Source: a virus. Taken from it: a DNA stretch of 64,000 nt. The DNA is taken from the IMG/VR virus record IMGVR_UViG_3300035158_000384, positions 1 through 64,000 of that record; one strand, 5' to 3'. The translations under genes were made by a program, and so were the position numbers. Shown here piece after piece: positions 1 through 64,000 of the stretch. The number at the start of each line of letters is the position of its first letter. Position 1 is the first letter of the stretch. The notes under the pieces are model-generated. The model made no database searches, was not told the origin of the DNA, and worked only from the letters and a program-made list of their open reading frames with translations.

Positions 1-241
1 ACTGTCGCCAGATGTATTTAGGCTCGGGTGGCTGCTCAGGGTCCAGCCGACACACATAAAGAGGCCAAGCGGGGTTAGCAGGGCCAATGCCTAAAGAATC
101 CAGATACTCCGGGCTCGGAGTGTATGCAAGACACTTCTCCAATGTGCCCGGTCCATATACGCCACCAAAGCCTTCACCCGTCGTAACGAGTATGCCGACG
201 CCGTAGACCTCACCGTCCGCTTTTACCTGCTTCTCACTCAC
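1..241 (-). CDS. hypothetical protein, partial (runs off window start)
   Basis: GTG at 239-241 with GAGGGAGG RBS; frame MSEKQVKADG... stays open to position 1; not in the ORF track. Confidence 0.55.
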   Translation of the reverse strand, partial: MSEKQVKADGEVYGVGILVTTGEGFGGVYGPGTLEKCLAYTPSPEYLDSLGIGPANPAWPLYVCRLDPEQPPEPKYIWRQ

Positions 242-1169
242 ATGTACCTCCCTCAAGAGAGTCGAACACCTCTAAAGTCTGTGCGTCGTAGTCAGAGAAC
301 AGTTCATGTTGTTTACAAAATTCTTGAGCCTCCTCTAACGTCCCGAAGGAATCCAACCAGAAGCCAGCTTTTCCAGAGTCGGCATCCGCAAAAACAACCG
401 ACCACAGAACCTCTCCTGCCTCGTTGTTATGGTCAATCAAAACACGCGGCTTCTCTGCAAAAAGACGATCACGTTCACGTATCGTGTCGGTTTCCTCATT
501 TGTGGTTGCGTCTTTGTAGTAAGCTGTGATTCCAACGTACATCTCGCCTTTGTCCTCCGCTGGTCCTGCCGTAACCTCGAACGGCACAGGGTGTGCGCAC
601 AACATCTCCCGCAAGGACGGTTCGAGCGCATCAATCAACTCTTCCATACTGACCTCAAGCCCAAGCCTACGCCCTACCAAGGGCTTGCACGCTTCTCGTA
701 ACACCTCTTTGACGGATTCAAACGAATAGTCGTGATCATCGTATACGCTACCTGTTATCCTGCTTTTGGTTTCCTCATAAGACAGTCCCATAACGTCGTT
801 CTCGTGACACAGATAGGCGGTTTTTCCTACCCCAACCCATTCTCTGACTCTCCACGCAAGCGCTATGGCAAACTTTGCGAACTCTGCGCTTTGCTCTGCA
901 TGTTTGCCGGGCCAGATGAAACACCAATTGGACAGGCAAGTGTAAACCGTAGTCCAATTAACCAGCAGCGGTCCACCGTCTTGTATCCATCCCTTTTCGT
1001 CCGTGGTACAGAAAGGAAACCCCTTTCTGAACTCTCCATCTCCCAACTCGAACACTTCTGACTTGTCCGGTTTTACCAAGTACCAAGTTACGCCCATCTT
1101 TCTCCGCCTTCCTGTTTTGTGTGGGAAAAATAGAGGCCAGATGCCCGTCATAGCTACTCCGCTCTCCAT
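234..1169 (-). CDS. hypothetical phage protein
   Basis: 311-aa ORF co-oriented with neighbours; true start may be downstream. Confidence 0.7.
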   Translation of the reverse strand: MESGVAMTGIWPLFFPHKTGRRRKMGVTWYLVKPDKSEVFELGDGEFRKGFPFCTTDEKGWIQDGGPLLVNWTTVYTCLSNWCFIWPGKHAEQSAEFAKFAIALAWRVREWVGVGKTAYLCHENDVMGLSYEETKSRITGSVYDDHDYSFESVKEVLREACKPLVGRRLGLEVSMEELIDALEPSLREMLCAHPVPFEVTAGPAEDKGEMYVGITAYYKDATTNEETDTIRERDRLFAEKPRVLIDHNNEAGEVLWSVVFADADSGKAGFWLDSFGTLEEAQEFCKQHELFSDYDAQTLEVFDSLEGGTCE

Positions 1170-1445
1170 GAGGCTCGACCCACAAAACGTATCTCTCGGT
1201 GGTGGTGCGTTTCACGGGTGGTCCCCATACCAAGCTCGGTAGTCAATTCCGGGCACCCTTTCGGGAAAGCTAATTCCCTTGTGCCTTACCAGTAACCTCT
1301 ATGAAGGCTGGCCGCCGGGTCCAGCGCCGGTGCGCTGGCGGGGGTGTGGGGCGAGGAGCCCCACGAAGGGGCCAACCATTAACCACCACCTGACCGGGCG
1401 TTGGGAATCCCACGCGGTCACGGGGAAGAGGTGATGGGAAAAACC

Positions 1446-1628
1446 TCAGATTACGTGCATGAAGAGCGTCTCGCCAGTCTTCGGACACTCCCCACGAAAC
1501 TCAAACACCTCACCGTCTATCACCTTCGGCTCTGGTAGTGGAACAAACTCTACCGATTCGTGGTTCTCGCCACACGATGAACAGTTCTTCACGGCGCGAG
1601 GACCAGAGCAGTTCTGTACGTCTGACAT
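1446..1628 (-). CDS. small Zn-ribbon-like protein
   Basis: GGAGG RBS before MSDVQN; CxxCG and CPKTG motifs. Confidence 0.6.
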   Translation of the reverse strand: MSDVQNCSGPRAVKNCSSCGENHESVEFVPLPEPKVIDGEVFEFRGECPKTGETLFMHVI

Positions 1629-1680
1629 TTGTTCCTCCGTTACAAGCAAAAAAACGGGAAAGAAGTGGTGGTAAAACACC

Positions 1681-2130
1681 TTACCCTCTGTTTTTATCTC
1701 GCTCACACGTTTTTCTCGAACCCTTTTTTAGTGGCCAGAAGCCTAGAGCTTTAGCTAATTTTATATGCTTGAAGGCTTCAAGAAGTCCACTATCGCCCCA
1801 CACTTCACGGGCCTTGGAAATGATAGCGGCACCATCTGATGCTTCTTTTTCATCCACGAGTTCCGACATTGCTTCTGTAACCTCGCCCACCGTAGCATCC
1901 TTTTTGGTTATTTGAATAGAGTCAGTTAGCAATGGGCAGTCGTTAGGGAAACCGCCTCGATCTATCTGCGCATCATGTGTAAGGTCTTCTCCGGTAAACC
2001 GACACTCTCTGTAGATGTCATCAGGATAATCACGGTAAAAAGGGCATTCACAACAAGCACCCACCACCCACACACGCTGAGGTTTTGCCGCCACAGCGTA
2101 GGGACCAAAGTAGTTCTGTACGTCTAGCAT
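1681..2130 (-). CDS. hypothetical Cys-rich protein
   Basis: 149-aa ORF, GGAG RBS, CxxCPF...C...CPL. Confidence 0.65.
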   Translation of the reverse strand: MLDVQNYFGPYAVAAKPQRVWVVGACCECPFYRDYPDDIYRECRFTGEDLTHDAQIDRGGFPNDCPLLTDSIQITKKDATVGEVTEAMSELVDEKEASDGAAIISKAREVWGDSGLLEAFKHIKLAKALGFWPLKKGSRKTCERDKNRG

Positions 2131-2304
2131 TTGTTACTCCGTTACAAGCAAAACAAGCGGGGGAGCGATAAAAGCGTCCCGTAGGAAGGCTCCCCCTTTC
2201 TTCAAGCCACCGTAAAGGCGGGTTCACGCAACTTGCCCAACGCTATTGGTTACATCCCCGTGGTTAGCAGGTTCAACACTATAACGCTTGTCAGGTCAAG
2301 AAGC

Positions 2305-2337
2305 GGAGACAGTATGGAGACAGTATGGAGACAGTAT
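2305..2337. repeat. tandem repeat 3 x GGAGACAGTAT
   Basis: three perfect 11-mers at 2305, 2316 and 2327. Confidence 0.95.
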
Positions 2338-2340
2338 GTG

Positions 2341-2931
2341 TCAAGCTGAATCCCTCATAGGACCAATGATCCAATCACGATCCCTGTCGGGGTCCATAAT
2401 GATCTTTAACGTGCCTTCCTCAACAGCAAAAAACCGCACGCGCCACCCGTCAGGCAATCTTAAACGACGTAGCCACTTCCACATGTAAGACGTCTTACCT
2501 CCCGCGTGTCGTGGAAGCGCAGGTACTCCGACGATCCAAAAAGCTTTATGCCGATCTAGTTCCCGGTACCCGTTCTCCATAACACGCCGTATATGCTTGC
2601 GGAAACGCACCAACACTCCCGAAGGGCCTACCTTCGGCGGCTTGGCTTTCTGGATGTGCTGTTCGACGGCAGCCCAGTAAGCGTAGTCATCCCGCTCTGC
2701 CGCATACCGCACATCCGGGCCGGAGATGTTGTCGAGCATGGTGTGAAATACCCCCCAGCACCTGTGTTCCATCCCCATGCGTCGATACTCTACCGCCAAT
2801 TGGAGGTACAAATCGACGTCCTGCGGGTACGCATATATCTGCTTCTGGATTTTTTGAGCCCTGTTGAACATGCACGCCTCCAACCCTAGACCAGCCGTAG
2901 CAGACCTCTCAGGATCGTCCGAATTTCTCAA
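2341..2931 (-). CDS. hypothetical protein
   Basis: 196-aa ORF in tight minus-strand gene run. Confidence 0.6.
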   Translation of the reverse strand: MRNSDDPERSATAGLGLEACMFNRAQKIQKQIYAYPQDVDLYLQLAVEYRRMGMEHRCWGVFHTMLDNISGPDVRYAAERDDYAYWAAVEQHIQKAKPPKVGPSGVLVRFRKHIRRVMENGYRELDRHKAFWIVGVPALPRHAGGKTSYMWKWLRRLRLPDGWRVRFFAVEEGTLKIIMDPDRDRDWIIGPMRDSA

Positions 2932-3346
2932 TCATCTCTTCTTTACTCATGATCAAGCACTCAGGAACCCTCCGAGTAACCTTCCGGTACTTAATGCCTC
3001 GAATCCAAAGCCAAAACATCCACCACCTAACGCGCTCGAAGAACGTCTTCTCCACAAGTCTTGAGCGGTACGCCGCTTTTTCATCGTCCTCAGCACCAAC
3101 AACGACCGCAACCTGTAGACCTTTAGCGCCACCCTCGACAGACTCCTCTAACTCGTCGAGGTGGCTGTCTAGCCTGTCAAGGTCTTCGTCCAGCTCTTCG
3201 ACGTAGTTTGAGAAGTCGTGTTCGATCCAATGAACGCCCGGCGATAGGAGTACCTTTGTTTGCGTCGAGGGTGTCCGAGGTTTGCTTTTCTTGCTCAATC
3301 CAAGGATTGACGCCACCCACTTACAAAAACGCCAAATATGCCGCAT
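2909..3346 (-). CDS. hypothetical protein
   Basis: 145-aa ORF, strong AGGAGG RBS. Confidence 0.65.
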   Translation of the reverse strand: MRHIWRFCKWVASILGLSKKSKPRTPSTQTKVLLSPGVHWIEHDFSNYVEELDEDLDRLDSHLDELEESVEGGAKGLQVAVVVGAEDDEKAAYRSRLVEKTFFERVRWWMFWLWIRGIKYRKVTRRVPECLIMSKEEMIEKFGRS

Positions 3347-3361
3347 CTCGTCCTCCTTCAG

Positions 3362-3458
3362 TAGCCCCGGCAGGAATCGAACCTGCTTCTAGTGTAGCAA
3401 GGGAAATCCCTTGGTGCGCACTTTCAACACTTGCCCATCACCAATGGGCCACAGGGCT
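3362..3458 (-). ncRNA. tRNA-like RNA with expanded anticodon arm
   Basis: acceptor AGCCCTG/CGGGGCT, D-arm GCCC/GGGC, T-arm GCAGG-TTCGATT-CCTGC; stem AGTGT/ACACT encloses 31 nt instead of 7. Confidence 0.75.
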
Positions 3459-3464
3459 TGACTC

Positions 3465-3770
3465 TTATTTTGCCTTTTCAACGGTGATGAACAATATACC
3501 GTTCCTTAAAGATGGCAAATCCTTTCGTAGTGTCCGTGTCTCCATATGGATCATCTCACGAGCGCATTTAGCTGATAAGGTGTCGGCTCCCTCCAACGCA
3601 TCCAGACATTGAGCCAAAAGCGCTCTCTTATACTCCTCTGTGCCCGGTTCTATGTAGCCTTTTCCATTGCACACTTCGCATATTGGACCACTTGAGGGCT
3701 TCTTCCAATACACTAGATACCCAGTTCCCTGACATCCGCCGGGGCATCCCAAGACTTCATTTTGTGACAT
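3465..3770 (-). CDS. DnaJ-type zinc-finger protein
   Basis: CPGGCQGTG and CEVCNGKG (CxxCxGxG-like) motifs. Confidence 0.6.
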   Translation of the reverse strand: MSQNEVLGCPGGCQGTGYLVYWKKPSSGPICEVCNGKGYIEPGTEEYKRALLAQCLDALEGADTLSAKCAREMIHMETRTLRKDLPSLRNGILFITVEKAK

Positions 3771-3810
3771 AAGGCAATGACCTCAAAAATCACCAACAAA
3801 ACAATTAGAG

Positions 3811-3894
3811 TAGGGGCACCGGGATTCGAACCCGGACGACCTTTCGGTCACGGGCTTTTAAGGCCCGAGCGTCTACCAATTCCACCATGCCCCC
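3811..3894 (-). tRNA. tRNA-Leu(TAA)
   Basis: cloverleaf; anticodon arm CGGGC-CTTAAAA-GCCCG; long variable arm. Confidence 0.95.
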
Positions 3895-3900
3895 AAAGAA

Positions 3901-4278
3901 CTATTCTGGAAACTTAACCTCACCTTCGCCTGTTACATAACAATCAAATTCAATTTTGTCAGCGGCAACGGGTGGGGTGAAAACGACCTTTGGAATATCC
4001 ACGCAGATAAACGGAAAGACAAAGCGGCGGAAAAAGGTCAAAACAGAATACTGGAAAAGCCCTTGGTTTTCGTTGGTCAAACCTTCCCAAGCTAGATCAA
4101 AAACCTCCTTCACTACTTTGGGTATAATAGCATCCATATCAAGGAAATCCCTACAAGGGAACTCCTTCCTATAGTCCTTAATTATCTCGAAAACCTTATC
4201 AACATCTTGGAAAAGACGATAAACACAGAAGGGCGGATTTTGAGCTTCGTTCTTGGAACAATCCATGTAGTCCTCCAA
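3901..4278 (-). CDS. hypothetical protein
   Basis: ORF with GGAGG upstream of the internal ATG. Confidence 0.6.
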   Translation of the reverse strand: MEDYMDCSKNEAQNPPFCVYRLFQDVDKVFEIIKDYRKEFPCRDFLDMDAIIPKVVKEVFDLAWEGLTNENQGLFQYSVLTFFRRFVFPFICVDIPKVVFTPPVAADKIEFDCYVTGEGEVKFPE

Positions 4279-4282
4279 AAGT

Positions 4283-4549
4283 TCATTCTTGCATCATTGA
4301 TTTCAAACGCTCAAACTCGGTTTTATCGAGGTGGAACCAAAATTCTTCCTCGATCCCCCCACTCCAAAATAGCACCACAAATTCTCCCGGTCGCGGTCGA
4401 ACATCTATCTCACCAGCATCACGATACCCAAGCACACGAATACCCGGTGCGAGAATGCCTCCCATCGTCACCTCATAAATGGAGCCTATCCCGCACGAGT
4501 ATGGACCGTAACTTTCAAAAGGAAAGCGCGTGCGAGAAAGATGCTCCAT
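4283..4549 (-). CDS. hypothetical protein
   Basis: 88-aa ORF, AGGAG RBS. Confidence 0.6.
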   Translation of the reverse strand: MEHLSRTRFPFESYGPYSCGIGSIYEVTMGGILAPGIRVLGYRDAGEIDVRPRPGEFVVLFWSGGIEEEFWFHLDKTEFERLKSMMQE

Positions 4550-4602
4550 TGCTTTTCTCCTGTTTATAATCCAACAACAAAGCTATTCAGAATCGGAAGA
4601 TA

Positions 4603-4863
4603 TTACACCTTCTTTGCTCTTGATCCGCTTTTCTGCTCTCGAACAACAGCCCGATAACAGTCGTAGCAAATAAAATGGTACAGGGGAGATTCCTTTATAC
4701 CTTGGAGTGAGACTTGATCAACCACTCGCAAGGTTCTCCCACAAACAGATTTTGCTGTTCCGTTATCCGTTTGAAGCGATAAATGTATAGCTCTACCCTT
4801 CGGGGATTGGCCTATGCCGTAAGTTTTCATGATGGCTCCGTTTTCAAAAAGGTCTCTCGGCAC
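4603..4863 (-). CDS. hypothetical protein, possible Zn-binding
   Basis: H...CG...CxxC pattern, GAGG RBS. Confidence 0.55.
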   Translation of the reverse strand: MPRDLFENGAIMKTYGIGQSPKGRAIHLSLQTDNGTAKSVCGRTLRVVDQVSLQGIKESPLYHFICYDCYRAVVREQKSGSRAKKV

Positions 4864-4872
4864 CTCTTTTTT

Positions 4873-5115
4873 TTATTGCCGCGCCTTCCAAGAGACAACC
4901 TTACCCCCGCCCCCTTTGTTGAAGCACCAACGCTCTGCACAACCCTTCTGTGCAAACCGATCCACCATCTCGTACCAATGACCATCCTCGAGCCGCTTTA
5001 GATTGTCGTCGATGTACTCGAGGGCATCCTGTTTGCGGTCAAGGTACACCTCCGCGTCGGATTCTTCGTTTTCCCAACATTGAATCACGATGTAGCGTTG
5101 TGAAAAATCACCCAT
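4873..5115 (-). CDS. hypothetical protein
   Basis: 80-aa ORF overlapping upstream gene stop. Confidence 0.6.
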   Translation of the reverse strand: MGDFSQRYIVIQCWENEESDAEVYLDRKQDALEYIDDNLKRLEDGHWYEMVDRFAQKGCAERWCFNKGGGGKVVSWKARQ

Positions 5116-5335
5116 TCTGCCCCCCTATATCGTCCGGTAGAGTAACACCCAAAGCCTTGGCTAAAGTCACCAGCGCCGCGTAGGGTGCTTGAGGATCAAT
5201 CGCACACATACCGTCTCCAACAACCTGCCTGATAGCTCTCTTGAGGCGTCTGCGCACCTTCGCCCACCCGATCACCGAATACCCGTATGCAGCCGCTTCG
5301 TCCTGCATCATGTCGTTGTAAGAAGGCTTGTCCAC
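5108..5335 (-). CDS. hypothetical protein
   Basis: 75-aa ORF directly below promoter 5376-5404. Confidence 0.6.
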   Translation of the reverse strand: MDKPSYNDMMQDEAAAYGYSVIGWAKVRRRLKRAIRQVVGDGMCAIDPQAPYAALVTLAKALGVTLPDDIGGQNG

Positions 5336-5375
5336 CTCGATCCCCCTTTAACAAAAAATCATACCCTTCGAAAAG

Positions 5376-5404
5376 AGTATACCACACGTTTGACATTGCG
5401 TCAA
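5376..5404 (-). promoter_or_regulatory. sigma70 promoter with overlapping palindromic box
   Basis: TTGACG-17 nt-TATACT with TG extension; palindrome TTGACATTGCGTCAA at 5390-5404. Confidence 0.8.
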
Positions 5405-5457
5405 GCTCTTTTTAGGAAAAATTACTGGGGGTTGCGAAAACTGGCGGGTTTATTTTG

Positions 5458-5532
5458 TCGGGCAGACAGGATTCGAACCTGCACCCTCCCGGACCCAAAC
5501 CGGGTGCTCCACTCAAGTTGAGCTACTGCCCG
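5458..5532 (-). tRNA. tRNA-Pro(TGG)
   Basis: anticodon arm CCCGG-TTTGGGT-CCGGG; canonical T-arm. Confidence 0.95.
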
Positions 5533-5546
5533 TATACATCGTCTTA

Positions 5547-5619
5547 TGGAGCCTGTGGGATTCGAACCCACTACCCCCACCGTGCAAAAGTGGTGCTCTC
5601 CCAAGTGAGCTAAGGCCCC
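5547..5619 (-). tRNA. tRNA-Ala(TGC)
   Basis: GGGGCCT/AGGCTCC acceptor with G3.U70; loop TTTGCAC. Confidence 0.95.
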
Positions 5620-5639
5620 GTTTGTCACTCTCACATTTG

Positions 5640-5724
5640 CGGAAGGTGTAGGATTCGAACCCACGGACCTCTCGGTCTTCGGTTTTCAAAACCGACGCCA
5701 TAAACCGGACTCGGCCAACCTTCC
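5640..5724 (-). tRNA. tRNA-Ser(TGA)
   Basis: TCGGT-TTTGAAA-ACCGA, long variable arm, G73. Confidence 0.95.
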
Positions 5725-5729
5725 TTTTG

Positions 5730-5803
5730 TAGTGCGGACGGGACTTGAACCCGTAACCTCGTGCTTATAAGGCACGCGCTCTCACCAGTTGAGCTACCGC
5801 ACC
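5730..5803 (-). tRNA. tRNA-Ile(TAT)
   Basis: CGTGC-CTTATAA-GCACG; canonical D and T arms. Confidence 0.9.
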
Positions 5804-5805
5804 AG

Positions 5806-6063
5806 TTATCCAGCCCACGTCATTTTTGACCACTTGTTCCACTTCTCGACCGCATCGGCTTTGCTGTCGGCGTATCTCACATGCAACGTGTGCTCTCTAT
5901 ATGATCCTTGTCCGTGTTTGGAGCAACACAGAAACAACCATATTCCACCCTGCCCCCTCCGCGACTCGTCGCAGATCAACATCGGCGGGGCTCCACACAT
6001 GCAGGGTTCGGCACCCAGCATTTTCGCCTCTGTTATGGCCTGTTCGGTTTCTGCGTCAGTCAC
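5806..6063 (-). CDS. Lar (restriction alleviation)-like Zn protein
   Basis: GAGGAGG RBS plus GTG; PCMCG...CC...ADAVEKWN resembles the Lar-family PCPFCG...AIEAWN pattern. Confidence 0.5.
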   Translation of the reverse strand: MTDAETEQAITEAKMLGAEPCMCGAPPMLICDESRRGQGGIWLFLCCSKHGQGSYREHTLHVRYADSKADAVEKWNKWSKMTWAG

Positions 6064-6089
6064 CGGCGGTACCTCCTCGGCGTAGTTTG

Positions 6090-6178
6090 TGGGAGCGGCT
6101 GGATTTGAACCAGCGAAAGTCAATACGACTATCGGGTTTACAGCCCGACTCCTTTGGCCAGACTCGGAACACGCTCCC
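6090..6178 (-). tRNA. tRNA-Tyr(GTA)
   Basis: TCGGG-CTGTAAA-CCCGA, long variable arm. Confidence 0.95.
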
Positions 6179-6201
6179 TCTATCCGTCTCGTTTACTTTT
6201 T

Positions 6202-6284
6202 TGGGGGCCGGAGCAGGACTCGAACCTACGACAAGTCAGACGAAGCGTGTTCGCCAACCGTTCTGCCAACTGAACTATCCGGCC
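6202..6284 (-). ncRNA. tRNA-like RNA with no canonical anticodon loop, encoded CCA
   Basis: acceptor GGCCGGA/TCCGGCC+C+CCA, D-arm GTTC/GAAC, T-loop TTCGAGT; anticodon arm is a ~9-bp stem with loop CACGC. Confidence 0.8.
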
Positions 6285-6595
6285 TTGTAAATGAACACCG
6301 GCGCTGTTAAGGGGTCAAAAGAAGGGTCAGTATCGAACGGGCATCCGTAGTAACGACAGCGAGGCACCCATCCGGGAGCCCCTCTCTTCCTAAAAGCGGG
6401 GTCAGTAATCCAACGCGGACGGTTAATGTAGACGCCTGTGAAACGACAGAAACCCACCGGTACCCCACTCCCCCAAATCGTTCCATCCAACGTGTCTCTC
6501 GGCTCTGCGTTCTGATCAACCTTACGCGAGTCCACAAAAGCGGGACACTCATTGCACGTTTGGGGGGCTTCACCTTTTGGCAACGTCCACAACAT
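6275..6595 (-). CDS. hypothetical Cys-rich protein
   Basis: CxxCP...C...CP pattern like 1681-2130; GAGGTGG RBS. Confidence 0.55.
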   Translation of the reverse strand: MLWTLPKGEAPQTCNECPAFVDSRKVDQNAEPRDTLDGTIWGSGVPVGFCRFTGVYINRPRWITDPAFRKRGAPGWVPRCRYYGCPFDTDPSFDPLTAPVFIYKAG

Positions 6596-6621
6596 TTACC
6601 ACCTCTGACTCCAACGCGCGT

Positions 6622-6699
6622 TGGCACACCCGGAAGGATTCGAACCCTCAATCTGCTGGTCCGTAGCCAGCCGCCTTAATCCAATTTGGCCACGGGTGT
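6622..6699 (-). tRNA. tRNA-Arg(ACG)
   Basis: GCTGG-CTACGGA-CCAGC; encoded CCA. Confidence 0.95.
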
Positions 6700-6706
6700 G
6701 TATAAG

Positions 6707-6779
6707 TACCCCGACGGGGAATTGAACCCTCGATTAGCGGATTGAAAGCCCGCCGTCCTAACCATTGGACCACCGGGGC
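6707..6779 (-). tRNA. tRNA-Glu(TTC)
   Basis: GCGGG-CTTTCAA-TCCGC. Confidence 0.9.
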
Positions 6780-6865
6780 ATTTAGAACGCTCTGCACATG
6801 CTCTTCTCCGTATTACACCGGCCCGACTCGAACAGTCCGCCCGTCAAGGATGAGGAAAGGGGGTG

Positions 6866-7117
6866 TTAATCGGGCACGGCGTCCTCGCCGCACTCCTCGA
6901 AGAGGGCGTCGTACACCCCCTCCGCTGCGGTGTCCAGTAGTTCCCCTTCGCTCAAGGAAGGGTGATCTTTCGTAGGGGAGAGCACCAGAACACCTTTTTT
7001 CTCGATTTCAGCCCAAATGTAGGGCCTCAAGTTCTCTGGCACCATCTTCTGAAAGTTCGCGCGGGTCTTGGTGCCCACAACATCAGCATTGAAGTGAATC
7101 ACATAAATCTCACCCAT
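6866..7117 (-). CDS. hypothetical protein
   Basis: GGAGGAGG RBS before MGEIYV. Confidence 0.6.
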   Translation of the reverse strand: MGEIYVIHFNADVVGTKTRANFQKMVPENLRPYIWAEIEKKGVLVLSPTKDHPSLSEGELLDTAAEGVYDALFEECGEDAVPD

Positions 7118-7174
7118 ATCGTCCTCCTCCTGTCTGATTGCGTAACCCTGTAACCGTTCTTCCAAAACAGCTTA

Positions 7175-7249
7175 CCCAGCATACGGGATTTGAACCCGTG
7201 TCACCGGATCGACAATCCGGTATTCTAAACCAAGCTGAACTAATGCCGG
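7175..7249 (-). tRNA. tRNA-Asp(GTC)
   Basis: CCGGA-TTGTCGA-TCCGG, G73. Confidence 0.9.
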
Positions 7250-7250
7250 T

Positions 7251-7328
7251 TGGTGGAGCGGGAGGGATTTGAACCCACGATGTTCTGCTTGTAAGGCAGA
7301 CGCCCTAACCAGACTAGGCCACCGCTCC
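7251..7328 (-). tRNA. tRNA-Val(TAC)
   Basis: TCTGC-CTTACAA-GCAGA, encoded CCA. Confidence 0.95.
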
Positions 7329-7421
7329 AAAACTGAAGGTGGGGGAGGAGTAAGAGGTCCAGACGAGTCCAAGGGTGTATCCCTCTTCTTGGTGCTATTG
7401 AAAAGTCGCACCGGGTAGTTG

Positions 7422-7496
7422 TTGCGGGGGTCGGATTTGAACCGACGTACTCGTGCTTATGAGGCACGCGAGGCGACCAGACTCCTCAACCCCGCA
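7422..7496 (-). tRNA. tRNA-Met(CAT), initiator-like body
   Basis: TGCGGGG/CCCCGCA acceptor, A11-U24 pair, TTCAAAT T-loop; arm CGTGC-CTCATAA-GCACG. Confidence 0.9.
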
Positions 7497-7502
7497 ATCA
7501 AA

Positions 7503-7584
7503 TGAACCAGCAAGGATCGTAGTGATTGGCTTTTAAGCCCTGATTATGAGTCAGGTGATTGTAATCACTCCGGCATCTGGTTCA
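7503..7584 (-). ncRNA. short Y RNA carrying an isolated anticodon-arm-like hairpin
   Basis: terminal stem TGAACCAG/CTGGTTCA, ATGC//ATCCTTG internal loop shared with the two neighbouring RNAs; downstream of the Ro60 gene. Confidence 0.8.
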
Positions 7585-7590
7585 ATATGA

Positions 7591-7725
7591 AAGGGCAGCA
7601 AGTATTGACAGAGAACGTGTACGGGGCCTAACCACTCGGCCACCCCCTCGTAAGTGAGGGGGGCAGGATTCGAACCTGCGTTCTCCGGCTTTCCAAGCAA
7701 AGTAGCTCTGCCAGCATCTACCCTT
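7591..7725 (-). ncRNA. YrlA-type Y RNA
   Basis: Ro-binding stem plus permuted tRNA domain: T-arm GCAGG-TTCGAAT-CCTGC, closed acceptor CCCCCTC/GAGGGGG, D-arm GCC/GGC. Confidence 0.88.
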
Positions 7726-7734
7726 ATTTGTTTT

Positions 7735-7862
7735 GGGCCGACAAGGATGAGCAGGAGTCATTGGCGCTCTACCTCTGAGCTACAGGAGGTTTCCCTCCTG
7801 ATGGGATTTGAACCCACGTCCTCCTCCTTACTTGGGAATGTAATCCTACCCGCATTCGGCCC
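7735..7862 (-). ncRNA. YrlA-type Y RNA
   Basis: GGGCCGA/TCGGCCC stem; T-arm GTGGG-TTCAAAT-CCCAT; acceptor hairpin CAGGAGG-GAAA-CCTCCTG; D-arm GCTC/GAGC. Confidence 0.9.
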
Positions 7863-7938
7863 TTTTGTCAACTGTTAAAGAGCAGTATTACAACCTTACA
7901 ATTACCGCATCACGCAAAGATGTCACACGATTTCCCGC

Positions 7939-9570
7939 TTATATCTCCACAGCCTCGATCCGACTGAGCCACAACTCTGGACCTTCCTGCGGCTGTGCTT
8001 CCTGCTCGTTTGCCACAGCGCCTCCAAGGACACGCAGAAGGTCATCGCTGAACCCTCCGATGTAATGCACTTCGTTGCCCTTGGCCTGTGTTGTAGTAGT
8101 CGAGCCTGCCAGATTAACGAAATACAATTTCGCATCCGGGCAAAGCCGTCGGTAATCAAGCCACCGCCCCATAATAGGTGTAGTTTCACCTCTTGGATGC
8201 GTAACCCCTGCGTATGAGGCATCCCACATGCCGTACACCTCCATGTCAGACAGCACAATCACCCGATCAGCTTTCTCCCTCTTCTCCACGATGTGGTCAA
8301 GAACCAGATGCGCGTAGGTACAACCGCCGCCATAGGCAGAAAGCCGCTTCTGAAGCGTGAATACCGTATCCCGAGGCTCCAGCTTCTCCGCTCCGTAGGC
8401 AGCATCGAGGTGCAACTGCCCATCAAACGGGAGAACCAACGTGTCCGGGTTCTTCTTGAGAAAGATCGCCCCGAACAGCGCGGCGACATCAACACACTTG
8501 ATCTCCGACGACTGGTTGCGTCGCATCCCGGTAACAGGCGTCCACGTCATTGACCCGGAGACGTCTACCCCCAATATGGTGCGTCCCGAGAACGGCTCCA
8601 TCTCCTCGATCAAACCACCCATCACAGCGTGTAAAGCATCTGACACGGCCCTCGGCAGGTTTTCCCTCGCGAAGAGGTAAGTAGCCAATAAGTGGTGAGG
8701 GAACAACTTCTGCTTGTCGTAATCACTCGGATTCTGGAGGCGCTCCGCCACCGTAGCGCACACCTTGGGCTCCTGCAAAAGACCCTTCCTCGCGAGCACG
8801 TTCAGGTTCATCCGCAACCACGTCCAACTCACAAACTCAAGCATCTGCGCCCAATGGACCGGCTTTTTCAGGTGGTTCTCGATAAGCGCCTTCGGGAGCG
8901 TAGGGAGTTTGTCCGACTCGCCGCGCTTGAACGCCTCGAACTCCTTCACCACCGTCGGAAGTATCTCACGGTTGTAGTCACCCTTGCGGCGGTTCACCAA
9001 GTACCCAAAAAGCGCCTCGTGCTCTGCCGTGGCAGGCTTTGGATGGACCATGCGGATCACGTCCGCCAGCGAAGGGTTCTTGCCCATGCTGTTACGGAAA
9101 ATGGTAGCGGGTTTGCGGTCTGCGAACCATCGCTCCATACACCTCCGAGCCGCATTGCTGAAGCTCTTGCGCCCCAATACACCACTACGAACGACCTGCG
9201 CGAACGTGCGAAGCTGCTTCCCGTTGTCAACCACTCGAGGGAACACCTTCTCAGCGAGTTCCTTGTCGCGGTTGAACAAGTGCGCCAAAAGGACCACAGG
9301 AGCGTCCTTCATCTTAGCCATCTCACGCCCATACACAGCCGCCTTTGCCTCAAAAAGAGCATCGACATTGTCAGCCAAACGCAGGAATGTTGCAAGCTGG
9401 TCCTCGGCGGTGTTGTAGAAGCCGTCTTGGATCGTGAACGTACAGACACCCTGTGCAAGCGCCAGCTTCGGGGTCTGCACAAATGCAATCCCGCCCGCGC
9501 TGTTGCGAGTGTCGGCCTGCGGAGTTGCAGCCCGTAGTGTGTTAAAAATCTTCTTGTTCGCCATGTCCAA
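7939..9570 (-). CDS. rsr: Ro60/Rsr TROVE-domain RNA-binding protein with C-terminal vWA
   Basis: NSAGG N-terminus, DVIRMVHPKP, LRMNLN, MIDAS DVSGSM, GGCT, VLSD; followed by Y RNAs. Confidence 0.92.
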   Translation of the reverse strand: MDMANKKIFNTLRAATPQADTRNSAGGIAFVQTPKLALAQGVCTFTIQDGFYNTAEDQLATFLRLADNVDALFEAKAAVYGREMAKMKDAPVVLLAHLFNRDKELAEKVFPRVVDNGKQLRTFAQVVRSGVLGRKSFSNAARRCMERWFADRKPATIFRNSMGKNPSLADVIRMVHPKPATAEHEALFGYLVNRRKGDYNREILPTVVKEFEAFKRGESDKLPTLPKALIENHLKKPVHWAQMLEFVSWTWLRMNLNVLARKGLLQEPKVCATVAERLQNPSDYDKQKLFPHHLLATYLFARENLPRAVSDALHAVMGGLIEEMEPFSGRTILGVDVSGSMTWTPVTGMRRNQSSEIKCVDVAALFGAIFLKKNPDTLVLPFDGQLHLDAAYGAEKLEPRDTVFTLQKRLSAYGGGCTYAHLVLDHIVEKREKADRVIVLSDMEVYGMWDASYAGVTHPRGETTPIMGRWLDYRRLCPDAKLYFVNLAGSTTTTQAKGNEVHYIGGFSDDLLRVLGGAVANEQEAQPQEGPELWLSRIEAVEI

Positions 9571-9622
9571 CTCTCCAATTCTAAAACCCTAATTCGATGC
9601 CCTGCCTTGTGAACAACCCCCT

Positions 9623-10264
9623 TCAATAGTCCTCTTGCTCGCAAGTGTCACATACTCCAAACACAACACATGCTTCACAGCACAATTTCCCACACTTACG
9701 GCACCGCGTTACACCGCTCTCCACACCACAATTCGGGCATTCCACAAACCAACCACCCTGTTTGGCAACAACGAGAACAGCGTCTACCGATTGCGCTTTT
9801 GTGACTTCTTTTCGTGCGGCCAGCGCCATTTGGTAGTCCAAAAATGATCGCTCCAACTTAACACCAAACTTCACAGCTATCACCCTCAAACGACCGTCTC
9901 CGTCGTGAACCAAACCACTCTTGAAGTGGTGCCTCGTGTACCGCTTGTTTTGTGCGTTCTCTTGTGGTGTCACAACCCGAAGGTTCTCCAAACGATTGTT
10001 AAGGGTATCGCCGTCTACATGATCCACCACGAAACCCTCTGGAACGTCCATTAAAAGCCGGTGGATGTACGCACTTTTACCGTTTTTGTACCCGCGAACC
10101 CAACCTATACCACGCTTGCGATCAACCCAATTCACAAAAAAGCGCCAACCTGCAAGCACGTCCAGCATATCCACATCCACAATTGCAGGTCTTTTGCTAT
10201 TTTTCAAATGGATATGGGCAACACCATTCACCAACTGTATTAGTGAGGGATTTGTCCGAGCCAT
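9623..10264 (-). CDS. HNH endonuclease
   Basis: HRLLM...VDHVDGDTLNNRLENLRVVTPQEN; Cys-rich C-terminus. Confidence 0.9.
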   Translation of the reverse strand: MARTNPSLIQLVNGVAHIHLKNSKRPAIVDVDMLDVLAGWRFFVNWVDRKRGIGWVRGYKNGKSAYIHRLLMDVPEGFVVDHVDGDTLNNRLENLRVVTPQENAQNKRYTRHHFKSGLVHDGDGRLRVIAVKFGVKLERSFLDYQMALAARKEVTKAQSVDAVLVVAKQGGWFVECPNCGVESGVTRCRKCGKLCCEACVVFGVCDTCEQEDY

Positions 10265-10267
10265 TGA

Positions 10268-11554
10268 CTACGTGGTATAACGCATGTGTTTGAAAGGGGG
10301 TCTTGCACGCTTTGGGTGGGGCACCTCCAAAACGTGCTGGAAACCCATTTTGTCGGTCAATTCATCGTCATCGACTGTAATGCCCTTCGCCACCTCCATA
10401 CACGCATCCAAAGGCGCTTTATTACAACCATGCAGACGCTTTATACGTATCACCCATTCCTGTAGATGTGCAAATGACATATTCTTCTGCACCGCAGTTT
10501 CCGCAAGCTGGTGCAGTCCCTCTTCGTGTTCACCCCCTTGGACACACAAACGACGGGAGGACAAAAACCTCTCGGCCTCCTCCACCCCCGGTCTAGGGAA
10601 AGCGTAACGAGCGTCAAACCGTCCGGGGCGGTTCATAACGGCGTCCTGAATATCCTCGGGGTTATTCGTGGTAGCAATGAATAACACACCACGAACGTGG
10701 GTAATACCATCCAGAGCATTCAACAGCTCCCGTAAATCCAATGCCTGATGACCGTCCAATGTCCTATGTGAGAGTCTGTCAATGTCCTCTAACGCGACTA
10801 TTCGCGGTCTAGCGGTCAGCGCGTTACTGTCGTCGAAATATGACCAGACAGACGCGGTGCTCACCAACTGATCAAAGTCCAACCGCCCTCGGGAGTAGTA
10901 ATCCATCACATCGCGGACGGTCAAATTGAAAATTTGTGATAAGGTGCGTATCATACACGTTTTACCATTACCCGGCGGCCCGTGGAATACCAACCCCCGT
11001 TTCCACGGTATCCCTAACTCCTCCTCATATAATTTGCGGCTAGCCAAAAACTGCTCCACGTCGTTCACGATTTCCTCATAACAAGAACCATGAAGCACTA
11101 CATCATGCCGACCGATAGGTTTGCAGAGGTCTGCCCTCCGTCTCTCTCCTTCGAGTTCCGGTTTGCCGACTTTATCCCAAAAGGCCGTAAGCCATTCTAG
11201 CGCTTCACGTTCATGCCGCGGCGCACGACGCGCAACCAAACCACAGAACCCTAACTCAGCACCGAAAACAACTCCGGGTAAGTACGCGAACGTAACTCCG
11301 GCGTCTCCATGCACTTCGAGGTCACGAAAACATGGGCCAGCCACAGAAAAAGTACTCGTGTAGGTGAAGGCTTCAAAAATTCCATCCATGAACTTGTAGA
11401 CAGGGGCAAAGCCAACCCATTCTTGCAACACCTCGTCCATTTTACTGTACGCGGTAAGGTATCCTTTGGAAGCCCCCAAAACCTTCCCTGAAGGGTTTGG
11501 TGTTTCTAGCATACGTTCACACGTATACTCCAATTCCTTCGTTACGTTCGACAC
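10268..11554 (-). CDS. AAA+ ATPase
   Basis: Walker A GPPGNGKT, Walker B VALEDID, TTN, SRH RPGRFD. Confidence 0.92.
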   Translation of the reverse strand: MSNVTKELEYTCERMLETPNPSGKVLGASKGYLTAYSKMDEVLQEWVGFAPVYKFMDGIFEAFTYTSTFSVAGPCFRDLEVHGDAGVTFAYLPGVVFGAELGFCGLVARRAPRHEREALEWLTAFWDKVGKPELEGERRRADLCKPIGRHDVVLHGSCYEEIVNDVEQFLASRKLYEEELGIPWKRGLVFHGPPGNGKTCMIRTLSQIFNLTVRDVMDYYSRGRLDFDQLVSTASVWSYFDDSNALTARPRIVALEDIDRLSHRTLDGHQALDLRELLNALDGITHVRGVLFIATTNNPEDIQDAVMNRPGRFDARYAFPRPGVEEAERFLSSRRLCVQGGEHEEGLHQLAETAVQKNMSFAHLQEWVIRIKRLHGCNKAPLDACMEVAKGITVDDDELTDKMGFQHVLEVPHPKRARPPFKHMRYTT

Positions 11555-11651
11555 TCTAAACCCCTACCAAACCGTGGTGTTTTTCTTATTAAAGAAAATG
11601 AGCCTAAACTTGAATAAGGGAAGGACTTACTAAAATCCCTTTAGTTCGTTA

Positions 11652-11791
11652 TGACAAGGGTGGGAGTCGAACCCACTTGAGACTTACACTCACCTGTTTC
11701 TCTGCCGCGGCTCCACAGGCTATTGATGCTCGGAACGGTAGTTTCGATTCGGGTTATACTGACCGCTCCGCATTCCATCTGCCACCTTGTC
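11652..11791 (-). ncRNA. 140-nt tRNA-like RNA with extended anticodon and variable arms
   Basis: acceptor GACAAGG/CCTTGTC, T-arm GTGGG-TTCGACT-CCCAC, D-arm GCA/TGC, stem GGAGCGGT/ACCGTTCC. Confidence 0.75.
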
Positions 11792-11794
11792 AAG

Positions 11795-11920
11795 TGCCGG
11801 TCTCTCCCGGCTGTCACACCTTAGTTGGTGGCCGAGGCATCCGCGACTAGCGCGGGAACCACCAACCTCTTTGAGCCTGCCACAAGCACGTCTGGAAGGT
11901 GTCTCTAAGACGCTAAGGTG
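11795..11920 (-). ncRNA. C4-antisense-like structured RNA
   Basis: CACCTTAG/CTAAGGTG closing stem, then TGACA and hairpin GCCGG-GAGAGA-CCGGC; family call is from recalled motif only. Confidence 0.5.
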
Positions 11921-12225
11921 GAGCCCTGATTCGAACAGGTAGGGGTTTAGCCTCTCCCTTAAGAGGGACTTCTATTCAAGAGTCACTTAAAAGCTAACGT
12001 AGTCCGCCTCGTTCTGGTGTACCCGTCGGTACGTAAGGCTTGTCAAGAATGGTACCATTCTTGGGGCTTCCGCTCCAAAAGTCCTACGTGTTGTTCCACC
12101 GCCTTACCCCACTAGTAAGAGCAGTCACGGAGGCACGTATTTCCTAAGTTTACACCCGGACCCGACATGATGGCATTAAAAGCCGCGCTCATGTTGCGCC
12201 CAACATCCAAGTTGGCAACTCCACC
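11917..12225 (-). ncRNA. ~310-nt RNA bracketed by tRNA-like acceptor and T arms
   Basis: GGTGGAG/CTCCACC ends, CCTG-TTCGAAT-CAGG T-arm, CCAAC-TTGGAT-GTTGG D-like arm; region has no long ORF. Confidence 0.55.
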
Positions 12226-12229
12226 GTTG

Positions 12230-12898
12230 TCAATGAGCACTTTGTTTGCGAATGAACGGTTTCAACTCCTCGAATATCTCCTGCGCGTTCATTCGCTCTT
12301 CTATCCCCGTACCTCTCAAACCGGGGGCTATATTGTAATCCAACGCATAGGCTTCGTAAGTATCCCGGTGTATCACAAAGTCAATGGCACAGAGTGGGTA
12401 GTTCTGAGCCCACGCAGGGCGGGGATAGCGTAAAAGCTCACCTATCAATGTTATGTCCCCGTCTCCCACGTTAGACCGCCAATCACGACGGCTCGCATAC
12501 AACAACTCAAACACTCTGTAACCGACCACCAAAAGCCGCAAACTCCACGACGCATACCCATCACCGTTACCTCTCAAATCTGCGGGCGGGATGTACTCCA
12601 CGGCGAAGGTGTCCGCCGTAACATACGGCTCGTGTAAACCGGGGTTCAAAACCTTCCCGTGCCCGCAATGCTTCTGTATGTCAAGGAACGCCACAACACC
12701 GTGGTCTACCTCTTTTGCAACTTCACAGTATGGCCCGTACAAAGGCACCCTCAAACCCGCCTTTGACATAAAGTCAAACATCTCAGGTCTGGTCATACCG
12801 TCGTAAGTGTAACGCTCGAACACGCACCGGTCTGTCGCAAAACCCGGCAAGTCGAACATGTGGTCGTAGTAATCGTGAAAGTCACTCTTCAAAATCAT
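12230..12898 (-). CDS. ATP-grasp (RimK-like) ligase
   Basis: VEYIP, LRLLVVG, DWRSN, AIDFV, LDYNIAPGL correspond to ATP-grasp motifs. Confidence 0.6.
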   Translation of the reverse strand: MILKSDFHDYYDHMFDLPGFATDRCVFERYTYDGMTRPEMFDFMSKAGLRVPLYGPYCEVAKEVDHGVVAFLDIQKHCGHGKVLNPGLHEPYVTADTFAVEYIPPADLRGNGDGYASWSLRLLVVGYRVFELLYASRRDWRSNVGDGDITLIGELLRYPRPAWAQNYPLCAIDFVIHRDTYEAYALDYNIAPGLRGTGIEERMNAQEIFEELKPFIRKQSAH

Positions 12899-12901
12899 GA
12901 C

Positions 12902-13201
12902 TTAACACTCAATGCTTTCCGAGCGCCCACCACCTTGTCTCTGCTCACCGCAGATGATGGTACACTTGTGTTTACGTGCGAGCTTGTGCAAATCCTCCAC
13001 CAATTCTGTGAGTGTTGTAGTGGTTGCATCCCTTCCGCAGGGGATGACCGCAAAACGCAAACCCTCACTCGACCTAACTTGGATGGTGCAGGGGTCGCCA
13101 ATGAAAATGTCCGATTGATGGATAACCTCGGGATCAAACTTGATCTCGTCCATTGTGATTTCGTCAGGTTTTTTCTCCATAGCCCTCACCCTTTCTGTCA
13201 T
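12902..13201 (-). CDS. hypothetical protein
   Basis: 99-aa ORF in operon. Confidence 0.55.
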   Translation of the reverse strand: MTERVRAMEKKPDEITMDEIKFDPEVIHQSDIFIGDPCTIQVRSSEGLRFAVIPCGRDATTTTLTELVEDLHKLARKHKCTIICGEQRQGGGRSESIEC

Positions 13202-13207
13202 TGACCC

Positions 13208-13480
13208 TTAACACTTCCAACCCCACGCAATCACGGCATCGCCCATCGACTCCAAATGACGCTCAAACGCCCCGGAATCGCTCTTGTATACCGAGAAATA
13301 GGCCACAGTTCTTCCATACTGTGGCTTGTCTAGCTTCTCAACAAATTCGATGTCGCGTGTCAGACCCTTCGCGGCCTCTGCCAACGTAGCGCACTCGTTC
13401 CACTTCCAAGAACCTCGAAGGTGTACCCAACAACGGTAGTAGTTGAACAGCATAATGGGTGCTCCTTGACGTTGTGTCAA
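13208..13480 (-). CDS. hypothetical protein
   Basis: ORF in operon; AGGAG RBS before the internal Met. Confidence 0.5.
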   Translation of the reverse strand: MTQRQGAPIMLFNYYRCWVHLRGSWKWNECATLAEAAKGLTRDIEFVEKLDKPQYGRTVAYFSVYKSDSGAFERHLESMGDAVIAWGWKC

Positions 13481-13803
13481 TTTTCAAGGACAACGTGGTC
13501 GTCCGCACCAACAACCGCCACAACAGAAGTTCGCTGGATCATGCGGTACTCCTCACCATCGACCGCGACCTCCACCCCGGAGTACTTCTCGTAGATGATC
13601 TCATCTCCGACGTCCACGTCGGCAATGGGTACAAGCTCTCCGGTTTCTGGATTGTGGTACCCCGGACCCTTCGCCACGACTTTACCGCGACACCACGCGA
13701 TCCGCTGGTGTTTCTTGGCGAGGATGATCCCTCCACGGGTTTTTTCCTGCTCCAAAACCTTTATGAGCAGACGGTTTCCAACAGGCTTAATTTCACGCTT
13801 CAT
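13477..13803 (-). CDS. groES: co-chaperonin GroES
   Basis: IKPVGNRLLIK, TRGGIIL, GKVVAKGPG, VDVGDEIIYEKYSGVEV. Confidence 0.93.
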   Translation of the reverse strand: MKREIKPVGNRLLIKVLEQEKTRGGIILAKKHQRIAWCRGKVVAKGPGYHNPETGELVPIADVDVGDEIIYEKYSGVEVAVDGEEYRMIQRTSVVAVVGADDHVVLEN

Positions 13804-13893
13804 GTGTAGCCCCCAAAAGAATAAACAAGCGGGCACCTTCACTTGGTTAGAGTGATTACTCCTCGGAGAAGGGCGGTGCCCGCCGATTTTCAA

Positions 13894-14994
13894 TTATGCC
13901 GCAGGCTTGAACGCATCCACGAAGTTCAACAGGGCCTCGTGGCCAAGCTCTTCAAGCTTGCGTTGCTGTTTCATCGTTTTGGTTTCGTGCTGTGCGTAGT
14001 ACGTGATCCCATTCACGGCGTTCCAAATCGTAACCTCGTCCGCGTGGCGACCCTCATGTTGCGCCTCTGTCACCGCAAGGTCAATCACCTTCTGCGCCAC
14101 TTTCTTTCCACCGTTCTTGTGCCCCGCGACGAACCCTTCCATCAATTCCAACCCCTCACCGGGGAGTATCAGGGTTGCCGCACTCTCCATGACCGGCAGT
14201 AATTCCCTAGCTCGCGCACCTGCGGTAACTGCCGCCCTCTGCACCATCATCAAGGGATCGGCGGTCTTACCGTAGTCCACTCTGGTCGTGGACACCTTAT
14301 CGGAGCCCGTCATACCGTTGGCGCAAAGCAACCGCTCCCAATAATCCGAAACGAAAGCTTGGCACCCCATCGAATTGTCCACGTCGAAGGACGCCCCAAA
14401 ACGCACCTTGTCTCCGTCACGAGGCTCCAACCACTCCGGGGAGAGCAAGGAAAAGTGCATGCGAACACCCTCTACCCACCCTCTTGAAAGTTCCGTGGAT
14501 GTGATAGCCGTCACCGCGGACTCGAACACATCTAGGGGTTGTACCCATGAGTGCTTGTCGGCGTCGATTGCCGCCAACACAAGCCCATCTCGGGTATCCA
14601 CGATCAAATCGGTATCCCGAGAGTGAAACGGCCCGTTGATGATCTCGTACAACACCTCCAACGCCAACTCGGGGTTGTACTGTGCCAAATCACCAACGAA
14701 TTTACTCGGTGCTTTGCCCAACCGACAAATGTCGTCAAAGGCTTCGGGCGTGAGACGGTAGTCGGTACCTGCAACGGCACCATCCAACCCGATCCTCTGA
14801 ACGTACCGCCCGTTGACGAACGCCAGCGCATCGTCCTGCTGTCGCAGAGCGTCATGAAAAGCGTCTGCGTCCGTGTATTGCTGTGTTGGTGTCTGCGGCA
14901 GCTTGAACCCCGGACTCAACCTCTCGAGTTCGCGCATATCCGGCACGGAACGTACAGCCTGCCGAAATTTTGTGTTGCGTTTTGCTTTTCTCAC
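13894..14994 (-). CDS. DUF932-like phage protein
   Basis: RLLCANGM motif and C-terminal TIWNAVNGIT; own promoter. Confidence 0.65.
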   Translation of the reverse strand: MRKAKRNTKFRQAVRSVPDMRELERLSPGFKLPQTPTQQYTDADAFHDALRQQDDALAFVNGRYVQRIGLDGAVAGTDYRLTPEAFDDICRLGKAPSKFVGDLAQYNPELALEVLYEIINGPFHSRDTDLIVDTRDGLVLAAIDADKHSWVQPLDVFESAVTAITSTELSRGWVEGVRMHFSLLSPEWLEPRDGDKVRFGASFDVDNSMGCQAFVSDYWERLLCANGMTGSDKVSTTRVDYGKTADPLMMVQRAAVTAGARARELLPVMESAATLILPGEGLELMEGFVAGHKNGGKKVAQKVIDLAVTEAQHEGRHADEVTIWNAVNGITYYAQHETKTMKQQRKLEELGHEALLNFVDAFKPAA

Positions 14995-15024
14995 GTCTCG
15001 CTCCTTTTTTTATCATCCACCCCA

Positions 15025-15053
15025 ATCATACCCCATAAACCGCCCGCTGTCAA
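15025..15053 (-). promoter_or_regulatory. sigma70 promoter
   Basis: TTGACA-17 nt-TATGAT. Confidence 0.8.
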
Positions 15054-15088
15054 GTAAAAAATCCATAATTATACGCTGACCGGGGAAA

Positions 15089-16105
15089 TCAACGATTAAA
15101 TCTGGCTTTGATTATTGACGTAACTGACGGCTCTCCACGGCTTTGTAACAAATCCCGTAGCTCTTCTCGGCGTTCATCGGGATCGCCATGTGTCAACAAG
15201 AGCGCGGAGACTTTCGGGACGCGCCCGAGCAATAGGTTGTAATACTCCGCACTCTCCCGTGAGGCATCGCTGTCCAACGAAATAACAAACTCCCGTGTAC
15301 CGTGCTCCGCCAACCGTGTAAGAAGCGCCACCTGTCGCTCACTTAGTCGCTTACCTATGAGCCCGAGCGCAGGTATCCCATTATACCAATAGGCCAGAAC
15401 GTCAAAAGGCCCCTCCACCAAAGCCACAAGCCTTGCCCCTAACGCATTATCGTAATTGAGCAAGCACTCTTGCGCGGTGTAATGCCCTTCTTTATTTGGC
15501 GGGTTCTTGGTTTTTCGGTACGCCTTTCCGCAAAACCGATTCGTCCAGTATACCAGATCGCCCCCCTGATACACAGGAAAAATCAAACGTCTCTGGTAGT
15601 CACCTGTGGGACAATACCCCAAGCGCAAGGCTTGCACAGCTTCAGCGCTGACGCCCCGCTTTTCCATGTACACAAAAGCTGGACGGCACATTATTTTTTG
15701 ACGCGCTGTCAAGTCCTCATACAACGGTATGTGCTCCCGCGGCAGTTTCACAGGCTTACGTTCGGTCGTCGGTGACGCCTTGGAAAAAAGAATCTCCCTC
15801 ACCGTAGTCTTGACCTGTTTGGGCGGCACGGTCTTGACTTCCCTTTTCAGGATCGCGAACTCCTCAATCAACAAGAAGCCGCCATTCATATCCCGGAAAA
15901 GTTTCTCCAAGCCACCTTTCCAACCGCACCTAAAACAATGCCCCACCCGCATTTTACTGTTCACATTCAGCTTGCGTTTGGTGGACTCGCTACCCAAGTG
16001 ATCGATACAAAAAGGACAGAACCATTGATACTCAGGACCGTCACCGAAGTGACTGCCCAAGCGCCTATCCAAATACTCCACCAACCCGGACCTGCGCAAT
16101 TTCAT
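15089..16105 (-). CDS. DNA primase (Zn finger plus Toprim)
   Basis: CPFC...CFRC, RLIFPV, VEGPFD, LDSD, DPD. Confidence 0.9.
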   Translation of the reverse strand: MKLRRSGLVEYLDRRLGSHFGDGPEYQWFCPFCIDHLGSESTKRKLNVNSKMRVGHCFRCGWKGGLEKLFRDMNGGFLLIEEFAILKREVKTVPPKQVKTTVREILFSKASPTTERKPVKLPREHIPLYEDLTARQKIMCRPAFVYMEKRGVSAEAVQALRLGYCPTGDYQRRLIFPVYQGGDLVYWTNRFCGKAYRKTKNPPNKEGHYTAQECLLNYDNALGARLVALVEGPFDVLAYWYNGIPALGLIGKRLSERQVALLTRLAEHGTREFVISLDSDASRESAEYYNLLLGRVPKVSALLLTHGDPDERREELRDLLQSRGEPSVTSIIKARFNR

Positions 16106-16108
16106 TTT

Positions 16109-17629
16109 TCAACCCTCGTCGTCTGAATCTCGGATGTCGGCCACTTTTTTCACCTTTTTGCTCACCTTCTTAGCCTTCTTTTTCCGTTTCCTGCCCCCCG
16201 CTTTCTTCTCTGAAAGCACCCTACCTTCTTTCTTCATACGCTTTTGAAGGTCGCCCTCGGGTCGTCGAGTCTGAAGGCCCTCTGCCTCCTCTGCTTTGGA
16301 TAAAATGGCTTTTCCGGTTGGGTCCAGTAGTGCAACGGATTTTATCGAGCACCTGTCCCTTTTGATTTCGCAATCCACAGTCCTGCCGTCACCGTAACTG
16401 CGCAACGCCGCGAAGAAAATACGGCACAGGTCGTCGGCTTTTTCATCCGGTGACTGACACAAAGCTATTACTGTATCAGCAATCGCGGCCTTCTCAAAAC
16501 TCTCACCGAAGTCTGTAATTGTGACTACCTCTTTCGAAGCTCCCTGCCTGTTGGTCTGACTCGCCGTCCACAAAGCGCAATCAAATTCCTGCGCAAGCGC
16601 CCGCAGGTCTTCGTAAATACCGGCCTGCTCATGCCGCATCTCCCCCAAGCGCCTGTCGGGTTTGAGTATATCCGCGTAGTCCACGATTACGAGATCGGGA
16701 CGGAAGCTATTCGCCGCCAAAATCGAGAGGTGAGAACGCAAAGTGGACACCGACGCCCTGCGCGTGGAATACCCTTTCACGAAAAGCCGCCCATTGACAA
16801 ACGCCTTCGTGCGCTGTTTCAGCAACTCAATGTACTTCTTCGGATTGGTGTACTTCCACCCTACACGCCCACCTGCAATACGGTCATCGAAGCGACGCCC
16901 GATCTTGTCCTGACTCATTTCGCAAGTGTAGTAGACGACGTTGTAACCCCACAACGCCAACAACGCACCAAAACCGAAATTAATCAGGAGCGTCGTTTTG
17001 CCGCGCTTGGGTGGTGCGAGAATAACACCCAACTCCCCACGGCCAAGACCTCCACGGAGTGCCCGATCCAAGTGAACCAACCCTGTTGGCACGGTTTCCC
17101 CGATATGCTCACCCTGCAAGTAGTAGTCATACCTGCTGCTTTCGGTATCCGCGTACTCCAACCCCAAGTCGGTCAAATCCTCACCAACAGCGAGCGCGTC
17201 CTGTATGAGCGGCATCACGTTTCTGTCGCCCCGCTCCAACATATCCGCACCCTCAATAATGGCATTGATCATAGCTTGATGTCTGCCGAAATTGATGGCC
17301 TTGTCCATAACCGCTTCAGCGTCTGAAACGTCGGCCTTGTACATATTCTCAAGTAGTGCCTCGAGATCGAGCATCTTCTCGTCGTCCGCGATCTCACGGA
17401 CCAACTCAGTCATGAGCGCACGCCCCGGAAGACTGCCGTACTCGTCGTGGTGCTGAAACAAGGCTTTCGCGATTGTGTAGTGCAAGTCGGACACGAAATA
17501 CGCTGGGTCCAACGCGGCTCTGTAACGCGGGATAAAACTCGGTATGCGCAACGCCACTTCCAAAACGTGCTTCTGGAATTCACGCCCGAACTGAACGTCG
17601 TAGGTACCTGCCTGTTTTACGTCACTCAT
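16109..17629 (-). CDS. replicative DnaB-like helicase
   Basis: APPKRGKT, YTCEM, IVDYADIL, TASQ; adjacent to primase. Confidence 0.92.
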   Translation of the reverse strand: MSDVKQAGTYDVQFGREFQKHVLEVALRIPSFIPRYRAALDPAYFVSDLHYTIAKALFQHHDEYGSLPGRALMTELVREIADDEKMLDLEALLENMYKADVSDAEAVMDKAINFGRHQAMINAIIEGADMLERGDRNVMPLIQDALAVGEDLTDLGLEYADTESSRYDYYLQGEHIGETVPTGLVHLDRALRGGLGRGELGVILAPPKRGKTTLLINFGFGALLALWGYNVVYYTCEMSQDKIGRRFDDRIAGGRVGWKYTNPKKYIELLKQRTKAFVNGRLFVKGYSTRRASVSTLRSHLSILAANSFRPDLVIVDYADILKPDRRLGEMRHEQAGIYEDLRALAQEFDCALWTASQTNRQGASKEVVTITDFGESFEKAAIADTVIALCQSPDEKADDLCRIFFAALRSYGDGRTVDCEIKRDRCSIKSVALLDPTGKAILSKAEEAEGLQTRRPEGDLQKRMKKEGRVLSEKKAGGRKRKKKAKKVSKKVKKVADIRDSDDEG

Positions 17630-18564
17630 TCGATCCCCCACTCTTTGCCGGGTACATTCGACAAATCCCCTCGCGCCTTTGGTTTCACGTCTGCGAATTG
17701 GTTGCGGAGAAAATAAGCCAAACCATACCAGCTAAACGGTTCGTGATAGCCCAACCACTCTGACAAGCCACTACACAACATTTCCACCACGTCGTGCGCA
17801 GCCTGTAAAACAACCAACCGTTTGGTGGCGTGTAGTAATGCTGGGTAAAACTCCCTTTCGAGATTTCGTCGGCGTGCCTTGTACGCATGGGTCATATTGC
17901 TTCTGTCGTCCAACACGCGCCAATCCCACGAAGGGTTGCAATCCAAAACAACATCCTTCCACGCCGGACTCTCGCCCAACATGTGCAACCGGACGTAGTA
18001 AGAACCAACCTCAAACTCGTCCTCGTACAACGTCCTGCGCAACACCCCTGCGAGTGTCCGCTCGTTGTACACGTCGTAATATCCGCGACGAAAACGCCTG
18101 TGAGCACGCCGCAAAAAGATATTGTAACGGGCCTTGGCCTTCTCACCTAAAAGCAAATTCGGCTGAAAGCCGTATTGTTCGACTTGGGGCGCATCAAAAA
18201 GCATCCACATCTGCGCCGCGATGTACGTTGTTCGGTCTGCTCCGCTCACCGTGCAGTAGTCTTCCGCCTTCTTGAGCAACTTCCGAGCACGATCTGACCG
18301 CAAAACTTTCTCGGAAGGCGGTTGTCCGAAATGCTGTGTATGGAGTGTTATGTAGAGGTCTGTAAAAGACATGTCGGCACGAGGCCGGAAACTTCTTTCG
18401 AGGGCTGCTTTACTCTCCGCTAAAGATTTGCGTTCGGTCCACCGTTTGGCTTGTTCAGAGCAAGCTGCCCGTTCTCCACACTCCACACACGATTCACTAT
18501 CGGAAATAAATTCAACACCAAAGCACGGCGGAACAACACCTATCACAGGTGTTCTCTCCACCAC
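17626..18564 (-). CDS. hypothetical replication-region protein
   Basis: 312-aa ORF with N-terminal Cys cluster, translationally coupled to helicase. Confidence 0.7.
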   Translation of the reverse strand: MVERTPVIGVVPPCFGVEFISDSESCVECGERAACSEQAKRWTERKSLAESKAALERSFRPRADMSFTDLYITLHTQHFGQPPSEKVLRSDRARKLLKKAEDYCTVSGADRTTYIAAQMWMLFDAPQVEQYGFQPNLLLGEKAKARYNIFLRRAHRRFRRGYYDVYNERTLAGVLRRTLYEDEFEVGSYYVRLHMLGESPAWKDVVLDCNPSWDWRVLDDRSNMTHAYKARRRNLEREFYPALLHATKRLVVLQAAHDVVEMLCSGLSEWLGYHEPFSWYGLAYFLRNQFADVKPKARGDLSNVPGKEWGIE

Positions 18565-18570
18565 ATCACC

Positions 18571-19254
18571 TCATTCGCTACCTAAGCCGTATTCAGCATC
18601 CCTATCCGCGTCGACTTCTTCGTTCGGCGGCCATGTGTACCCGAAGTCCTTGCGTTTGATTTTGACCATACGCCCGTCCGGGTGGTGCCACACTACACCC
18701 TCGATTTTGGTCCTCGAGAAATACTGAAGCAGGCCGTAGAAGTCTCTCGGGACATCCCGCAATTCAACAGCCCCGTGCCGATAAAACTCATGCTCCTCGA
18801 GCTTATACGGGTTCCCTTGCACCTTTGGACCGACCAACTCGAACGTCGCCGGACCTCGAAGATTGTGCAACGAAGGCTCGCGGTTCCAAGCCTCCTCAAA
18901 CATACCGTAGTCCGACGCTTTCGGGTCCACCGGAACCCATCCGGGCCAATGCCCCGTGTTTACGTCAGGCTCCGTTTCACACTCACGCCAACTCTCGGGG
19001 GCTGGTTTGAAATCTGATAGACGATAGGGCTTGTCTGGATGTTTTGCGTGCGCCCTGCGTGCGGATTTTGTAACCTTTCGGTCATACCGCCGCCACAGCC
19101 TCCCTTCGAACACCAAGCAGGCCATACCATCCATTTTAACGGTGGCTTTGCCTTCCCCAGCCACAACCCACTCGCAACCCGCCACCAATTCGTCTTTCAC
19201 GAGCCGCGTACCGCCTGTGTAGTCCCTCTGAAACAAACTCGGAACCTTTTTCAC
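18571..19254 (-). CDS. ATP-dependent RNA ligase, C12orf29/RLIG1 (DUF5565)-like
   Basis: motif I TVKMDG, DFKPAPESW, GHWPGWVPV, motif III ELVG..VQGNPY, motif IV IEGVVWH, motif V VKIK. Confidence 0.85.
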   Translation of the reverse strand: MKKVPSLFQRDYTGGTRLVKDELVAGCEWVVAGEGKATVKMDGMACLVFEGRLWRRYDRKVTKSARRAHAKHPDKPYRLSDFKPAPESWRECETEPDVNTGHWPGWVPVDPKASDYGMFEEAWNREPSLHNLRGPATFELVGPKVQGNPYKLEEHEFYRHGAVELRDVPRDFYGLLQYFSRTKIEGVVWHHPDGRMVKIKRKDFGYTWPPNEEVDADRDAEYGLGSE

Positions 19255-21449
19255 GCCAGCATCCTCTCCAAGTGTCGCTGGAGTCCTGTAACTCGGCGCA
19301 CTTGTTTGTTACGGTCAATAATGTCAACGATCTCCTCTCGCACCCCAACCAAGACACACATCTCCTGCGCACGGCTGACGGCGGTGTAGAGCCAATTTCG
19401 TTGTGTGATCATTGGGCCAAGACACGGGTGAATCGGAATCACAATGATGCGATTCTCCGACCCTTGGAATTTGTGCCCTGTTATCGCATATGCCAACTGC
19501 AAATTGTTGGAAACAGCGTCGACAGTAACCTCTCTATCAGGGTTGTCAAAACGCGCATCCAATGTCTGCTCCTTGTAGTCCACGTCGAACACAAACCCGA
19601 TGTCGCCATTGATCAACTGCGCCGCGTAATCGTTGCGGGTCTGGATGACTTTGTCGCCCGGATTGAACTGTACCACCTCGTGCTGACGTTCCCCTGTGAA
19701 ATGCTCCTGCAAGCGCTCGTTCAAAGCTTTGCAGGACAATTCGGAGCGCTCTCGTAGTGCAGTTATAACCTGAATATCTCGCAGAGGATCAGCGCGGAAA
19801 TCCGCAGGCAGGACGCTCGTTACCAATTCCACAATCAGGTCTTGAATTTCATCGGGGTCTTCAAGCTCTACAAAAGCAAAATCCGACTCCTCGCCATCTC
19901 GCGGCAAAAGTATGTCCGTGCCGTCCTTAATCCTATGGCAATTACGAATTATCAACCCCGCGTCCTGTCGCTTAATCTCTGTCAATTCTACGCTTGGAAC
20001 CTCCCCGGAATGTATCATATCCCGCAACACCGAACCTGAACCCACGCTCGGCAATTGGTAAATGTCGCCAACCAAAATCAGCCGAACGTCGTTCCTCAGC
20101 GCCTCACACAACCGCGCCATCAGACTCGTGTCCACCATTGACACTTCGTCAACAATAACCGTGCTGTGCGGTAGTGGGTTTGACTCGTTGTACTCGAAAG
20201 ACCACGTTGAGACGCCAGTTACGTCGTCTGTTGTGACCGACGTGGGTTGAAGTGCTCGGTGTATTGTGTGCGCGGGCTCTCCGGTCAATTCCGTCAATCT
20301 GCGGGCAGCTTTGCCTGTCGGAGCTACTAGAAGCACTTCCTTGCCCCGACACATGGGCTGGTCGAGCAGGTAACGCACCGTGAACGTCTTGCCGGTGCCG
20401 GGAGCCCCGGTGAGAATGAACACACGGGACGAAATCGCCGCTTTGACCGCCACTTTCTGGTCGTCGGCCAACGTGTTCGACGTGACCTCAAAATCGGCCT
20501 GCGGGGGGTTCTGCAACAACTCGGCCAGCTTTGTGGCTATCTTCAACTCGTCGGCGTAAACCAACGGGTCGTAGATGTGGCCGTCATCCTCAACAAGCTC
20601 GCCAGCTTCGAGCATGGTCTCCAAAACAGGCTTGACCATGCGGGAAAACAAACCGAGCACCTGACCGACTTCACGGGCGAATTTGGACGCAGGACGGCAG
20701 GTGTGTCCCTCAAACCGTGCGGCACGGTCAAGCGTGTAGTACGTCCCAGCCTTTACTCGACATGGGGCGGTTCGCGGGATACCGACGGCGGCTCCGATCT
20801 TGTCGGCAAGCTCGAAATTGAATCCCCTGATCCTGCGAATCATCTGGTAAGGGTCGGTTTTGAGAAGCTCGGGAGTCTTGGCACCATAAACTCGAACCAT
20901 GCGACTTTTCATGGCCTTGGAAACGCCCTTGATCCCCTCCAAAATGTCCGCTACGGCAATCAAAGCCTTTTCGCTGGCCTCATTGTCGAGAAGGCACTTT
21001 TGGATTTCCTGTGCGCGTTCCGGGGTGATTCCCGGTATATGCGCCGCTACCGTCTCCGGCTCGGTCTTGCAAACGTGCAAGGTGTTGGCACCGAAGGCGG
21101 CCACCAACGCTTCCACGCGCTGTTCCCCGAGCCATTTGGCGTTCTCTTTCAGGTAGATACAAATACCGGCGGAGGTCTTGGGAGCCTCGGTTTCGTATGT
21201 CTCGAAATCAAACTGGACACCGTATTTGGGGTGTTCTGTCCACTCGCCGTGGAACGTGTAAGTGAGCCCCTCAACAGGCTCGAAGTGTTGTCCCTTAACA
21301 ACCGCCCAACCTGTTACCCGAACTCCCCCGAAGGGCTCCTCCGGTATCTCTTCAACGTCCAGAGAAGCCATGTCAAGCTCGGCGTAGGCGATCAGAAAAT
21401 CGTCCTTTTGGAACAGAAAGCGGTCAAGTGTTGCCGTGATGGTAGTCAC
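19251..21449 (-). CDS. recD2: RecD2-like SF1B helicase
   Basis: HPKYGVQF, GAPGTGKT, APTGKAA, VDEVSM, GDIYQLPSVG, AYAITGHKFQGSE, LYTAVSRA. Confidence 0.93.
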   Translation of the reverse strand: MTTITATLDRFLFQKDDFLIAYAELDMASLDVEEIPEEPFGGVRVTGWAVVKGQHFEPVEGLTYTFHGEWTEHPKYGVQFDFETYETEAPKTSAGICIYLKENAKWLGEQRVEALVAAFGANTLHVCKTEPETVAAHIPGITPERAQEIQKCLLDNEASEKALIAVADILEGIKGVSKAMKSRMVRVYGAKTPELLKTDPYQMIRRIRGFNFELADKIGAAVGIPRTAPCRVKAGTYYTLDRAARFEGHTCRPASKFAREVGQVLGLFSRMVKPVLETMLEAGELVEDDGHIYDPLVYADELKIATKLAELLQNPPQADFEVTSNTLADDQKVAVKAAISSRVFILTGAPGTGKTFTVRYLLDQPMCRGKEVLLVAPTGKAARRLTELTGEPAHTIHRALQPTSVTTDDVTGVSTWSFEYNESNPLPHSTVIVDEVSMVDTSLMARLCEALRNDVRLILVGDIYQLPSVGSGSVLRDMIHSGEVPSVELTEIKRQDAGLIIRNCHRIKDGTDILLPRDGEESDFAFVELEDPDEIQDLIVELVTSVLPADFRADPLRDIQVITALRERSELSCKALNERLQEHFTGERQHEVVQFNPGDKVIQTRNDYAAQLINGDIGFVFDVDYKEQTLDARFDNPDREVTVDAVSNNLQLAYAITGHKFQGSENRIIVIPIHPCLGPMITQRNWLYTAVSRAQEMCVLVGVREEIVDIIDRNKQVRRVTGLQRHLERMLA

Positions 21450-21545
21450 GATTAAGCCCCCTAAAGTTGACATTGTGTCAACCGCGTGGACAGGCGTGAC
21501 GGACAGCCCAAAACGCAGGTCCGCCAAATTCGTTACGGTATTCGA

Positions 21546-21574
21546 AGTTTAGCACGCGGTTTGTGATCTGTCAA
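21546..21574 (-). promoter_or_regulatory. sigma70 promoter
   Basis: TTGACA-17 nt-TAAACT with TG extension. Confidence 0.7.
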
Positions 21575-21630
21575 GCGTATTTACGAATCCATTGCCCTGT
21601 GCCGCGTGTAAAATGTGCCTGTTTAACGGT

Positions 21631-23211
21631 TTACGCTTCTTCATAAGTTTTCTGCATCGCCTCTTCCCACTTCAAAAACGGGAGGAGATCGTCGAACCCC
21701 TCGGTCGATCCCGGCTCGGGCCAATCTTCCAACAACGCCACCTCGTAGCCCTCATCTTCGTAAAACTCGGCGCGTGATGCGGCGTGTTCGGTGAGTTTAG
21801 GGTGGCAGACGGGTACGAAATCCACAACCCACACGTCCTCTCCGCCCTTTCGCCGCATGCCCCGACCAACGCGCTGTAGTGCGCTCGTGTTGACCTTGAC
21901 GCCTTCCGCCAGAACAATCGCGTTCACGTTCGGTACGTCCTCGCCCTCGTCCCAAATCGTGGACACAAGCACGGCGTGTATCTGCCCGCTGTTCAGGAGT
22001 TTTTTCGCTTCCAGCCGGTCCTCGGTTGTCGTTGCCCCCCAGCACGCCCGGAAGTCCACGCCCTTGTCGTCAAGCATGGCTTCGAGGGTGCGGAAGTGCT
22101 TCTTGTACCGGCACAGCACCATGACTTTGCGCCCTTGGTCCACCAGCCACGTAGTGGCCTTGACCACCGCGTCGTTGTGCAGTTTGTTCTCTACGATTCC
22201 AGCGTCGTAAGCCGCCTTGTAAGCCAATTCGCGGGATTTACCCTCTCGCCAAACCTTACCCAGCGAGCCCCGCGCACCGGATGCGTTATCCGACATCACC
22301 ATGACAATTCGAGGACGTGCGGCCAAGCCTTCGGCAATCAGGTGCTCCGCCTCGACGTTGTAAATCACAGGCCCTGTAGCACCAATAAGCCGGAGGTCCG
22401 AAAGCTCGTTCTCCTTCAGCGGCGTTCCCGACAAACCGTAGCGGAATCGCGCGGGGCACGCCATCGCTATGTCTTGCCAACTGTTGGACGAGGTGTGGTG
22501 GCACTCGTCCAGCATTATGCAATCTACTTGTTCTTCTATCAAAAACCTTAAATCTTCGTTGGCAGGTATTAACTTACCTTTGCGGCGTCTCGGCTTAAAG
22601 CCTATAAGGGTTTGAGCCGTCCCGACAGTCACGTCTCCGGTCGTTTTCACACCATCGCCGCATTGTCCGACAGTCAAGTCACCCTCGTAGTAACGCTCGA
22701 AACGCTCGACGGTCTGCGTAAGCAAGCCTTTCTTCGGTACGACCACCAGAGTGCGAACGTCGTACTCCTCCCACAAATAGCGAGCAACGGCGGCCATTAT
22801 CTCCGTTTTGCCGGATGCGGTCGGGGACTTCACTACACCTCGAGGGTGTGCCAGCATGGACATGCACGCCTCGTATTGGTGATCCCACAGGGTAATTCCG
22901 GGGAGGTACTCCGGGGTAAACCGTTTCAAATCCACCGTTACCCTGTACGGGTCGAGGACTTCAAGGTCCGCAAATTCTTGAAACTCCAGCAAGTACGTTT
23001 GTGCTCGCGCTACCAACCCAGCGGGAAAACGATTGCCGGAGTAGAAACGAACCTTGCCGTCCCAACGACCATCCTTGCAAATCTGCAAGAAGTGCGCTTT
23101 AGGGTCACGAACCGCGAGGCATTGTTCGAGGTGCCTACCGGGGATGCCTTCCAAGAATGCCCACGCCCCATCAATCTCAATTTTTGGTTTGGTGCTCTCG
23201 TTCTTCGGCAT
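21631..23211 (-). CDS. UvsW-like SF2 helicase
   Basis: WDGKVRF, PTASGKT, DECHH, SGTP, QRVGRGMR. Confidence 0.9.
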   Translation of the reverse strand: MPKNESTKPKIEIDGAWAFLEGIPGRHLEQCLAVRDPKAHFLQICKDGRWDGKVRFYSGNRFPAGLVARAQTYLLEFQEFADLEVLDPYRVTVDLKRFTPEYLPGITLWDHQYEACMSMLAHPRGVVKSPTASGKTEIMAAVARYLWEEYDVRTLVVVPKKGLLTQTVERFERYYEGDLTVGQCGDGVKTTGDVTVGTAQTLIGFKPRRRKGKLIPANEDLRFLIEEQVDCIMLDECHHTSSNSWQDIAMACPARFRYGLSGTPLKENELSDLRLIGATGPVIYNVEAEHLIAEGLAARPRIVMVMSDNASGARGSLGKVWREGKSRELAYKAAYDAGIVENKLHNDAVVKATTWLVDQGRKVMVLCRYKKHFRTLEAMLDDKGVDFRACWGATTTEDRLEAKKLLNSGQIHAVLVSTIWDEGEDVPNVNAIVLAEGVKVNTSALQRVGRGMRRKGGEDVWVVDFVPVCHPKLTEHAASRAEFYEDEGYEVALLEDWPEPGSTEGFDDLLPFLKWEEAMQKTYEEA

Positions 23212-23269
23212 GACCTCTCGCTTCGTTTTTTGACACAAAGTCAACTACGGCGTCGGCCCCTCGCGCACG

Positions 23270-23420
23270 GGCTTTTGATCGTACTTCTCTTTCGGTCTTC
23301 TCTCTTCTCTCTCTTTTTTTGATCCCTCTCTCTATAGAGAGAGGGTTTTTTTATTAATGATCTCTAGATCAAGAACTATACAAATTAGCTTTGAAGAACG
23401 ATCAAAAGATCAAAAAGAAT
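23270..23420. other. candidate replication origin
   Basis: non-coding, AT/CT-rich, perfect 22-bp palindrome 23324-23345, six GATC sites. Confidence 0.4.
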
Positions 23421-23493
23421 GGGGGCGCGAAAGTCACTTTCAGCGTACACCCCCGACAGGTCGAGAGTCAAGACTTTTGCCACAGAATTTCTG

Positions 23494-23745
23494 TCAAGAA
23501 TCCCGTGGTTCAGGAACAAACTCCCCCGGCTTGCGTAGTGATTCCACACGGGCAGACAACTTGCCGGAAGGTTCCTGCGAACACCTCCGGCAGACATGGC
23601 GGTGTTTCGGTAGAAACTGTACCCAAACGATAACCTCGGGAACCTCTTCCAGCTTCCCACAACTCAAGCATTGACTCAAGACCTTCATACTATCCCCCTG
23701 TAGCCAAGGATAACGCACAAGGGACAGTTTGTAACAAATGCTCAA
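23494..23745 (-). CDS. small Zn-finger protein
   Basis: CLSCG...CRRC. Confidence 0.45.
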   Translation of the reverse strand: MSICYKLSLVRYPWLQGDSMKVLSQCLSCGKLEEVPEVIVWVQFLPKHRHVCRRCSQEPSGKLSARVESLRKPGEFVPEPRDS

Positions 23746-23749
23746 CCCG

Positions 23750-24193
23750 TCAGCCGCCGAAACCCGGCTTAAACCGCAAGAGATTTCTCAGGAAGTTCGC
23801 CGCCTCCTCCGAGGACACGTCATCCCCGCGCTTGGCACGGCAGGCTATGCACTCACACAGCCCTTCCACAACAACAAACGCACCCTCAACTTTTTTGATT
23901 GTGCGCGAGAATCCGTCGGGAGTTTTCTCTACACCAACAGCCTTTTCAACGGCTTCCCAAAAGAGCCTGATTTGTGCGATTGTACACTGAGTGCTCTTCT
24001 GCGCCATATTTTGTAGTCTTTCAAGCTCCTCCATCAGTTTCCTGTCCTTATCCACACGCTCAAGGACGTTGCGGAATTGTTCCTTGACGGCTTCGGGAGC
24101 TTCCGACAGGTGGAGTATTACTTCGTCTCCCTCCTTTACCTCGTTACCAAATATCCGGTTGATGTAGTCTTCACCGCTGTTTTTGTCGTGCAT
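23750..24193 (-). CDS. hypothetical protein
   Basis: 147-aa ORF. Confidence 0.65.
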   Translation of the reverse strand: MHDKNSGEDYINRIFGNEVKEGDEVILHLSEAPEAVKEQFRNVLERVDKDRKLMEELERLQNMAQKSTQCTIAQIRLFWEAVEKAVGVEKTPDGFSRTIKKVEGAFVVVEGLCECIACRAKRGDDVSSEEAANFLRNLLRFKPGFGG

Positions 24194-24209
24194 GCCTTAC
24201 CCTTTCTGC

Positions 24210-24431
24210 TCAATCCTGTTGGGGTGAAGAAGCACCCCACAAGTTTTCCAGCGTTAGCACTTCAAACTCTGAAAAATCAACTTTCTCACGCGGTTTGTAA
24301 AACACGTACCGCGGAACCCGCGCCCCTGCTATTTCAATGTAAGTTAAAATATAGAACGCCGCATCCCCGGCGTAGTACCAGTTCTCGGTGTCATCCTTCC
24401 TAATACACAGACCCCTCACATTCGCATCCAT
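24210..24431 (-). CDS. hypothetical protein
   Basis: 73-aa ORF, AGGAG RBS. Confidence 0.6.
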   Translation of the reverse strand: MDANVRGLCIRKDDTENWYYAGDAAFYILTYIEIAGARVPRYVFYKPREKVDFSEFEVLTLENLWGASSPQQD

Positions 24432-24440
24432 TGGGCTCTC

Positions 24441-26165
24441 CTACACTTCGTACTTCGCCTGTGGACCGTTGTTGAAGTAATTGCGGATGAAATCCACCCG
24501 ATCTGCTCTGTCAATCGTCTCGCCGTACTCGATCATCGCACCGAATCGCTGGGACTCTCGACTCCTCTTCCGAGCAACGTCCTCTGGAGGCAGGAGACGC
24601 CGCAGGTCGCCTTTTTCGAGCAATTTGGTGTATCGACCCAAAAAGACAGGTTCGAGCACCACAGCGCCGCTCTGTGCGATTTTTGTAAGGCTCCGTTTGA
24701 TCTGCGACGTAGGCAGGCCGGAACGGTCCCTCAAAGTTCGGTAATTCAAAGTATGCCGACCGCTTTGCCCAACCAATGACAACAGCAAAGCCGCAATGGT
24801 TCCCGCGTTCCTCTCGTGGGCCTCCCGTGCATAGTGTGCTAAAGCATTTCGAGAGATTGTCACTTCGAATTCCAAAGGTGGTTGTGCAATACGCTGAACC
24901 AAACCGTAGAGTTCCATGATGTTCAGGATATTCATGATAGCCATGTCGGGCAGAAAGGTTTTGAGTGCTTTCCCCAACGTACACGCTATGTATTTCTCAG
25001 TTTGTTTTATGGTTTGGCCCACGTCCCCGCACTCATGCAGGTAGCGCCACACAAGGTCGAAAGTCTCATACGCGGGGTTTGCGTTCTTCAAAAAATCTTT
25101 ACGCAGGTTATACGTGAATTCGTCCGTTATGAGAATAGTCCGTGAGGGTTTGCCGTCCCTACCTGCTCTCCCCGCTTCCTGCGTATAGGATTCGAGGCTG
25201 TTAGGATAGCCGACGTGAATGACATGGCGAATGTTTGGTACGTCGATACCCATGCCGAAAGCACAAGTAGCCACAATAATACGAGAACGCCCCGATTTGA
25301 AGCGATCCTGTACCCTGCGGCGTGCATCTCCGGGCATCCCAGCGTGGTAAAACGCGGCATCGTTAGCTGTATTCGCTCGAATTATCTCCGCAACCTTCTC
25401 CGCACCTTTTCGTGTTCCGATGTAGATAATGTGTGCGTCTGTCTTAAACGCTTGGGTTTTGCACAGGTCACGCACGATGTTCCATGCGTTGTATTTCCCC
25501 CCGTGCATGACTTCGTATGACAAATTTTCCCTTATGGGATCACCTATGAGGCGAGCCGGGTCTTCCAAACCCAAAGAATCACAAATGTCCCGCTCGATGT
25601 CTGCGGTGGCAGTAGCGGTGACGGCTATGATCTGCGGGCGTTCACCGTTTTCATCAATCAGGTTGTCCACAAGGTGCCGTCGGATGTGACGGTAAGCGGG
25701 TCGGAAATCGTGCCCGTACAAGCTCACGGTGTGTGCTTCGTCAATTACAATATAGTTCACATCGGTGTGACGCAGAGCTTCCTTAAACCGCTTGGTCCGC
25801 AGGCGTTCAGGTGCGACATACACCAAGTCGTAGTGTCCTTCCTGCATGTTTTGCAGAATGTTCAGGTGCTCTGCCTCGGGCACCAAACCGTTGAGCATTG
25901 CGGCCTGTATGCCTCTCGCTAAACAATCATCTCGTTGATCCTTGTGTAAAGCCACAAGTGGGGACACTACAATTGCAGTCCCTTGTGTTATCCGGGCCGG
26001 GATTTGAAAGATCAAGCTCTTGCCCCCTCCGGTGGCTTCGACCAGAAACAAGTCTTCGCCCTCGGCAACCGCACGAAGAGCGTGCTCCTGTACCGGATAG
26101 AACCGTGAGTATCCAAAATATCTACTGAGAGCTTCGTGACACGCGGACAGAAATTCAACGGACAT
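24441..26165 (-). CDS. recQ: RecQ-family helicase
   Basis: TGGGKSLIFQIPA, YVAPERL, DEAH, GHDFRPAY, TATA, AFGMGID, QEAGRAGRDG. Confidence 0.95.
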   Translation of the reverse strand: MSVEFLSACHEALSRYFGYSRFYPVQEHALRAVAEGEDLFLVEATGGGKSLIFQIPARITQGTAIVVSPLVALHKDQRDDCLARGIQAAMLNGLVPEAEHLNILQNMQEGHYDLVYVAPERLRTKRFKEALRHTDVNYIVIDEAHTVSLYGHDFRPAYRHIRRHLVDNLIDENGERPQIIAVTATATADIERDICDSLGLEDPARLIGDPIRENLSYEVMHGGKYNAWNIVRDLCKTQAFKTDAHIIYIGTRKGAEKVAEIIRANTANDAAFYHAGMPGDARRRVQDRFKSGRSRIIVATCAFGMGIDVPNIRHVIHVGYPNSLESYTQEAGRAGRDGKPSRTILITDEFTYNLRKDFLKNANPAYETFDLVWRYLHECGDVGQTIKQTEKYIACTLGKALKTFLPDMAIMNILNIMELYGLVQRIAQPPLEFEVTISRNALAHYAREAHERNAGTIAALLLSLVGQSGRHTLNYRTLRDRSGLPTSQIKRSLTKIAQSGAVVLEPVFLGRYTKLLEKGDLRRLLPPEDVARKRSRESQRFGAMIEYGETIDRADRVDFIRNYFNNGPQAKYEV

Positions 26166-26167
26166 GA

Positions 26168-26443
26168 TTATTCATCCTCGTAAATCTCGTTGCGAGCAAG
26201 AGCTTTGGCCGTTTCCAGCGTCAGAAAAGCGTCCCCCACCTCTGCGGGATACTGCATTGCTTCGACGCTCTCTTTAAGCTCTTCGTAGTCCTTCACAAAC
26301 CGCTCAAATACCTGTCTCTGTTTGCCTGTCAACGCAAGTTTTATTTCGTTAATCTCTTTCTGCGTCATGTTGACCCTCGTGTAAAGTGTGGGGCCGCTCG
26401 TGGTTTGAACGGCCCCGAATATGGAACAAACAACGTACAGCAT
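26168..26443 (-). CDS. hypothetical protein
   Basis: ORF, likely start MTQKE. Confidence 0.5.
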   Translation of the reverse strand: MLYVVCSIFGAVQTTSGPTLYTRVNMTQKEINEIKLALTGKQRQVFERFVKDYEELKESVEAMQYPAEVGDAFLTLETAKALARNEIYEDE

Positions 26444-26585
26444 GTCACAGTTTCCCCCGTAGTACTCAGAGTGCGTTTAGGTTTACATTTTAACACCCCC
26501 CTTTTTGCTCGGTTCCCGAGGTTTCGAGATCGTTCATCGGAGGTTCATACATTCAATTTGACGCCCCCTTTCAAATCCTATCACG

Positions 26586-26867
26586 TTAGCACAAAGCCAA
26601 GCCCATGATGACTTCATCGTCCCCGCAAAGGCGCACCAAAACAGCGGCAAAAGCATTTAGGGGATAATACCCGTCCCACCCCTTTTTGTGCAACTCCCCG
26701 CCGTCCTCGAAGCGTAAAAACTCGTTTATGTTGTACCATCCCCCTCGGAATTTTATGAAACCGTCCATCACAGCGTCGTCAAGGTCGTCGAAGTCCTCCT
26801 CAAGTACGGTTTCAGGAACCTCGTAGCGATAGCAAAGTGGACGTTCGGGTTCTGTCAAAATCTCCAT
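26586..26867 (-). CDS. hypothetical phage protein
   Basis: GGGGAG RBS; FxxRGxWY and WDGY pattern. Confidence 0.65.
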   Translation of the reverse strand: MEILTEPERPLCYRYEVPETVLEEDFDDLDDAVMDGFIKFRGGWYNINEFLRFEDGGELHKKGWDGYYPLNAFAAVLVRLCGDDEVIMGLALC

Positions 26868-26877
26868 TGTCTCCCCC

Positions 26878-27111
26878 TTACCATACGCCTTCCCACAGTT
26901 TCAATTCGCGCTTACCCTCTTCGGTGTCAAGCGCGGCCTCAACTTCCTCCGGCGCGAGAATCCTGCCGGTGTTGAGGTCCATGACGTGAACCGTCCCCGG
27001 CTCAGAAAAGGCGACTCTTGCGGCGGCCTCCGCCTTGCTAAGGTTTTTTGTCAACGGCTGGTACCGTGTCGGCCCCCAAGCCGCCGTTGCGTAATGTTTT
27101 TTCGCTTCCAT
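26878..27111 (-). CDS. hypothetical protein
   Basis: GGGGAG RBS before MEAKKH. Confidence 0.6.
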   Translation of the reverse strand: MEAKKHYATAAWGPTRYQPLTKNLSKAEAAARVAFSEPGTVHVMDLNTGRILAPEEVEAALDTEEGKRELKLWEGVW

Positions 27112-27112
27112 G

Positions 27113-27421
27113 TCACTCCCCCTCGTCCTCAGTAGTCCAAGGGCCAAGAGCCTGCATCTCCTCGATGTGCTCTTTGGTAATGACCCCAAAACTGTTGTTG
27201 AAGCCGTTGACGGCAAACACATAGTACCTGTCATCGACGGCCTCTAGCTCCGCGCCTGCGTCGCGGAGCAGTATGTCCAATTGATTATGTGGGCGGTGAG
27301 TCGCGTAGGATCGCCATTGACGGGCCGCGATCACCTTTGAGGTCTTGGTGTCGAGCAGGTATATTGTCGGTCCACCCGCAGGATTCACACGGCCCGTGTT
27401 CACTCTGTCGGACATCTTCAC
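27113..27421 (-). CDS. hypothetical protein
   Basis: 102-aa ORF abutting neighbours. Confidence 0.6.
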   Translation of the reverse strand: MKMSDRVNTGRVNPAGGPTIYLLDTKTSKVIAARQWRSYATHRPHNQLDILLRDAGAELEAVDDRYYVFAVNGFNNSFGVITKEHIEEMQALGPWTTEDEGE

Positions 27422-27772
27422 TCACTCCCAATCGGTGAAATGTGCATCAAAATCGGCCATATCTGCCGTGACGATGACCACCACAGCCTGTTCGAGCCGG
27501 TAGCGATGTCCGATGTTGCCGTGGGCGCGGACGGTGAGTTCCGCCGCCCGCTCCGCCAGCGCCGCCGGGGTGGTCTCTGTAGCACGCATCCAGAGGTCGA
27601 CGAGATTGCGGCGGACGAACCCCCCGTGTGTGCGGTACACGACGAAGGTCGGGAGTTTGCCTCGACCCTCGCAAGCGAGCTTTTCCCTCGCCTGCGGGGT
27701 CACGATGATAGAGCAGTCATAGGCCAAACGCGGGTGCCGCTCTGCCTGACTTTTGGCTGTCATTCTGTTCAT
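27422..27772 (-). CDS. hypothetical protein
   Basis: ATGA overlap with upstream gene, GGGAG RBS. Confidence 0.6.
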   Translation of the reverse strand: MNRMTAKSQAERHPRLAYDCSIIVTPQAREKLACEGRGKLPTFVVYRTHGGFVRRNLVDLWMRATETTPAALAERAAELTVRAHGNIGHRYRLEQAVVVIVTADMADFDAHFTDWE

Positions 27773-28305
27773 TTCATGCTCCCTTCTGTCGTGGTTTTCC
27801 GGGCCGCCTGCCACACCAAGGCCATCTCCGCCTGTATTTCGTCCTCGCGGCGGTAGGCGGCGTGGCGAGCCTCCCGAAATTTTTTCGATGTTACGTCGGT
27901 GGCGACCCAGCACCCGTAGGCATAGGCCGCTGTTTCACGAGCGACGCGGGCGATGTCGTCCAACGTCCAGTCGTCATTGCCGCCGAACTCCTCCTCCCAC
28001 AGGTCGAGGATTTCGGCGCTCCACAATTTGGAGGTATCCTCGCCTGCGGCGTGGGCGTAGAGGGCTTCGACGATGCGCCCGAGACCTTCCCGCTCGGCAT
28101 CAGGCACGCATTTGCGCACCCGCTCGAGAAAGAGCGCCCCGAGCCGGAAGCGCTCGCGGCCCCCCTCTTTGTCGAGCTTCTCGATTTCCGCCACCAAACT
28201 GGTCTCGTGCCTCCAGATGACGGGATTTTCGCGCTTGCACCTGCGGCACATGGTGTCGTCGCTCTTGGTCGGTGCGCCGCACAACGAACAGGGTCCGCCT
28301 CTCAT
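27769..28305 (-). CDS. hypothetical protein, N-terminal Zn finger
   Basis: CSLCG...CRRC; first gene after promoter cassette. Confidence 0.65.
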   Translation of the reverse strand: MRGGPCSLCGAPTKSDDTMCRRCKRENPVIWRHETSLVAEIEKLDKEGGRERFRLGALFLERVRKCVPDAEREGLGRIVEALYAHAAGEDTSKLWSAEILDLWEEEFGGNDDWTLDDIARVARETAAYAYGCWVATDVTSKKFREARHAAYRREDEIQAEMALVWQAARKTTTEGSMK

Positions 28306-28425
28306 GGTCCTCGCTCCCTTCTCCGATTTTGGCCCCTGTTTCCGGTTGGAGCCGTTCACCGTATCACTCTGCCTGAAGTATACCACACGCTTGACACAAT
28401 GTCAAGCCCTTTTTCAAAAAAATTT
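28303..28425 (-). repeat. promoter-leader cassette copy A
   Basis: UP tract, TTGACA-17-TATACT, palindromic box, ~70-nt leader and GGAGAAGGGAG RBS; repeated at 28725, 31713 and 41509. Confidence 0.92.
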
Positions 28426-28456
28426 ATCGGTCATGCGTGTAGTGACCCTCATAAAT

Positions 28457-28496
28457 AAAAAAGCCTTGCCCACCCTAAAGTCAGAGCGGACAAGGC
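28457..28496 (-). terminator. intrinsic terminator
   Basis: GCCTTGTCCGCTCT/AGGGTGGGCAAGGC hairpin plus T6. Confidence 0.8.
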
Positions 28497-28511
28497 ATGA
28501 GAAGGGCTCGG

Positions 28512-28727
28512 TTACGTGACCTCCGGCGCATCCAGCCACGCATCGATCATGGCCTGTGCTTCTGCGAGCGTCTCCGCCTGCGGGCACTCTTCATCGGGCA
28601 ACTCGCGCCCCTGTTTGCACACAGGGATCACGATGGGCAGTTCCCCGATGGGGGGGTCGTTCTCCCAGCCCTGCTGGAAGGCCGCGTTGAACTTGATTCT
28701 GTACCCTCTGTGGTAAAAGTAACTCAT
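28512..28727 (-). CDS. hypothetical protein (single-gene cassette)
   Basis: lies between cassette B and a terminator. Confidence 0.65.
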   Translation of the reverse strand: MSYFYHRGYRIKFNAAFQQGWENDPPIGELPIVIPVCKQGRELPDEECPQAETLAEAQAMIDAWLDAPEVT

Positions 28728-28882
28728 GGTCCTCGCTCCCTTCTCCGTTTTTGGCTCCTGTTTCCGGTCGAAGCCTTCCACCGTATCACTCTGCCTGAAG
28801 TATACCACATCTTGACACAATGTCAAGCCCTTTTTCAAAAAAATTTCCGGGAAGCCGGGGAAACGGCATTGGAAAAGGGTTT
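28725..28882 (-). repeat. promoter-leader cassette copy B
   Basis: near-identical to copies A, C and D; TTGACA-16-TATACT. Confidence 0.92.
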
Positions 28883-29103
28883 CACGCCGCGGCAGATTTC
28901 AGCCGCTCAACCAACGTGGCCCCCTCGGATGTGGTACCGTATTCAGTATCGCCACCCCGCCCAACGAACCAATCGATCAGCCCTCTCGTTTCGAGGGCCA
29001 TTAAATCCATCTGTATCGTTCCGACATGGTTTTCGCGGCGATAGGTTCCGCGGTGGATGTCGAGCAAGATCATAATTTGATTGAGGGTAAGAGCCTTAGT
29101 CAT
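28882..29103 (-). CDS. small winged-helix-like protein
   Basis: LMALETRGLI...YGTTSEG pattern. Confidence 0.55.
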   Translation of the reverse strand: MTKALTLNQIMILLDIHRGTYRRENHVGTIQMDLMALETRGLIDWFVGRGGDTEYGTTSEGATLVERLKSAAA

Positions 29104-29121
29104 TTTAGCCCTCCGAGGGTG

Positions 29122-29328
29122 TCAAGCGCGACCTTTTCTTTGAAGCATCCTGTTCAACTGGGCAAACGCTCTGTGCATGGCCACCTCTTTTCGAGAGTGC
29201 CATGCTGTAGCCCGAAGTTTCGCGGTGACGTGGTGCAAGTCCACCTGAAACTCACCTGTAGTGTTGTTATACTTGACCTTGATCCTCACCCTTGGGTCTT
29301 GCTTGTGTACTCTAAATGGCATCATCAC
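29122..29328 (-). CDS. hypothetical protein
   Basis: 68-aa ORF, GAGG RBS. Confidence 0.5.
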   Translation of the reverse strand: MMMPFRVHKQDPRVRIKVKYNNTTGEFQVDLHHVTAKLRATAWHSRKEVAMHRAFAQLNRMLQRKGRA

Positions 29329-29548
29329 CTCGATCCTCTCCCTCTTGCCGAGTCCGACGTTTTCTCGTGACTAGACCAAAAAACCAGCCTCCGATAGTAA
29401 CGCCATAGAGTCGCCAAGCCCACGATTGACGGCTGTTACGCACCGCCAGCGACAACAATGTCTCGGGTTCTCCGAGACCCAAAGCTTCCGCCCCAAAGAG
29501 GTATAAAGCGTCCTGCCCCCGTAGTTCCTTGCCGAAGTATATCTTCAT
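29312..29548 (-). CDS. hypothetical protein
   Basis: GGGAGGGG RBS. Confidence 0.5.
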   Translation of the reverse strand: MKIYFGKELRGQDALYLFGAEALGLGEPETLLSLAVRNSRQSWAWRLYGVTIGGWFFGLVTRKRRTRQEGEDRGDDAI

Positions 29549-29574
29549 TTATACCCCTCCCGCTTGACACAACG

Positions 29575-30477
29575 TCAAAGTCTGTCGAGGGCTTTCCGGG
29601 TGATCTCGTGTATTTCGCGAAGAGCCTGCTTATCGGCGTCGGAACGTACAATTTCGGCATTGGACAGCTTACCGAAATTGTGCTCCAAACAATTCAGTAG
29701 CAACTCTGTGAGAGCATCCCAATCAGGGCTGTATCGCAGGTCGCTTGTGTCATACAGAGGCTCAAGCGCTTTCATCTTGTCGTCAAAATGATTCTCCAAC
29801 CGTTCAACCGTCCACTCACCCCGGCGAACAGCCTTCATCTCTTCTGCGTTCCGCCCGAGTACAAGATCGCCGGTGGCGAGTATTTGCTCGACCTCGTCAA
29901 GTAGTCTCACAAGGTGATAGCCAAATTTCACGTCAAACCCATGCTTCTCCACCAAAGCTTGCCGCTTACTGTCCTTTTTGGGGTTCTTGGTCTTGATTTT
30001 GTGCAACTGCGAGTAAGCGTAGCCTTTGAACTTGTGCCACGCTCTCTTGGAGAGGAAAAGCTTGCGGTTCTCGCGGACCATGTCCCCGACTGCCGTACTG
30101 TGGAGAACGCAACGCTGTGGAACAAACAGGCTGTCCACCATATTTGGGTTGTTGTCTCCACACAAGGCGAAGTACTTCGCAATGGAGTAGATACAAAAAT
30201 CATACTCCTGACCGGTATCGGGGACGACGACCCCATGTTGCGAATACTGATCGAACGCCTCTTTTGGCTTGTTGTACCCGTAAATGAACCCGTCGGTGTG
30301 CGGGAACACGATCCGCTTTGGGGGGATACAAAATCCGTAGAGGTCCATGTCGCTCGTGTCGTTGGACACATTGTATGCAACCGAACCCATTATGACTTCC
30401 CATTGCGTAGTGTTGGGAAACCACGGCGGCCCGTGTATCAAACCCTGCTTGATCAGTTTATCCACATGGCTGGCCAC
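29575..30477 (-). CDS. Pol-beta-superfamily nucleotidyltransferase (RlaP/YcgL-like)
   Basis: GSVAYN..NDTSDMDLYG, NNPN, FKGYAYSQL, YHLVRL. Confidence 0.85.
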   Translation of the reverse strand: MASHVDKLIKQGLIHGPPWFPNTTQWEVIMGSVAYNVSNDTSDMDLYGFCIPPKRIVFPHTDGFIYGYNKPKEAFDQYSQHGVVVPDTGQEYDFCIYSIAKYFALCGDNNPNMVDSLFVPQRCVLHSTAVGDMVRENRKLFLSKRAWHKFKGYAYSQLHKIKTKNPKKDSKRQALVEKHGFDVKFGYHLVRLLDEVEQILATGDLVLGRNAEEMKAVRRGEWTVERLENHFDDKMKALEPLYDTSDLRYSPDWDALTELLLNCLEHNFGKLSNAEIVRSDADKQALREIHEITRKALDRL

Positions 30478-30726
30478 TCAATCCTCCGGCGTCTCTTTTG
30501 TTATGTAACTTTCCAGCCTTTCCAGTCTTTTCAGTATTTCTCCTACCCAATCTTTCGGCGGTTCGTCCCCCTTTCGCCGCTTTATCACCTTGACGGTGAA
30601 GGGCGTCGTCTCCGTGCTGATTTCCAGCGCAAAATCCGCCTTGAAAAGTGGTTCGACGGACTCCCCTAAATCCACGGTCCAGCCCTCACGAGGGTTGTAG
30701 TACACGTACAGTTTGTTTTTGAGCAT
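30478..30726 (-). CDS. hypothetical protein
   Basis: 82-aa ORF abutting neighbours. Confidence 0.55.
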   Translation of the reverse strand: MLKNKLYVYYNPREGWTVDLGESVEPLFKADFALEISTETTPFTVKVIKRRKGDEPPKDWVGEILKRLERLESYITKETPED

Positions 30727-30735
30727 TGCGAGCCC

Positions 30736-31257
30736 CTATGCGTTTACGCGATACCACGCCGCACGTAATGCGGATGCCCACCGTGCGGCTTTGTCCACCT
30801 CACCCGCCAAAATGACCCTGTGGAGTTTGCGGGTATCGTTCATGTAATTGATGATGCCCATAACAACAGATCGATCCAGCGATTCGGTCGTGAGCATCGT
30901 GAGCCCGTTGCCGTTGGAGTCAAATATCGCCCGGAAAACCGGCTCCAAACGTATTGTCCCCGTACCTTCCCACTCCCAACCCGTAACCGCTCCGCTTGTG
31001 CCGTACACAGGGGCGAAGGCCAGCGTATCGAGACGAAACAGACCCGCCTCGTACACCTCTACACATTTGGGTTTGGTGAACGCATAAACGTGGTCGTACA
31101 GACACGTAACCCACAGAGAATTACCGTGTCCGCCCTCGTAATCCGGTTCACGGATTTCGAGGTCCGTGGTGAACACCCCCATTGTCGGGGGAAGCCATAA
31201 CGCGGGAAAGCCTGTTTCCCGCGTTAGGACCGCCTTCCGTTTTTTATCATGATTCAT
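30736..31257 (-). CDS. hypothetical protein
   Basis: ATGA overlap with upstream gene (MNHDKK). Confidence 0.6.
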   Translation of the reverse strand: MNHDKKRKAVLTRETGFPALWLPPTMGVFTTDLEIREPDYEGGHGNSLWVTCLYDHVYAFTKPKCVEVYEAGLFRLDTLAFAPVYGTSGAVTGWEWEGTGTIRLEPVFRAIFDSNGNGLTMLTTESLDRSVVMGIINYMNDTRKLHRVILAGEVDKAARWASALRAAWYRVNA

Positions 31258-31715
31258 GACGCCATCAGATTCTCCTCGATCACCCTGCGCAGAAGTGTGC
31301 GCGGGGTGAGCGTTCGCATGTCGATCCACCACCCGGCATCGTCGCGAGCCATGACCGCGTCCACGCCGGAAATGAGGGCGGCCTTTTTGCGCTCGTCCTT
31401 CTCGCTCTTGGGGGTCGCCTCGTCGAGGCGTTGCAGGAGCGCGGAGTACTCGGCCCATCTTTCGGCGCGGATTTGGAGTGCCCACCGCACCTGCTTTTCC
31501 GAGCCTTGAAGCTCGGGGAAGCCTTCCTTATCGGCCTCTGTAGCGGCCTGCTCTGCCGCCGCATTTCGCTCGGCCTCGACCTTGGCCTGCCAGCACTCCC
31601 GGCAAAGGCGTTCGGACTCGACATTTTCCAGCCGCCATTCCCGTTGCCTGTGAGGGCCGTAAAGCTGGATTTCTTCCTCGTGCCCACAGGCTCTTTCCAC
31701 CGTGTACCACGCCAT
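31254..31715 (-). CDS. conserved phage Zn-binding early protein
   Basis: CGH...LYG...CxxC...PELQGSEKQVRWA..IR...WWID pattern common in phages. Confidence 0.75.
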   Translation of the reverse strand: MAWYTVERACGHEEEIQLYGPHRQREWRLENVESERLCRECWQAKVEAERNAAAEQAATEADKEGFPELQGSEKQVRWALQIRAERWAEYSALLQRLDEATPKSEKDERKKAALISGVDAVMARDDAGWWIDMRTLTPRTLLRRVIEENLMAS

Positions 31716-31869
31716 TTGTTGCTCCCTTCTCCGTTATTGGCTCCTGTTTCCGGTTGGAGCCGTTCACCGTATCACTCTGCCCGTATTATACCACATCTTG
31801 ACACAATGTCAAGCCCTTTTTCAAAAAAATTTCCGGGAAGTCGGGGAAACGGCATCGGAAAAGGGTTTT
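31713..31869 (-). repeat. promoter-leader cassette copy C
   Basis: TTGACA-16-TATAAT, same leader. Confidence 0.92.
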
Positions 31870-32425
31870 ACTCGGCCAACAGAGTGCCGGGGTGTATCCA
31901 CCTGTGCAATTCCCCTGCGCGAAGATCATCCAACCACGCCGCCCTGATTGTGGCGGCAGACTGCGTGTTCCACGGTTGCGGGAATATGCACGCCTGTCCA
32001 CCCTTTGCCACAAAAGCTGATACATTGTGCAGAGCGTCATCTATCAGGATGTGATTTGGTGAAGCGAGCAAGTCCTTACGGTTTGTCAACACGTAGTCCC
32101 GAAAAGCGGAACCGAAGCGGTCAAGGAGAAAGCCATGCTTACCAGCAGTACATGCAGGATCGTCAATCGGGGCGGTGCAAAACACTACCTCGTCAAATTG
32201 ATCCTGCAACAACCCGTACATCTCGTCAAACCACGGGTACGTCACAAGGTTACGCCAAAAAGCCTCACCCTCGGCCCTTATTCGACCCCAAAACTCCTCT
32301 GCGGTTACACCGAGACATTCGTGTATTTCCCACCGAGTGACTACCTCCCCGGATGCCCCAAATAAGCGACAAGTGGCCTCCATCATATCAACGCAGACGC
32401 CGTCAAGGTCCAATAAGATTTTCAC
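31868..32425 (-). CDS. HAD 5'(3')-deoxyribonucleotidase (NT5C-like)
   Basis: DLDGV, CTAP, K, LIDD, QPWN. Confidence 0.88.
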   Translation of the reverse strand: MKILLDLDGVCVDMMEATCRLFGASGEVVTRWEIHECLGVTAEEFWGRIRAEGEAFWRNLVTYPWFDEMYGLLQDQFDEVVFCTAPIDDPACTAGKHGFLLDRFGSAFRDYVLTNRKDLLASPNHILIDDALHNVSAFVAKGGQACIFPQPWNTQSAATIRAAWLDDLRAGELHRWIHPGTLLAE

Positions 32426-32431
32426 ACCCCG

Positions 32432-32716
32432 TCACTCCTTCGTTTCGTTGTCGTCAACCAGACAATAAATAGGGGCGGCGTAGGGGATACCGAGGACGTT
32501 TTTGCGTTCCCCAAATTTTGCGATCAGGGTACCGTTTTCCACCGCCTCCCGCAAGAGCCTCCCCAAACGACCATTCCCAATGGAAATACCAGCGTTTCTG
32601 GCCTTTTGTAAAAGCTCGCGCTTAGTGAAGCCCTCGGATTTACCTTCGTCCTTCGCAATGGCCACCGCGTCGATAAGCCATCGCTCCAAAAGTAATTGCG
32701 ATTCGTCTTTCTTCAT
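32432..32716 (-). CDS. small winged-helix-like protein
   Basis: 94-aa ORF, FTKRELL...LREAVENG. Confidence 0.55.
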   Translation of the reverse strand: MKKDESQLLLERWLIDAVAIAKDEGKSEGFTKRELLQKARNAGISIGNGRLGRLLREAVENGTLIAKFGERKNVLGIPYAAPIYCLVDDNETKE

Positions 32717-32729
32717 ATTAACCCCCTCG

Positions 32730-33629
32730 TTACGCTAAAGATTTGGTCATATCGTGTATAACCAGCCTACCAAACCGATCCTCGGTTATACACAAGATGC
32801 CAAAGATAGGTAAAAGCTGTTTGGGAACGTGTTTGTCATGCAACCAATCGTTGGGCAACTTCCAACAGGGGCAACTCACAGCATAGAACGTATGGTTGTT
32901 GCCCACCTTTGTCCACAGCCCTGCGTAGTCGTGGCGATGTGCCCTAACGATTACATGCGGCGCTTCCACACCCCAACGTCCAGCCACTTCCCACGCTACC
33001 TTGGCCTCTTTCTCCAAGGCTCTCAAACCATACTCCCCTGTCCCCATAGAGTGATAAAACTGTATGCGATGCTTGCGCCAATGGATTGTGAGACATTTAT
33101 GTGTGCGCGTTCCTGAGTGTTTCGCTCTCGGAATCTTGAACCGTGCGGCCAGCGTTTCGGAGTATTGCCCTGCACGCCCATCATGTGCAGGCGTACCTCT
33201 GATAATATGAAACGCACGGGCGGCATCTACTATGGGGAAGAAAAGGTCGAAAGCAGAATTGATCTGGTCCATTATCTCGGTGGAAATCAAAAACTCCGGG
33301 TGCTTCTTCCCATCGACGAAGTCACCAACGTGAACCACGTCAAAACAAGCGTTTTGAAGCTTTTTAACCCGTAACACATGAGGCAACCACTCCCACCAAC
33401 AAAAATCCCAAAACTTGTGTAGTTCCAAACCTGTCTTGTGTGGGATATAGGTTGAACCTGATTCCAACTCGGTCTCTGCGGGGTTGATCCCGTGCTTTGC
33501 GCCACAATGAGTATCCGCAACGATAGGTATACCTTTGACTTTGTCGGGGATAGTGATCGTGTGCCTTGACGGTATCGTCAAGTGAGGAAAGTCGTAGTCT
33601 GCGGCTTTTCGCATGAGCACACCTGTCAA
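32730..33629 (-). CDS. calcineurin-like metallophosphoesterase
   Basis: ADTH, GDFVDG, RGTPAHD, H, AHRH. Confidence 0.82.
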   Translation of the reverse strand: MTGVLMRKAADYDFPHLTIPSRHTITIPDKVKGIPIVADTHCGAKHGINPAETELESGSTYIPHKTGLELHKFWDFCWWEWLPHVLRVKKLQNACFDVVHVGDFVDGKKHPEFLISTEIMDQINSAFDLFFPIVDAARAFHIIRGTPAHDGRAGQYSETLAARFKIPRAKHSGTRTHKCLTIHWRKHRIQFYHSMGTGEYGLRALEKEAKVAWEVAGRWGVEAPHVIVRAHRHDYAGLWTKVGNNHTFYAVSCPCWKLPNDWLHDKHVPKQLLPIFGILCITEDRFGRLVIHDMTKSLA

Positions 33630-33749
33630 CCGGTTGTCAAACTAACGAACCCATTATACCACAGAATTGGGACTTCGCGTTAATTTCATATGAGTTTTAG
33701 CAGATCGACAGGTTTAGGTATTTTGACGTAACCCTTTGGTGTGCAAACA

Positions 33750-33781
33750 AAAAGAAAAGGCCACCCTCTTCAGGTGGCCTT
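33750..33781 (-). terminator. intrinsic terminator
   Basis: AAAGGCCACC-TGAAGAG-GGTGGCCTTT followed by a T-rich tail. Confidence 0.85.
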
Positions 33782-34031
33782 CCGGGAGTTTCCCGATTAC
33801 GGATGTCACAGAGTGTACCCCCCAACTCTGCGTACACCCGGAGAGTTTTCTCGTGCAAGCGTGGGCAGCTATACCCTCAACTTACCTCACACTTGGAAGG
33901 TTTTCACGGTCGAGGGTCGGTAGCTATACCTCCAACTTTCCGTCCCCTCGGGCAGTTTTATCGGGTTTGACTGCCAACCCTCGGCGCTTCTGGCGTCCCC
34001 GCGCGTCTCCACGCGGTTTTGTTGTGTTGAT
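33750..34031 (-). ncRNA. ~280-nt ncRNA with four tandem H-type pseudoknots
   Basis: bounded by perfect promoter and terminator; units 33784-33839, 33840-33894, 33895-33949 and 33950-33982 with covarying loop-tail pairing. Confidence 0.78.
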
Positions 34032-34037
34032 ACTTGT

Positions 34038-34066
34038 ATTATACCCCACCCGTGACGGAATGTCAA
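34038..34066 (-). promoter_or_regulatory. consensus sigma70 promoter
   Basis: TTGACA-17 nt-TATAAT plus UP tract. Confidence 0.9.
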
Positions 34067-34246
34067 GTGGTTTTTCAAATTTATTTTCCCGACCACCCAG
34101 TAGTGTGGGGGTTTATCCTTGCAGAGCCAACCAGTCAAAAATTGATTTGACCCGCTCAATCCCTGACGTCTTTCCCTTCCTTGTGTATTTTGTGCAATTT
34201 ACACAAACCTTTAAGTACGAACGACTTAAAAGTTTCTTTCGCTGTT

Positions 34247-34262
34247 TGGCACGCCGTTGGCA
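34247..34262 (+). promoter_or_regulatory. candidate sigma54 promoter
   Basis: TGGCACGCCGTTGGCA: GG-N10-GC spacing, one mismatch to TGGCACG-N4-TTGC. Confidence 0.5.
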
Positions 34263-34311
34263 ATAGGTTTTACCGTGCTTTTATCGGGTCAAACAACGAA
34301 GGGAGCTAAAA

Positions 34312-34755
34312 ATGGAACTCGTCAACCTGACACCTCATGCCGTAAACATTGTGGACGACAATGGAAACGCTCTAAAAACCATAGAGCCCTCGGGTAAGGT
34401 CGCCCGAGTGTCCATGTCTCGCGAGGTCGTGGACCACATCAATGGTATCCCCGTGAACCGCGCTGTCACCGGTGAGCCCACCGACCTCCCCGATCCTGTC
34501 AGAGGTACTACGCTCATCGTCTCCCGAATCGTGGCGGAAGCTTGTAAGGTCCGTCATGACCTCGTCGTCCCCGACGAAACCGTCCGCGACGACAAGGGCC
34601 GGATTGTCGGATGCAAGGCGCTCGCCACCGTCTCCGACAGCCGCAACGAGTACTACTACTGCCGGGCCTGCGGGCTTACCACCGAGCACAAGCCTGTCAC
34701 AGGTCGGTGCCTCGAGTGCGGGGAGGACGACAGCTACACAGGCCCGTGCGCGTAA
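34312..34755 (+). CDS. conserved phage protein (NLTPH motif) with C-terminal Zn ribbon
   Basis: GGGAG RBS; VNLTPH, IVSRIVA, RDDKGRIVGC. Confidence 0.75.
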   Translation: MELVNLTPHAVNIVDDNGNALKTIEPSGKVARVSMSREVVDHINGIPVNRAVTGEPTDLPDPVRGTTLIVSRIVAEACKVRHDLVVPDETVRDDKGRIVGCKALATVSDSRNEYYYCRACGLTTEHKPVTGRCLECGEDDSYTGPCA

Positions 34756-34789
34756 TTTTGTCAAGCGATACAACGTGAAGGGAACAAAC

Positions 34790-35011
34790 ATGGCCACTTA
34801 CGCAAACTGCCCGAAGTGTGACGGGAAGATCGAAATCAAGCTTAACTGTGAACTGGATGCAGTCTGCGAACATTGCGGAGCGTCGTATTGTCCGTGGTGT
34901 GGAGCGGACGACAAGCACATGACCGTACATTCAGAGGACGAAGAAGTAGACCAGTACTGTGGACCCGGATGCGCCATCTGCGGGTGGGAGCATTGCGGGA
35001 GGTGTGTATAA
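34790..35011 (+). CDS. Cys-rich Zn-ribbon protein
   Basis: multiple CxxC pairs; GAAGGG RBS. Confidence 0.65.
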   Translation: MATYANCPKCDGKIEIKLNCELDAVCEHCGASYCPWCGADDKHMTVHSEDEEVDQYCGPGCAICGWEHCGRCV

Positions 35012-35056
35012 GCAACGACTTTCTCACTCAGGCAATACAACCGAAAGGACGAGACA

Positions 35057-35728
35057 ATGTTCGAGATTCACATGCACGACGCCGTTAGACTCGCGGAAAC
35101 CGAACTGGACCGTGAGGACGACTACTTGGTGTACTGCGGATTCTACGGGTTCGGCGGGGCGCGGGTTCTGCCGTCGTACTCGGAGTTTACCTTCGAAGCC
35201 CTCACCGAACTCGCTCGCGAACTGCGGGACGATATATTCTGGCAGGAAGCGTATAACTGCGGCATGCCGGAGCTTATCGTCGAACGTCTGCGGGATCAGG
35301 TCTTCGACGCTCACCCCAACTACCCCACCAAGGCCCTCGATCTCTCCGCGAACCTCGCCAAGGCAGGCGTGGACCATTTTGTGGAATCGGACGGCTTGAT
35401 AGGGTTCAGAGAGGGTGAAGAAATACACACCTACCCGGTGGACATCCCCGATCTCGACCGCAAACTCTCGCACAGCCGTGCAACATTTGGGTCCGCTCTG
35501 CGCATGTACCCGCCCGAAGTCTACGGGCACGGTGTGGTGTCGCTCCATTTCTATCGGGAGACCACGCAATTCGTCTCCAAAACCGGACCTTATGTCCAAA
35601 TCTTCACCGAGCGGATACTGGACAAGGGGGTCAAGCTTCCGAAGAACACGGAACTTGCCTTGTCTACAGGCACGGATTTGGACAACATCGAAATGGAGGG
35701 GGATGAAATCCGATTGTGGCCGATGTAA
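35057..35728 (+). CDS. hypothetical protein
   Basis: 223-aa ORF, AAGGA RBS, ends at terminator. Confidence 0.75.
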   Translation: MFEIHMHDAVRLAETELDREDDYLVYCGFYGFGGARVLPSYSEFTFEALTELARELRDDIFWQEAYNCGMPELIVERLRDQVFDAHPNYPTKALDLSANLAKAGVDHFVESDGLIGFREGEEIHTYPVDIPDLDRKLSHSRATFGSALRMYPPEVYGHGVVSLHFYRETTQFVSKTGPYVQIFTERILDKGVKLPKNTELALSTGTDLDNIEMEGDEIRLWPM

Positions 35729-35736
35729 TCGACACA

Positions 35737-35780
35737 AAAGAACCCCGCGGGAGCCTTGTTTGCACCTGCGGGGTTCTTTT
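35737..35780. terminator. bidirectional terminator
   Basis: AAAAGAACCCCGCGGG...CCTGCGGGGTTCTTTT between convergent genes. Confidence 0.85.
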
Positions 35781-35784
35781 GCGG

Positions 35785-36339
35785 TTACTCACTGAGAAGG
35801 TGGAGACTGTCGTGCCGCTCCAAGTGCGTCTCCAATTTCTCCAAACTTCGGAAAATGAACACGTTGTAAACACCACCCGCTACGATGGACCACTTGTGGA
35901 TGTAAATTACAAAGTCATCCACACCGTCGTTCTTGTGCCTGCATACGCACTTTTCGAGCTTGCGCGGGTAAGCATTGGCGACCCCAACAGCCTCTTCCCC
36001 AAGTACTTGGCGCGATTTCAACTCGTCAATGGCGCAAAGGGTGGCCCAACCGTCCTCCACCATATGCTCATTGGACTCGTAGACCATCGTGATCAAGTCC
36101 TGCGCCGATGCGCTGACTTTCTGTGGGCTGTGTTGTATGGCTTCGGTTTCCAAACCCTTGGCCGTCGTAAGGATGTAGTCATCCCACATTGCCCAAGTGT
36201 GCTCCTTCCGCCGGGGGTCGAACGCGACGTGTATCAGGTTTGTGTCCGCGGTGGCAAAAGACGTGTGACCTTCCATCCGCAGAAGTTCCCGCAGACGGTC
36301 TTTTGTTGTACAAACGTGTCCTTTCGAGGCATAACGCAT
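35785..36339 (-). CDS. hypothetical protein
   Basis: 184-aa ORF, AGGAG RBS. Confidence 0.65.
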   Translation of the reverse strand: MRYASKGHVCTTKDRLRELLRMEGHTSFATADTNLIHVAFDPRRKEHTWAMWDDYILTTAKGLETEAIQHSPQKVSASAQDLITMVYESNEHMVEDGWATLCAIDELKSRQVLGEEAVGVANAYPRKLEKCVCRHKNDGVDDFVIYIHKWSIVAGGVYNVFIFRSLEKLETHLERHDSLHLLSE

Positions 36340-36378
36340 GGCTCACTCCTTTTGACTGTTCGTCGGGTGTAGTCGCTT

Positions 36379-36906
36379 TTACTTTTTGCTTTTCTTGCTC
36401 TTCTTGGTTTTCTTCGCCTTCTTCGGTTTAGCGTCCTCTTCTCCGTCAGAAACAGTATCGAGCGAAAGGTCCGCACCCTCTGTTTCCGGTTCGGTTACGT
36501 AGGACAATTCCCCGAGCATGTACGCCTTCAGGTCCGTATCGCCGGGGTCGATCTTGACGTGGTTCAGAACCGCTTGTGCAACCTGCACCGCTATGTGCTC
36601 CACGTCGTGGTCGCGAAGCATGTGCGGAGGGGAGTAGTACCGTACAGCTTTCCAGATAGCGGGTTGGAGTGTGCGAAAGCGGTACCTGACGTCGTGTTGG
36701 CTCAAATCCTCAAGTATGCGCTGTTCGGTGTAGGGGTTCAGGCAACCGTTGCGGCTCCACGGACGCCACATATCGCTCGTGGGGGCACGCAGTTGGTCGA
36801 TCTTGGCAATGTACTCGTACCCGTGTTCCAACGCCCAAAAAAACAAGGATCGCCCAACCCATAAACGCATGTCGGCCTTGCTGAAAGACATAGTCACTAC
36901 CTCCAA
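36379..36906 (-). CDS. hypothetical protein, Lys-rich tail
   Basis: GGAGG RBS; candidate promoter TTGCGT-17-TAAACT at 36949-36977. Confidence 0.65.
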   Translation of the reverse strand: MEVVTMSFSKADMRLWVGRSLFFWALEHGYEYIAKIDQLRAPTSDMWRPWSRNGCLNPYTEQRILEDLSQHDVRYRFRTLQPAIWKAVRYYSPPHMLRDHDVEHIAVQVAQAVLNHVKIDPGDTDLKAYMLGELSYVTEPETEGADLSLDTVSDGEEDAKPKKAKKTKKSKKSKK

Positions 36907-37039
36907 TGAAAAAACAACCTGTTCAGGTCGATGTCGGTTACTGTGCGCAGTTTAGCACGGTGGGAAGGGTAACGCAAGCCTTTTCACACGCTTGCCCGCG
37001 TCACCCGATGTTTGAATCGTTTGACGTTGTGTCATTATC

Positions 37040-37420
37040 TTACGGCGTGCCCCACATGCTTACGATTTGATCTACTATCTGTCGCAGTTTCCACTCTTCC
37101 CACTCCGACAAAAGTATTTTGGTGGGGGTACTTACCGATATATGTAGGCCCAACTTCATGCCCTCGTCGTTTTGCTCACACGTTTGGATTCGCTCTGTGT
37201 AAGCCTCGACGCGGTCTATTATCTGCTCAATAGTCATTTGTTCGGTATCAGGATCAACAACCAGCAAGGCAAGCTTTTTGCACTCCTGCGCGAGTGTCTC
37301 CGCGCTTGTCCTTATCGTTTGCGGTGTGTATTTTTTTACCCACAGCTTGGTTAGTGTTCCGAAGAGCTTACGAAAACAATGTATGTACTTTTGGACTTGC
37401 TGGTCTGTTATCTTGGCCAC
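37040..37420 (-). CDS. hypothetical protein
   Basis: GAGGAG RBS plus GTG. Confidence 0.6.
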   Translation of the reverse strand: MAKITDQQVQKYIHCFRKLFGTLTKLWVKKYTPQTIRTSAETLAQECKKLALLVVDPDTEQMTIEQIIDRVEAYTERIQTCEQNDEGMKLGLHISVSTPTKILLSEWEEWKLRQIVDQIVSMWGTP

Positions 37421-37421
37421 T

Positions 37422-38024
37422 TCACTCCTCTTTCTCCTCCTCTTTTGCGGAAAGCAGAGGAAAACAAACCGCGGGTAGCCGTCCTTGTTTGATACCCTCA
37501 AAAAGCTTGTTGAAAAGCTGAACCCATTCTTGGTGTTTGGAGCGTTTTTTAAGTTCCGTAACGAAATCCGTCAGGGTAAGCCACTTGTCGTCGTCACCGT
37601 CTGGATAAACTCCTGTTGTCATGTCGATATTCGCGTGTTGCATGAGTGCAAGCAGGAAACCTGTATCGCTAATGGCCATGCCTCCGCTCATGGGCGAATA
37701 GTAGTGACCGGCGATGTAATTGGCAATCGCCTTCGAGATTGTCCGAAAAAGGCCGTTTGTGCCTCCAAACGCCTCAAAGTACGCCTTGAACCTGAAAAAC
37801 GTATCCAGCGCCAACGTGAGGCGTTCTTCGGGGGGTTTTTCGTCGAACCTGTGCCCTCTGAAAGCGGTGTTCAGATTTTCTTCTTCAAAAATCGGGCGCT
37901 CAAGGGTCACTCGTGTTACGCGGTGTGAAGCCGGAAAAGGGCCGTAGACTACCCATTCGTCGTTATTGATCATATTGGAGGTCTCGTAAATGCGCCTCGT
38001 AAGGTCTCTCTTCGTGAGTTTCAC
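37422..38024 (-). CDS. hypothetical protein
   Basis: 200-aa ORF. Confidence 0.65.
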   Translation of the reverse strand: MKLTKRDLTRRIYETSNMINNDEWVVYGPFPASHRVTRVTLERPIFEEENLNTAFRGHRFDEKPPEERLTLALDTFFRFKAYFEAFGGTNGLFRTISKAIANYIAGHYYSPMSGGMAISDTGFLLALMQHANIDMTTGVYPDGDDDKWLTLTDFVTELKKRSKHQEWVQLFNKLFEGIKQGRLPAVCFPLLSAKEEEKEE

Positions 38025-38069
38025 GGATCACTCTCCAAATTTTGGTGTGCTTGGCCTGCAACCAAGGGT

Positions 38070-38489
38070 TCATAGGATGAGGTATTGTAATTCTCCATCC
38101 GTAACCCATTTTACCAACTCAGCGTAGTAAAATGGGTTAATTGTCGGCATCTGCATCGGCAGTACCGACTCCTTGGCCACCATCTCAGAAACCAACTCAG
38201 GGTAATTCTGGACGGCGTACCACACCATAAGGTCCGCCTCGAAAACCTCGGGCAGACCGAGTGCGAACGCAACCCACGGATTGCACCCGCAATCGTACCA
38301 GTCACGGGTGTGACTTTCGGACGTAGACGTGCCTATGATCCACTTCGGGCGGGGCACCCCGGCCATTATGTCTATGGCCGCCTCATACCGCGGTGCGCCC
38401 TCCATTGCGTTTTCGCGAGCGCGGTAAATCAACCTAGTGTCTATCGTTAGGCCAATCACCCTGATTTTGTCCGCGAAAACGTGGAACAT
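38070..38489 (-). CDS. hypothetical protein
   Basis: 139-aa ORF. Confidence 0.6.
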   Translation of the reverse strand: MFHVFADKIRVIGLTIDTRLIYRARENAMEGAPRYEAAIDIMAGVPRPKWIIGTSTSESHTRDWYDCGCNPWVAFALGLPEVFEADLMVWYAVQNYPELVSEMVAKESVLPMQMPTINPFYYAELVKWVTDGELQYLIL

Positions 38490-38491
38490 AT

Positions 38492-38965
38492 TCAGCCCCT
38501 ATCCTGATTGAAGGTTGTAGTGGACAAGGGTAACAACTCTTTCAACCAATTGCCGAGGGCTTCATACTCCTCAATTACATCCTCCTCGAGAAACCGTTTG
38601 TCAAGCTGTCTCTGAACCTCATATTGGAAAGCACCCCCTTCACCCTCCACGATGTTACGGTTCTCAATGACGAAAAGCTCACGGATTGGCATGAATCCAA
38701 ACCCATCCGCGAAAATTTCATCGCTATCGGTGTCGTTGTACAACGAAATTTCCTGCCAATCAACCTGCCCCGTGATTTCAGCCACGAAATACATCTCACA
38801 CATGTTGATCAGCACAACGTCACCCGGCTGAAGGGTGAATAACTGCCCTCGCTCGCTCTCCCAACAGGAATCAGTCTTGCCGGAACGGTAGCGACCTAGA
38901 AATTGGCCGTCTGTCCACTTTGCGGGTGCTCCGTTCCGTGTGGTGGGTTCCACAAGCAAGTGCAT
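38492..38965 (-). CDS. hypothetical protein
   Basis: GAGG RBS before MHLLVEP. Confidence 0.6.
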   Translation of the reverse strand: MHLLVEPTTRNGAPAKWTDGQFLGRYRSGKTDSCWESERGQLFTLQPGDVVLINMCEMYFVAEITGQVDWQEISLYNDTDSDEIFADGFGFMPIRELFVIENRNIVEGEGGAFQYEVQRQLDKRFLEEDVIEEYEALGNWLKELLPLSTTTFNQDRG

Positions 38966-38975
38966 GGCTCGGTCC

Positions 38976-39305
38976 TCAATGTATTGTTTTGGGTAGTACG
39001 GTAAAGAATTTTGCGCGTGCGGGATCGCGCTTTCGTTGCTTGGCCTGTTCAGCCTCTGCCTCTGCACGGCTCTTGAACACCTTTAGATAAGGTGTGCTGT
39101 GCTTACGCACTCCACACTCGACAAGGACATAAACCTTGCCTGTCCGAGGGTTCCTCCTGTCTTCTTCTGAAAGCCCCTGAAAGACGGGACGCTGACCTCT
39201 GCGTGCGAGTGTAATTTGGCGACCGCATGCTTTGCATACGTTGTTTGTAGCCGGTACCAAATTACCGCATCGACATCTTGTGGGTATCCCTATGTCGTTT
39301 GCCAT
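38976..39305 (-). CDS. Zn-ribbon protein
   Basis: CRCG...CKACG; GGGAG RBS. Confidence 0.6.
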   Translation of the reverse strand: MANDIGIPTRCRCGNLVPATNNVCKACGRQITLARRGQRPVFQGLSEEDRRNPRTGKVYVLVECGVRKHSTPYLKVFKSRAEAEAEQAKQRKRDPARAKFFTVLPKTIH

Positions 39306-39325
39306 TGTGTTTTCTCCCATGAAAC

Positions 39326-39378
39326 AAAAAGCACGGGGACGGGTTTGCGGGCAACACGGTGAGGAACCGTCCCCGTGT
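39326..39378 (-). terminator. intrinsic terminator
   Basis: CACGGGGACGG/CCGTCCCCGTG stem plus T5. Confidence 0.65.
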
Positions 39379-39387
39379 ATTGCAACG

Positions 39388-39936
39388 TCACCTCGTCTCG
39401 TGATCCCCCTCGTTCTTGGTTTGATCAGCGCAAGCGGGTGGATACTCCAAAGGACTAGCACCCTTCAGTTTGATGTCGTTGACGATACGCTCACACGACG
39501 TGCGCTTGTCGCACGCTTGACACGTCGGGGAATCCGCGGCGTAATGGTTCAGCGCGTGGAATACGTAACCGCGAGGCGCAAGCGCGAGCAACTGGTCTAC
39601 GAACGGTTCCATGATCTCGGTCGAAGCTTTCAGGACCGCCTTTTCTTCCCCCTCGTACTTCTCGAATACGGCCCCGCTTTTATGCGCTTCAAAAGCGATA
39701 TACAGGGCATCTGGCACACCGACTTGGAGCACAAACATCCCGATTGTTCGGACCAAGCTCAGGTAGACATCCACATAGAGATCAAGCTTTGCCACCTGCA
39801 TATTGGTTTCATCCGCACGCCCTGTCTCAAGCGCGTCCAAGCGTGTCCCACACACCTGTTGCTTCATGTCTTCCAGATGTGTTTGAATCAGGCCGAGTAG
39901 TTTTCTGAATTGGTTTTTTTCTTCGTCGGTCATCAC
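39388..39936 (-). CDS. hypothetical protein
   Basis: 182-aa ORF coupled to upstream gene. Confidence 0.65.
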   Translation of the reverse strand: MMTDEEKNQFRKLLGLIQTHLEDMKQQVCGTRLDALETGRADETNMQVAKLDLYVDVYLSLVRTIGMFVLQVGVPDALYIAFEAHKSGAVFEKYEGEEKAVLKASTEIMEPFVDQLLALAPRGYVFHALNHYAADSPTCQACDKRTSCERIVNDIKLKGASPLEYPPACADQTKNEGDHETR

Positions 39937-40640
39937 GTACCTTTCGGAAACGGTGGAGGTTCAACGAGGTGGCATGCACAAAAGGCGTAAATCGTATTCC
40001 ATTGTGCTTGTGTCAACTTCTCGGCACTCTCGTAGTGAAACACCCCAAAGTGAGGCGCAAAAAGGTCTGTACTCAGGGACACACGCACCCAACCAAGGGA
40101 GTCTGCGGTGGCCTCGGGGTTTTTATCTGTTGGTCTGAGTATTCGGATCAGTTCGCTGTGTTTGCCGTATTTGCACGGGTGGTATTTGCCGTCTGGCGTA
40201 ATATAGCCGCTTCCCGTCGCAAAAGGGTTGTCGTCCTCGTCCTCGTCGGGGAGAGGGGTGTACTCGTCGGGTTCTTCGGGTTGAATTTTGGTATGCACAG
40301 TAGCGGCCCCATACTGTTCCAACAGCGGGCACGTTTTGACGTCGCCCAAGCTCTCACGCGGGTTGTTCTCGAGGTACAAGTTTGCGGCGGCGAAGATGTC
40401 TGCCAGCGCAGGGTAGTCCGCGGGGGGTGTCCAGTCGTCATCGACCACGTCCCACGCACCCTCGCCGTCATCAGCGTACTTTTTCCGCCCGTAAATGACC
40501 TCCAAGCACAGTTCCAGCGGCTGGGGTGGAACTGTGCAGGACAAAACATCGAGTGCGACCGCGAAACGTCCCTCGCGCCAAAGGTCTCTGGCGCACGTCG
40601 TCACACTTTCTCCTTTAATGCTCATGGTTATGGTGTCCAT
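39933..40640 (-). CDS. hypothetical phage protein
   Basis: GYITPDG...H...GWVRV motif. Confidence 0.65.
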   Translation of the reverse strand: MDTITMSIKGESVTTCARDLWREGRFAVALDVLSCTVPPQPLELCLEVIYGRKKYADDGEGAWDVVDDDWTPPADYPALADIFAAANLYLENNPRESLGDVKTCPLLEQYGAATVHTKIQPEEPDEYTPLPDEDEDDNPFATGSGYITPDGKYHPCKYGKHSELIRILRPTDKNPEATADSLGWVRVSLSTDLFAPHFGVFHYESAEKLTQAQWNTIYAFCACHLVEPPPFPKGT

Positions 40641-40651
40641 TACCCCCCCCC

Positions 40652-40996
40652 CTAGTAGTGGATGATCTCGGTCTGCATGAGAGCCTGCGCAAGGTCTCTC
40701 AGCTTGTCCGTGACCTCGACGATGCAACGCACCCGGTCGGCGTCGTCATCGAGCTTGACGTCCACCGTGATGGTGTCCATGTCCGTGCGTCCCATCTTTG
40801 CCATCGAAACCACAGCGGCTTCGGCCTCGGGGTCGTGTAGCGCATCAATGAGGACGCCCACGCACGATTTGCACATGGTGGGCGCTTTGAAGATTGGACG
40901 GTACTTCAGAGGGCGCTCACAGACCTCACACTCTGATTTGTGAAGGCGGACGACCTCGCACCCCAAGTGGGTGATGTTGTTTTCGTCTCTGTACAT
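40652..40996 (-). CDS. hypothetical Zn-finger protein
   Basis: CEVC...CKSC; cassette-type RBS GGAGAAGGGAG. Confidence 0.6.
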   Translation of the reverse strand: MYRDENNITHLGCEVVRLHKSECEVCERPLKYRPIFKAPTMCKSCVGVLIDALHDPEAEAAVVSMAKMGRTDMDTITVDVKLDDDADRVRCIVEVTDKLRDLAQALMQTEIIHY

Positions 40997-41034
40997 TGTA
41001 GTTCTCCCTTCTCCGATTGAAAAAAAAGACTGGG

Positions 41035-41511
41035 TTACTGTTTGGGCCAGCCGGGTTCCCACGTTATCGCGTCTTCGCCCCATGTGCGAGCCACAAGCGC
41101 CGAAGCCTGCGCCGCATCCTCAACGAGGATGTTGCCGTCGTCCGTGAGCCAAACGATGTCAGAACTGCTCGCGACACTCGCAGGGATTGCCGAAATGTCG
41201 AGAGCAACGCTCTCGCGTTCGGGAACGTAGTAGAGCACGAGCACTTCGCCCGTGGTACCCATCTTCTGACCGAACGCGCGGACGATCTGAAGGTCGGTGA
41301 GGTCCATCTGCACAGCGAGGCGGTACACCGTCGCCCGTGTGGTGTCGTCGTCCGTGAAGTGGTTGGCGATCTTGGTGATTTCGTTTACCCGGCTGTCGGG
41401 CTGGGTCTCCGCTTCTGCTCCGCATTTCGGGCAGGTGAGCCGGTCACACTTGTTGTGTATGTAGTGTGATTCACACTCACAATCCCAAAACCCATCGTGT
41501 GTTGTTGGCAT
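41035..41511 (-). CDS. hypothetical protein, N-terminal Zn ribbon
   Basis: WDCEC...YIH...CPKCG; first gene after cassette D. Confidence 0.65.
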   Translation of the reverse strand: MPTTHDGFWDCECESHYIHNKCDRLTCPKCGAEAETQPDSRVNEITKIANHFTDDDTTRATVYRLAVQMDLTDLQIVRAFGQKMGTTGEVLVLYYVPERESVALDISAIPASVASSSDIVWLTDDGNILVEDAAQASALVARTWGEDAITWEPGWPKQ

Positions 41512-41640
41512 CTTGTCTCCCTTCTCCGATTTTGGCCCCTGTTTCCGGTCGAAGCCTTCCACCGTGTTCTATTTCAAGTATACCACACGCTTGACACAAT
41601 GTCAAGCCCTTTTTCAAAAAAATTTCCCCGGTTCCGGGGA
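41509..41640 (-). repeat. promoter-leader cassette copy D
   Basis: TTGACA-17-TATACT, palindromic box, shared leader. Confidence 0.9.
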
Positions 41641-41880
41641 ATCCGCATCGAAAACCGTGCGGAGGGGTGCGGGTGTGCGCACGTCCACATCGAGCGTCTC
41701 GAGCATCATCTGCGGGTGCTTATCCCACAGGGTTAAGAGCATGCGTACCGAGACCGGGGGGAAGTAGTTGCCTTGCTCCCACTCCCGTGCGGCGTTGGAG
41801 CTGATTCCCAACGCACGGCCCAAATCGGTGTAACTCCACCGATACTCGAGCATGAGCCTTCGTATTAGTCCATTCTCCAT
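41614..41880 (-). CDS. Xre/Cro-type HTH regulator
   Basis: WSYTDLGRALGISSNAAREWEQG..P; GGAGG RBS. Confidence 0.8.
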   Translation of the reverse strand: MENGLIRRLMLEYRWSYTDLGRALGISSNAAREWEQGNYFPPVSVRMLLTLWDKHPQMMLETLDVDVRTPAPLRTVFDADSPEPGKFF

Positions 41881-41881
41881 T

Positions 41882-42178
41882 TTACCTCCCGCATCCGGCG
41901 CGACGCATGGCCTGCGTGGGTCCGTGGACATCGAACCACTCGCGTGCCTCTTCACGCGCCTCTTCGAGCCGATCCTCGTCCTCGGAGCACCGCTCGCAGA
42001 GGTATGCGTAATCCTCGGAGCAGTCACATCCGCAGTACGCACAACGGGTTTCGTCCGCTTCCCGCTCCCATGCGCCTGTGGCTTTGGCGTGGCGGGTAAC
42101 GTGGGCATGCGCATGGGAAATGAGTATATCGAGGACTTTCTCCTCGTAGTCTTCCCGTGCGGCGTCGTGAATATCCAT
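41882..42178 (-). CDS. hypothetical Zn-finger protein
   Basis: CAYCG...CERC; cassette-type RBS. Confidence 0.6.
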   Translation of the reverse strand: MDIHDAAREDYEEKVLDILISHAHAHVTRHAKATGAWEREADETRCAYCGCDCSEDYAYLCERCSEDEDRLEEAREEAREWFDVHGPTQAMRRAGCGR

Positions 42179-42200
42179 CTGTTGCTCCCTTCTCCGGTTG

Positions 42201-42227
42201 AAAAGTGGCGGGGGGTTTACCCCCGCC
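42201..42227 (-). terminator. intrinsic terminator
   Basis: GGCGGGGG-TAAA-CCCCCC-GCC hairpin plus ACTTTT. Confidence 0.65.
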
Positions 42228-42247
42228 TGTCGGGTATTGCGGACGGT

Positions 42248-42688
42248 TTATTTCGTGCGACACACCGGCCCGATCCCGAGATCAATCGAGATGGGGTCGG
42301 TGAGCGGGCGGTTGCACCGCAGGCATCGTTTGGCGAGTTTCACGGAGTATTTGGCGGCGTCGAAATGCGGTGATTTGCGCCCCAAAACGAGGGTGGTGAA
42401 CATGTGGGCGAGCTTCTCCCACTTGCTCCACAGCGCCCATCCGTCGCCGTGTCCGCGCCGTGACTTCCATACGGCGACGCGGTCGCCGTTGATGACGAAG
42501 CCGAAACCGGTGTAGTCGGCCTCGTTATCGGGGCCGGTGAGCAACCCGATAACGCGGGAACCGGGCGCGAATTTGGCCTTTTCCGCCTGCGTTCGCACGC
42601 GGAAGGTCCGGTGTTCACCGGTTTCCTCGTTCCTCAGCGTGAAAAACCCGTTGAGGATTCCGGGCGTTTTTGCCGTCGTTTCTTCCAT
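42248..42688 (-). CDS. DUF6011-domain protein
   Basis: CLRCNRPLTDPISIDLGIGPVC; GPDN..DY. Confidence 0.8.
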   Translation of the reverse strand: MEETTAKTPGILNGFFTLRNEETGEHRTFRVRTQAEKAKFAPGSRVIGLLTGPDNEADYTGFGFVINGDRVAVWKSRRGHGDGWALWSKWEKLAHMFTTLVLGRKSPHFDAAKYSVKLAKRCLRCNRPLTDPISIDLGIGPVCRTK

Positions 42689-42810
42689 GTGCTCCCCCTT
42701 CTCCGAAAATCAAAGCTCACCTGAAGCATACCACACGATTGGCCTTGTGTCAAGCGATTTTCCAAAAAAATTTTCGGGGAGCCGGGGAAACGGCATCGGA
42801 AAAGGGGTTT
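42686..42810 (-). repeat. promoter-leader cassette copy E (short leader, palindrome broken)
   Basis: same upstream block as B and C; TTGACA-17-TATGCT. Confidence 0.8.
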
Positions 42811-42973
42811 GTGTCACTTCCTGTGAGGCGCTCGCGGGAGTTTGCGTTGCACAATCTGTGAGCCTGTGCCGGGGCACGGTTTGCCCGCGCAATAATGGTC
42901 GTAAGTACGGAAGTGTTGTGCAATACGCCCATCTGTAGTGATTTTCACCAAACGACCACACCGGGGGCACATC

Positions 42974-43270
42974 TTAGGAACCATCCTCGGATACATCTGG
43001 TATCCCCCTTTCGCCACACAGAATTTCTATGAGGAGCGCTCTGTAGTCATTCAATTGGTCACTTAACCGGTTCAGGTATTTTGGATCGGCCCCGTGCGCG
43101 ACAAGGCCGAGCATACGAAAAGCGATGTGGTCAGCGCATTGCTGTAGTACCAAGTTTTCGCCCTTCGGGTGGTCCTTTATAGACTCTTCAGCCACGTCGA
43201 GGCGTTCGCGGAAGCTCTTGAGCCATTCGTCAAACGGTTCTGGTTTGGACACTTCCTTGCGGTCTGCCAT
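42974..43270 (-). CDS. hypothetical protein
   Basis: 98-aa ORF below promoter TTGACA-17-TAAACT (43310-43338). Confidence 0.6.
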   Translation of the reverse strand: MADRKEVSKPEPFDEWLKSFRERLDVAEESIKDHPKGENLVLQQCADHIAFRMLGLVAHGADPKYLNRLSDQLNDYRALLIEILCGERGIPDVSEDGS

Positions 43271-43347
43271 AATGCCCCCGTAGTTGTGGTTTGGCTTGTT
43301 TTATTTTGCAGTTTAACCTATGGACCGGGTTTTGTCAAGAAAATACA

Positions 43348-43515
43348 ACAAAAAAGTACCCCGGTGGGCTAATCCGGGGTTCTGGAAAGGGCGTCGCGGT
43401 GGTCGACGCCGCTTGGCAGGTTTTATGGAATTACTACACACTTGCGCCTTACACGTCAAGCGTAATTCGGATTTTTCTTGAAAAAGAAGAACCCCGGTGG
43501 GCTGGACCGGGGTTC
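43348..43515 (-). terminator. two near-identical terminators ending the structural operon
   Basis: ACCCCGG-loop-CCGGGGT hairpins with T-tracts at ~43348-43381 and ~43481-43515. Confidence 0.75.
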
Positions 43516-43538
43516 AAGGGGCTGACAGAGATGGCCCG

Positions 43539-43967
43539 CTACTCCGGGGGCTGTGGAGCGGCGGGCTCTGTCGGAAAGGATGAAGGATTTTGTTCTTCCG
43601 CTCCTTCAACGGGAGTTTCCTCTTTGGCTTCTTCCGGGTAGCTGTACTCGGTCGTGGCCTTCAATCTTGTGTCGAGGCGGACCCATGCAATAGATTCCTG
43701 CCCTTGCAGGTTGGTGCGTTCAAAAAATGACCGCAACAAATCTGTCTCGCCTTCCTGAACCTCGAAAACGATCATGTCAACAGGGTCTGCGTCAAGCACA
43801 ACCCGCTTGGGCTGTAACGAGCCAATCCTCTGCATCAGCGTGTAGTACGTCCGCGCTTCACGCCCTGACATACTGACACGTTCAAGGAATACCATAAGGT
43901 CTTGTCGGTCTTGCACGGTCAACAGAATTGCCGGTTTCGGCTTTGCTTCTGCCATACTCGCCTCCAC
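43539..43967 (-). CDS. hypothetical protein with internal duplication
   Basis: FLERVSMSGREA / FFERTNLQGQES repeat. Confidence 0.65.
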   Translation of the reverse strand: MEASMAEAKPKPAILLTVQDRQDLMVFLERVSMSGREARTYYTLMQRIGSLQPKRVVLDADPVDMIVFEVQEGETDLLRSFFERTNLQGQESIAWVRLDTRLKATTEYSYPEEAKEETPVEGAEEQNPSSFPTEPAAPQPPE

Positions 43968-44048
43968 GTTTTTTGAAAGTGTTTTACGGGTAACTCGATA
44001 ACCATACTCTATCGAACTAAGAGCGTTCTGTCAAACACAAATCGCGTT

Positions 44049-45581
44049 TTAAGGTGCGAAGTATGGTAAGAGTATGCGCACGCGCAAATCTCCAGCGTAG
44101 CACTCCGCCGCAAAATCGCCTCCGGTTTCCGAACCGTCGCGCATGGCAAGGTTGTCGGTTTTGTACATCCAGTTGTCCACGTAGGACATCGCAAACATCG
44201 CGTTGTCGTTGACAAATCCAAGCTTCAAAACATCAGGGTCTACCGAGTGTACCCAAAAGCCTTTTACAATCAACGAAGCACTTCCTATGTTTTCCCCTTC
44301 CACAGCCACATTTTTTCCGAAATCGGTGAGGTAATTCCCTTTTATAAACTGCGTACCTGAACCATCGTCAATAACCGGGCGGAGGAAAATTTGGATGTGG
44401 AAATTCAGGAAGTCGTCGAGGGTGAGCGACCCGTCGAAAATGGTTTCGTCAAAAACACCCCCGTTTTCGGCCCGTATGTCAAAATTGTCTTTCGATGGTA
44501 ACGGATTCTCGGGGTTGCTTTGGCTAATGCCCGACACAATGTACTGGTAGTTGGAGGAGCCACCGGCTGTTGGGCGGCTTGTAACAACCTCACCAAGCTG
44601 CCCCGCCCAGTTGCTCAGGTGGATGTTGTAGAAGTCCGGGTTGTCGTAACCCATGAAATCGCAAGTGGCTGTACCAAAATCACCTCCACCGTTGCCTCGG
44701 TTTGATACTCCATTCCTAGCACCTGTAATGCCACCAATATCGGCTAGTCGAAACCAGCCAGTATCCAAAGCAACCTGCATACCAGCTTGACTTAACGTCA
44801 AAAAAGGATTGGCCGCTGACGGAGACGACGCGCCATCCGCAGCATCTTTCTGATCGTCTGTGAGATGTTTCTCATTCGACCGCACGTTTGTAATGTGGTC
44901 TTGTAGTTTGGACGAAGCTTCAAACTGTGAGGTGCCGTCGTTGTACTCCAAAATTTGATTTGCTGTCGGGGAGAGGCTCGTCTGCACATCCTCGAGGCTC
45001 TTCAGTTCACGTTCCGGCAGGCCGGTCGTCCACTTGGCCCCGTCGTAGTAAAAGCCGTCCCCTGCGGACGGAGCAAGACTGTCAACGTCTTGCAAACTCG
45101 ACAGGTCCATGTCCGGTGTACCGGCAACCCATGTACTCGTGCCTGCATCGTAAACCAGCGCGTCACCGTCCACAACACCCGCGGTATCCACATCCGTCAA
45201 TTCTGCGAGCGTAAAAGCGGTAGCAACCCATTCTGCACCGTCGTATGTGATCACATCACCTGTGGACGGGCTTAACGGGTTTTGGACGTCTGTGAGGTCT
45301 TCCAGCGCGATTGTTACAGCCCCGCCCTTGAGCACGCCGTCGTCGTCAAGCGACACACGAAGATAGTCATGGAGCGAAGCCAAGTTACCTGCGGCGTCAT
45401 TAATGGCGTCGATTATTTCATCTTGCTTGACTCGCACAACAGTATCGCGGTACGCAAGGTTTTTGCTTGGCCGGTTGAACGCCTCGAAAAAGACAGGGTC
45501 CGGTCCAATCAAGTAGTCAACGTCGCCGCTGTTATAATTTGTCCCGTCTGCGAGGGGCAAACCTGTTTTGGTTATGGCCAT
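44049..45581 (-). CDS. tail fibre protein
   Basis: L.DL.DV...G..L.YDG..W repeats; N-terminus paralogous to 45595-47565. Confidence 0.75.
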   Translation of the reverse strand: MAITKTGLPLADGTNYNSGDVDYLIGPDPVFFEAFNRPSKNLAYRDTVVRVKQDEIIDAINDAAGNLASLHDYLRVSLDDDGVLKGGAVTIALEDLTDVQNPLSPSTGDVITYDGAEWVATAFTLAELTDVDTAGVVDGDALVYDAGTSTWVAGTPDMDLSSLQDVDSLAPSAGDGFYYDGAKWTTGLPERELKSLEDVQTSLSPTANQILEYNDGTSQFEASSKLQDHITNVRSNEKHLTDDQKDAADGASSPSAANPFLTLSQAGMQVALDTGWFRLADIGGITGARNGVSNRGNGGGDFGTATCDFMGYDNPDFYNIHLSNWAGQLGEVVTSRPTAGGSSNYQYIVSGISQSNPENPLPSKDNFDIRAENGGVFDETIFDGSLTLDDFLNFHIQIFLRPVIDDGSGTQFIKGNYLTDFGKNVAVEGENIGSASLIVKGFWVHSVDPDVLKLGFVNDNAMFAMSYVDNWMYKTDNLAMRDGSETGGDFAAECYAGDLRVRILLPYFAP

Positions 45582-45594
45582 TGTAGTCCCTCAA

Positions 45595-47565
45595 TTACAC
45601 GCCTGAATACGGGAAAGTATCTGTAAGACCACCGGCGGAGTTGTACGCCGTATTTCTTGAGATCGTGAGGGTGGACGCGCCGTCCACACGTATTGCTCTA
45701 TCCGTTCCTGCCGCGGCGCTATCGTGGTAGCCTCGGGACTGTATGAGGAAAACGTGGTTGTACAAGGACAACCCGTTCGCTGTACCGTTCGCGCCACCAT
45801 AACAATTATCCACAAAGTTCGGGTCTCCCACAGTTCCACCCTTAACGACAAACCCGCTGACATGATCACCTCCACCGGGGTCTTCACCAATCCCTCGACA
45901 ATCCACAAGATGATTCCCAAGACTCTCTACATGGATACCTGCCATGTCGTCGTAAGTGAGGGTTCCGGTTTGAACCAACCCGCCTGACCGTCCAACGCAA
46001 GCGGTGAGGTGTGCGCGTGTTCCATCTACTTTGATACCAATACCGCGGACGGCATAACCAATGCAGTTTGTCAATTTTGGTTCAGGTGCCGCAGAATTGA
46101 CACGAATACCCATTCCGTTGTCAACCGCGTCCGCTGTTGTGATACCAACGCACTTGCGCAGGTAGTCGGCTTCCGTTTCGATTGCTGTTGCTGCGGCTCC
46201 GGCATGTATAACTTTGCAACCTTCAACGTGGCTGTTTGTGTGCGCCATAATACCTACTGTTGACGCACCGTCACACTCCGCAAGGCTGTTCAAGAAGTGC
46301 CCTTCGTAAACCCTGATTTTCACGGGGCTTGTACCCGCCGCGTATACATAACCATTTCGGAACATGGCAGTTTCATCACCGTTCATGTAGACAGCCGCGC
46401 CGTCTGTACTGTAAATTCGACAATTCGTAACCTGCCCCTGATCCAAACGCAGCGTGAGTTCATCCGCGCCGTCGGACACCGATACGTTTTGCATAACCGC
46501 CCCGCTGTACTGCAAAGCCAGCAGCCACGTAGTCGCGGGATTTCCGGGGATCAACGCGCGGTTCAAGTCTCGATGCCCGTTGCCGAGCCAACCAAAGTGG
46601 TTTGTCACGCGCATACCACCGTCAGGTGCGGTATTGGTGTTGATTGTAATGTGACCCTGTGTAGTGTCGATATACAAGTACGCAGGCCACGGGTCAACCC
46701 AGCCCAACGCGGCGGGCCAAGTTGCGTTACCAAGCACAGCGATTCGATAACGGTATGTGCCTGATATGTCGCTCCACCCGGACGGACGTTTTCCTGAGTC
46801 TGTCGTGGCGTCAATCGCTTCCGACAAAGTGTTATAGTGTGCCACACCGTAATCGGTAGTGAGTTCATCCCCGACATAGAGCACGTAAGCATCCGCGATC
46901 TTTTCTTCCAGATCACCCACGTCGTCCATCGTGGCGAATACATTGGTGGAGCTTGGTGAATTGGCCCCTGTCAGGGCGTCAAGTTCATCCTCGAAAGCAA
47001 GGTTCTGCCACTTGCTTGTTCCTGAATCGTATGTCAGTATGTCCTTGTCCGCTACCCCGACAATGTCTGTATCACCGAGTTCGTCCAAAGCCGCTTCTTC
47101 GTTGACCCACTCCGCACCGTCGTATTTCAAAACTTCGGTTGCCGCAGGTCCGGTGATGTTGACGTTGTCCAAATCATCCAACGTGAGTGTGATGGAGTCG
47201 GGTGCTGTGGCAACCCACTCTGCACCGTCGTATTCCAAAAGATAGCCTGCCGCCGTGGGAACCGCTGTGACGTCGTTCAGGTCGTCCAGATTGATTGTCA
47301 CAGGCCCCGGTTTGAGGTTTCCATCATCGTCGTGCGCCACACGAAGGTAGTCGTGAAGGGAAGGCTTGTTGCCAGCAGCGTCGTTTATGGCGTCAATGAT
47401 GTCGTCTTGTTTGTCATGAACCATTTTGTCCCGATACGCAAGATTGCGGAGCGGGCGGTTCATAACCTCGTAGTAAACAGGATCGAACTCCGTGAAGTAA
47501 TCGACGTCACCGTCTTCGTAATTCACCGCCAAAGCCAAAGGCAGCGTCACTTTGCTGATAGCCAC
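45595..47565 (-). CDS. tail fibre/spike with probable beta-helix C-terminus
   Basis: same repeats plus periodic N-C-x-G...GI beta-helix-like pattern. Confidence 0.75.
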   Translation of the reverse strand: MAISKVTLPLALAVNYEDGDVDYFTEFDPVYYEVMNRPLRNLAYRDKMVHDKQDDIIDAINDAAGNKPSLHDYLRVAHDDDGNLKPGPVTINLDDLNDVTAVPTAAGYLLEYDGAEWVATAPDSITLTLDDLDNVNITGPAATEVLKYDGAEWVNEEAALDELGDTDIVGVADKDILTYDSGTSKWQNLAFEDELDALTGANSPSSTNVFATMDDVGDLEEKIADAYVLYVGDELTTDYGVAHYNTLSEAIDATTDSGKRPSGWSDISGTYRYRIAVLGNATWPAALGWVDPWPAYLYIDTTQGHITINTNTAPDGGMRVTNHFGWLGNGHRDLNRALIPGNPATTWLLALQYSGAVMQNVSVSDGADELTLRLDQGQVTNCRIYSTDGAAVYMNGDETAMFRNGYVYAAGTSPVKIRVYEGHFLNSLAECDGASTVGIMAHTNSHVEGCKVIHAGAAATAIETEADYLRKCVGITTADAVDNGMGIRVNSAAPEPKLTNCIGYAVRGIGIKVDGTRAHLTACVGRSGGLVQTGTLTYDDMAGIHVESLGNHLVDCRGIGEDPGGGDHVSGFVVKGGTVGDPNFVDNCYGGANGTANGLSLYNHVFLIQSRGYHDSAAAGTDRAIRVDGASTLTISRNTAYNSAGGLTDTFPYSGV

Positions 47566-47590
47566 AGCACCACCTCAATTTGACACAATG

Positions 47591-48532
47591 TCAATACAAG
47601 ATCGTGTGAATGAAGGAGTAGCTCACTCCAACAGGTTTGTTCAAGGCCGCAAACGTCTTTCGAGCAAACAAAAACTCCAGCCCGGACGTTCCAGCCATCG
47701 TCAGACCTTCTTCGGAGATCGGTTCCCCAACTGCCTCTGTTTCGTCCAAACCTGCGGTGAATTGTACCGACCGGTCGTCGGGGAACTCAATCGTAGGTAG
47801 TTTGTAAGGAGGGCTTGAAAGGGTGTCGTACAGGTCTTCGTCAGTTTCTTCCGGGTCAATTGCGCGCGTGGGGTCCGACGGGTCGTTGCCTCCGTTGCCC
47901 CATTTCATCTTCGTGATGTAGAAGTACTCGGGATGCCCTGTAACCACGATGTCGTCAGGAAAACCTACCTCACCGGGGTCCGTACCCGGAACATACGCCG
48001 CGTATGTACTTGTGTCCACACCGTCAAGCTGGAAACTGTTGGCATCCAAAACCGTCACATCGTAGACACGTCCGCGCAAATTGATCCAGTCACTCTGTTC
48101 AATGTTGCGCAGGCGTGCTGTTGTTTGTGTCCCCGCTGGACCAAGCCCGTGACCTGTAACGGTTACAACACAGACAACTGCGCTGGTCATGCCTTCAATC
48201 GCTACGTAATTGTTGTGGTATGCAAACGTCGTGGGTCCGACGGAGTTTTGTACCCCAACACACAAACGAGACATAGCTTTGCGAGCGGCCAAAACCACAA
48301 GGTTTGAATCCTCAAAGACTACACCTTTGAAACGACCCTCACGTTTCAATTTTTCTCGCGCTTCCGTGGTCAAAGGTGCAACAGGTGCTTCATAAGCCTC
48401 TACACACAAACGCCCACCGGGAACCGTAAATCGATCTGCTTTGACTGTCGCCAAAGCCTTTACTGCCTGAATACGTAAGGCGTCGGCGAGCTTGTTGCAA
48501 AACCGTTTGAAGCGATCTCCGAAATCACCCAT
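47591..48532 (-). CDS. tail/baseplate fibre-attachment protein
   Basis: NLVV, ITKMKWGNG, ISEEGL, LFARKTF..LNK pattern of tail collar-type proteins. Confidence 0.65.
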   Translation of the reverse strand: MGDFGDRFKRFCNKLADALRIQAVKALATVKADRFTVPGGRLCVEAYEAPVAPLTTEAREKLKREGRFKGVVFEDSNLVVLAARKAMSRLCVGVQNSVGPTTFAYHNNYVAIEGMTSAVVCVVTVTGHGLGPAGTQTTARLRNIEQSDWINLRGRVYDVTVLDANSFQLDGVDTSTYAAYVPGTDPGEVGFPDDIVVTGHPEYFYITKMKWGNGGNDPSDPTRAIDPEETDEDLYDTLSSPPYKLPTIEFPDDRSVQFTAGLDETEAVGEPISEEGLTMAGTSGLEFLFARKTFAALNKPVGVSYSFIHTILY

Positions 48533-49670
48533 CTAGTGCCTCCTTCATACCCTCACCCATCGCCAATACTGCTTTTTCAACGGTGTAAGAGCGGCTTTTC
48601 GATCTAGCCCTGTTCCTGTACTTCTTGGCCGAAGCCTTCGTTTGTAGTTGTTTCTGCACTTTTCGAAGCACTCGGGTCAAATCCTTCGGGTCTTCAAAAC
48701 GACAGGTTTCAGTTGCTGCATTCGCACCTTTTCTCGCAATGACTGGACAGCCGCACGACGTAGCTTCCAGAACCGTTCGGTTATCCTCTGCCGCGGGTGT
48801 AACCAATACGTCGGCGGCTCTATGCACCTGTTCGATTTCTGTATGTACTGTGTGCAAGTCACCGACCACCGATTTTAGACCATCGGTGACAGCATACAAA
48901 ATCGAATGCCACGGGTGCCCAGTCAATTGTATTACAGGCGTCATAGACTCCATACCATCCACAAGCTCTTTCGGAATTGCAAACAGGTGAATTTTTGAGC
49001 CAGTTTGCAAGCAAAACTCACGGGCTCCGTGTAGTAGCTGGAAAGGGTCTTTGAACGCCGTATAACGCCAATGATCCGCAAAAACAATGTTCAACCCGTC
49101 TTCCTCTGCGGGCTTTTGGAACTCATACACCGGCCCGTCAGGACTGAATCGCTCCTGATCGCAGAAGTGGTTAGTTACGATTACATTGTCAAAGTACGGT
49201 TCCCAAAACGGGGCGTGGCGCTCCCACATTGTAATTGCGCCCTTGACCCACGGTTTGTCCCTCAATGTTATGGTCACGAGCGACCACGAGCCTGTGAAGG
49301 GGCCTTTTTTGGCTCTTTCAACCCTCCCGACATCGCTCGAAACACATTCAAGCATCATCTGCGAGTAGAAGCAGTATTCAGGTGTGCCATGCGCCACGAA
49401 GAAGGTTGGTTTCTTCCCTTCAAACTCACGAGGTATCCCTGAATGTAGTACATGCACGTCGGCCTTCAAAGCGAAGTCCAGAGGTGCAAGCGGGGTTCCA
49501 CGATCATCCGGCTTGTCTGTACGTTTGCCGCCTTTGGTCGTAACGTGGGTTACGTCGATCATGCGAGCATCCCAACCAAGAAAATCACGCTGGCCTTGGG
49601 TTATTTCGCGAGTGGTCTCGTACAAGCCTGAACGCATCGGCGCGTATTGTACAAAGTGAGCAACCTTCAT
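48525..49670 (-). CDS. GT-B (GT4-like) glycosyltransferase
   Basis: MKVAHF..P..SG, ADVHVLH, HG, ADVLVTP..EDNRTVLEATSCGCPVI. Confidence 0.82.
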   Translation of the reverse strand: MKVAHFVQYAPMRSGLYETTREITQGQRDFLGWDARMIDVTHVTTKGGKRTDKPDDRGTPLAPLDFALKADVHVLHSGIPREFEGKKPTFFVAHGTPEYCFYSQMMLECVSSDVGRVERAKKGPFTGSWSLVTITLRDKPWVKGAITMWERHAPFWEPYFDNVIVTNHFCDQERFSPDGPVYEFQKPAEEDGLNIVFADHWRYTAFKDPFQLLHGAREFCLQTGSKIHLFAIPKELVDGMESMTPVIQLTGHPWHSILYAVTDGLKSVVGDLHTVHTEIEQVHRAADVLVTPAAEDNRTVLEATSCGCPVIARKGANAATETCRFEDPKDLTRVLRKVQKQLQTKASAKKYRNRARSKSRSYTVEKAVLAMGEGMKEALDG

Positions 49671-49760
49671 GCTTCTACTCTCCTGTGGTCGTTTGACCTT
49701 TGAAAGAAGAGGGCGGCGGCTCGAAAACCACCGCCCTCAATATAAACGCTGTTGGAGGTA

Positions 49761-51755
49761 CTAGATGGAGTACGTTACGCTGATCGTGGAACCGAGAAGG
49801 CCGTTGACTGTCAGCGTGTCAGCACCGTTGTCCACCTTACCCACAAGCATGATGGTGAACGGTAGCTCGTCCATCGCTGTGGAATGGAGGAAGTTGCCGG
49901 AACGATACTCGGATTTCTCCGCGGTCGTTTCAGCGCGTTCAGTTCCGGGGATGTCCACAGCACCTGTTAGGGTTGGTGTGTCTCCTGCAACAACCATGAG
50001 CTTCGTGTCGCCGTCGTTGGCATCCATCGACGCAGCCCACCCGATGTCGAGGTAGCAAGCCTCGACGGTCTTGGTTCCGGTTGCGGGCGCGTCAATAGTG
50101 ACACTATCGAGGATAGCGTAGGACGTGGACTGTGTGGTGTTTGTCCCCGCTTTCTCGTAGTCGATGCCACCGTCTGCGAGACTGACATTCACGGTTTCGT
50201 TGTTGTTCCAGACGTACTCGGTGAATTCACCCTTCTGTACGCCGGAAGCCGCGGACATGTCGTCCACTTTGGAATCGACGGTTGAAACCTGATCTCCAAC
50301 AGAGTCAACCTTGGAATCGACGGTTGAAACTTCGCCGTCCACAACGTCGATCTTGGAATCCACGGTAGACACGTCGGTTTCGACGTCGCCAACAACCGTT
50401 CCAACAGAGTCAACCTTGGAATCGACGGTTGAAACCTCGTTGTCAATGACGGTGACTTTGGAATCGACGGTTGAAACCTGATCTCCAACAGAGTCAACCT
50501 TGGAATCGACGGTGGAAACTTCGTCGTCAATAACGGTGACTTTGGAATCGACCGTTGAAACTGCGGCTGACGAAGCAACGTCTGTCGGGATGAGAGCCCC
50601 AACGGAATCCACTTTGGAGTCCACTACGGAAAGTTCGTCGTCAATGACCGTAACTTTGGAATCGACGGTGGAAACGTCTGTTTCAACATCACCAACCAAC
50701 GTACCAACAGAACCAGTCTGAGTTCCGACGGAATCCACACGAGAATTGAGGTCCGGGTTGTCGTCGTAGACGGTGAAGTACCGGGCCTGATAAATCGTGT
50801 TGGTTTCTTCATCGTAATCGCAAACGATGCGATAGTTGCCCAAGTCCGCGGTGGTGATGAGATCGACGTCCGTGTAGTAACGCCCAACACCGTCCCGCGT
50901 CATAAGTGTGCGGGCAATAAGGTCTGATCCGTCGGGTTCCACAACCTGAATGTAAGCCTCGTTCGAATCAGGGTCTTCCATCGCGCCGTCTGCACCGTAG
51001 ATGTACAGCCACGCACGGATTGTGAGCGTACTGACTTCATCCCGCACAACGTCGGACGGAAAGAGAATCTTGGCGGAGACGTTGTTGTCGAGGGCGTCAA
51101 TAGCGGTCGAAATGTTATCGACCTTGCCGTCGATTGTCGTTGCCTGCCCGCCGACGGAATCAACTTTGGTGTCAACAACTACAACACGCGAATCGACGGT
51201 TGAAACAGCAGCAGAAGAAGCGGTATCGGACGGAATTTGCGCCCCGACCGAATCCACCTTGGAATCAATCGTTGAAGACTGCGTTCCAACGGAGTCAACC
51301 TTGGAATCGACGGTTGAAACTTCGTCGTCGACAATTGTAACCTTGGAATCCACGGTAGATACAGCGCTTGACGACGCAATATCTCCCGGAATTTGATCAC
51401 CGACAGAATCGACCTTGGAGTCGATTGCAGATACCTCGTCGTCAACTACCGTAACCTTGGAGTCAACGGTGGAAACTGCACTCGAAGAAGCGATGTCTGC
51501 GGGTATTTGTGACCCCACGGAATCGACCTTGGAGTCAATCGTTGAGGACTGATCCCCAACGGAATCGACCTTGGAGTCAACAACAACCACACGGGAATCC
51601 GTAGTGGACGTTGCTGTCTCCACGGTTGTTACTTGTGTGCCGACAGAATCAACCGCGGTGTCCATAACAACAACACGCGAATCAACGGTTGAAGTCTGTA
51701 CGCCGACAGAATCGACCTTTGACGACACCCTGCGACTAGATGCCTGAAAACCCAT
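49761..51755 (-). CDS. Ser/Thr/Val-rich heptad-repeat fibre protein
   Basis: many VDSKVDS/VGDQVST/VDSKVTV heptads in two blocks. Confidence 0.75.
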   Translation of the reverse strand: MGFQASSRRVSSKVDSVGVQTSTVDSRVVVMDTAVDSVGTQVTTVETATSTTDSRVVVVDSKVDSVGDQSSTIDSKVDSVGSQIPADIASSSAVSTVDSKVTVVDDEVSAIDSKVDSVGDQIPGDIASSSAVSTVDSKVTIVDDEVSTVDSKVDSVGTQSSTIDSKVDSVGAQIPSDTASSAAVSTVDSRVVVVDTKVDSVGGQATTIDGKVDNISTAIDALDNNVSAKILFPSDVVRDEVSTLTIRAWLYIYGADGAMEDPDSNEAYIQVVEPDGSDLIARTLMTRDGVGRYYTDVDLITTADLGNYRIVCDYDEETNTIYQARYFTVYDDNPDLNSRVDSVGTQTGSVGTLVGDVETDVSTVDSKVTVIDDELSVVDSKVDSVGALIPTDVASSAAVSTVDSKVTVIDDEVSTVDSKVDSVGDQVSTVDSKVTVIDNEVSTVDSKVDSVGTVVGDVETDVSTVDSKIDVVDGEVSTVDSKVDSVGDQVSTVDSKVDDMSAASGVQKGEFTEYVWNNNETVNVSLADGGIDYEKAGTNTTQSTSYAILDSVTIDAPATGTKTVEACYLDIGWAASMDANDGDTKLMVVAGDTPTLTGAVDIPGTERAETTAEKSEYRSGNFLHSTAMDELPFTIMLVGKVDNGADTLTVNGLLGSTISVTYSI

Positions 51756-51772
51756 TGTTTCCTCCTAGATGT

Positions 51773-52486
51773 TTAGAGTGGCAGTATGACGATGTTTTTC
51801 AGGCCGAATTCGCCGCCGTGCGTGTCTGCCGCGTTGTCGCCGTCACGAGTCAGCCTTGCTTCAATTTCAACAGTATCGCCTGTGATTACCCCGCTTGGAA
51901 TAGTAAGGGCTGTTAATACACCCAAGTTGTCCATGACATTAAGAGGGGTTACAGTCTGTGTGTTGGTGTAGTCTGTACCACCATCGTATGCTTCCCCGCT
52001 GTCATGGACGGTGTAATCCAACGTCAGAACAACGTCGGCGCTCTCGGATGTACTCATTGCGTAAATAAGCCACAACTGAACCCCGTCTTCGTAGTCATCG
52101 AAGGGAGGTTTCAGGTTGAACACAATATCTTGGTCAACGCCCGGTTCAAACGCGGCGGACTCCTCGATGTCAAACTTGTCGATTTGTACGACCAAGGGGG
52201 AAACTGTACCGGGGTAAAAGTCAATTGAATGTCCAATTTGAACATCTGCCCCGACTACGGTGATGTTCCCCAATGCGTCGTAAGTGAAGATCGTTCTCCA
52301 ACCGCCACTTAAATAGCGCTTGAATGCTTGGTTGGAGGTGTCAAGCCATGATTGGCCCTCCTGCGGGCTCGCAGGTGCTGTAGGTCCAGAATGCGCAGTA
52401 TTCAACGCGGTTAGTTGCGTCCTTATTTCGGACGAATCCAGAGGTGAGCGATACCCCGGAACATTCGGGTCGAATCCTTGGCTCAT
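51773..52486 (-). CDS. tail fibre-associated protein
   Basis: SGPTAP.SP.EGQ.WLDT...KRY..GGW motif. Confidence 0.65.
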   Translation of the reverse strand: MSQGFDPNVPGYRSPLDSSEIRTQLTALNTAHSGPTAPASPQEGQSWLDTSNQAFKRYLSGGWRTIFTYDALGNITVVGADVQIGHSIDFYPGTVSPLVVQIDKFDIEESAAFEPGVDQDIVFNLKPPFDDYEDGVQLWLIYAMSTSESADVVLTLDYTVHDSGEAYDGGTDYTNTQTVTPLNVMDNLGVLTALTIPSGVITGDTVEIEARLTRDGDNAADTHGGEFGLKNIVILPL

Positions 52487-52543
52487 GGTTCCACTCCTTT
52501 TTTGCGTAGGTTCTTTCCCATTCTAGCACAGAGGGGCACCACG

Positions 52544-53566
52544 TCAACGAGCAATCGTTTGGGTTTCAATCAGATTCCCAAGACTGTCGTATTTGTTGAT
52601 AATCAACGGGTCGGAACCGGCATACTGACATGTGTTGTTCATAAAGTAGCCACCCCAATTGTCCAAGTGAACCAAGCCTCCGCTGTCCGGGATAATTTCC
52701 CCCAACTGCCAACGCGAGAAATCATAGGGGTCTATCGCCGCACCTGCACCGGGAGGGTCGGGGTAAAAACGCCGCTGCCAACCGAAGCAGCAACCTATGG
52801 CCCAACTTTCCAAATCGACGGTGGGGTTTTCACCGTAAAACAGCGTTAAGCACTCTGGCTTGCGCGGTTTACGTCTAAACTTGTCGTACAAGCGCATCGT
52901 CCCGAAGATTTGCAAGACGTCGGTAGTCTCGGGGAAGCTGTCAAAAAACTTGACGATATAGATGAAGTCTCGCAACAGGACGTGAATAGGGCGAACTTCT
53001 TCCATACGGGCCACGACCCAATCGAGCACACTCGCAAAATACGCGGGTGGTACCGCGTTCTGGTCAATCGCAGTCACTTCCACGTCAATTCGACTGTGCG
53101 GATACCACTCGGCAGGCACGTCAACCCAAGGAATGTAGTCTGGAGGGAGGGGAATTTCCGAAGCGCGTTTCACTTCATCGGTGTTTTCATTCCACCAAAG
53201 TTCATAAACCTCTACGTCGTACCCCAGCGCTTGAAACAAAATCTCGAACGAGGACATCTTGCCTTTTTCCTTGTATTTCAAAATCGCACTCTTGATCTGC
53301 ATACGCCAAGACGCCTCCGTGTCACCTTGACGTAGTGGTGCTCCGACCTGATATGCGAGGTAAGGCAAGAAACGCTTCGGGCACTTGTCAGGGTCAAACA
53401 GGTCCAGAAGCCCCGCTTCCAAATCGTCTTCCACACGCCGCTCTTCGTCCAACAAGGACAACAGATATTGCAAAACAGCATCCGGGTCAAGCACAAACAA
53501 AGCCTGTGGAAAGTTACGCAACATGAAGTCTGCGTCTGCCCCGAATATGCTGTCTGCGTCACTCAT
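52544..53566 (-). CDS. baseplate wedge protein (P2 gpI / T4 gp7-like)
   Basis: DPDKCP..FLPYLA..VG, YKEKG, VRPIHV. Confidence 0.8.
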   Translation of the reverse strand: MSDADSIFGADADFMLRNFPQALFVLDPDAVLQYLLSLLDEERRVEDDLEAGLLDLFDPDKCPKRFLPYLAYQVGAPLRQGDTEASWRMQIKSAILKYKEKGKMSSFEILFQALGYDVEVYELWWNENTDEVKRASEIPLPPDYIPWVDVPAEWYPHSRIDVEVTAIDQNAVPPAYFASVLDWVVARMEEVRPIHVLLRDFIYIVKFFDSFPETTDVLQIFGTMRLYDKFRRKPRKPECLTLFYGENPTVDLESWAIGCCFGWQRRFYPDPPGAGAAIDPYDFSRWQLGEIIPDSGGLVHLDNWGGYFMNNTCQYAGSDPLIINKYDSLGNLIETQTIAR

Positions 53567-53586
53567 TCTTGACACCGTGTCAAAGA

Positions 53587-55662
53587 TTAGGTAGCGTACT
53601 GCAAAGTCATCGTTATTGTGCCGGGGACGAGCAACCACTCGTTGCCCGCAGGTACTACATCAGCCGCCGGAGCAACCAGCGTGAAGTGCAGTACACCCGC
53701 CACATCGCTGATCGTGTCGTAAAACCGGGAGATTCTGAAAGCGTCCCCCGGCTGGAAATCCGCCGCGGAGAAGAAGTCTGCAACGGCATTCTCAATGTTG
53801 TCCTCAACTTCGGCCAAGTCATACTGATCGTCTACCGTGACGGTTCCGAGGTCGATGTTGACGGTTTGCATCTTACCATCGAGAACATATGCCTGTGTGC
53901 AAATTACACGGCGTTCGTGCAAATACCGATACAATGCCACTTTCAACCCTTCAGACGGCACCGTGAACGTGTTCCCTGTCTGTGTCCAGATGTAAATGTC
54001 AACACGATTGATGTTTGGGTCGGTTGGGGGCGTCGCTCCACCATTCGAGTTATGCAATTCTACATAGGCACGCGCAACAGCACCATAATCCGGGTCTTCA
54101 AACTGCTCCGAGAGAGTCGTGTAGTCCTCTGCGGTTATTGCCTTATCCACCGTGCGCGTCCACGCGGGGATATTTACCCGAAGCTCTGCCAATGTCTCTT
54201 CGTCTGCTCCCCCCGAGGAAGGGAAGTAGTTGGTGAACACAATCTTCGCACCGTCGGCCCCAAAATACCCTTGTACCTGCGTACCGTCTGCGGCCCCCGT
54301 CAACACTTCTCCACCGGCTCCGCCACCTGTACGATAATCGACGGAAATCAATTTGCCGGATGCGGGTATCTTACCTGTGTTCCCGTCACCGAAAGTGATC
54401 ACCAAATTCCCGTCCGCTGTCAATGTTGCTTCGTAGACTTCTGTTGCTGCCGCCAATAGCACGGAATCCACTTCCGTCCACTCGATGCTCCCCACTTTGA
54501 CAGTCCACGAATCTTCCAACACATCACCCTGTGTAGTCGTGAAGCTTTGGAAAGCCGATCCGTCCGAATTGAAACTGTCAAACTGTGCCTGACTGTTTGA
54601 CACGCTGATTTCCACATTGGTTCCGCCCGACATACCTGTAACGACGATGTCGGAACCCTCTTTTTCCAGCGGTTGGTTTCCCAACGGCATTTGGTAGTCG
54701 TGGTACAGCGTCGCTGTGTCTGTTGTGGCGGTGCTTGTGATCGCGAGAACCGAGCCGTCAATCGCCGCGTCAAGGTTCGTATTTGTTGCGAGAACGTCCG
54801 CTCCTATCGTTACAGCCGTATTCGCGGGGTCAACCGAGGCGTTGTCATCAAATTCAAACGTCACGCTTTGTGTGGCGTCTGACAGGGTTATTGTGTCGCC
54901 GTCCGTGGGCTGGGTTTTGAGCAACAGGATTTTATCAGGGTCGTCGTCGTAGATGGAGAGGGCAGAACAGTCCTTCGACGCAGTTATTGTCGCACCAACC
55001 AAACGACACGCGGCACCCGCCACCATTTGAATTGTGGCGTTACTATTGAACGCGGTTATGAAATTGACGATTGTCTCCGGGATTGTCGCCCCAATGGTTA
55101 CAGGAACGTAATCGTTTCCGTAAGTGCCATTGTTGTCAAACTCAAAGGTCACTAGGTTGAAGCCGTCGTAAGCAATAACTTTGTCGGCATCATCCGGTAT
55201 TCCTATGAGTTGCACCGATCCGGTCGGGTATGCCGCAGACGTACCAGCGAGAAAGGTGTAGTCATCGACAAGCTGAAACGTGAGGTCATCTATCTTGACA
55301 TCCGTGCCGGAAGCAAAGGACAAATTCTGAGACGTCAATTGCGCTGGGAGAGTCACAGCGGTCAACGTGAGTGACGATGCGGTTTTTCTTCGCGGGCTGT
55401 ATGCGTTTGTTGAGGCGTGCTTCAACCCGGATGCGTACTCTTGACATGTAGCAAGGAACATCTCTTGTTGTGTGTAGTTGTCCATGTACGCTTGCAACGC
55501 ACCGTTGGCGGCAATCATACGCATGATCTTCATGCCGATGTTCGACTCGAAGAAGTCCGTCCATAGCTCGGGACGATCCCCGGAGCGAACAAGCTCCTTC
55601 AACCACGCCATGATTGAGCTTATATCCCTCGCCGTATATTGAATGTCTGGCAGAGACGACAT
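53587..55662 (-). CDS. baseplate J / T4 gp6-like wedge
   Basis: YTARD, FGDG.TGKIP, YRTGGG, GGADEET..ELR, AITAEDY. Confidence 0.88.
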   Translation of the reverse strand: MSSLPDIQYTARDISSIMAWLKELVRSGDRPELWTDFFESNIGMKIMRMIAANGALQAYMDNYTQQEMFLATCQEYASGLKHASTNAYSPRRKTASSLTLTAVTLPAQLTSQNLSFASGTDVKIDDLTFQLVDDYTFLAGTSAAYPTGSVQLIGIPDDADKVIAYDGFNLVTFEFDNNGTYGNDYVPVTIGATIPETIVNFITAFNSNATIQMVAGAACRLVGATITASKDCSALSIYDDDPDKILLLKTQPTDGDTITLSDATQSVTFEFDDNASVDPANTAVTIGADVLATNTNLDAAIDGSVLAITSTATTDTATLYHDYQMPLGNQPLEKEGSDIVVTGMSGGTNVEISVSNSQAQFDSFNSDGSAFQSFTTTQGDVLEDSWTVKVGSIEWTEVDSVLLAAATEVYEATLTADGNLVITFGDGNTGKIPASGKLISVDYRTGGGAGGEVLTGAADGTQVQGYFGADGAKIVFTNYFPSSGGADEETLAELRVNIPAWTRTVDKAITAEDYTTLSEQFEDPDYGAVARAYVELHNSNGGATPPTDPNINRVDIYIWTQTGNTFTVPSEGLKVALYRYLHERRVICTQAYVLDGKMQTVNIDLGTVTVDDQYDLAEVEDNIENAVADFFSAADFQPGDAFRISRFYDTISDVAGVLHFTLVAPAADVVPAGNEWLLVPGTITMTLQYAT

Positions 55663-56063
55663 TACGCCTCCTCGCGTTGAACCGTAAGTTCAGTAGTATC
55701 CGTGTCTTGCAGGGGAATGATCGTGTAGGTAATCTCTATTTTGAGTTCATGGTCATCCGCAGTTATATCGCACCCTATGATGGAAATTCGGGGCTCCCAA
55801 CGCTCGAGTGCTTCAACTGTGTAGATGCGTCCTTGTGCTTGCAGAATGTCGTCGTTCGGCTCAAACGCCAGCAAATGTAGGTTTGAGCCAAATTCCGGGT
55901 TGAAAAACTCCGAGCCAATCGGCGTCATGAGCACGACGTGAATGCTTGATCTAATCAGCTTTCGGAGTGTTCTTGACGTAAAATAACCGTCCGCCCCTTT
56001 GAACATCGGGAGCGTTGGACCACGCCAATCCGTAGGTGTGTCATGTACTGTGTTCTGTGCCAT
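55662..56063 (-). CDS. gp25/GpW baseplate protein
   Basis: LMTPIG....PEFGS.L...FEP, LERWEPRI. Confidence 0.9.
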   Translation of the reverse strand: MAQNTVHDTPTDWRGPTLPMFKGADGYFTSRTLRKLIRSSIHVVLMTPIGSEFFNPEFGSNLHLLAFEPNDDILQAQGRIYTVEALERWEPRISIIGCDITADDHELKIEITYTIIPLQDTDTTELTVQREEA

Positions 56064-56097
56064 GCTCTAATTGTACGTTGAACCCTGTAACTGTCAA

Positions 56098-56289
56098 CTA
56101 CGTGTGGCCGGGGCTTGGGGGGTTTCCGGCTGTATCCTGCAACAACTGCATGTTTTTGTACACCGCTGTCGCGATAGCCATGATGAAAGCATCCATACTG
56201 CCCCCGGTAGGAGGTGTTACGAGTACAAAACCTGCGTCCAGAAGTTCCTGCTTGATGTCCGCGTAAATCTGAGCCGCCGAAGTAGCCAT
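56098..56289 (-). CDS. small baseplate-region protein
   Basis: 63-aa ORF, GAGG RBS. Confidence 0.55.
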   Translation of the reverse strand: MATSAAQIYADIKQELLDAGFVLVTPPTGGSMDAFIMAIATAVYKNMQLLQDTAGNPPSPGHT

Positions 56290-56299
56290 TTTTACACCT

Positions 56300-57199
56300 C
56301 TATGTCTTCGTTGCTTTCACGTTTGTACTGCCATCGTAATGCGGCAGACCTGTAAACGGGCAAATCGTGCCATTTGGACCAGCCACAACCACACCACCAG
56401 TCGGCGAAGTTCCGCCGTTGCCTTTCAACTCTATCATCGTGGCACTCTCAATTTCCACGTCGCTCCCCTCGACCTTGACTGACCCACCGTTCACGAGTAC
56501 CTGCACCGCGCCGTTTATCTCTACGTTACCAAGCGCTTCAACACTCACGGTGCCTGTTTCTTCATCCAATTGCACAAGATTGCCTGTGGAGTCCTTTATC
56601 TCGATACCTCGCGGTTGCCCTTTTCCTGTGGCTTGCGGCGATTCACGAAGCCAGATTTTTTGACCCCCCGCGGTCCGTAGTACGATCTCCAAATCCAGCG
56701 TTTCATCGCTGATCTCAATTACATGCCCGTGGGCAGTCTTGTTCACCTGCCGTCGCGGATACCCCGTCAAGTAAGGTTTGGGCGTCTCAAGGTTGTTGTC
56801 GTTTTTGTCGTGCTGTTGCCACGCCTCTGCGGGTGTTTCCGGCTGTGTGTACTTCGTTGGTAGCGACATACCCCACCACGAACCAATGTAAACGATGTCG
56901 CGTTTCCGTCCGCCCACGAAGAGCACAAAAACGGTGTCACCGATGTTGTACGGGACGTTGAATTGCCCGTAACCGTCACCTGCTCCGGGAGGTGCATTTG
57001 GTGTGGCCCAAGGTAGTGTCATTGTGGGCACTTTATTGGGATCGGGATCGTGAACCCCTTGAACCCTCGCCTTGATCCGCCCTCTGTATTCAGGGTCTTC
57101 CACACTCTCCACCGTACCGCGGTAAAGACCATAGAAGTATCGCCTCCCCAAGAATTCTTCTGGACGCCGTATGTAATTGATAGGGTCCAAAACGCCCAT
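56300..57199 (-). CDS. baseplate spike (gp5/gpV/Vgr OB-fold)
   Basis: YRGTV..VEDP..RGRIKARV, LPWA, P..GDTVFVLF. Confidence 0.9.
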   Translation of the reverse strand: MGVLDPINYIRRPEEFLGRRYFYGLYRGTVESVEDPEYRGRIKARVQGVHDPDPNKVPTMTLPWATPNAPPGAGDGYGQFNVPYNIGDTVFVLFVGGRKRDIVYIGSWWGMSLPTKYTQPETPAEAWQQHDKNDNNLETPKPYLTGYPRRQVNKTAHGHVIEISDETLDLEIVLRTAGGQKIWLRESPQATGKGQPRGIEIKDSTGNLVQLDEETGTVSVEALGNVEINGAVQVLVNGGSVKVEGSDVEIESATMIELKGNGGTSPTGGVVVAGPNGTICPFTGLPHYDGSTNVKATKT

Positions 57200-58449
57200 T
57201 ATTCGACCTCCCGCACTACGAAGTCTTTCGCCAAGTCATCTGCGTACTTGGTTATGTCCTCGGGGTTTTTGATCTCCAGCTTCCGCCCTAGCACATTTAT
57301 AATTCCAGCACCGCTCGTATCACGAACCAAACGCAATTCGGACTCGAAAGACCCTGCGGAAATCAAGTGCTGTATACCTTTCACTAAGTAGCGCCCCGAC
57401 CACCTATCGTGAATCGTCCCATCGGACTTCACAACATTTACAACTACAATATCCAAAGGCCGGACAAAAGGGTCTCCCACGACTGTCAACGTCGCTGAAA
57501 AGCTCGCGATGTTGAACGTGGCCCACCGCCACCGCAAATACGCTTCAAACTCTTCTTTAGATTTGAAAGGCATGTTTATGACTTTTGTTATGCGAGCATC
57601 TGGATAGACCGGTGAGTACTCGCCGGGGCCTATAACCTCACTCTGTGATGTTGTTCTGTGCTCTTCCTCGCTCACTCTGCGTTTACTCCGTGGGTCCACA
57701 AACTCAAAACGCGCATCCTCACCCGCCAACCACGAAATAGCTACAGAGTTGGTTTCTGGCGCGAACGAAATAACATCCCCCTCCAAATCACGACCGAATG
57801 TATACACCCGGTAAGCCTCGCGAACACCCCCAACTGGATCGTTGTTGTACTGCGGTCGATGGAAATGCAATTCACGGTTGCGTAGAAGGTATGTTTGGAA
57901 GCCTCCGTTCCCCTCCAAGTTAAAAGAAAGCTCCAATAGAGTTTCCTTTATGAATTGCAAATCAGGCATATTGTCCTGTGTCAATGGCTCTGTCAACGGC
58001 CTTGTTGGTTCTCCCACGAAAGCCCAACCGTTTTCTAAGGCAATCTGCCGCACGATGTCTGTAGGTGTAGGAGTAACTGTGGGCGACCACCCCCGAGACT
58101 TTGGATTGAGCATTGTTCGCCCGCCAGCATCCAACAAGGGTATATCCAACTCCACACCTTTATGCTCAAACGTAGGGGTATATTGCCCAATGAGCAATGT
58201 AATCTGCTCACTCAACTTCCCCGCAAACCCAAAACGAAAATCCACAGGAGCAAATTGACCGGCGCGGGCAAGGAAAGTTTCAAGGTAGTCCCAATCAGGA
58301 TCATACAGTACCATACGACCCGTACTCGATCCCGCGGTGGCTTCCTCATACTCGAACTCTAAAAGATGATCAGTCACGTCCAGAGGAATCCCTGCGATAG
58401 AGAGTTGTACCGTCGCCATTCTTTCAGGGCCAAGGTCTGCCACTCTCAA
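57199..58449 (-). CDS. baseplate hub (gpD/gp27-like)
   Basis: DIVRQIA...GW, Q....D..F, VGDP, SGRYLVKGIQH. Confidence 0.82.
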   Translation of the reverse strand: MRVADLGPERMATVQLSIAGIPLDVTDHLLEFEYEEATAGSSTGRMVLYDPDWDYLETFLARAGQFAPVDFRFGFAGKLSEQITLLIGQYTPTFEHKGVELDIPLLDAGGRTMLNPKSRGWSPTVTPTPTDIVRQIALENGWAFVGEPTRPLTEPLTQDNMPDLQFIKETLLELSFNLEGNGGFQTYLLRNRELHFHRPQYNNDPVGGVREAYRVYTFGRDLEGDVISFAPETNSVAISWLAGEDARFEFVDPRSKRRVSEEEHRTTSQSEVIGPGEYSPVYPDARITKVINMPFKSKEEFEAYLRWRWATFNIASFSATLTVVGDPFVRPLDIVVVNVVKSDGTIHDRWSGRYLVKGIQHLISAGSFESELRLVRDTSGAGIINVLGRKLEIKNPEDITKYADDLAKDFVVREVE

Positions 58450-58772
58450 ACTCCTGCCATGTAGTTATTAACTGTGTCTCTTGAAGGAATTATGATTGTC
58501 TTGCCCGCGGTCAAGCCTCGTAACGGATGGTGAATTTTATTGACCCATAGAATGACCCAAAACAAATTCACGTTGCGGTAGTATTTGTACGCCAACAGGT
58601 CTGGACGTCCTTCTTCCGCTTGTGTAATCGTGTGCTGTATATCAGATGTTTTTGGGCTGTAATCAAAGGGAGGAACCCAAATACCGAAGAACAAATTCCC
58701 ATCGCCGTCGGTGTGGATGGGGGTGTCCACCAACATCGCATCCCGTCTTACCCGTACTTTTTGTGTCATCAC
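58446..58772 (-). CDS. gp53/LysM-like baseplate wedge protein
   Basis: RPDLLAYKYY...LFWVIL..N...P...G..I.IP. Confidence 0.85.
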   Translation of the reverse strand: MMTQKVRVRRDAMLVDTPIHTDGDGNLFFGIWVPPFDYSPKTSDIQHTITQAEEGRPDLLAYKYYRNVNLFWVILWVNKIHHPLRGLTAGKTIIIPSRDTVNNYMAGV

Positions 58773-58781
58773 TACACCCCT

Positions 58782-59375
58782 TTACTGAGGGCCTGCGTGT
58801 GCCGCACGGGAAGCACCCCCGAGAGACGAAGCAGGGTGAGGATTCAAAACGCCGGACGCGGTATGTCCGTGCAACGGGACCGTTACAAAAGTGCAATCCA
58901 TCTCGGCCTGATACGGAAGTAGCGGCTGATCCAACCAAGGCCCCATGTATGTCGGGTTCGCGCCGCCTTCCAAAATGACTCTCTCAGTTATGATGTCCCC
59001 TATTTTCAAAATACAGGTTGCAGGACGGGAAACCAAACCCTCGAACGTCCTGATAGGGTAAGCCAAGGACTCTAAAAACCGTATGTTTGACATAACTTCG
59101 TCGTCAATAGCCTGTCGTATGGAAGCTGTCCGATTACCTTCTGCGAAGAACTGAAATTTGATGTCTATTTCCTTCGCTCCGGTACTCCCGTAGATGTGAT
59201 ACGGATGTGAACGGCCTATGACCTCCACCGTATCCCAATTAGCCTGCACAGACGTGGAGAAGTCCTCAACCCAAAACTGAAAGAATATCCGGTCCTTGCC
59301 TGCGTAAGCCTGCCGAACTTCCTCGCGGCTTTTATCTACCGCAAGCCATGCGTCTATCGGATATGGAAAAGACAC
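58782..59375 (-). CDS. tail tube initiator (CIS tube-like)
   Basis: ANW....IGRS.P...Y, FLESLAYP, P..C.LKIG. Confidence 0.75.
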   Translation of the reverse strand: MSFPYPIDAWLAVDKSREEVRQAYAGKDRIFFQFWVEDFSTSVQANWDTVEVIGRSHPYHIYGSTGAKEIDIKFQFFAEGNRTASIRQAIDDEVMSNIRFLESLAYPIRTFEGLVSRPATCILKIGDIITERVILEGGANPTYMGPWLDQPLLPYQAEMDCTFVTVPLHGHTASGVLNPHPASSLGGASRAAHAGPQ

Positions 59376-59376
59376 C

Positions 59377-62300
59377 TTAACCTCCCCACGTTTTGATCAT
59401 CTCTTGCACCATGCCGTCTTGTCGATTGCGCCCACCTCTTTGACCTGCGGTTGCTCCTCCTTTGAGTATGTCACGTATCTCCGTCAGGAGAGTGACAACA
59501 CGGTCGTCACCTGTTGTAACACCAATGCCCGTAGCTTCCGCTTGAGGGCCGGTGAGAGGAACGACGGCTTCTGGTCCGGCTTCGCCAATCAGCGCCAAAG
59601 TCGGTCGGGTTACAATACCACCTTCTGCAAGCCCTAACAGGTTTGACAAGGAACCCATAGGGTCTTCTACAAAGTCCTTGGCACCCTTTGCAATATCACT
59701 CACCAAACCGCCTCCGGCCTCCATTAAATCACCTATTGGCGCAAGCACGGTCTCTATCGCACCTTTGAGAGCATTGAAGGCATCCGCCAGTAGTCGAACA
59801 GCGCTGGACGCGGCGTTAAAAACGGTATCGAATGCACCTTTTACAGCACCACCTATATTCAAAAAGGTAGTTAGAACAGTCACCAAGCCTTCCATAGCCT
59901 CAGACATAAACTGCACAACCTCTGGCTTACTTAACACGGCCATAAAAGCCCGGAACAAGCTCATTATCTCAGGTAAATTATCTGCTACAAGATTCAACAC
60001 CACAACCAGCCTATCCAACCCCTTCTCTAACAATTCCGCTATCAATTTCATCATCGGCGGCAGAATGGCCTCTATCATGGGGAGGAACGCTTCAATAGTG
60101 TCCGCTATATGGTGCCCCAAGATTTTGATTATTGTAGTTAAGGGCTCCATAAGCTTAGGTATAGCGTCGTCCAAAAGATCAAACAAGGGTTCCAGTAAAC
60201 TATCTAATAGAATACTCACAAGACGCACAATCGGAGGCAATAGGTTTTTGAACAGATTCCCAATAACCCCTATAATAGGAGCAAGGACGTTTGCTAAAAG
60301 TGTGATTAAACGCGACACATGAGGCAACAACGCCTGAACGAGGCTTATAACTGCGTCAAAAACGGGCATGAACATGCTTGTGAGGGCGTTAGCAACTTGA
60401 ATTATAGGAGGCAGTAAACCGTCGAGGAGGTCAATAACCACAGGGAGTAAAATAGCTAAGTTACTCTGCAAGCGTTCTGACAACAGCTCTAAAACGGGCG
60501 CGAAATGCCCGGTTATCGTCTTGACAATTCTTTGAATGGGCGGCACCAAAGCCGCTATAATGGGTTTCAACGCCTGTATAATTGGAGGTAGTATCTCCAC
60601 CAACATATCAATCAAAGGCTTGCCTATCTCCCCTAGAGCATCAAGCACCACATTTTTCAAGCGCCCAAGTTGCCTATCTAACGACTCCGCGGCGGCGTTG
60701 GTAACTTCCGCGTACCCTTCCATCGAATCTGCTTGAGCCGCCAAACCTGCTTGAAAATCGTCTATGAAAGCTTGCGCACCCCCAGCAGCTATTTGCTGTA
60801 TGGTTTCCTTATCAAAAGCGTCACCAAACAGTTGTTCCAAAGCCACACCGTATTGATCCATCATAGCGGGGTCTACGCTTTCTATCCCCTCGAAAATAGA
60901 CGTAACAATCGGTGCAATGTTTCCGGCTTTGGCGCTCTGTAACATACTATCGAAAGTCTCGTCTGTAACATTTGCTATCCGCGCCAACATAGGAGCAATC
61001 GACTCCATCTGCTCCGCATCTTGTACCGACGTCATAAATTGCTGGATACTACTGGTGTCCAACCAAAAATCACCCCCTGCTTGTGTCAGAGCATTAAGTT
61101 GTTGCGTCAAACCTAGTATGCGCTTCTGTTGCTCCTCCGCAGGAACATTGGCGGCTGCCATTGAGATTTTTAACTGATCGAACATGTTGACGTTCTCACC
61201 AATCACATCAACAAAATCTTGGTAGAGCACATCCCCTTGTTGTATAGAAGTAACGATGTCAGCAAACGCTTTTCGAAAGTTTTCACCCTCCAAACCTACA
61301 CGGCTTAGAGAAGTCCAAACATCGTCCAGCATTTGATTAACGGTTACGTCTTCACCCATCGCCTCCAACGCCATCTGCGCTTCTCCGAGAGCTTCCCCCC
61401 AAACCGCCCAGTCCGTTTCACTTATGCCCTTCTGCGCAGCATTGACGGTTGCCGCTATCATATCTTCACGGTCTGTACCGAATTTGTTTATGACATCGCG
61501 ACTGTGCTGCATAAACTTGTCGACTTCTTCACGGGACTTTCCTGTGGACGTTTGGATAGCAATGCGAGCGTTATCCCACTCTAACGCAACAGACCCCGCT
61601 AATATCCCGAGACCGGCGACCGCACCACCTACAATCGTTCCCGTGGTTGCCGCCGTTGCGCCCACACTACGCAGAGCACCCCCCACATTACCAGCTATTC
61701 CACCTCCTGCTTTTTCTGCTTTCTCGCTCGCTTCCTCCAAACCCTTTTCTATGTCCTCCATCGCTTCGACGCCCTTCTCACCTGTTTCCTCAAGGGCATC
61801 CCCTAAATCTTCCACAACAGGGGTTTGTACACGATCCATATACCGCGTAGTCTGGCGAAGGGCTTTGCTGTAAGCCCTGAAAACCTTGGTGAAAGTATCC
61901 CCGATGGACTCCCACGTTTCGTCCAACTGTTTGGAAACAAGGCCCAAATCAGCGACAGAAGATGCTACGGAGGGTACGGGTTGCATACCACCTACACCTG
62001 CGGAACCGCCCCCTTCTAATGGAATGACTGCTTCCGGCCCCGCTTCACCAATAAGTGCGAGGGTCGGCTCTGTAACGATACCACCCTCCTGCAACGCGGG
62101 TATTTCACCAATGTAATTCGGAGGTACAACCTGATCCCGATACGCGGCCATAAGCCCCGTGCGCTTGAAATAGGGACTTTTCGATCCGCGAGGGAATGCG
62201 GCGCGAAGGATGATCTGTTGTGATTTTTGAGCTTTCTGTGCGCCCGCGGTAGCGGCCCTCATCCCTGCGCTCGAGAAACCTTGCAAGGACTTGGTGGACG

Positions 62301-62511
62301 ACTGTGCGTTGTTGGCAACGGCTTCGAGAGAGCCAGCGAGCATCGCCATACCTTGTGTAGACTTCTCGCTGGTTTTGGACGCGGTTTTGGCCACCGCATC
62401 CATTGTGCGTTCGAGAGAAGCATAGCGATCCTCGGCCTTTTTCAAAGCCGAGGATGCTTTGTCTTGGACTTCCAAGTAGAACCCTATTGCTGCTCCCGAA
62501 AAATCAGGCAC
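59377..62511 (-). CDS. tail tape measure protein
   Basis: 1044 aa, helical repeats, EGGIVT.PTLALIGEAGPEAV motif, position in tail operon. Confidence 0.9.
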   Translation of the reverse strand: MPDFSGAAIGFYLEVQDKASSALKKAEDRYASLERTMDAVAKTASKTSEKSTQGMAMLAGSLEAVANNAQSSTKSLQGFSSAGMRAATAGAQKAQKSQQIILRAAFPRGSKSPYFKRTGLMAAYRDQVVPPNYIGEIPALQEGGIVTEPTLALIGEAGPEAVIPLEGGGSAGVGGMQPVPSVASSVADLGLVSKQLDETWESIGDTFTKVFRAYSKALRQTTRYMDRVQTPVVEDLGDALEETGEKGVEAMEDIEKGLEEASEKAEKAGGGIAGNVGGALRSVGATAATTGTIVGGAVAGLGILAGSVALEWDNARIAIQTSTGKSREEVDKFMQHSRDVINKFGTDREDMIAATVNAAQKGISETDWAVWGEALGEAQMALEAMGEDVTVNQMLDDVWTSLSRVGLEGENFRKAFADIVTSIQQGDVLYQDFVDVIGENVNMFDQLKISMAAANVPAEEQQKRILGLTQQLNALTQAGGDFWLDTSSIQQFMTSVQDAEQMESIAPMLARIANVTDETFDSMLQSAKAGNIAPIVTSIFEGIESVDPAMMDQYGVALEQLFGDAFDKETIQQIAAGGAQAFIDDFQAGLAAQADSMEGYAEVTNAAAESLDRQLGRLKNVVLDALGEIGKPLIDMLVEILPPIIQALKPIIAALVPPIQRIVKTITGHFAPVLELLSERLQSNLAILLPVVIDLLDGLLPPIIQVANALTSMFMPVFDAVISLVQALLPHVSRLITLLANVLAPIIGVIGNLFKNLLPPIVRLVSILLDSLLEPLFDLLDDAIPKLMEPLTTIIKILGHHIADTIEAFLPMIEAILPPMMKLIAELLEKGLDRLVVVLNLVADNLPEIMSLFRAFMAVLSKPEVVQFMSEAMEGLVTVLTTFLNIGGAVKGAFDTVFNAASSAVRLLADAFNALKGAIETVLAPIGDLMEAGGGLVSDIAKGAKDFVEDPMGSLSNLLGLAEGGIVTRPTLALIGEAGPEAVVPLTGPQAEATGIGVTTGDDRVVTLLTEIRDILKGGATAGQRGGRNRQDGMVQEMIKTWGG

Positions 62512-62521
62512 CTGTCACCTC

Positions 62522-62778
62522 TCAACGTCGGCGCGGTCGTCGGGAGTGCATACGGCTCTGTTGCGCTTTCATCTTTTGTTGGGCTTCTTTCTGTCGGGCG
62601 ATCTCGTCCTTGATCTTCTTGTTCAATCGCCGGACGTGCCATTGCCGCTCTACAAAAGACATCGACGACACATCGCTATAAGTGTAACCGTTGCCATAGT
62701 TTAGGAGGTAAAATATCTGCTCCCAAACGTCCTCGCTACTACCGCGAGCTTGGCTGAAAGAACTCCGCGGTGAAGGGC
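62522..62778 (-). CDS. gp51-like tail assembly chaperone extension (no own start; probable +1 frameshift product)
   Basis: open +1 frame EDVWEQIFYLLNYGNGYTYSDVSSMSFVERQWHV... overlapping the end of 62739-63506. Confidence 0.7.
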
Positions 62779-63506
62779 ATCATAAACTCGTTTATGTACC
62801 CGCACTTGGAGCACTCTTTCATGATCGTGAGGTCGATACCCGGTTCGACGTCAGCAACAGCGGCACGGAACGCCGCGGCATCACCGAGATTCAAACCCTG
62901 CGCAAATTCCAAGGCGGCTTGTTTATCCTCTGGAACCTGTGCTTGGTCCAAGGTTTTCCCACCGATGCTCACCAATTGTAAACCTATACGGTAGCGATGT
63001 GACGGGTCTCCCGCGTCGTTGCTCCGCATGAGGACACGCTTGGCATGACGGCTGACCTCTATTTCGTCTTTACCCCGCAAAAGGCGGAACTGAACTTTCT
63101 TCCCGCTGTGCGGTAGTTTGACTTCAAACGGCTCGACCTGATCGTCGGTCATTCTCTGGTCGTCGAGGTCTTCCAACAGGTTGACGCTGATCTTCCGTTG
63201 TGCTCTGCACGAGGAACAACGGAACGGCACACCGTTGTAGGTGGGGCCGAATGCCTGAATCCGAAGCATGAACAAAATGTACATCCTGTCGGTTACAAGC
63301 AAGTCTTCGGGTGGCACCTTATCGGCGTCCATGTAGCAGTTGTCGATAATTTGGCGAATGTGCGACATCGCATCGCCCTGTTGAAACAAGATTTGCTCTT
63401 CGGCGGCTCCCATAGGCTTCAACAATGCTTTGCCTTCTGGAAGGGCTCCGTTGTAAGGCACACCTCTCGACGGCAGATCGACCGTAAAGGTATCGTTCTT
63501 GCTCAT
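62739..63506 (-). CDS. gp26-like baseplate hub/tail assembly chaperone
   Basis: LPSRG..Y, DR..IL..LRI..FG, CxxC, LP.SG..V.FRLL, CxxCG, FF.P. Confidence 0.85.
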   Translation of the reverse strand: MSKNDTFTVDLPSRGVPYNGALPEGKALLKPMGAAEEQILFQQGDAMSHIRQIIDNCYMDADKVPPEDLLVTDRMYILFMLRIQAFGPTYNGVPFRCSSCRAQRKISVNLLEDLDDQRMTDDQVEPFEVKLPHSGKKVQFRLLRGKDEIEVSRHAKRVLMRSNDAGDPSHRYRIGLQLVSIGGKTLDQAQVPEDKQAALEFAQGLNLGDAAAFRAAVADVEPGIDLTIMKECSKCGYINEFMMPFTAEFFQPSSR

Positions 63507-63593
63507 GACACACTCCTTTTGTCTAAAAGGCTACGTAAATGCCTGAAAATAACCAACCGTCTCGGTGGTTAAGGTTTTGACACAATGTCAATT

Positions 63594-64000
63594 TTACACG
63601 GGCGGGATCACTCGACCGGAGTAAAAACCGGCACTCGGGAGCGCCCTGTCACAGCTACAAGTCAAGCTGATTTTCAGGATGTCATCGGCGCTCATGTCGA
63701 TGTCACCGGGGTCCATGTTGTTGATCCACAACCCTTGCACGATCATCTCTCGGTCGAAGAAGCCATTCGGACCATAAGTCGTAATGGTCCCTGCCTTCTT
63801 GTAGTACCGTGCCAAACCGTTTCTGCCGGTGTAAGGATCGTGTGTTTCGAGGAACCAATCCCATAACACCAACGCAGTCTGCACGTCTACAAAGTCGCGA
63901 ACAACGATGGTGAGGTCTTCCACGTTCACGTTGCCTGCGAATTTCGAGCGTGTGTTCAGGTACATCGCTTCAACAGGGTTGATTGTGAACTTCGGCATCG
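63594..64000 (-). CDS. tail tube protein (gp19-like), partial
   Basis: KFAG, D.VD, W, G....YKK, GP.G, L.CD.A. Confidence 0.85.
   Translation of the reverse strand, partial: MPKFTINPVEAMYLNTRSKFAGNVNVEDLTIVVRDFVDVQTALVLWDWFLETHDPYTGRNGLARYYKKAGTITTYGPNGFFDREMIVQGLWINNMDPGDIDMSADDILKISLTCSCDRALPSAGFYSGRVIPPV

What the first reader, a model, noticed from the sequence alone, without database searches (positions are those of the whole stretch)
3362..12225. A series of tRNA-scaffolded RNAs whose anticodon arm is replaced by inserts of increasing size
Seen: four loci (3362-3458, 6202-6284, 11652-11791, 11917-12225) keep paired acceptor stems, a TTCGA T-loop and a D-like arm, but have no 7-nt anticodon loop. 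Intact elbows with structured inserts argue against random decay. Inference: natural tRNA scaffolds matured by RNase P/Z that present cargo or act as non-cleavable tRNA mimics. With the Y RNAs, RNA ligase and nucleotidyltransferase they may form an RNA-level anti-defence system.
Basis: partly seen in the sequence, partly recalled or inferred. Interest (0 to 1): 0.78.

Follow-up and report, generated by a model that had tools for sequence, protein, structure and literature searches.

The report
tRNA-framed RNAs beside phage Ro60
An uncultivated large phage that encodes its own Ro60 protein and Y RNAs also carries four genes for RNAs that keep the top half of a tRNA but cannot decode. At least the largest holds a copy of the Y-RNA docking stem, so they look like natural tRNA scaffolds for Ro60 partner RNAs, though this is unproven.

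Summary
All four loci lie on the minus strand, which is also the gene strand. Each has a 7-bp acceptor stem flush with a T arm that has a TTCGA loop, plus a D-like arm, and none has a canonical anticodon loop. Two such hits inside one 675-nt non-coding gap is far beyond chance.

- **c1 (3362-3458) and c2 (6202-6284):** both pass Rfam's tRNA threshold, but their anticodon stems close 31 nt and 14 nt.
- **c3 (11652-11791) and c4 (11917-12225):** neither matches any Rfam family. c4 is not a tmRNA and not a group I intron.

The phage has no close relatives in any collection I could search, so covariation could not be tested.

Distant Ro60-encoding phages (Myxococcus phage Mx1 is the nearest cultured one) also carry insert-bearing tRNA genes, and two of these have ordinary, insert-free orthologues.

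c4 contains the same stem/AUGC/CUUG layout as this phage's three Y RNAs. c1 and c2 show weaker versions and c3 only fragments. A covariance model built from short phage Y RNAs did not detect any of the four.

- **Best reading (about 0.4):** non-decoding, tRNA-processed scaffold RNAs that present a Ro60/Y-type module.
- **Rivals:** Ro60-independent tRNA decoys, a spliced tRNA-Phe (c1 only), and pseudogenes.

This scan has noted similar "tRNA-shaped Y RNAs" in other phage genomes.

The parts
3362..3458 (-). c1: a 97-nt tRNA frame. The 5-bp anticodon stem (3431-3427 with 3395-3391) closes 31 nt (3426-3396), which include a 6-bp hairpin (3413-3398).
   Evidence: Rfam tRNA 45.1 bits. ARAGORN intron mode gives Phe(GAA) with a 26-nt insert at 37/38, but only in a shifted register. 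Fold. A CUUG directly abuts the 3' strand of the extended stem.
6202..6284 (-). c2: an 83-nt tRNA frame with encoded CCA. The anticodon stem closes 14 nt (6253-6240), forming 4 extra pairs and a 5-nt loop. GGCGAA lies at 6255-6250 and ACUUGUC at 6236-6230.
   Evidence: Rfam tRNA 43.5 bits. Fold. Motif pair found. No excision yields a loop with U33 (my reading).
11652..11791 (-). c3: a 140-nt RNA with a 7-bp acceptor stem, a T arm and a 3-bp D-like arm with GG. It also has a 12-bp arm with a 15-nt loop and two further hairpins.
   Evidence: Scan, fold, no Rfam family. An AAUGCGG motif sits at the base of the long arm and a CCUUGUC forms the acceptor 3' strand, but they do not fit one consistent Y-type stem.
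11917..12225 (-). c4: a 309-nt RNA with an 8-bp terminal stem, a 4-bp T arm, a D-like hairpin and a hairpin with a 7-nt loop centred on CAU, followed by about 240 nt of insert.
   Evidence: Scan, fold. No tmRNA, group I intron or RNase P match. No similarity to the Mx1 tmRNA.
12037..12184 (-). Y-RNA-type module inside c4. The stem pairs 12184-12178 with 12043-12037 (6 of 7 pairs). A-AUGCC follows the 5' strand (12177-12172), and CAUUCUUG precedes the 3' strand (12051-12044).
   Evidence: The strict descriptor hits only Y1-Y3, c4 and one other site. Shuffles give 2.1 per genome. The constrained fold is 10 kcal/mol worse than the MFE.
7732..7862 (-). Y1: a YrlA-type Y RNA.
   Evidence: Rfam YrlA 52.7 bits, below the gathering score of 69. 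Own model R1 gives 23.2 bits.
7589..7724 (-). Y2: a YrlA-type Y RNA.
   Evidence: Rfam YrlA 46.7 bits.
7503..7584 (-). Y3: a short Y RNA (stem, AUGCC, hairpins, CUUG, stem).
   Evidence: Descriptor hits. It aligns with short Y RNAs next to Ro60 in other phages, where the stem covaries.
7939..9570 (-). Ro60-like (TROVE/vWA) protein gene, 543 aa.
   Evidence: PF25045 E 1.4e-5. phrog_850 E 5.7e-33. 36% identity over its full length to the Mx1 TROVE protein.
18571..19254 (-). RNA ligase gene (context only).
   Evidence: phrog_14301 E 2.7e-57.

Best explanation
The four loci are genuine genes for non-decoding RNAs built on a tRNA frame. They are co-transcribed with the tRNA array and flanking genes.

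Proposed mechanism:
- The acceptor/T-arm stack and the D/T elbow make them substrates for RNase P, RNase Z and CCA addition. This would give defined ends and stability (inferred).
- In place of a working anticodon loop, each carries a different structured module.
- In c4, and less surely in c1 and c2, that module copies the stem-plus-bulges that this phage's three Y RNAs use as their Ro60-binding end. The layout is a stem whose 5' strand is followed by an AUGC-type bulge and whose 3' strand is preceded by CUUG.

The most likely role is therefore as extra partner RNAs of the phage Ro60 particle: Y-RNA modules presented on a tRNA scaffold. In classical YrlA the wiring is the other way round, with the tRNA-like part inside the Ro60-binding stem.

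What the particle does in infection is unknown. Tethering host PNPase or other RNA-handling enzymes, as shown for other Ro60/Y RNA pairs, is one possibility.
For: - The frames are real and non-random. c1 and c2 score 45.1 and 43.5 bits on Rfam tRNA.
- The loci lie in non-coding gaps on the gene strand, within 1.7-4.5 kb of the Ro60 gene and three Y RNAs.
- The strict Y-module descriptor (6-nt stem, AUGC, AU.CUUG) hits only Y1-Y3, c4 and one other site, against 2.1 per genome in shuffles. That means about 0.004 hits expected inside c4. c4's 3' bulge matches Y1's in 7 of 8 bases.
- c2 carries GGCGAA and ACUUGUCG, the exact Rfam YrlA consensus at both conserved motifs. About 0.004 are expected per 83 nt.
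- c1 has CUUG directly abutting the 3' strand of its extended anticodon stem.
- A relaxed descriptor hits c1, c2, c4 and Y1-Y3. It hits only 9 of 305 canonical phage tRNAs and 0 of 10 insert-bearing tRNA-like RNAs from other phages.
- Chen et al. 2014 (PMC4201824) show that Y RNAs sit within 2 kb of Ro60, carry the GNCGAA motif, and can be cut by RNase P and receive CCA. PMC12135203 shows a phage Ro60 binding CGAA-motif RNAs.
Against: - The motif descriptors were written after I had seen the sequences.
- A covariance model built from 10 short Y RNAs of other Ro60 phages plus Y3 finds Y1 (23.2 bits) but not c1-c4 at E<=10. It also misses Y2, so its sensitivity is low.
- Rfam YrlA gives no hit on c3 or c4.
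- Forcing the Y-type stem in c4 costs 10 kcal/mol, because the CUUG segment sits in a perfect 20-nt palindromic hairpin.
- In c2 the Y-type stem would unzip part of the T arm.
- c3 has only scattered motif fragments.
- The single motifs are common in the genome.
- There are no relatives, so no covariation could be tested, and no expression data.
Confidence: 0.4

Rival explanations
1. The RNAs are tRNA mimics that work without Ro60. They would be stable, non-cleavable decoys or sponges for host proteins that recognise the tRNA body. Candidates are anticodon nucleases of defence systems, modification enzymes, synthetases and EF-Tu.
For: The elbow and acceptor are intact while the anticodon loop is missing or buried. 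Phage tRNAs are known counter-measures to tRNA-cleaving defences (papers listed, such as PMC10264068 and PMC11464382). An RNA ligase gene is nearby. Anticodon-less tRNA-like genes also occur in other phages without the Y-type motif, for example L120.
Against: Known anticodon nucleases read the anticodon loop, which these RNAs lack. No defence or anti-defence gene is linked. This reading does not explain the large structured inserts of c3 and c4, or the Y-type motif layout in c4.
Confidence: 0.2
2. c1 is an interrupted tRNA-Phe(GAA) gene. Its 26-nt insert at position 37/38 is removed by cleavage and ligation to give a decoding tRNA. c2-c4 would be something else.
For: ARAGORN intron mode recovers a canonical 7-nt loop with U33, GAA and A37. 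No other tRNA-Phe is present in the record. An RNA ligase is encoded. In other Ro60 phages, inserts split loops whose halves rebuild the orthologue's anticodon. L119 rebuilds Asn-GUU as in L104, and L114 rebuilds Pro-UGG with G37 as in L102. The stems carry compensatory changes.
Against: The canonical loop needs a shifted register: either a 4-bp anticodon stem, or an A-A mismatch with a 3-nt variable loop. In the register Rfam uses, no excision gives U33. I see no bulge-helix-bulge motif. No splicing endonuclease (PF01974) is found in this or four related records. Protein-spliced tRNA introns are not known in bacteria (my knowledge). c2-c4 cannot be rescued by any excision.
Confidence: 0.15
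3. c1 and c2 are decaying tRNA pseudogenes hit by small insertions. c3 and c4 are leftovers or other unrelated structured spacers of the operon with no function of their own.
For: No relatives are available to show conservation. Degenerate tRNA copies do exist in such arrays, for example L114:19278-19361, which has a truncated anticodon stem. The fold z-scores are modest, from -1.2 to -2.8.
Against: All stems, the conserved T loop, G18 G19 and the encoded CCA of c2 are intact, while only the anticodon region differs. Two perfect acceptor-plus-T-arm frames in one 675-nt gap are not expected by chance. The inserts are themselves structured. Similar insert-bearing genes recur in many Ro60 phages.
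Confidence: 0.12
4. c4 is a very divergent tmRNA, or a tRNA interrupted by a group I intron.
For: Its size (309 nt) and tRNA-like ends fit. The nearest cultured relative, Mx1, has a true tmRNA in its tRNA array. There are weak R/S-like elements, GGACU...AGUCC.
Against: No hit to any tmRNA, group I intron or RNase P model at E<=10 in a 661-nt search. ARAGORN finds no credible tmRNA even at 60% thresholds. The third acceptor pair is U-A, not G-U, and there is no tag frame ending in Ala-Ala. There is no similarity to the Mx1 tmRNA. The 5' part has complete local hairpins, so no anticodon arm is split.
Confidence: 0.03

Closest known systems
YrlA-type bacterial and phage Y RNAs bound by Ro60/Rsr (Rfam RF02553; Chen et al. 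2014, PMC4201824; phage phiLo Yrl1/2, PMC12135203)
   Same: Encoded next to a Ro60 gene. They combine a tRNA-like elbow (T arm, D arm, acceptor-like stem) with a stem flanked by CGAA/AUGC and CUUG bulges. They may be handled by RNase P and the CCA enzyme.
   Different: In YrlA the RNA ends lie in the Ro60-binding stem and the tRNA-like part is internal, with a loop-closed acceptor. Here the ends lie in a true acceptor stem and the Y-type module, where present, is internal. The Rfam model and my own model do not detect c1-c4. Binding is untested.
Engineered tRNA scaffolds for expressing recombinant RNA, where cargo replaces the anticodon loop (Ponchon and Dardel; cited from memory)
   Same: The architecture is the same: acceptor, D and T arms are kept, and cargo is grafted onto the anticodon stem. 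This uses tRNA processing and gives stability.
   Different: Those are artificial constructs. Here the arrangement is natural and the cargo is unknown or Y-like.
Insert-bearing tRNA genes of other Ro60-encoding phages found here (L114:16717-16816, L119:18171-18299, L115, L101, L104, L120, L121)
   Same: They pass the Rfam tRNA threshold with 26-77 extra nt, lie inside phage tRNA arrays near Ro60, and keep intact stems.
   Different: In L114 and L119 the split loop halves rebuild the orthologue's anticodon. None of the ten carries the CUUG-type descriptor. They share no sequence similarity with c1-c4.
tmRNA (RF00023)
   Same: c4 has paired ends, a T arm and a large internal domain. The related phage Mx1 has a tmRNA in its tRNA array.
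   Different: c4 has no G3-U70 pair, no tag frame and no model match.
Phage T4 stable RNAs species 1 and 2 (rnaC, rnaD) in the tRNA cluster (cited from memory)
   Same: These are roughly 120-140-nt stable RNAs of unknown function, processed from a phage tRNA operon.
   Different: T4 has no Ro60.

Membership tests
tRNA (RF00005) | Cloverleaf scoring above the Rfam gathering score (29 bits) | tested here: met
   c1 scores 45.1 bits and c2 43.5 bits. c3 and c4 have no hit at E<=10, so the feature is met for c1 and c2 only.
tRNA (RF00005) | 7-nt anticodon loop with U33 and a purine at position 37, on a 5-bp stem | tested here: not met
   c2 has a 14-nt closure with a 5-nt tip. c4's loop has A33. 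c3 has none at that position. c1 gets one only after removing 26 nt in a shifted register.
tRNA (RF00005) | Aminoacylation and decoding | not testable with these tools
   This needs tRNA-seq or charging assays.
YrlA / Y RNA (RF02553) | Match to the family covariance model | tested here: not met
   No YrlA hit on c1-c4. c2's region gives only 16.4 bits on an offset span. My own model R1 gives no hit at E<=10.
YrlA / Y RNA (RF02553) | Encoded close to a Ro60 gene | tested here: met
   Ro60 lies at 7939-9570. c2 is 1.7 kb downstream, c3 2.1 kb and c4 2.3 kb upstream, and c1 4.5 kb downstream, all on the same strand.
YrlA / Y RNA (RF02553) | Stem whose 5' strand is followed by the CGAA/AUGC bulge and whose 3' strand is preceded by CUUG | tested here: inconclusive
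   c4 passes the strict descriptor. c1 and c2 pass only the relaxed one. c3 is inconsistent. The thermodynamic fold of c4 disfavours the stem.
YrlA / Y RNA (RF02553) | Binding by Ro60 | not testable with these tools
   No RNA-protein prediction tool was available. EMSA is needed.
tmRNA | Model match, G3-U70 pair, and a tag reading frame | tested here: not met
   The third acceptor pair is U-A.
Group I intron in a tRNA gene | Match to RF00028 and a split anticodon arm | tested here: not met
   No hit at E<=10. The 5' part of c4 forms complete hairpins.
Protein-spliced (archaeal/eukaryal type) tRNA intron | Bulge-helix-bulge motif at the junctions, and a splicing endonuclease | tested here: not met
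   By inspection, no 3-nt/4-bp/3-nt motif is present in c1 or in L114. PF01974 is absent from G000 and four related records, but G000 is only 47% complete.

The most novel reading that the evidence does not exclude
A phage uses the tRNA body as a natural expression and processing scaffold for Y-RNA modules. These would be complete tRNA frames, matured by RNase P/Z and perhaps given CCA or even charged, whose anticodon arm is replaced by the Ro60-docking stem plus effector domains. This is a topological inversion of YrlA. It would give the phage Ro60 particle a set of differently sized partner RNAs. Some insert-bearing tRNAs in related phages may be spliced or dual-use.
Probability: 0.35. Interest if true: 0.8.

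Novelty: new variant of a known kind. Interest (0 to 1): 0.6.

Why it matters
If these RNAs are Ro60 partners, they would show that the link between tRNA shape and Y RNAs can be wired in two ways. They would also show that phages expand the Ro60 particle with scaffolded RNAs of 80-310 nt.

That gives a direct handle on what phage Ro60 does during infection, which is an open question (PMC12135203). It would also be a natural precedent for the engineered tRNA scaffold.

There is a practical point too. Annotation pipelines call c2 a tRNA-Arg and miss c1, c3 and c4. Insert-bearing tRNA genes make up about 4% of tRNA hits in five related phage records, so phage tRNA censuses are distorted.

Tried and rejected
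**Searches for relatives, to test covariation**
- megablast and blastn against phages found nothing.
- The search for related loci with the AAA, Ro60, helicase and ORF-222 proteins found only relatives at 33% identity or less, and these were not syntenic.
- A search of 5.8 billion proteins with the AAA protein found nothing above 33% identity except the protein itself.
- nhmmer with c1-c4 against about 2.3 Mb of fetched loci found nothing.
- Gapped alignment of c1-c4 to 305 phage tRNAs gave scores at the null level.
- This scan's own index held no look-alikes.

**Readings I rejected**
- tmRNA, group I intron and RNase P for c4.
- Promoter or terminator signals: counts were at shuffle level.
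- A shared 5' motif between c3 and c4: at chance level.
- Antisense targets: only 12-13-nt matches, at chance level.
- Long 'tRNA-like' hits in L100, L102 and L119:20585: artefacts spanning several genes.
- Bulge-helix-bulge motif: not present.
- Own covariance model R1: negative for c1-c4.

Full report
**Context**

The window is the first 64 kb of a 95.7-kb IMG/VR virus record that CheckV estimates as 47% complete. Genes run on the minus strand. They include a DnaB-like helicase, an exonuclease V/Dda-type helicase, baseplate and tail proteins, an RNA ligase and a GroES-like protein.

ARAGORN finds 12 tRNAs at 3810-7496, all on the minus strand. Rfam finds two YrlA-type Y RNAs at 7732-7862 and 7589-7724, scoring 52.7 and 46.7 bits against a gathering score of 69. 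They lie directly downstream of a 543-aa Ro60-like gene at 7939-9570, which matches PF25045 and phrog_850. A third, short Y RNA lies at 7503-7584.

The helicase is below 40% identical to any cultured phage protein, with Herelleviridae the best match. The Ro60 protein is 36% identical over its full length to that of Myxococcus phage Mx1. The host is bacterial but unknown.

Yes. I scanned for a T arm with a TTCRANN loop followed directly by a 7-nt strand that pairs with an upstream 7-mer. The scan recovers the tRNAs plus exactly the four loci. Shuffled genomes give about 1.2 hits per genome, so two hits in the 675-nt non-coding gap 11555-12229 on the gene strand are not chance.

- **c1 (3362-3458).** Scores 45.1 bits on Rfam tRNA. 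It has a perfect 5-bp anticodon stem that closes 31 nt, including a 6-bp hairpin.
- **c2 (6202-6284).** Scores 43.5 bits and encodes CCA. Its anticodon stem closes 14 nt, which add four pairs and leave a 5-nt loop. ARAGORN's default call of tRNA-Arg(ACG) is forced.
- **c3 (11652-11791).** Has a 7-bp acceptor stem, a T arm and a 3-bp D-like arm with GG. It also has a 12-bp arm with a 15-nt loop and two more hairpins.
- **c4 (11917-12225).** Has an 8-bp terminal stem plus a 4-bp T stem, and a D-like hairpin. A hairpin with a 7-nt loop centred on CAU but with A33 follows, then about 240 nt of further structure before the T arm.

**What they are not**

c3 and c4 match no Rfam family at E<=10 in a 661-nt search. 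That covers tmRNA, group I intron and RNase P.

For c4 specifically:
- ARAGORN gives no credible tmRNA, even at lowered thresholds.
- Its third acceptor pair is U-A, and it has no Ala-ending tag frame.
- It does not align with the genuine tmRNA of Mx1.
- Its 5' part forms complete local hairpins, so it is not a tRNA split by an intron in the anticodon loop.

**Relatives**

The phage is an orphan. DNA searches, four protein-anchored scans of IMG/VR and a search of 5.8 billion proteins found nothing closer than about 33-38% protein identity. No homologue of c1-c4 turned up in about 2.3 Mb of fetched loci.

Covariation therefore could not be tested.

**The wider pattern**

I aligned this Ro60 with the Mx1 protein and used the alignment to fetch 22 loci from Ro60-encoding phages. 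Their tRNA arrays contain Rfam-passing tRNA hits of 100-129 nt (L114:16717-16816, L115:12141-12264, L119:18171-18299). Further long hits occur elsewhere in the same records, giving five of 127 tRNA hits in five records.

The inserts sit in different places:
- In the anticodon loop.
- In the D loop (L104:16328-16462).
- As a hairpin that replaces the anticodon loop altogether (L120, which resembles c2).

Two of these genes have ordinary orthologues:
- **L119.** It equals the tRNA-Asn(GUU) of L104 plus 45 nt between positions 35 and 36. Five stem pairs between the two show compensatory changes.
- **L114.** It equals a tRNA-Pro(UGG) like that of L102 plus 26 nt between positions 33 and 34. The flanks rebuild UGG followed by G37.

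So insert-bearing tRNA genes arise from ordinary tRNAs and stay under structural selection. Whether the inserts are removed is unknown. No splicing endonuclease domain was found in five records, and I see no bulge-helix-bulge motif.

Mx1 itself has unannotated features: a tmRNA, a YrlA-like RNA, several tRNAs and a 111-nt tRNA-like RNA.

**The link to Ro60**

Earlier notes of this scan on other phages proposed that such RNAs are tRNA-shaped Y RNAs. I treated that as a lead and tested it here.

The window's three Y RNAs share one layout: a 6-bp terminal stem, AUGC directly after its 5' strand, and AU.CUUG directly before its 3' strand. The same layout marks short Y RNAs beside Ro60 in other phages, where the stem covaries at all 7 pairs.

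Results for each locus:
- **c4.** A strict descriptor of the layout hits only Y1-Y3, one site at 64703-64992, and c4. In c4 the stem pairs 12184-12178 with 12043-12037, with A-AUGCC and CAUUCUUG in place. Shuffles give 2.1 hits per genome, so about 0.004 are expected inside c4.
- **c2.** It contains GGCGAA at the start of its loop and ACUUGUCG downstream. Both are identical to the Rfam YrlA consensus motifs. About 0.004 are expected per 83 nt.
- **c1.** It has CUUG abutting the 3' strand of its extended anticodon stem and an A-rich ...UGC element after the 5' strand.
- **c3.** It has an AAUGCGG element at the base of its long arm and CCUUGUC as its acceptor 3' strand, but no consistent stem joins the two.

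A relaxed descriptor hits c1, c2, c4 and all three Y RNAs. It hits 3% of 305 canonical phage tRNAs and none of ten insert-bearing tRNA-like RNAs from other phages.

Evidence against the link:
- I wrote the descriptors after seeing the sequences.
- The single motifs are common in the genome.
- The Y-type fold of c4 is 10 kcal/mol worse than the MFE, because the CUUG segment lies in a perfect 20-nt palindrome.
- In c2 the stem would compete with the T arm.
- A covariance model built from short phage Y RNAs detects Y1 (E 0.0024) but neither Y2 nor c1-c4.

**Topology**

Where the module is present, its stem is proximal to the tRNA body. These are therefore Y-RNA-like units whose termini are extended into a tRNA frame, which is the design of engineered tRNA scaffolds. 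They are not a simple circular permutation of YrlA.

**Verdict**

The loci are real tRNA-framed, non-decoding RNA genes.

| Reading | Confidence |
|---|---|
| They present Ro60/Y-type modules (firmest for c4, tentative for c1 and c2, open for c3) | about 0.4 |
| Ro60-independent tRNA decoys | 0.2 |
| c1 is a spliced tRNA-Phe | 0.15 |
| Pseudogenes | 0.12 |
| c4 is a tmRNA or holds a group I intron | 0.03 |

Processing, binding and biological role are all inferred. I found no description of tRNA-framed Y RNAs in the papers I could search. I therefore rate this as a new variant of a known kind.

Noticed in passing
window 7503-7584 (-): A third, short Y RNA with a 6-bp terminal stem, AUGCC and CUUG bulges. 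Internally it has a hairpin that copies a tRNA-Met anticodon arm (loop with U33, CAU, A37). It aligns with 56-90-nt Y RNAs beside Ro60 in other phages.
   Followed up: partly
L096:1732-2108 and L096/L097 (Myxococcus phage Mx1, OR576727.2): The public record lacks a tmRNA (Rfam 117.7 bits, tag ending MMAAA) that is overlapped by a small CDS annotated as 'Hef-like endonuclease'. It also lacks a YrlA-like RNA (L096:255-383) and about a dozen tRNAs, several only 67-69 nt long. A 111-nt tRNA-like RNA with two T-arm-like hairpins lies at L096:7212-7322.
   Followed up: partly
L119:18171-18299 vs L104:18108-18190; L114:16717-16816 vs L102:14403-14480: Orthologous tRNA pairs with and without a 45-nt or 26-nt insert inside the anticodon loop, at positions 35/36 and 33/34. 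The flanks rebuild the orthologue's anticodon, and the stems carry compensatory changes.
   Followed up: partly
L104:16328-16462: A tRNA-Gly(UCC)-like gene with an insert of about 65 nt, forming a hairpin, inside the D loop.
   Followed up: no
L021 (332-kb phage, G001) 5494-8762: Class I tRNAs (Ile, Lys, Gln, Thr) of 86-94 nt with long extra arms, plus YrlA-like hits, in a jumbo phage that also has two PolyA_pol/CCA-type domains.
   Followed up: no
L114, L119, L102, L105/L106 tRNA arrays: ARAGORN calls tRNAs with 8-nt or 6-nt anticodon loops ('ggaa', 'taaa', 'tt', 'ta'), plus Pyl(cta) and Stop(tta) anticodons, in Ro60-phage arrays. These may be suppressor or frameshift tRNAs, or further mimics.
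   Followed up: no
window 12044-12063: A perfect 20-nt palindrome inside c4. It contains both a GAAUGG element and the CAUUCUUG element, so the Y-type 3' bulge can be masked by pairing. Y1 has a comparable insert complementary to its own CUUG bulge.
   Followed up: partly
window 11556-11568 vs c4 (11950-11938): A 13-nt perfect complementarity between the 5' leader of the AAA ATPase gene and the segment of c4 just before its T arm. This is at the level expected by chance.
   Followed up: partly
L009/L010 2834-3195: Permuted (two-piece type) tmRNA genes in two viral contigs that share a 33%-identical homologue of ORF 12230-12898.
   Followed up: no
window 9623-10264 and 10268-11554 (-): An HNH_3 endonuclease and a 428-aa AAA ATPase lie between the Ro60 gene and c3/c4. 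The ATPase belongs to a family of about 445-aa proteins in metagenomes, at about 30% identity.
   Followed up: partly

What the first reader, a model, noticed from the sequence alone, without database searches (positions are those of the whole stretch)
7503..9570. Phage-encoded Ro60 with three different Y RNAs inside the tRNA operon
Seen: rsr is followed by three RNAs sharing terminal stem / AUGC-AU(C/A)CUUG internal loop / 8-bp stem / YUAC with fully covarying stems, but carrying different payloads. Two have the permuted T-acceptor-D tRNA domain and one does not. Known: bacterial Rsr-YrlA RNPs associate with RNA decay and repair (PNPase, RtcB operons). Inference: one Ro ring with interchangeable RNA adaptors, co-transcribed with phage tRNAs, acting in tRNA quality control or counter-defence.
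Basis: partly seen in the sequence, partly recalled or inferred. Interest (0 to 1): 0.75.

Follow-up and report, generated by a model that had tools for sequence, protein, structure and literature searches.

The report
Phage Ro60 with three Y RNAs
An uncultured large phage encodes the ring-shaped RNA-binding protein Ro60, followed by three small partner RNAs at the head of its tRNA gene array; this is a clear but ordinary example of an arrangement already known in bacteria and phages.

Summary
The ORF at 7939-9570 (-) is a divergent but full-length Ro60/Rsr. Profile matches to D. radiodurans Rsr, phage phiLo Ro60 and human/Xenopus Ro60 range from E 4e-34 to 2e-22, and the 13 best PDB matches of the AF2 model are all Ro60.

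Three RNAs follow it on the same strand, 7-10 nt apart and 7 nt before tRNA-Met. Y1 and Y2 match Rfam YrlA over the whole model (52.7 and 46.7 bits, E 4e-11 and 2e-9). Both fall below the gathering score of 69, as did every phage YrlA I scored. Y3 has the same Ro60-binding handle but no tRNA-like domain.

The handle pattern occurs 3 times in the window, against 0.06 expected. It also occurs 45 times beside Ro60 genes, on the Ro60 strand, in 21 of 73 other viral loci. It comes in short and long forms, up to five per locus, usually inside co-oriented tRNA arrays.

Phage Ro60 with YrlA RNAs, and several Y RNAs per Ro60 with one lacking the tRNA domain, are published (Chen 2014; phiLo 2025). This scan has met similar loci on other DNA. 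The locus is a new member of a known kind. Its function (RNA decay or quality control, or counter-defence) is still inferred. The CAU "anticodon" reading of Y3 is weak.

The parts
7939..9570 (-). rsr / Ro60 homologue (TROVE-type HEAT-repeat ring plus vWA domain with DxSxS MIDAS motif). The ORF starts at TTG 9570; the likely start is ATG 9564, giving 541 aa.
   Evidence: Profile of A1 against PDB: D. radiodurans Rsr 4e-34, phiLo Ro60 2e-30, human and Xenopus Ro60 about 1e-22, all full length. phrog_850 5.7e-33. About 40% identity to TROVE-domain proteins, E 1e-109. AF2 model pLDDT 78.5; the 13 best PDB folds are all Ro60, TM 0.6-0.7. D334, S336 and S338 are invariant.
7863..7938 (-). 76-nt spacer between the rsr stop codon and Y1.
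   Evidence: Sequence. The only promoter-like site (TTGACA-17-TAGGAT, 7871-7843) would start transcription inside Y1, so it is probably spurious.
7735..7862 (-). Y1: YrlA-type Y RNA. It has the handle GGGCCGA/AUGC/GGGUAGGA/UUAC, a mini-hairpin (loop CAAGUAA), a T arm, a 7-bp acceptor-like stem capped by GAAA, and a class-I-type D arm.
   Evidence: Rfam RF02553: 52.7 bits, E 3.9e-11, model positions 1-114, below the gathering score of 69. Handle scan 7/7 and 8/8 pairs.
7592..7724 (-). Y2: YrlA-type Y RNA. It has the handle AGGGUAG/AUGC/UGGCAGAG/CUAC, a mini-hairpin, a T arm, a 7-bp acceptor-like stem, and a class-II-type D arm (GCCGAGUGGUUAGGC).
   Evidence: Rfam RF02553: 46.7 bits, E 2.1e-9, model positions 1-114. 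Handle scan 7/7 and 8/8 pairs.
7504..7583 (-). Y3: short Y RNA with the same handle (GAACCAG/AUGC/CGGAGUGA/UUAC ... UCACUACG/AUCCUUG/CUGGUUC) and no T or D arm. Its interior holds two small hairpins, CCUGA-CUCAUAA-UCAGG and GGCU-UAAA-AGCC.
   Evidence: Handle scan 7/7 and 7/8 pairs. MFE fold -24.5 kcal/mol, z -2.6. No Rfam match. 22 short handle-only RNAs lie beside Ro60 in other viral loci and 22 in bacterial loci.
3810..7496 (-). Array of 12 co-oriented tRNA genes immediately downstream: Met, Val, Asp, Glu, Arg, Arg, Tyr, Ile(UAU), Ser, Ala, Pro, Leu(UAA). These are the only tRNAs in the 95.7-kb contig.
   Evidence: ARAGORN and Rfam. Y3 ends 7 nt before tRNA-Met.

Best explanation
This is a phage copy of the bacterial Ro60 (Rsr) / Y RNA ribonucleoprotein system.

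Shown by sequence, fold and family models: the phage encodes a ring-shaped Ro60, and directly downstream three Y RNAs that share one YrlA-type Ro60-binding handle. The handle is a terminal stem, an AUGC / AUNCUUG internal loop, an 8-bp stem and YUAC. The interiors differ: two different permuted tRNA-like domains (T arm, closed 7-bp acceptor-like stem, D arm) and one short interior of two hairpins.

Inferred:
1. The three RNAs are cut out of a long rsr-Y-tRNA transcript by the host's tRNA-processing enzymes.
2. Each RNA binds the outer surface of the Ro60 ring through the handle.
3. The differing interiors tether Ro60 to different host partners. For Y1 and Y2 these would be the 3'-to-5' exoribonuclease PNPase, as in the Deinococcus, Salmonella and phiLo complexes, or tRNA-binding enzymes.
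4. The phage thereby redirects decay or quality control of structured RNAs, most plausibly tRNA precursors and damaged tRNAs, during infection.
For: Ro60 identity. MIDAS residues.

YrlA matches over the whole model at E 4e-11 and 2e-9, within 80-350 nt of rsr. This meets the criteria of Chen 2014 (E<5e-5, within 4 kb; PMC4201824).

Shared handle with compensatory changes, 3 hits against 0.06 expected.

The same handle lies beside Ro60, on its strand, in 45 of 46 viral hits and 90 of 90 bacterial hits, against 0.2 hits in shuffles. It occurs in both short and long forms.

Spacers of 7-10 nt and no terminator-like site on that strand.

A related strain in microbial-mat contigs differs at 5 of 349 positions across the RNA stretch, against 15 of 330 in the 3' end of rsr. 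Every change inside a Y RNA falls in a loop or linker.

[quoted passage not shown] Phage phiLo Ro60 binds two phage Y-like RNAs and host PNPase in vitro (PMC12135203).
Against: There is no expression, processing or binding evidence for this phage.

Both YrlA matches are below Rfam's gathering score.

The protein misses Pfam TROVE at E<=0.001, and its vWA_Ro60 match of 25.5 bits is below the cut-off of 27.7.

Y2 and Y3 carry AGAUG where the published motif GNCGAAN0-1G has CGAA.

In the MFE folds of Y1 and Y2 the 3' strand of stem 2 pairs elsewhere, so the handle may compete with other conformations.

No PNPase, RtcB or CCA-adding enzyme is encoded in the 95.7-kb contig. Any partner must therefore come from the host, which is unknown.

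Of the 73 viral Ro60 loci, 52 have no strict handle; 8 of those were checked with Rfam and have no YrlA match nearby.
Confidence: 0.8

Rival explanations
1. Counter-defence decoys. The tRNA-like domains of Y1 and Y2, and the anticodon-loop-like hairpins of Y3 (CUCAUAA, and CUUAAAAGCC shared with the phage tRNA-Leu(UAA)), soak up or misdirect host tRNA-targeting nucleases. Ro60 stabilises them, or delivers the cut products to decay or repair enzymes such as the RLIG1-like RNA ligase at 18571-19254.
For: The 7-nt loop of Y3 equals that of the adjacent tRNA-Met, and a 10-mer equals the anticodon loop of tRNA-Leu(UAA). Hairpins with a 7-nt loop carrying U at position 2 and a purine at position 6 occur in the first 34 nt of 22 of 47 interiors, against 5.9 +/- 2.3 in shuffles. 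The locus sits in a tRNA array, and an RNA ligase gene is 9 kb away.
Against: There is only one instance of the Y3 interior, and no orthologue was found. In a closely related strain the middle base of the 'anticodon' differs (CAU becomes CUU, a single contig at depth 3). The recurrent loops cluster on YUUGNAA / NGUA rather than tracking each phage's own tRNAs. The second hairpin cannot form a closed 7-nt loop. No anticodon nuclease or host is known.
Confidence: 0.12
2. Y3 is not a working Y RNA. It would be a decayed duplicate of a YrlA gene that lost its tRNA-like domain, or merely a structured spacer or processing signal of the tRNA operon.
For: No Rfam match. One G.A mismatch in stem 2. A competing local hairpin GUGAU-UACA-AUCAC can form with the 5' strand of stem 2 (sequence). 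The fold z-score is only -2.6.
Against: Both stems are kept by compensatory changes relative to Y1 and Y2, and the AUGC, UUAC and AUCCUUG motifs are intact. Short handle-only RNAs form a recurrent class beside Ro60: 22 in viral loci and 22 in bacterial loci. This matches the published YrlB/Yrn2 class. The two differences seen in a related strain are in the linker and a loop, not in the stems.
Confidence: 0.06

Closest known systems
Bacterial and mycobacteriophage Rsr-YrlA RNPs (Chen et al. 2014, PMC4201824; Rfam RF02553)
   Same: Ro60 orthologue with YrlA RNAs encoded within a few hundred nt. Handle with AUGC / ACUUG loops and CUAC. Permuted T arm, acceptor-like stem and D arm. A 7-bp acceptor-like stem as in M. 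smegmatis YrlA. More than one Y RNA per Ro60, processed from one precursor.
   Different: The scores (52.7 and 46.7 bits) are below Rfam's gathering score. A 15-nt mini-hairpin is inserted after YUAC relative to the model. Y2 and Y3 have AGAUG instead of CGAAUG. The protein is only about 24% identical to actinophage Ro-like proteins.
YrlB / Yrn2-type simple Y RNAs (S. Typhimurium, M. smegmatis, D. radiodurans; PMC4201824)
   Same: A second Ro60-bound RNA without the full tRNA-like domain, built on a long stem formed by the 5' and 3' ends.
   Different: The published ones end in a small pyrimidine-rich loop. Y3 carries the exact YrlA handle and a 39-nt interior with two hairpins. No family model exists to test against.
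Thermus phage phiLo Ro60 with Yrl1/Yrl2 (PMC12135203; PDB 9KOP, 9L5Y)
   Same: A phage-encoded Ro60 ring with two or more phage-encoded Y-like RNAs next to the gene. It is the best single-sequence PDB match (E 4e-14). Host PNPase is recruited in vitro.
   Different: The phiLo RNAs lie upstream of the gene and are described as stem-bulge-stem with a CGAA motif, not as tRNA-like. Here the RNAs lie downstream and lead into a tRNA array.
Myxococcus phage Mx1 TROVE protein (OR576727.2)
   Same: The closest cultured-phage Ro60 (35.8% identity, full length). It also lies among phage tRNA genes.
   Different: No YrlA match at E<0.1 and no strict handle within 5 kb of the Mx1 gene.

Membership tests
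Ro60 / Rsr (TROVE) proteins | Full-length sequence homology to characterised Ro60/Rsr | tested here: met
   Profile of A1 against PDB: 2NVO Rsr 4e-34, 9KOP/9L5Y 2e-30, human and Xenopus Ro60 about 1e-22, covering residues 18-503. Single sequence 4e-14.
Ro60 / Rsr (TROVE) proteins | HEAT-repeat ring plus vWA fold | tested here: met
   AF2 model pLDDT 78.5, pTM 0.78: helical repeats to about residue 320, then an alpha/beta domain. The 13 best Foldseek PDB hits are all Ro60, TM 0.6-0.7.
Ro60 / Rsr (TROVE) proteins | Pfam TROVE (PF05731) / vWA_Ro60 (PF25045) above the curated cut-off | tested here: not met
   Only vWA_Ro60 matches, at 25.5 bits against a cut-off of 27.7. There is no TROVE hit at E<=0.001. 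Homologues at about 40% identity do carry PF05731, so this reflects divergence rather than absence of the domain.
Ro60 / Rsr (TROVE) proteins | NCBIfam Rsr equivalog NF041674 (cut-off 900 bits) | tested here: not met
   53.7 bits, E 1.2e-14. It is a family member but not an equivalog of the curated Rsr.
Ro60 / Rsr (TROVE) proteins | MIDAS motif DxSxS in the vWA domain | tested here: met
   DVSGSM is present. D334, S336 and S338 are invariant in A1.
Ro60 / Rsr (TROVE) proteins | Binds Y RNA on the outer ring surface | not testable with these tools
   No protein-RNA docking or experiment is available.
YrlA (Rfam RF02553) | Score at or above the gathering threshold (69 bits) | tested here: not met
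   Y1 52.7 bits and Y2 46.7 bits. All 12 YrlA matches beside Ro60 in 8 other viral loci also score 38-61 bits, so the threshold misses this phage group as a whole.
YrlA (Rfam RF02553) | Criteria of Chen 2014: E<5e-5 to the model and within 4 kb of the Ro60 gene | tested here: met
   E 3.9e-11 and 2.1e-9, lying 77 and 215 nt downstream of rsr.
YrlA (Rfam RF02553) | Permuted tRNA-like domain: T arm, closed acceptor-like stem, D arm | tested here: met
   Met for Y1 and Y2 (alignment to the model structure). Not met for Y3, which is therefore not filed as YrlA.
YrlA (Rfam RF02553) | Ro60-binding motif GNCGAAN0-1G in the 5' strand | tested here: inconclusive
   Y1 has GCCGAAUG, which fits. Y2 has GUAGAUG and Y3 CCAGAUG, which deviate at CGAA. 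7 of 47 handles in other loci show the same G-C variant at that pair.
YrlB / Yrn2-type simple Y RNA | Long stem from the 5' and 3' ends containing the Ro60 site, no full tRNA-like domain, encoded beside rsr | tested here: met
   Y3: handle 7/7 and 7/8 pairs, no T or D arm, 8 nt after Y2. The class has no model, so this is architectural only.
YrlB / Yrn2-type simple Y RNA | Ro60-dependent accumulation / co-immunoprecipitation | not testable with these tools
   No RNA data.

The most novel reading that the evidence does not exclude
The small hairpins that follow YUAC in these phage Y RNAs are anticodon-arm mimics with a fixed U-turn frame (C-U-NNN-A-A/C) and an exchangeable triplet. They are largest in Y3: a 5-bp stem with loop CUCAUAA, followed by a tRNA-Leu(UAA)-like loop. 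A phage Y RNA array would then be a set of Ro60-borne baits for anticodon-reading proteins such as anticodon nucleases, modification enzymes or synthetases. Read together, Y1/Y2 (tRNA body without anticodon arm) and Y3 (anticodon arms without body) would present a tRNA in two halves.
Probability: 0.1. Interest if true: 0.75.

Novelty: new member of a known kind. Interest (0 to 1): 0.38.

Why it matters
On its own this locus adds one more phage to a list that already holds mycobacteriophages, CcrColossus, phage G and phiLo.

The wider comparison has some value:
- Rfam's YrlA threshold missed every phage YrlA I scored.
- Phage and bacterial Ro60 genes commonly carry two to five handle-sharing RNAs with very different interiors.
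- In phages the Ro60 gene sits almost always inside a co-oriented tRNA array (302 tRNAs on its strand, 0 on the other).

That physical link to tRNA operons supports a tRNA-centred role for phage Ro60. It also gives a compact three-RNA, one-protein system with which the 'adaptor' model of Y RNAs could be tested biochemically.

Tried and rejected
Searches for close relatives
- Megablast of the locus against GenBank phages: no match.
- Single-protein search of IMG/VR: no close relative.
- Two exact-pattern scans of JGI metagenome contigs with 21-23-mers of Y3 and Y1: nothing. No orthologous Y RNAs were therefore available for covariation.
- A 2.2-kb MAG contig (L079, 97% nt identity) ends inside rsr and does not reach the RNAs.

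Tools and data that were unavailable
- No RNA holder was listed for the stretch.

Alignment and model building
- MAFFT alignments of the Y RNAs misplace the 3' strands. I therefore built no covariance model and ran no count of structure pairs. I used an explicit handle scan with shuffle controls instead. That scan selects for pairing, so family-wide pair tables are not independent evidence of covariation.

Promoters
- The only strong site, TTGACA-17-TAGGAT at 7871-7843, would start transcription inside Y1 and is rejected.

Neighbouring genes
- The upstream AAA ATPase as a conserved Ro60 partner is rejected. It is absent beside Ro60 in the other loci and largely absent in the near relative L079.
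- RtcB, the CCA-adding enzyme and RNase PH/PNPase are not found in the contig. The contig is only about 47% of the genome, so absence is not established.

Other readings
- Y3 as a specific tRNA-Met (CAU) mimic is weakened. A near-identical strain reads CUU at that triplet (low depth), and similar 7-nt loops recur after YUAC in other Y RNAs.
- Mx1: a GAAUGC-N8-GUACA half-site lies upstream of its tRNA-Gly, but I saw no matching 3' half on reading, so it is not counted.
Full report
**Source**

The window is the first 64 kb of a 95,753-bp IMG/VR viral contig. CheckV estimates it at about 47% complete, and it is 52.8% G+C. Its DNA is found in microbial-mat metagenome runs. The gene content is that of a large tailed phage. 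It includes a DnaB-like helicase, RecD2-like and DEAD-box helicases, an HNH endonuclease, GroES and an RLIG1-like RNA ligase. The closest cultured relative for the gene in question is Myxococcus phage Mx1.

**The protein**

The ORF at 7939..9570 (-) encodes 543 aa from a TTG start. The gene caller's product is 541 aa, from the ATG at 9564. Taken as a single sequence it is a weak match to curated models:
- Pfam vWA_Ro60, 25.5 bits, just under the cut-off, with no TROVE hit.
- NCBIfam Rsr, 53.7 bits against an equivalog cut-off of 900.

Other evidence settles the identification:
- It is about 40% identical over its full length to thousands of TROVE-domain proteins of Acidobacteriota, Verrucomicrobiota, Pseudomonadota and others, with E about 1e-109.
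- It matches phrog_850 at 5.7e-33.
- A profile of it with 22 homologues hits D. radiodurans Rsr (4e-34), phage phiLo Ro60 (2e-30) and human and Xenopus Ro60 (about 1e-22) end to end.
- An AlphaFold2 model (pLDDT 78.5) has as its 13 best PDB neighbours only Ro60 structures, at TM 0.6-0.7.
- The MIDAS motif DVSGSM is intact and invariant in the family alignment.

It is a genuine, divergent Ro60.

**The RNAs**

Three elements follow rsr on the same strand.

Y1 (7735-7862) and Y2 (7592-7724) align to Rfam YrlA across all 114 model positions, at 52.7 and 46.7 bits (E 3.9e-11 and 2.1e-9). Both have these features:
- The terminal stem, the AUGC / AU(C/A)CUUG internal loop, an 8-bp stem and YUAC.
- A T arm with loop UUCAAAU in Y1 and UUCGAAU in Y2.
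- A 7-bp acceptor-like stem closed by a loop.
- A D arm, in the permuted order typical of YrlA.

The two tRNA-like domains are not copies of each other. Y1 has a class-I-type D arm (UAGCUCAGAGGUAGAGC) and Y2 a class-II-type one (UGGCCGAGUGGUUAGGCC). Both carry a 15-nt insertion relative to the Rfam model directly after YUAC. This insertion forms a small hairpin and partly explains the sub-threshold scores.

The scores are not a peculiarity of this phage. In eight other viral Ro60 loci, all twelve YrlA matches scored 38-61 bits, below the gathering score of 69.

Y3 (7504-7583) has no Rfam match but carries the same handle: GAACCAG / AUGC / CGGAGUGA / UUAC ... UCACUACG / AUCCUUG / CUGGUUC. It has no T or D arm. 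Its 39-nt interior folds into CCUGA-CUCAUAA-UCAGG and GGCU-UAAA-AGCC.

**Is the handle more than chance?**

- ATGC-N8-YTAC occurs exactly three times in the window, all at these sites.
- I wrote a scan for the full handle. It requires at least 6 of 7 pairs in stem 1, ATGC, at least 7 of 8 pairs in stem 2, and 2-4 nt followed by CTTG. It finds three hits in the window, all on the minus strand at 7504-7862. The mean in 100 dinucleotide-preserving shuffles is 0.06.
- It finds nothing else in the whole contig.
- Among the three RNAs, stem 1 is paired in 21 of 21 cells and stem 2 in 23 of 24. Changes on both sides of the pair occur at 6 of 7 and 6 of 8 positions.

**Comparison with other Ro60 loci**

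An alignment-based search fetched 73 IMG/VR loci and 79 bacterial or MAG loci encoding relatives of this Ro60.

| Set | Loci with handle | Hits on the Ro60 strand | Loci with 2 or more hits | Short (90 nt or less) | Long |
|---|---|---|---|---|---|
| Viral (73 loci) | 21 | 45 of 46 | 11 (up to 5 per locus) | 22 | 24 |
| Bacterial / MAG (79 loci) | 55 | 90 of 90 | 29 | 22 | 68 |

Shuffles of the first set of loci scanned (the viral loci, L001-L005 and the window) gave 0.2 hits.

Three handle-sharing RNAs beside one Ro60, with a mix of tRNA-like and short forms, is therefore a common arrangement. Interiors are diverse:
- Permuted tRNA-like domains.
- Non-tRNA hairpin sets (L020, L037).
- One unpermuted cloverleaf with a GAAA-capped anticodon arm, joined through its acceptor stem (L064:5585-5710, which Rfam calls a tRNA).

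The tRNA-array context is also general. Of the 73 viral loci, 47 have tRNA genes within 3.5 kb of Ro60. That is 302 tRNAs on the Ro60 strand and none on the other. In some loci a YrlA lies directly between two tRNAs (L017). Many acidobacterial MAG contigs show the same pattern, with up to 22 tRNAs.

Not every phage Ro60 has a detectable Y RNA. 52 of the 73 viral loci lack the strict handle, and eight of these checked with Rfam have no YrlA at E<0.01. Mx1 has none either.

**Microdiversity**

Contigs of a related strain from the same microbial-mat study cover parts of the locus. Across tRNA-Met, Y3, Y2 and the start of Y1 (7433-7781) there are 5 differences in 349 nt. The 3' end of rsr has 15 in 330 nt, and the Met-Val spacer region 9 plus a gap in 126 nt.

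The differences inside Y RNAs are:
- Y3 C27U, in the linker.
- Y3 A37U, the middle of the CUCAUAA loop, which becomes CUCUUAA.
- Y2 G to A in the T loop (UUCGAAU to UUCAAAU).
- In a second contig, Y1 loop CAAGUAA to CUCGUAA.

None touches a stem. Depths are about 3, so each call is weak. Together they fit RNAs under structural constraint.

**The Y3 "anticodon arm"**

I confirm three points:
- The first hairpin has a 5-bp stem and a 7-nt loop identical to that of the adjacent tRNA-Met.
- CUUAAAAGCC is shared with the anticodon arm of tRNA-Leu(UAA).
- The second hairpin cannot close a 7-nt loop.

Small hairpins with a 7-nt loop carrying U at position 2 and a purine at position 6 occur within the first 34 nt of 22 of 47 interiors, against 5.9 +/- 2.3 in shuffles. 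About 13 of these have loops of the type CUUGNAA, CUNGUAC or UUUGAAA, directly after YUACAU, in both long and short RNAs. The Y3 hairpin sits at that same place. This corresponds to the position of the 'V' arm in the YrlA figure of Chen 2014.

With the CAU-to-CUU variant as well, Y3's hairpin is better read as an enlarged version of a family-wide element than as a dedicated tRNA-Met mimic. Whether that element imitates anticodon loops in general remains open. I give that reading about 10%.

**Mechanism**

Shown: a Ro60 gene, two YrlA-type RNAs and one short handle-bearing RNA, tightly packed at the 5' end of the phage's only tRNA array.

Inferred from published work:
- Y RNAs bind Ro60 through the handle, gate its cavity, and tether it to PNPase (the RYPER complex) in Deinococcus and Salmonella.
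- All three bacteria studied have a tRNA-like and a simple Y RNA, proposed to widen the range of partners.
- M. smegmatis YrlA, with a 7-bp acceptor stem like Y1 and Y2, is cut by RNase P and receives CCA (PMC4201824).
- phiLo Ro60 binds two phage Y-like RNAs and host PNPase in vitro (PMC12135203).

The contig encodes no PNPase, RtcB or CCA-adding enzyme, so partners would come from the host. An RLIG1-like RNA ligase lies 9 kb upstream. No terminator-like site on the minus strand separates rsr from the tRNAs, and the spacers are 7-10 nt. Co-transcription followed by processing with tRNA enzymes is therefore the simplest reading. There are no RNA data to show it.

**Novelty and verdict**

Phage Ro60 with YrlA RNAs has been published since 2014 for 22 phages, several Y RNAs per Ro60 is the published norm, and a phage Ro60-Y RNP has been solved structurally. 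This scan has also reported phage Ro60-like genes with several handle-sharing RNAs inside tRNA operons on other DNA (e1-272486, e1-5753165).

The finding is real and cleanly delimited, but it is a new member of a known kind. Three smaller points are useful for specialists: the systematic miss by Rfam's threshold, the strict co-orientation of phage Ro60 with tRNA arrays, and the diversity of interiors. I found no held paper that links Ro60 or Y RNAs to tRNA arrays, which is not proof that none exists.

Noticed in passing
window 18571-19254 (-): A 227-aa RNA ligase of the RLIG1 (human C12orf29) type: Pfam RLIG1 2e-23, phrog_14301 'RNA ligase' 2.7e-57. It is a possible RNA-repair partner for a tRNA-centred system. 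No RtcB or polynucleotide kinase was found in the contig.
   Followed up: partly
window 11652-11791 (-): A roughly 140-nt tRNA-like RNA upstream of the AAA ATPase gene, with acceptor GACAAGG/CCUUGUC and T arm GUGGG-UUCGACU-CCCAC. Its anticodon arm is replaced by a long arm that begins GAAUGC followed by an 8-bp helix (GGAGCGGU/ACCGUUCC). It has no YUAC or CUUG motifs, no Rfam hit at E<0.5, and is not a hit of the handle scan. A further T-arm-like motif lies at about 11936.
   Followed up: partly
window 3362-3458 (-): A 97-nt tRNA-like gene found by Rfam (tRNA, 45.1 bits) but missed by ARAGORN. The anticodon-arm region is greatly extended.
   Followed up: no
window 9623-10264 (-) and L079: An HNH endonuclease gene sits between the AAA ATPase and rsr. 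In a 97%-identical relative (MAG contig L079) the region upstream of rsr is rearranged: only the C-terminal part of the HNH gene is recognisable and the AAA ATPase is almost absent. This part of the operon is therefore mosaic.
   Followed up: partly
L064:5585-5710 (+): A Ro60-type handle encloses an unpermuted tRNA-like cloverleaf (Rfam tRNA, 46.5 bits at 5610-5678). Its anticodon arm is capped by GAAA, and it is joined to the handle through the acceptor stem. This topology differs from YrlA.
   Followed up: partly
L009, L022, L024, L035, L039: Several viral loci share the order tRNA-Gly(GCC) (tRNA-Thr(UGU) in L009) - Ro60 - tRNA-Thr(CGU/UGU), yet have no handle hit and no YrlA at E<0.01 within 3.5 kb. 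Their Y RNAs, if any, are of another type or lie elsewhere.
   Followed up: partly
L093, L096, L108, L136, L151 and other MAG contigs: Ro60 genes assigned to Pyrinomonadaceae and Bryobacteraceae MAGs are flanked by 18-22 co-oriented tRNA genes within 3.5 kb. These are either tRNA-array islands or prophages, or phage contigs placed in the wrong bin.
   Followed up: no
window 5729-5803 and 6202-6699 (-): The array includes tRNA-Ile(UAU) and two different tRNA-Arg(ACG) genes. Gaps of about 300 nt (5804-6088, 6285-6621, 6780-7174) hold weak T-loop-like motifs at 6338 and 6833, with no family match.
   Followed up: no

What the first reader, a model, noticed from the sequence alone, without database searches (positions are those of the whole stretch)
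7503..7584. Minimal Y RNA displaying a free anticodon arm (CAU)
Seen: the 82-nt Y RNA lacks T and D arms but contains an exact 5-bp/7-nt anticodon stem-loop CCUGA-CUCAUAA-UCAGG (U33, CAU, A37). Next to it is CUUAAAAGCC, identical to the loop and 3' stem start of this phage's tRNA-Leu(UAA). The neighbouring YrlA (7591-7725) also has a GC-UUGGAAA-GC loop resembling Ser(GGA). Inference: Ro-protected anticodon decoys or baits for anticodon nucleases or tRNA-modifying enzymes.
Basis: partly seen in the sequence, partly recalled or inferred. Interest (0 to 1): 0.72.

Follow-up and report, generated by a model that had tools for sequence, protein, structure and literature searches.

The report
Phage small Y RNA showing anticodon arm
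An 82-base RNA gene next to a phage copy of the RNA-surveillance protein Ro60 is a small Y RNA whose tip copies a methionine tRNA anticodon arm, and about 40% of such small Y RNAs in bacteria and phages carry the same kind of tip, which the papers I could search do not describe.

Summary
On the minus strand, 7503-7584 folds into a terminal stem, an AUGC / GAUCCUUG internal loop and a second stem. This is the same docking architecture as the two YrlA RNAs just upstream and the Rfam YrlA consensus. It lies directly downstream of a Ro60 gene and 6 nt upstream of tRNA-Met. The tip is a 5-bp/7-nt hairpin, CCUGA[CUCAUAA]UCAGG, followed by a short second hairpin.

Within this genome alone, neither tRNA match exceeds chance: 1.3 such hairpins are expected and 2 are seen, and anticodon-arm 10-mers occur 15 times against 17.5 expected.

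Among 201 distinct small Y RNAs beside Ro60 genes, 77 have a 7-nt loop of the form YUNNNRN, against 5.4 in shuffles. Their profile is that of anticodon loops: Y32, U33, free 34-36, R37, no G38, and G37 following G36.

So this is a YrlB-class Y RNA with an anticodon-arm mimic. The decoy or bait function is untested. The tRNA-Leu resemblance is probably coincidence. Other agents of this scan reported the same hairpin on other DNA.

The parts
7939..9570 (-). Ro60/Rsr homologue (543 aa; TROVE + vWA ring protein)
   Evidence: Pfam vWA_Ro60 scores 25.5 bits. 4618 homologues have E<=1e-20, mostly annotated as 60 kDa SS-A/Ro or TROVE. The best non-self hit is 41% identical. Myxococcus phage Mx1 is 36% identical.
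7732..7862 (-). YrlA-type Y RNA 1 (permuted tRNA-like domain on the Ro-docking stem)
   Evidence: Rfam RF02553 scores 52.7 bits, E = 3e-11, below the gathering score of 69 because of a 15-nt inserted hairpin after UUAC.
7589..7724 (-). YrlA-type Y RNA 2, with the inserted GC[UUGGAAA]GC hairpin after CUAC
   Evidence: Rfam RF02553 scores 46.7 bits, E = 2e-9. The Rfam tRNA model aligns the insert to its anticodon arm in a weak, non-significant match (15.9 bits, E 1.6).
7503..7584 (-). Small (YrlB-class) Y RNA, the finding itself
   Evidence: Fold. It shares the 6-bp stem / AUGC(N) / 7-8-bp stem / 8-nt ..CUUG loop architecture with both YrlAs and the Rfam consensus. Model R1 scores it 48.5 bits, though it was a seed of that model.
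7577..7584 (-). Terminal stem, 5' strand (UGAACCAG); pairs with 7503-7510 (CUGGUUCA)
7573..7576 (-). Conserved AUGC of the 5' side of the internal loop (presumed Ro60 contact region)
   Evidence: Invariant in the alignment of small Y RNAs and in the Rfam YrlA consensus.
7511..7518 (-). 3' side of the internal loop, GAUCCUUG (conserved CUUG)
7559..7563 (-). UACAA, this RNA's version of the near-invariant UACAU that caps the second stem
   Evidence: UACAU is found in 336 of 373 family hits and UACAA in 4.
7539..7555 (-). Anticodon-arm mimic CCUGA[CUCAUAA]UCAGG; loop 7544-7550, CAU at 7546-7548
   Evidence: family pattern
7528..7538 (-). Second short hairpin, G-GC[UUAAAA]GC-C
   Evidence: At least six related two-hairpin small Y RNAs carry a hairpin with a 4-nt loop here, several of them GNRA or UUCG.
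7421..7496 (-). tRNA-Met(CAU), 6 nt downstream; its 5' processing would define the 3' trailer of the Y RNA

Best explanation
7503-7584 (minus strand) is a small, YrlB-class Y RNA of the phage's own Ro60 protein. It is transcribed with rsr, two YrlA RNAs and the tRNA array, and is released partly by tRNA processing.

Its paired 5' and 3' ends, together with the AUGC / ..CUUG internal loop, form the Ro60 docking handle. Its far end carries a stand-alone mimic of a tRNA anticodon arm: 5-bp stem, 7-nt loop, C32 U33 CAU A37 A38, identical to a Met tRNA loop.

This tip is one version of a module found in about 40% of small Y RNAs, in which the four flanking loop positions are kept and the triplet varies.

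Proposed mechanism (inferred): the Ro60-bound RNA presents the loop in a U-turn to a factor that normally reads tRNA anticodon loops. That factor could be an anticodon nuclease or an anticodon-loop modification enzyme. The particle would then occupy the factor as a decoy or competitor, or tether it to Ro60, as part of the phage's kit against tRNA damage (extra tRNAs, RNA ligase, RlaP).

Shown: the RNA architecture, its family membership, and the conserved anticodon-loop profile. Inferred: Ro60 binding, the U-turn geometry, the partner and the outcome.
For: Y RNA identity:
- Same strand as the Ro60 gene and immediately after it and two YrlA hits.
- Same handle as the Rfam YrlA consensus.
- A handle-only regex finds exactly the three RNAs at full pairing in 64 kb.
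- A covariance model of the handle finds 73 + 157 + 167 hits beside Ro60 genes in 240 loci, every one on the Ro60 strand. It also hits the bona fide enteric YrlB.

Anticodon-arm module:
- 77 of 201 distinct small Y RNAs have a hairpin of at least 3 bp with a YUNNNRN 7-nt loop, against 5.4 +/- 2.4 in dinucleotide shuffles (0 of 500 reach it).
- CUNNNAA occurs in 40 of them against 0.55 in shuffles. At loop lengths 4, 5, 6, 8, 9 and 10 the analogous CU...AA pattern occurs 0, 0, 3, 0, 0 and 0 times.
- A detection blind to the tip gives the same result.
- Unselected profile of 87 hairpins: Y32 80, U33 66, positions 34-36 even, R37 71, G38 only 5. Positions 33/37 show no Watson-Crick covariation, and 32/38 are CA, UU, CC, UA or UC.
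- 37 different triplets occur.
- 51 of 77 loops equal a real tRNA loop, against 41 +/- 2.9 after permuting the flanks (P = 4e-4). G37 follows G36 (Fisher 1.3e-4).
- A tRNA with the same anticodon lies in the same locus in 18 of 48 cases, against 9.5 expected (P = 6e-4). In this window that tRNA is the adjacent tRNA-Met.

Context: 12 co-oriented tRNAs, plus an RLIG1-type RNA ligase and RlaP.
Against: - No orthologue of this particular RNA could be found. Ro60 has no relative above 41% identity except one truncated contig, so conservation of the CAU loop itself is untested.
- Its closest relative by handle sequence (L056:5571-5633) has a plain AU-rich tip.
- Within this genome the loop match is at the chance rate.
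- Most family hairpins have 3-4 bp, not the 5 bp of a tRNA.
- 10 of 82 loops have A34, and 9 of those triplets are not natural bacterial anticodons.
- Related sequences are not independent: there are 159 clusters at 80% identity, 62 of them with the loop.
- The reference tRNAs come from the same loci.
- The published effector of bacterial and phage Y RNAs is PNPase, not a tRNA enzyme (PMC4201824, PMC12135203).
- No binding, cleavage or modification data exist.
Confidence: 0.5

Rival explanations
1. Generic U-turn loop, not tRNA mimicry. The tip is a YUNR-type U-turn hairpin that simply presents 3-5 bases for fast pairing with another RNA (a kissing contact that guides Ro60/PNPase to a target), or that binds the KH/S1 domains of PNPase as in the known Ro60-Y RNA-PNPase machine. 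The likeness to anticodon loops would then be convergent geometry.
For: - The strongest signal is U33 plus R37 in a 7-nt loop, which is the U-turn signature.
- Stems are mostly 3-4 bp, not 5.
- 9 of 82 triplets are unnatural A34 anticodons.
- Y RNAs of Deinococcus and of Thermus phage phiLo bind PNPase (PMC4201824, PMC12135203).
Against: - A plain U-turn does not explain the tRNA-like 32/38 combinations and the avoidance of G38.
- It does not explain G37 following G36.
- It does not explain the excess of loops identical to real tRNA loops beyond flank permutation.
- It does not explain the link to a same-anticodon tRNA in the same locus.
Confidence: 0.25
2. Evolutionary leftover. Y RNAs arose from tRNAs, and these tips are relics or recent patches copied from neighbouring tRNA genes, kept only as a stable cap for the stem with no reading of the loop.
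For: - YrlA is a permuted tRNA (PMC4201824).
- Y RNAs sit inside tRNA arrays: 696 of 698 nearby tRNAs lie on the Ro60 strand.
- Loops match local tRNAs more often than expected.
Against: - Here only the loop matches the neighbouring tRNA-Met, not the stem (CCUGA/UCAGG against CGUGC/GCACG), so it is not a recent copy.
- The flanking positions stay conserved across 62 clusters while the triplets vary. That pattern looks like selection on the loop frame.
Confidence: 0.15
3. Chance in this particular RNA. The window's hairpin is an ordinary structural element of an unusually long small Y RNA, and its CUCAUAA loop and the CUUAAAAGCC string match tRNAs by accident.
For: - Genome-wide, 1.3 such loop matches are expected and 2 are seen.
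- Anticodon-arm 10-mers occur 15 times against 17.5 expected.
- The nearest relative lacks the hairpin.
- CAU occurs only once among 82 family loops.
Against: The prior that a small Y RNA tip is an anticodon-like loop is about 0.4 from the family. This one has the full C32 U33 NNN A37 A38 frame on a 5-bp stem.
Confidence: 0.1

Closest known systems
YrlB (Rfam RF02565; second Rsr-bound Y RNA of Salmonella Typhimurium; Chen et al. 2013/2014, PMC4201824)
   Same: - A small Y RNA encoded right after rsr and before YrlA.
- A long hairpin with the same AUGC / ..UUG internal loop and UACAU cap.
- My handle model hits the enteric YrlB at 31.8 bits.
   Different: - RF02565 does not hit this RNA or nine other loci.
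- Enteric YrlB ends in a 6-nt pyrimidine-rich loop, UUUCCC.
- This RNA has a three-way junction with a 5-bp/7-nt anticodon-like hairpin and a second hairpin.
YrlA (Rfam RF02553; tRNA-like Y RNA; Chen et al. 2014; Wang et al. 2018, bioRxiv 10.1101/312249)
   Same: Same Ro60 docking handle, same locus and strand, and tRNA mimicry as the theme.
   Different: YrlA mimics the acceptor/T/D body and explicitly lacks an anticodon loop. This RNA has only an anticodon-arm look-alike and no T or D arm.
Deinococcus radiodurans Yrn1 'anticodon arm' (Chen et al. 2014, Fig. 2E)
   Same: A Y RNA modelled with a 5-bp stem in the anticodon-arm position.
   Different: The Yrn1 loop has 6 nt and was noted for one species only. 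Here the loop is 7 nt with the full Y32 U33 ... R37 frame, and the feature recurs in 62 sequence clusters.
Thermus phage phiLo Ro60 with Yrl1/Yrl2 (PMC12135203)
   Same: A phage-encoded Ro60 with two or more phage-encoded Y-like RNAs. The proposed role is hijacking host RNA machinery.
   Different: The phiLo RNAs were shown to bind Ro60 and PNPase, and that paper never mentions anticodons. Nothing has been tested here.
tRNA anticodon stem-loop minihelices and YUNR U-turn loops of antisense RNAs (my own knowledge, not checked here)
   Same: A 7-nt loop with U33 and R37 on a short stem, known to suffice for some anticodon-loop enzymes and for fast RNA pairing.
   Different: Those are tRNA fragments or antisense regulators. 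This one is mounted on a Ro60 docking handle.

Membership tests
Y RNA (Ro60/Rsr partner RNA) | Encoded next to the Ro60 gene on the same strand | tested here: met
   The Ro60 ORF is at 7939-9570 (-) and the RNA at 7503-7584 (-). All 397 family hits in 240 other loci lie on the Ro60 strand.
Y RNA (Ro60/Rsr partner RNA) | 5' and 3' ends pair into a stem interrupted by the conserved Ro-binding internal loop | tested here: met
   The layout is a 6-8-bp stem, AUGC(C) opposite GAUCCUUG, then an 8-9-bp stem. This matches the Rfam YrlA consensus layout (5 nt / 8 nt).
Y RNA (Ro60/Rsr partner RNA) | GNCGAAN0-1G motif near the 5' end (Chen et al. 2014) | tested here: inconclusive
   YrlA-1 has GCCGAAUG. 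The small RNA has ACCAGAUG and YrlA-2 has GUAGAUG. The changed bases are paired and compensated, and the same variant occurs in L056 and L085.
Y RNA (Ro60/Rsr partner RNA) | Physically bound and stabilised by Ro60 | not testable with these tools
   Needs immunoprecipitation or EMSA.
YrlB, Rfam RF02565 | Scores above the family's gathering threshold (97 bits) | tested here: not met
   There is no RF02565 match at E <= 10 in 3500-8500. The control enteric YrlB scores 105.5 bits.
YrlA, Rfam RF02553 | T arm, closed acceptor-like stem and D arm on the handle | tested here: not met
   There is no YrlA or tRNA hit on 7503-7584. The tip holds only two small hairpins.
tRNA anticodon arm (as a mimic, not as a tRNA) | 5-bp stem and 7-nt loop with Y32, U33, R37 | tested here: met
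   CCUGA[CUCAUAA]UCAGG.
tRNA anticodon arm (as a mimic, not as a tRNA) | Loop frame conserved and triplet variable among homologues | tested here: met
   Tested at family level only. No orthologue of this exact RNA was available.
tRNA anticodon arm (as a mimic, not as a tRNA) | U-turn fold, anticodon-loop modifications, recognition by nucleases or enzymes | not testable with these tools
   Needs structure probing, modification mapping and enzyme assays.

The most novel reading that the evidence does not exclude
Small Y RNAs form a repertoire of Ro60-mounted anticodon-arm mimics, with different 'anticodons' in different copies (often several per locus). They would work together with tRNA arrays and RNA ligases as a defence or counter-defence against anticodon nucleases. 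Each mimic would titrate or sense the nuclease aimed at one tRNA species, and in this phage the Met/CAU copy would protect or report on CAU tRNAs. That would give Ro60-Y RNA particles a concrete job in tRNA-targeted conflicts between phages and bacteria.
Probability: 0.3. Interest if true: 0.85.

Novelty: new variant of a known kind. Interest (0 to 1): 0.66.

Why it matters
Bacterial Y RNAs are known as tRNA mimics that lack the anticodon loop, and the job of the second, small Y RNA (YrlB) is unknown.

This analysis shows that about 40% of small Y RNAs beside Ro60 genes carry the missing piece. It is an anticodon-loop look-alike with tRNA-specific details (32/38 pairs, G37 after G36) and a freely varying triplet.

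That gives a direct, cheap hypothesis for what these particles touch: enzymes or nucleases that read anticodon loops. It also ties in with the genes found beside Ro60: tRNA arrays in 88 of the 240 loci here, an RNA ligase and RlaP in this phage, and RtcB in Salmonella (PMC7790460).

For this phage it suggests a counter-measure against tRNA-cleaving host defences. It also shows that the Rfam YrlA and YrlB models miss most of this diversity.

Tried and rejected
1. Orthologues of this RNA.
- Megablast and blastn against phage records found only tRNA-Met matches.
- An IMG/VR scan with the Ro60 protein found nothing close.
- A search of 5.8 billion proteins gave no Ro60 above 41% identity.
- The one 98%-identical contig (L166) ends inside rsr, and the rest of that MAG has no match.

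2. Myxococcus phage Mx1, the nearest named phage. No YrlA and no small Y RNA was detected around its Ro60 gene.

3. tRNA-Leu mimicry of the second hairpin. Rejected: the loop is 6 nt, relatives have 4-nt loops there, and the 10-mer match is at the chance rate.

4. Degenerate T arm. The loop CUCAUAA lacks U54 and A58 of a T loop. T-loop-like UUCGAAU tips do exist in other small Y RNAs, but they are a separate minority.

5. 33-37 base pair (a triloop) as the reason for the U...A pattern. Rejected: there is no C-G, G-C or A-U covariation.

6. The reverse-complement control is uninformative for YUNNNRN, because the pattern is nearly self-complementary (66 against 77). It is informative for CUNNNAA (40 against 1).

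7. Bias from the covariance model. Checked with a regex that ignores the tip, which gave the same result.

8. The reviews PMC10870794 and PMC6047535 could not be read.

Full report
**What is in the window.** All relevant features are on the minus strand.
- An ORF at 7939-9570 encodes a 543-aa Ro60/Rsr homologue. It has a Pfam vWA_Ro60 hit and thousands of TROVE/Ro60 homologues, but none above 41% identity apart from itself. The nearest named phage is Myxococcus phage Mx1 at 36%.
- Downstream lie two sub-threshold YrlA matches, at 7732-7862 (52.7 bits) and 7589-7724 (46.7 bits; gathering score 69).
- Next comes the 82-nt RNA of the finding, and 6 nt further the tRNA-Met(CAU), the first of a run of co-oriented tRNAs. 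ARAGORN and Rfam both find 12 in the record.
- The record is a 95.7-kb IMG/VR virus fragment. It has myovirus baseplate genes, an RLIG1-type RNA ligase and an RlaP RNA-repair nucleotidyltransferase.

**The RNA.** The sequence 7584->7503 folds at -23.7 kcal/mol, z = -2.9. It has these parts:
- an 8-bp terminal stem;
- an internal loop with AUGC(C) on the 5' side and GAUCCUUG on the 3' side;
- a 9-bp second stem capped by UACAA;
- a three-way junction holding CCUGA[CUCAUAA]UCAGG and G-GC[UUAAAA]GC-C.

The handle has the same layout as the Rfam YrlA consensus: 6 bp, a 5-nt AUGCu loop opposite an 8-nt ..AcUuG loop, then 7 bp. It is shared by the two YrlAs. A regex for that handle finds exactly these three RNAs at full pairing in the 64-kb window. 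No Rfam family, including YrlB RF02565, matches the 82-nt RNA.

**Chance within this genome.**
- The loop CUCAUAA equals the anticodon loop of the neighbouring tRNA-Met, and CUUAAAAGCC is shared with tRNA-Leu(UAA).
- The record contains 1790 5-bp/7-nt hairpins. About 1.3 non-tRNA ones are expected to carry one of the 12 anticodon loops, and 2 do.
- Anticodon-arm 10-mers occur elsewhere 15 times, against 17.5 expected.
- Taken alone, then, the matches prove nothing.

**Comparative test.** No orthologue of this RNA exists in the collections, so I worked at family level.
- I fetched 80 viral, 80 metagenomic and 80 genomic loci with Ro60 homologues.
- I built a covariance model of the handle from ten small RNAs found by the regex.
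- It gave 73, 157 and 167 hits at E <= 1, every one on the Ro60 strand.
- It also hits the genuine enteric YrlB, which RF02565 scores at 105 bits. The class is therefore YrlB-like.
- RF02565 itself does not detect these environmental and phage members.
- The tip nearly always starts with UACAU (336 of 373 hits).

**The tip is an anticodon-loop look-alike.**
- Of 201 distinct small tips (45 nt or less), 77 have a hairpin of at least 3 bp with a 7-nt YUNNNRN loop. Dinucleotide shuffles give 5.4 +/- 2.4, and 0 of 500 reach 77.
- 40 have CUNNNAA, against 0.55 in shuffles. At loop lengths 4, 5, 6, 8, 9 and 10 the analogous CU...AA pattern occurs 0, 0, 3, 0, 0 and 0 times.
- A detection that ignores the tip entirely gives the same picture. 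It finds 70 hits on the Ro60 strand and 0 on the other, and 35 of 68 distinct tips have the loop.
- I also profiled, without pre-selection, 87 hairpins with at least 4 bp and a 7-nt loop. Y32 occurs in 80, U33 in 66, positions 34-36 are even, R37 occurs in 71 and G38 in only 5.
- Positions 33/37 show no Watson-Crick covariation (UA 47, CG 3, GC 1, AU 0). Positions 32/38 are CA, UU, CC, UA or UC. To my knowledge these are the usual 32/38 combinations in tRNAs.
- The triplets are diverse: 37 kinds, with position 34 as G 36, U 24, C 12, A 10.
- 51 of 77 loops are identical to the anticodon loop of a real tRNA from the same set of loci, against 41 +/- 2.9 when flanks are permuted (P = 4e-4).
- G37 follows G36 (7 of 14, against 3 of 63; Fisher 1.3e-4). 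The His-type GUG loops keep A37 while the Leu- and Pro-type NAG and NGG loops have G37. By my own recollection this follows the m1G37 rule of tRNAs.
- A tRNA with the same anticodon sits in the same locus in 18 of 48 cases, against 9.5 +/- 2.4 expected (P = 6e-4).
- The sequences fall into 159 clusters at 80% identity, 62 of which have the loop.
- GUN triplets, which are the queuosine tRNA set, make up 21 of 82.

**Where this RNA fits, and where it does not.**
- Its 5-bp stem and C32 U33 CAU A37 A38 loop fit the module.
- Its long 5' spacer and second hairpin place it in a subclass with an anticodon-like hairpin followed by a second short hairpin (L066, L105, L124, L151, L154, L187). In those relatives the second hairpin closes a 4-nt loop, several of them GNRA or UUCG. 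Because of this, the 6-nt loop and the chance-level 10-mer, I regard the tRNA-Leu likeness as coincidence.
- The nearest relative by handle sequence (L056) has a plain AU-rich tip, so the tip module is swapped freely.
- About 19 of 141 long (YrlA-type) Y RNAs carry the same kind of hairpin right after UAC and before the T arm. Among closely related Variovorax strains, only the triplet differs.
- The GC[UUGGAAA]GC of YrlA-2 lies at that place.

**Caveats.**
- Most family stems are 3-4 bp.
- Nine triplets are not natural bacterial anticodons.
- The shuffles do not correct for relatedness, and the reference tRNAs come from the same loci.
- Function is entirely inferred.
- The published partner of bacterial and phage Y RNAs is PNPase (PMC4201824, PMC12135203).
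- Hughes et al. suggested only that the YrlA tRNA-like domain might compete with an anticodon nuclease (PMC7790460).
- In the papers I could search, YrlA is said to lack an anticodon loop (10.1101/312249). [quoted passage not shown] I found no description of anticodon-like tips. Two reviews could not be read.
- Notes of this scan report the same hairpin on Y-RNA handles in other genomes. These are unchecked AI notes. They agree with my result but are not independent evidence.

**Verdict.** This is a real YrlB-class Y RNA with a genuine, family-wide anticodon-arm mimic. It is a new variant of a known kind. The decoy or bait mechanism is plausible in context but untested.

Noticed in passing
window 18571-19254 (-) and 29575-30477 (-): An RLIG1-type RNA ligase (83 bits) and an RlaP RNA-repair nucleotidyltransferase (54.6 bits). 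With Ro60, the Y RNAs and 12 tRNAs, they look like a tRNA-damage repair or replacement kit.
   Followed up: partly
L006-L245 (240 Ro60 loci): tRNA arrays flank Ro60 genes. There are 710 tRNA calls in 88 of 240 loci, including bacterial MAG contigs with up to 19 tRNAs in 7.5 kb. 696 of 698 lie on the Ro60 strand (Rfam-confirmed in nine loci).
   Followed up: partly
L203, L210, L213, L227, L228, L232, L242 (about 4805-4923): In closely related Variovorax strains and one further genome (L242), the long Y RNA has a 3-bp hairpin, AGA or AGC[CU NNN AA]UCU or GCU, before the T arm. The triplet differs from strain to strain (AUU, CCU, CUU, CCA, AUC) while the rest is kept.
   Followed up: no
small Y RNA tips, alignments A3-A5: GUN triplets (the Asn, Asp, Tyr and His tRNAs that receive queuosine) make up 21 of 82 anticodon-like loops. 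A separate minority of tips carry T-loop-like UUCGAAU or UCGAAC.
   Followed up: no
window 7555-7560 and 7522-7527 (-): AAUCAC occurs twice, so GUGAUU of the second stem can pair with either copy. The alternative fold is only 1.1 kcal/mol above the MFE and keeps the anticodon-like hairpin. It may be a conformational switch.
   Followed up: partly
window 5729-5803 and 7421-7496 (-): tRNA-Ile(UAU) and tRNA-Met(CAU) have identical anticodon stems (CGUGC/GCACG). The CAU tRNA has a G1-C72 pair and no GGG/CCC anticodon stem, so it is not an initiator and could be an Ile2-type tRNA.
   Followed up: no
window 7732-7862 and 7589-7724 (-): Both YrlA RNAs fall below the Rfam gathering score, mainly because of a 15-nt hairpin inserted after UUAC or CUAC, at the variable-arm position.
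   Followed up: partly
L166 (CAZNJE010000176.1, 2172 nt): A contig binned in a bacterial MAG encodes the first 296 residues of this Ro60 at 98% identity. The same phage therefore occurs in a second metagenome, but the contig stops before the Y RNAs.
   Followed up: yes
window 7843-7871 (-): A promoter-like site, TTGACA-17-TAGGAT (10 of 12), overlaps the start of YrlA-1.
   Followed up: no
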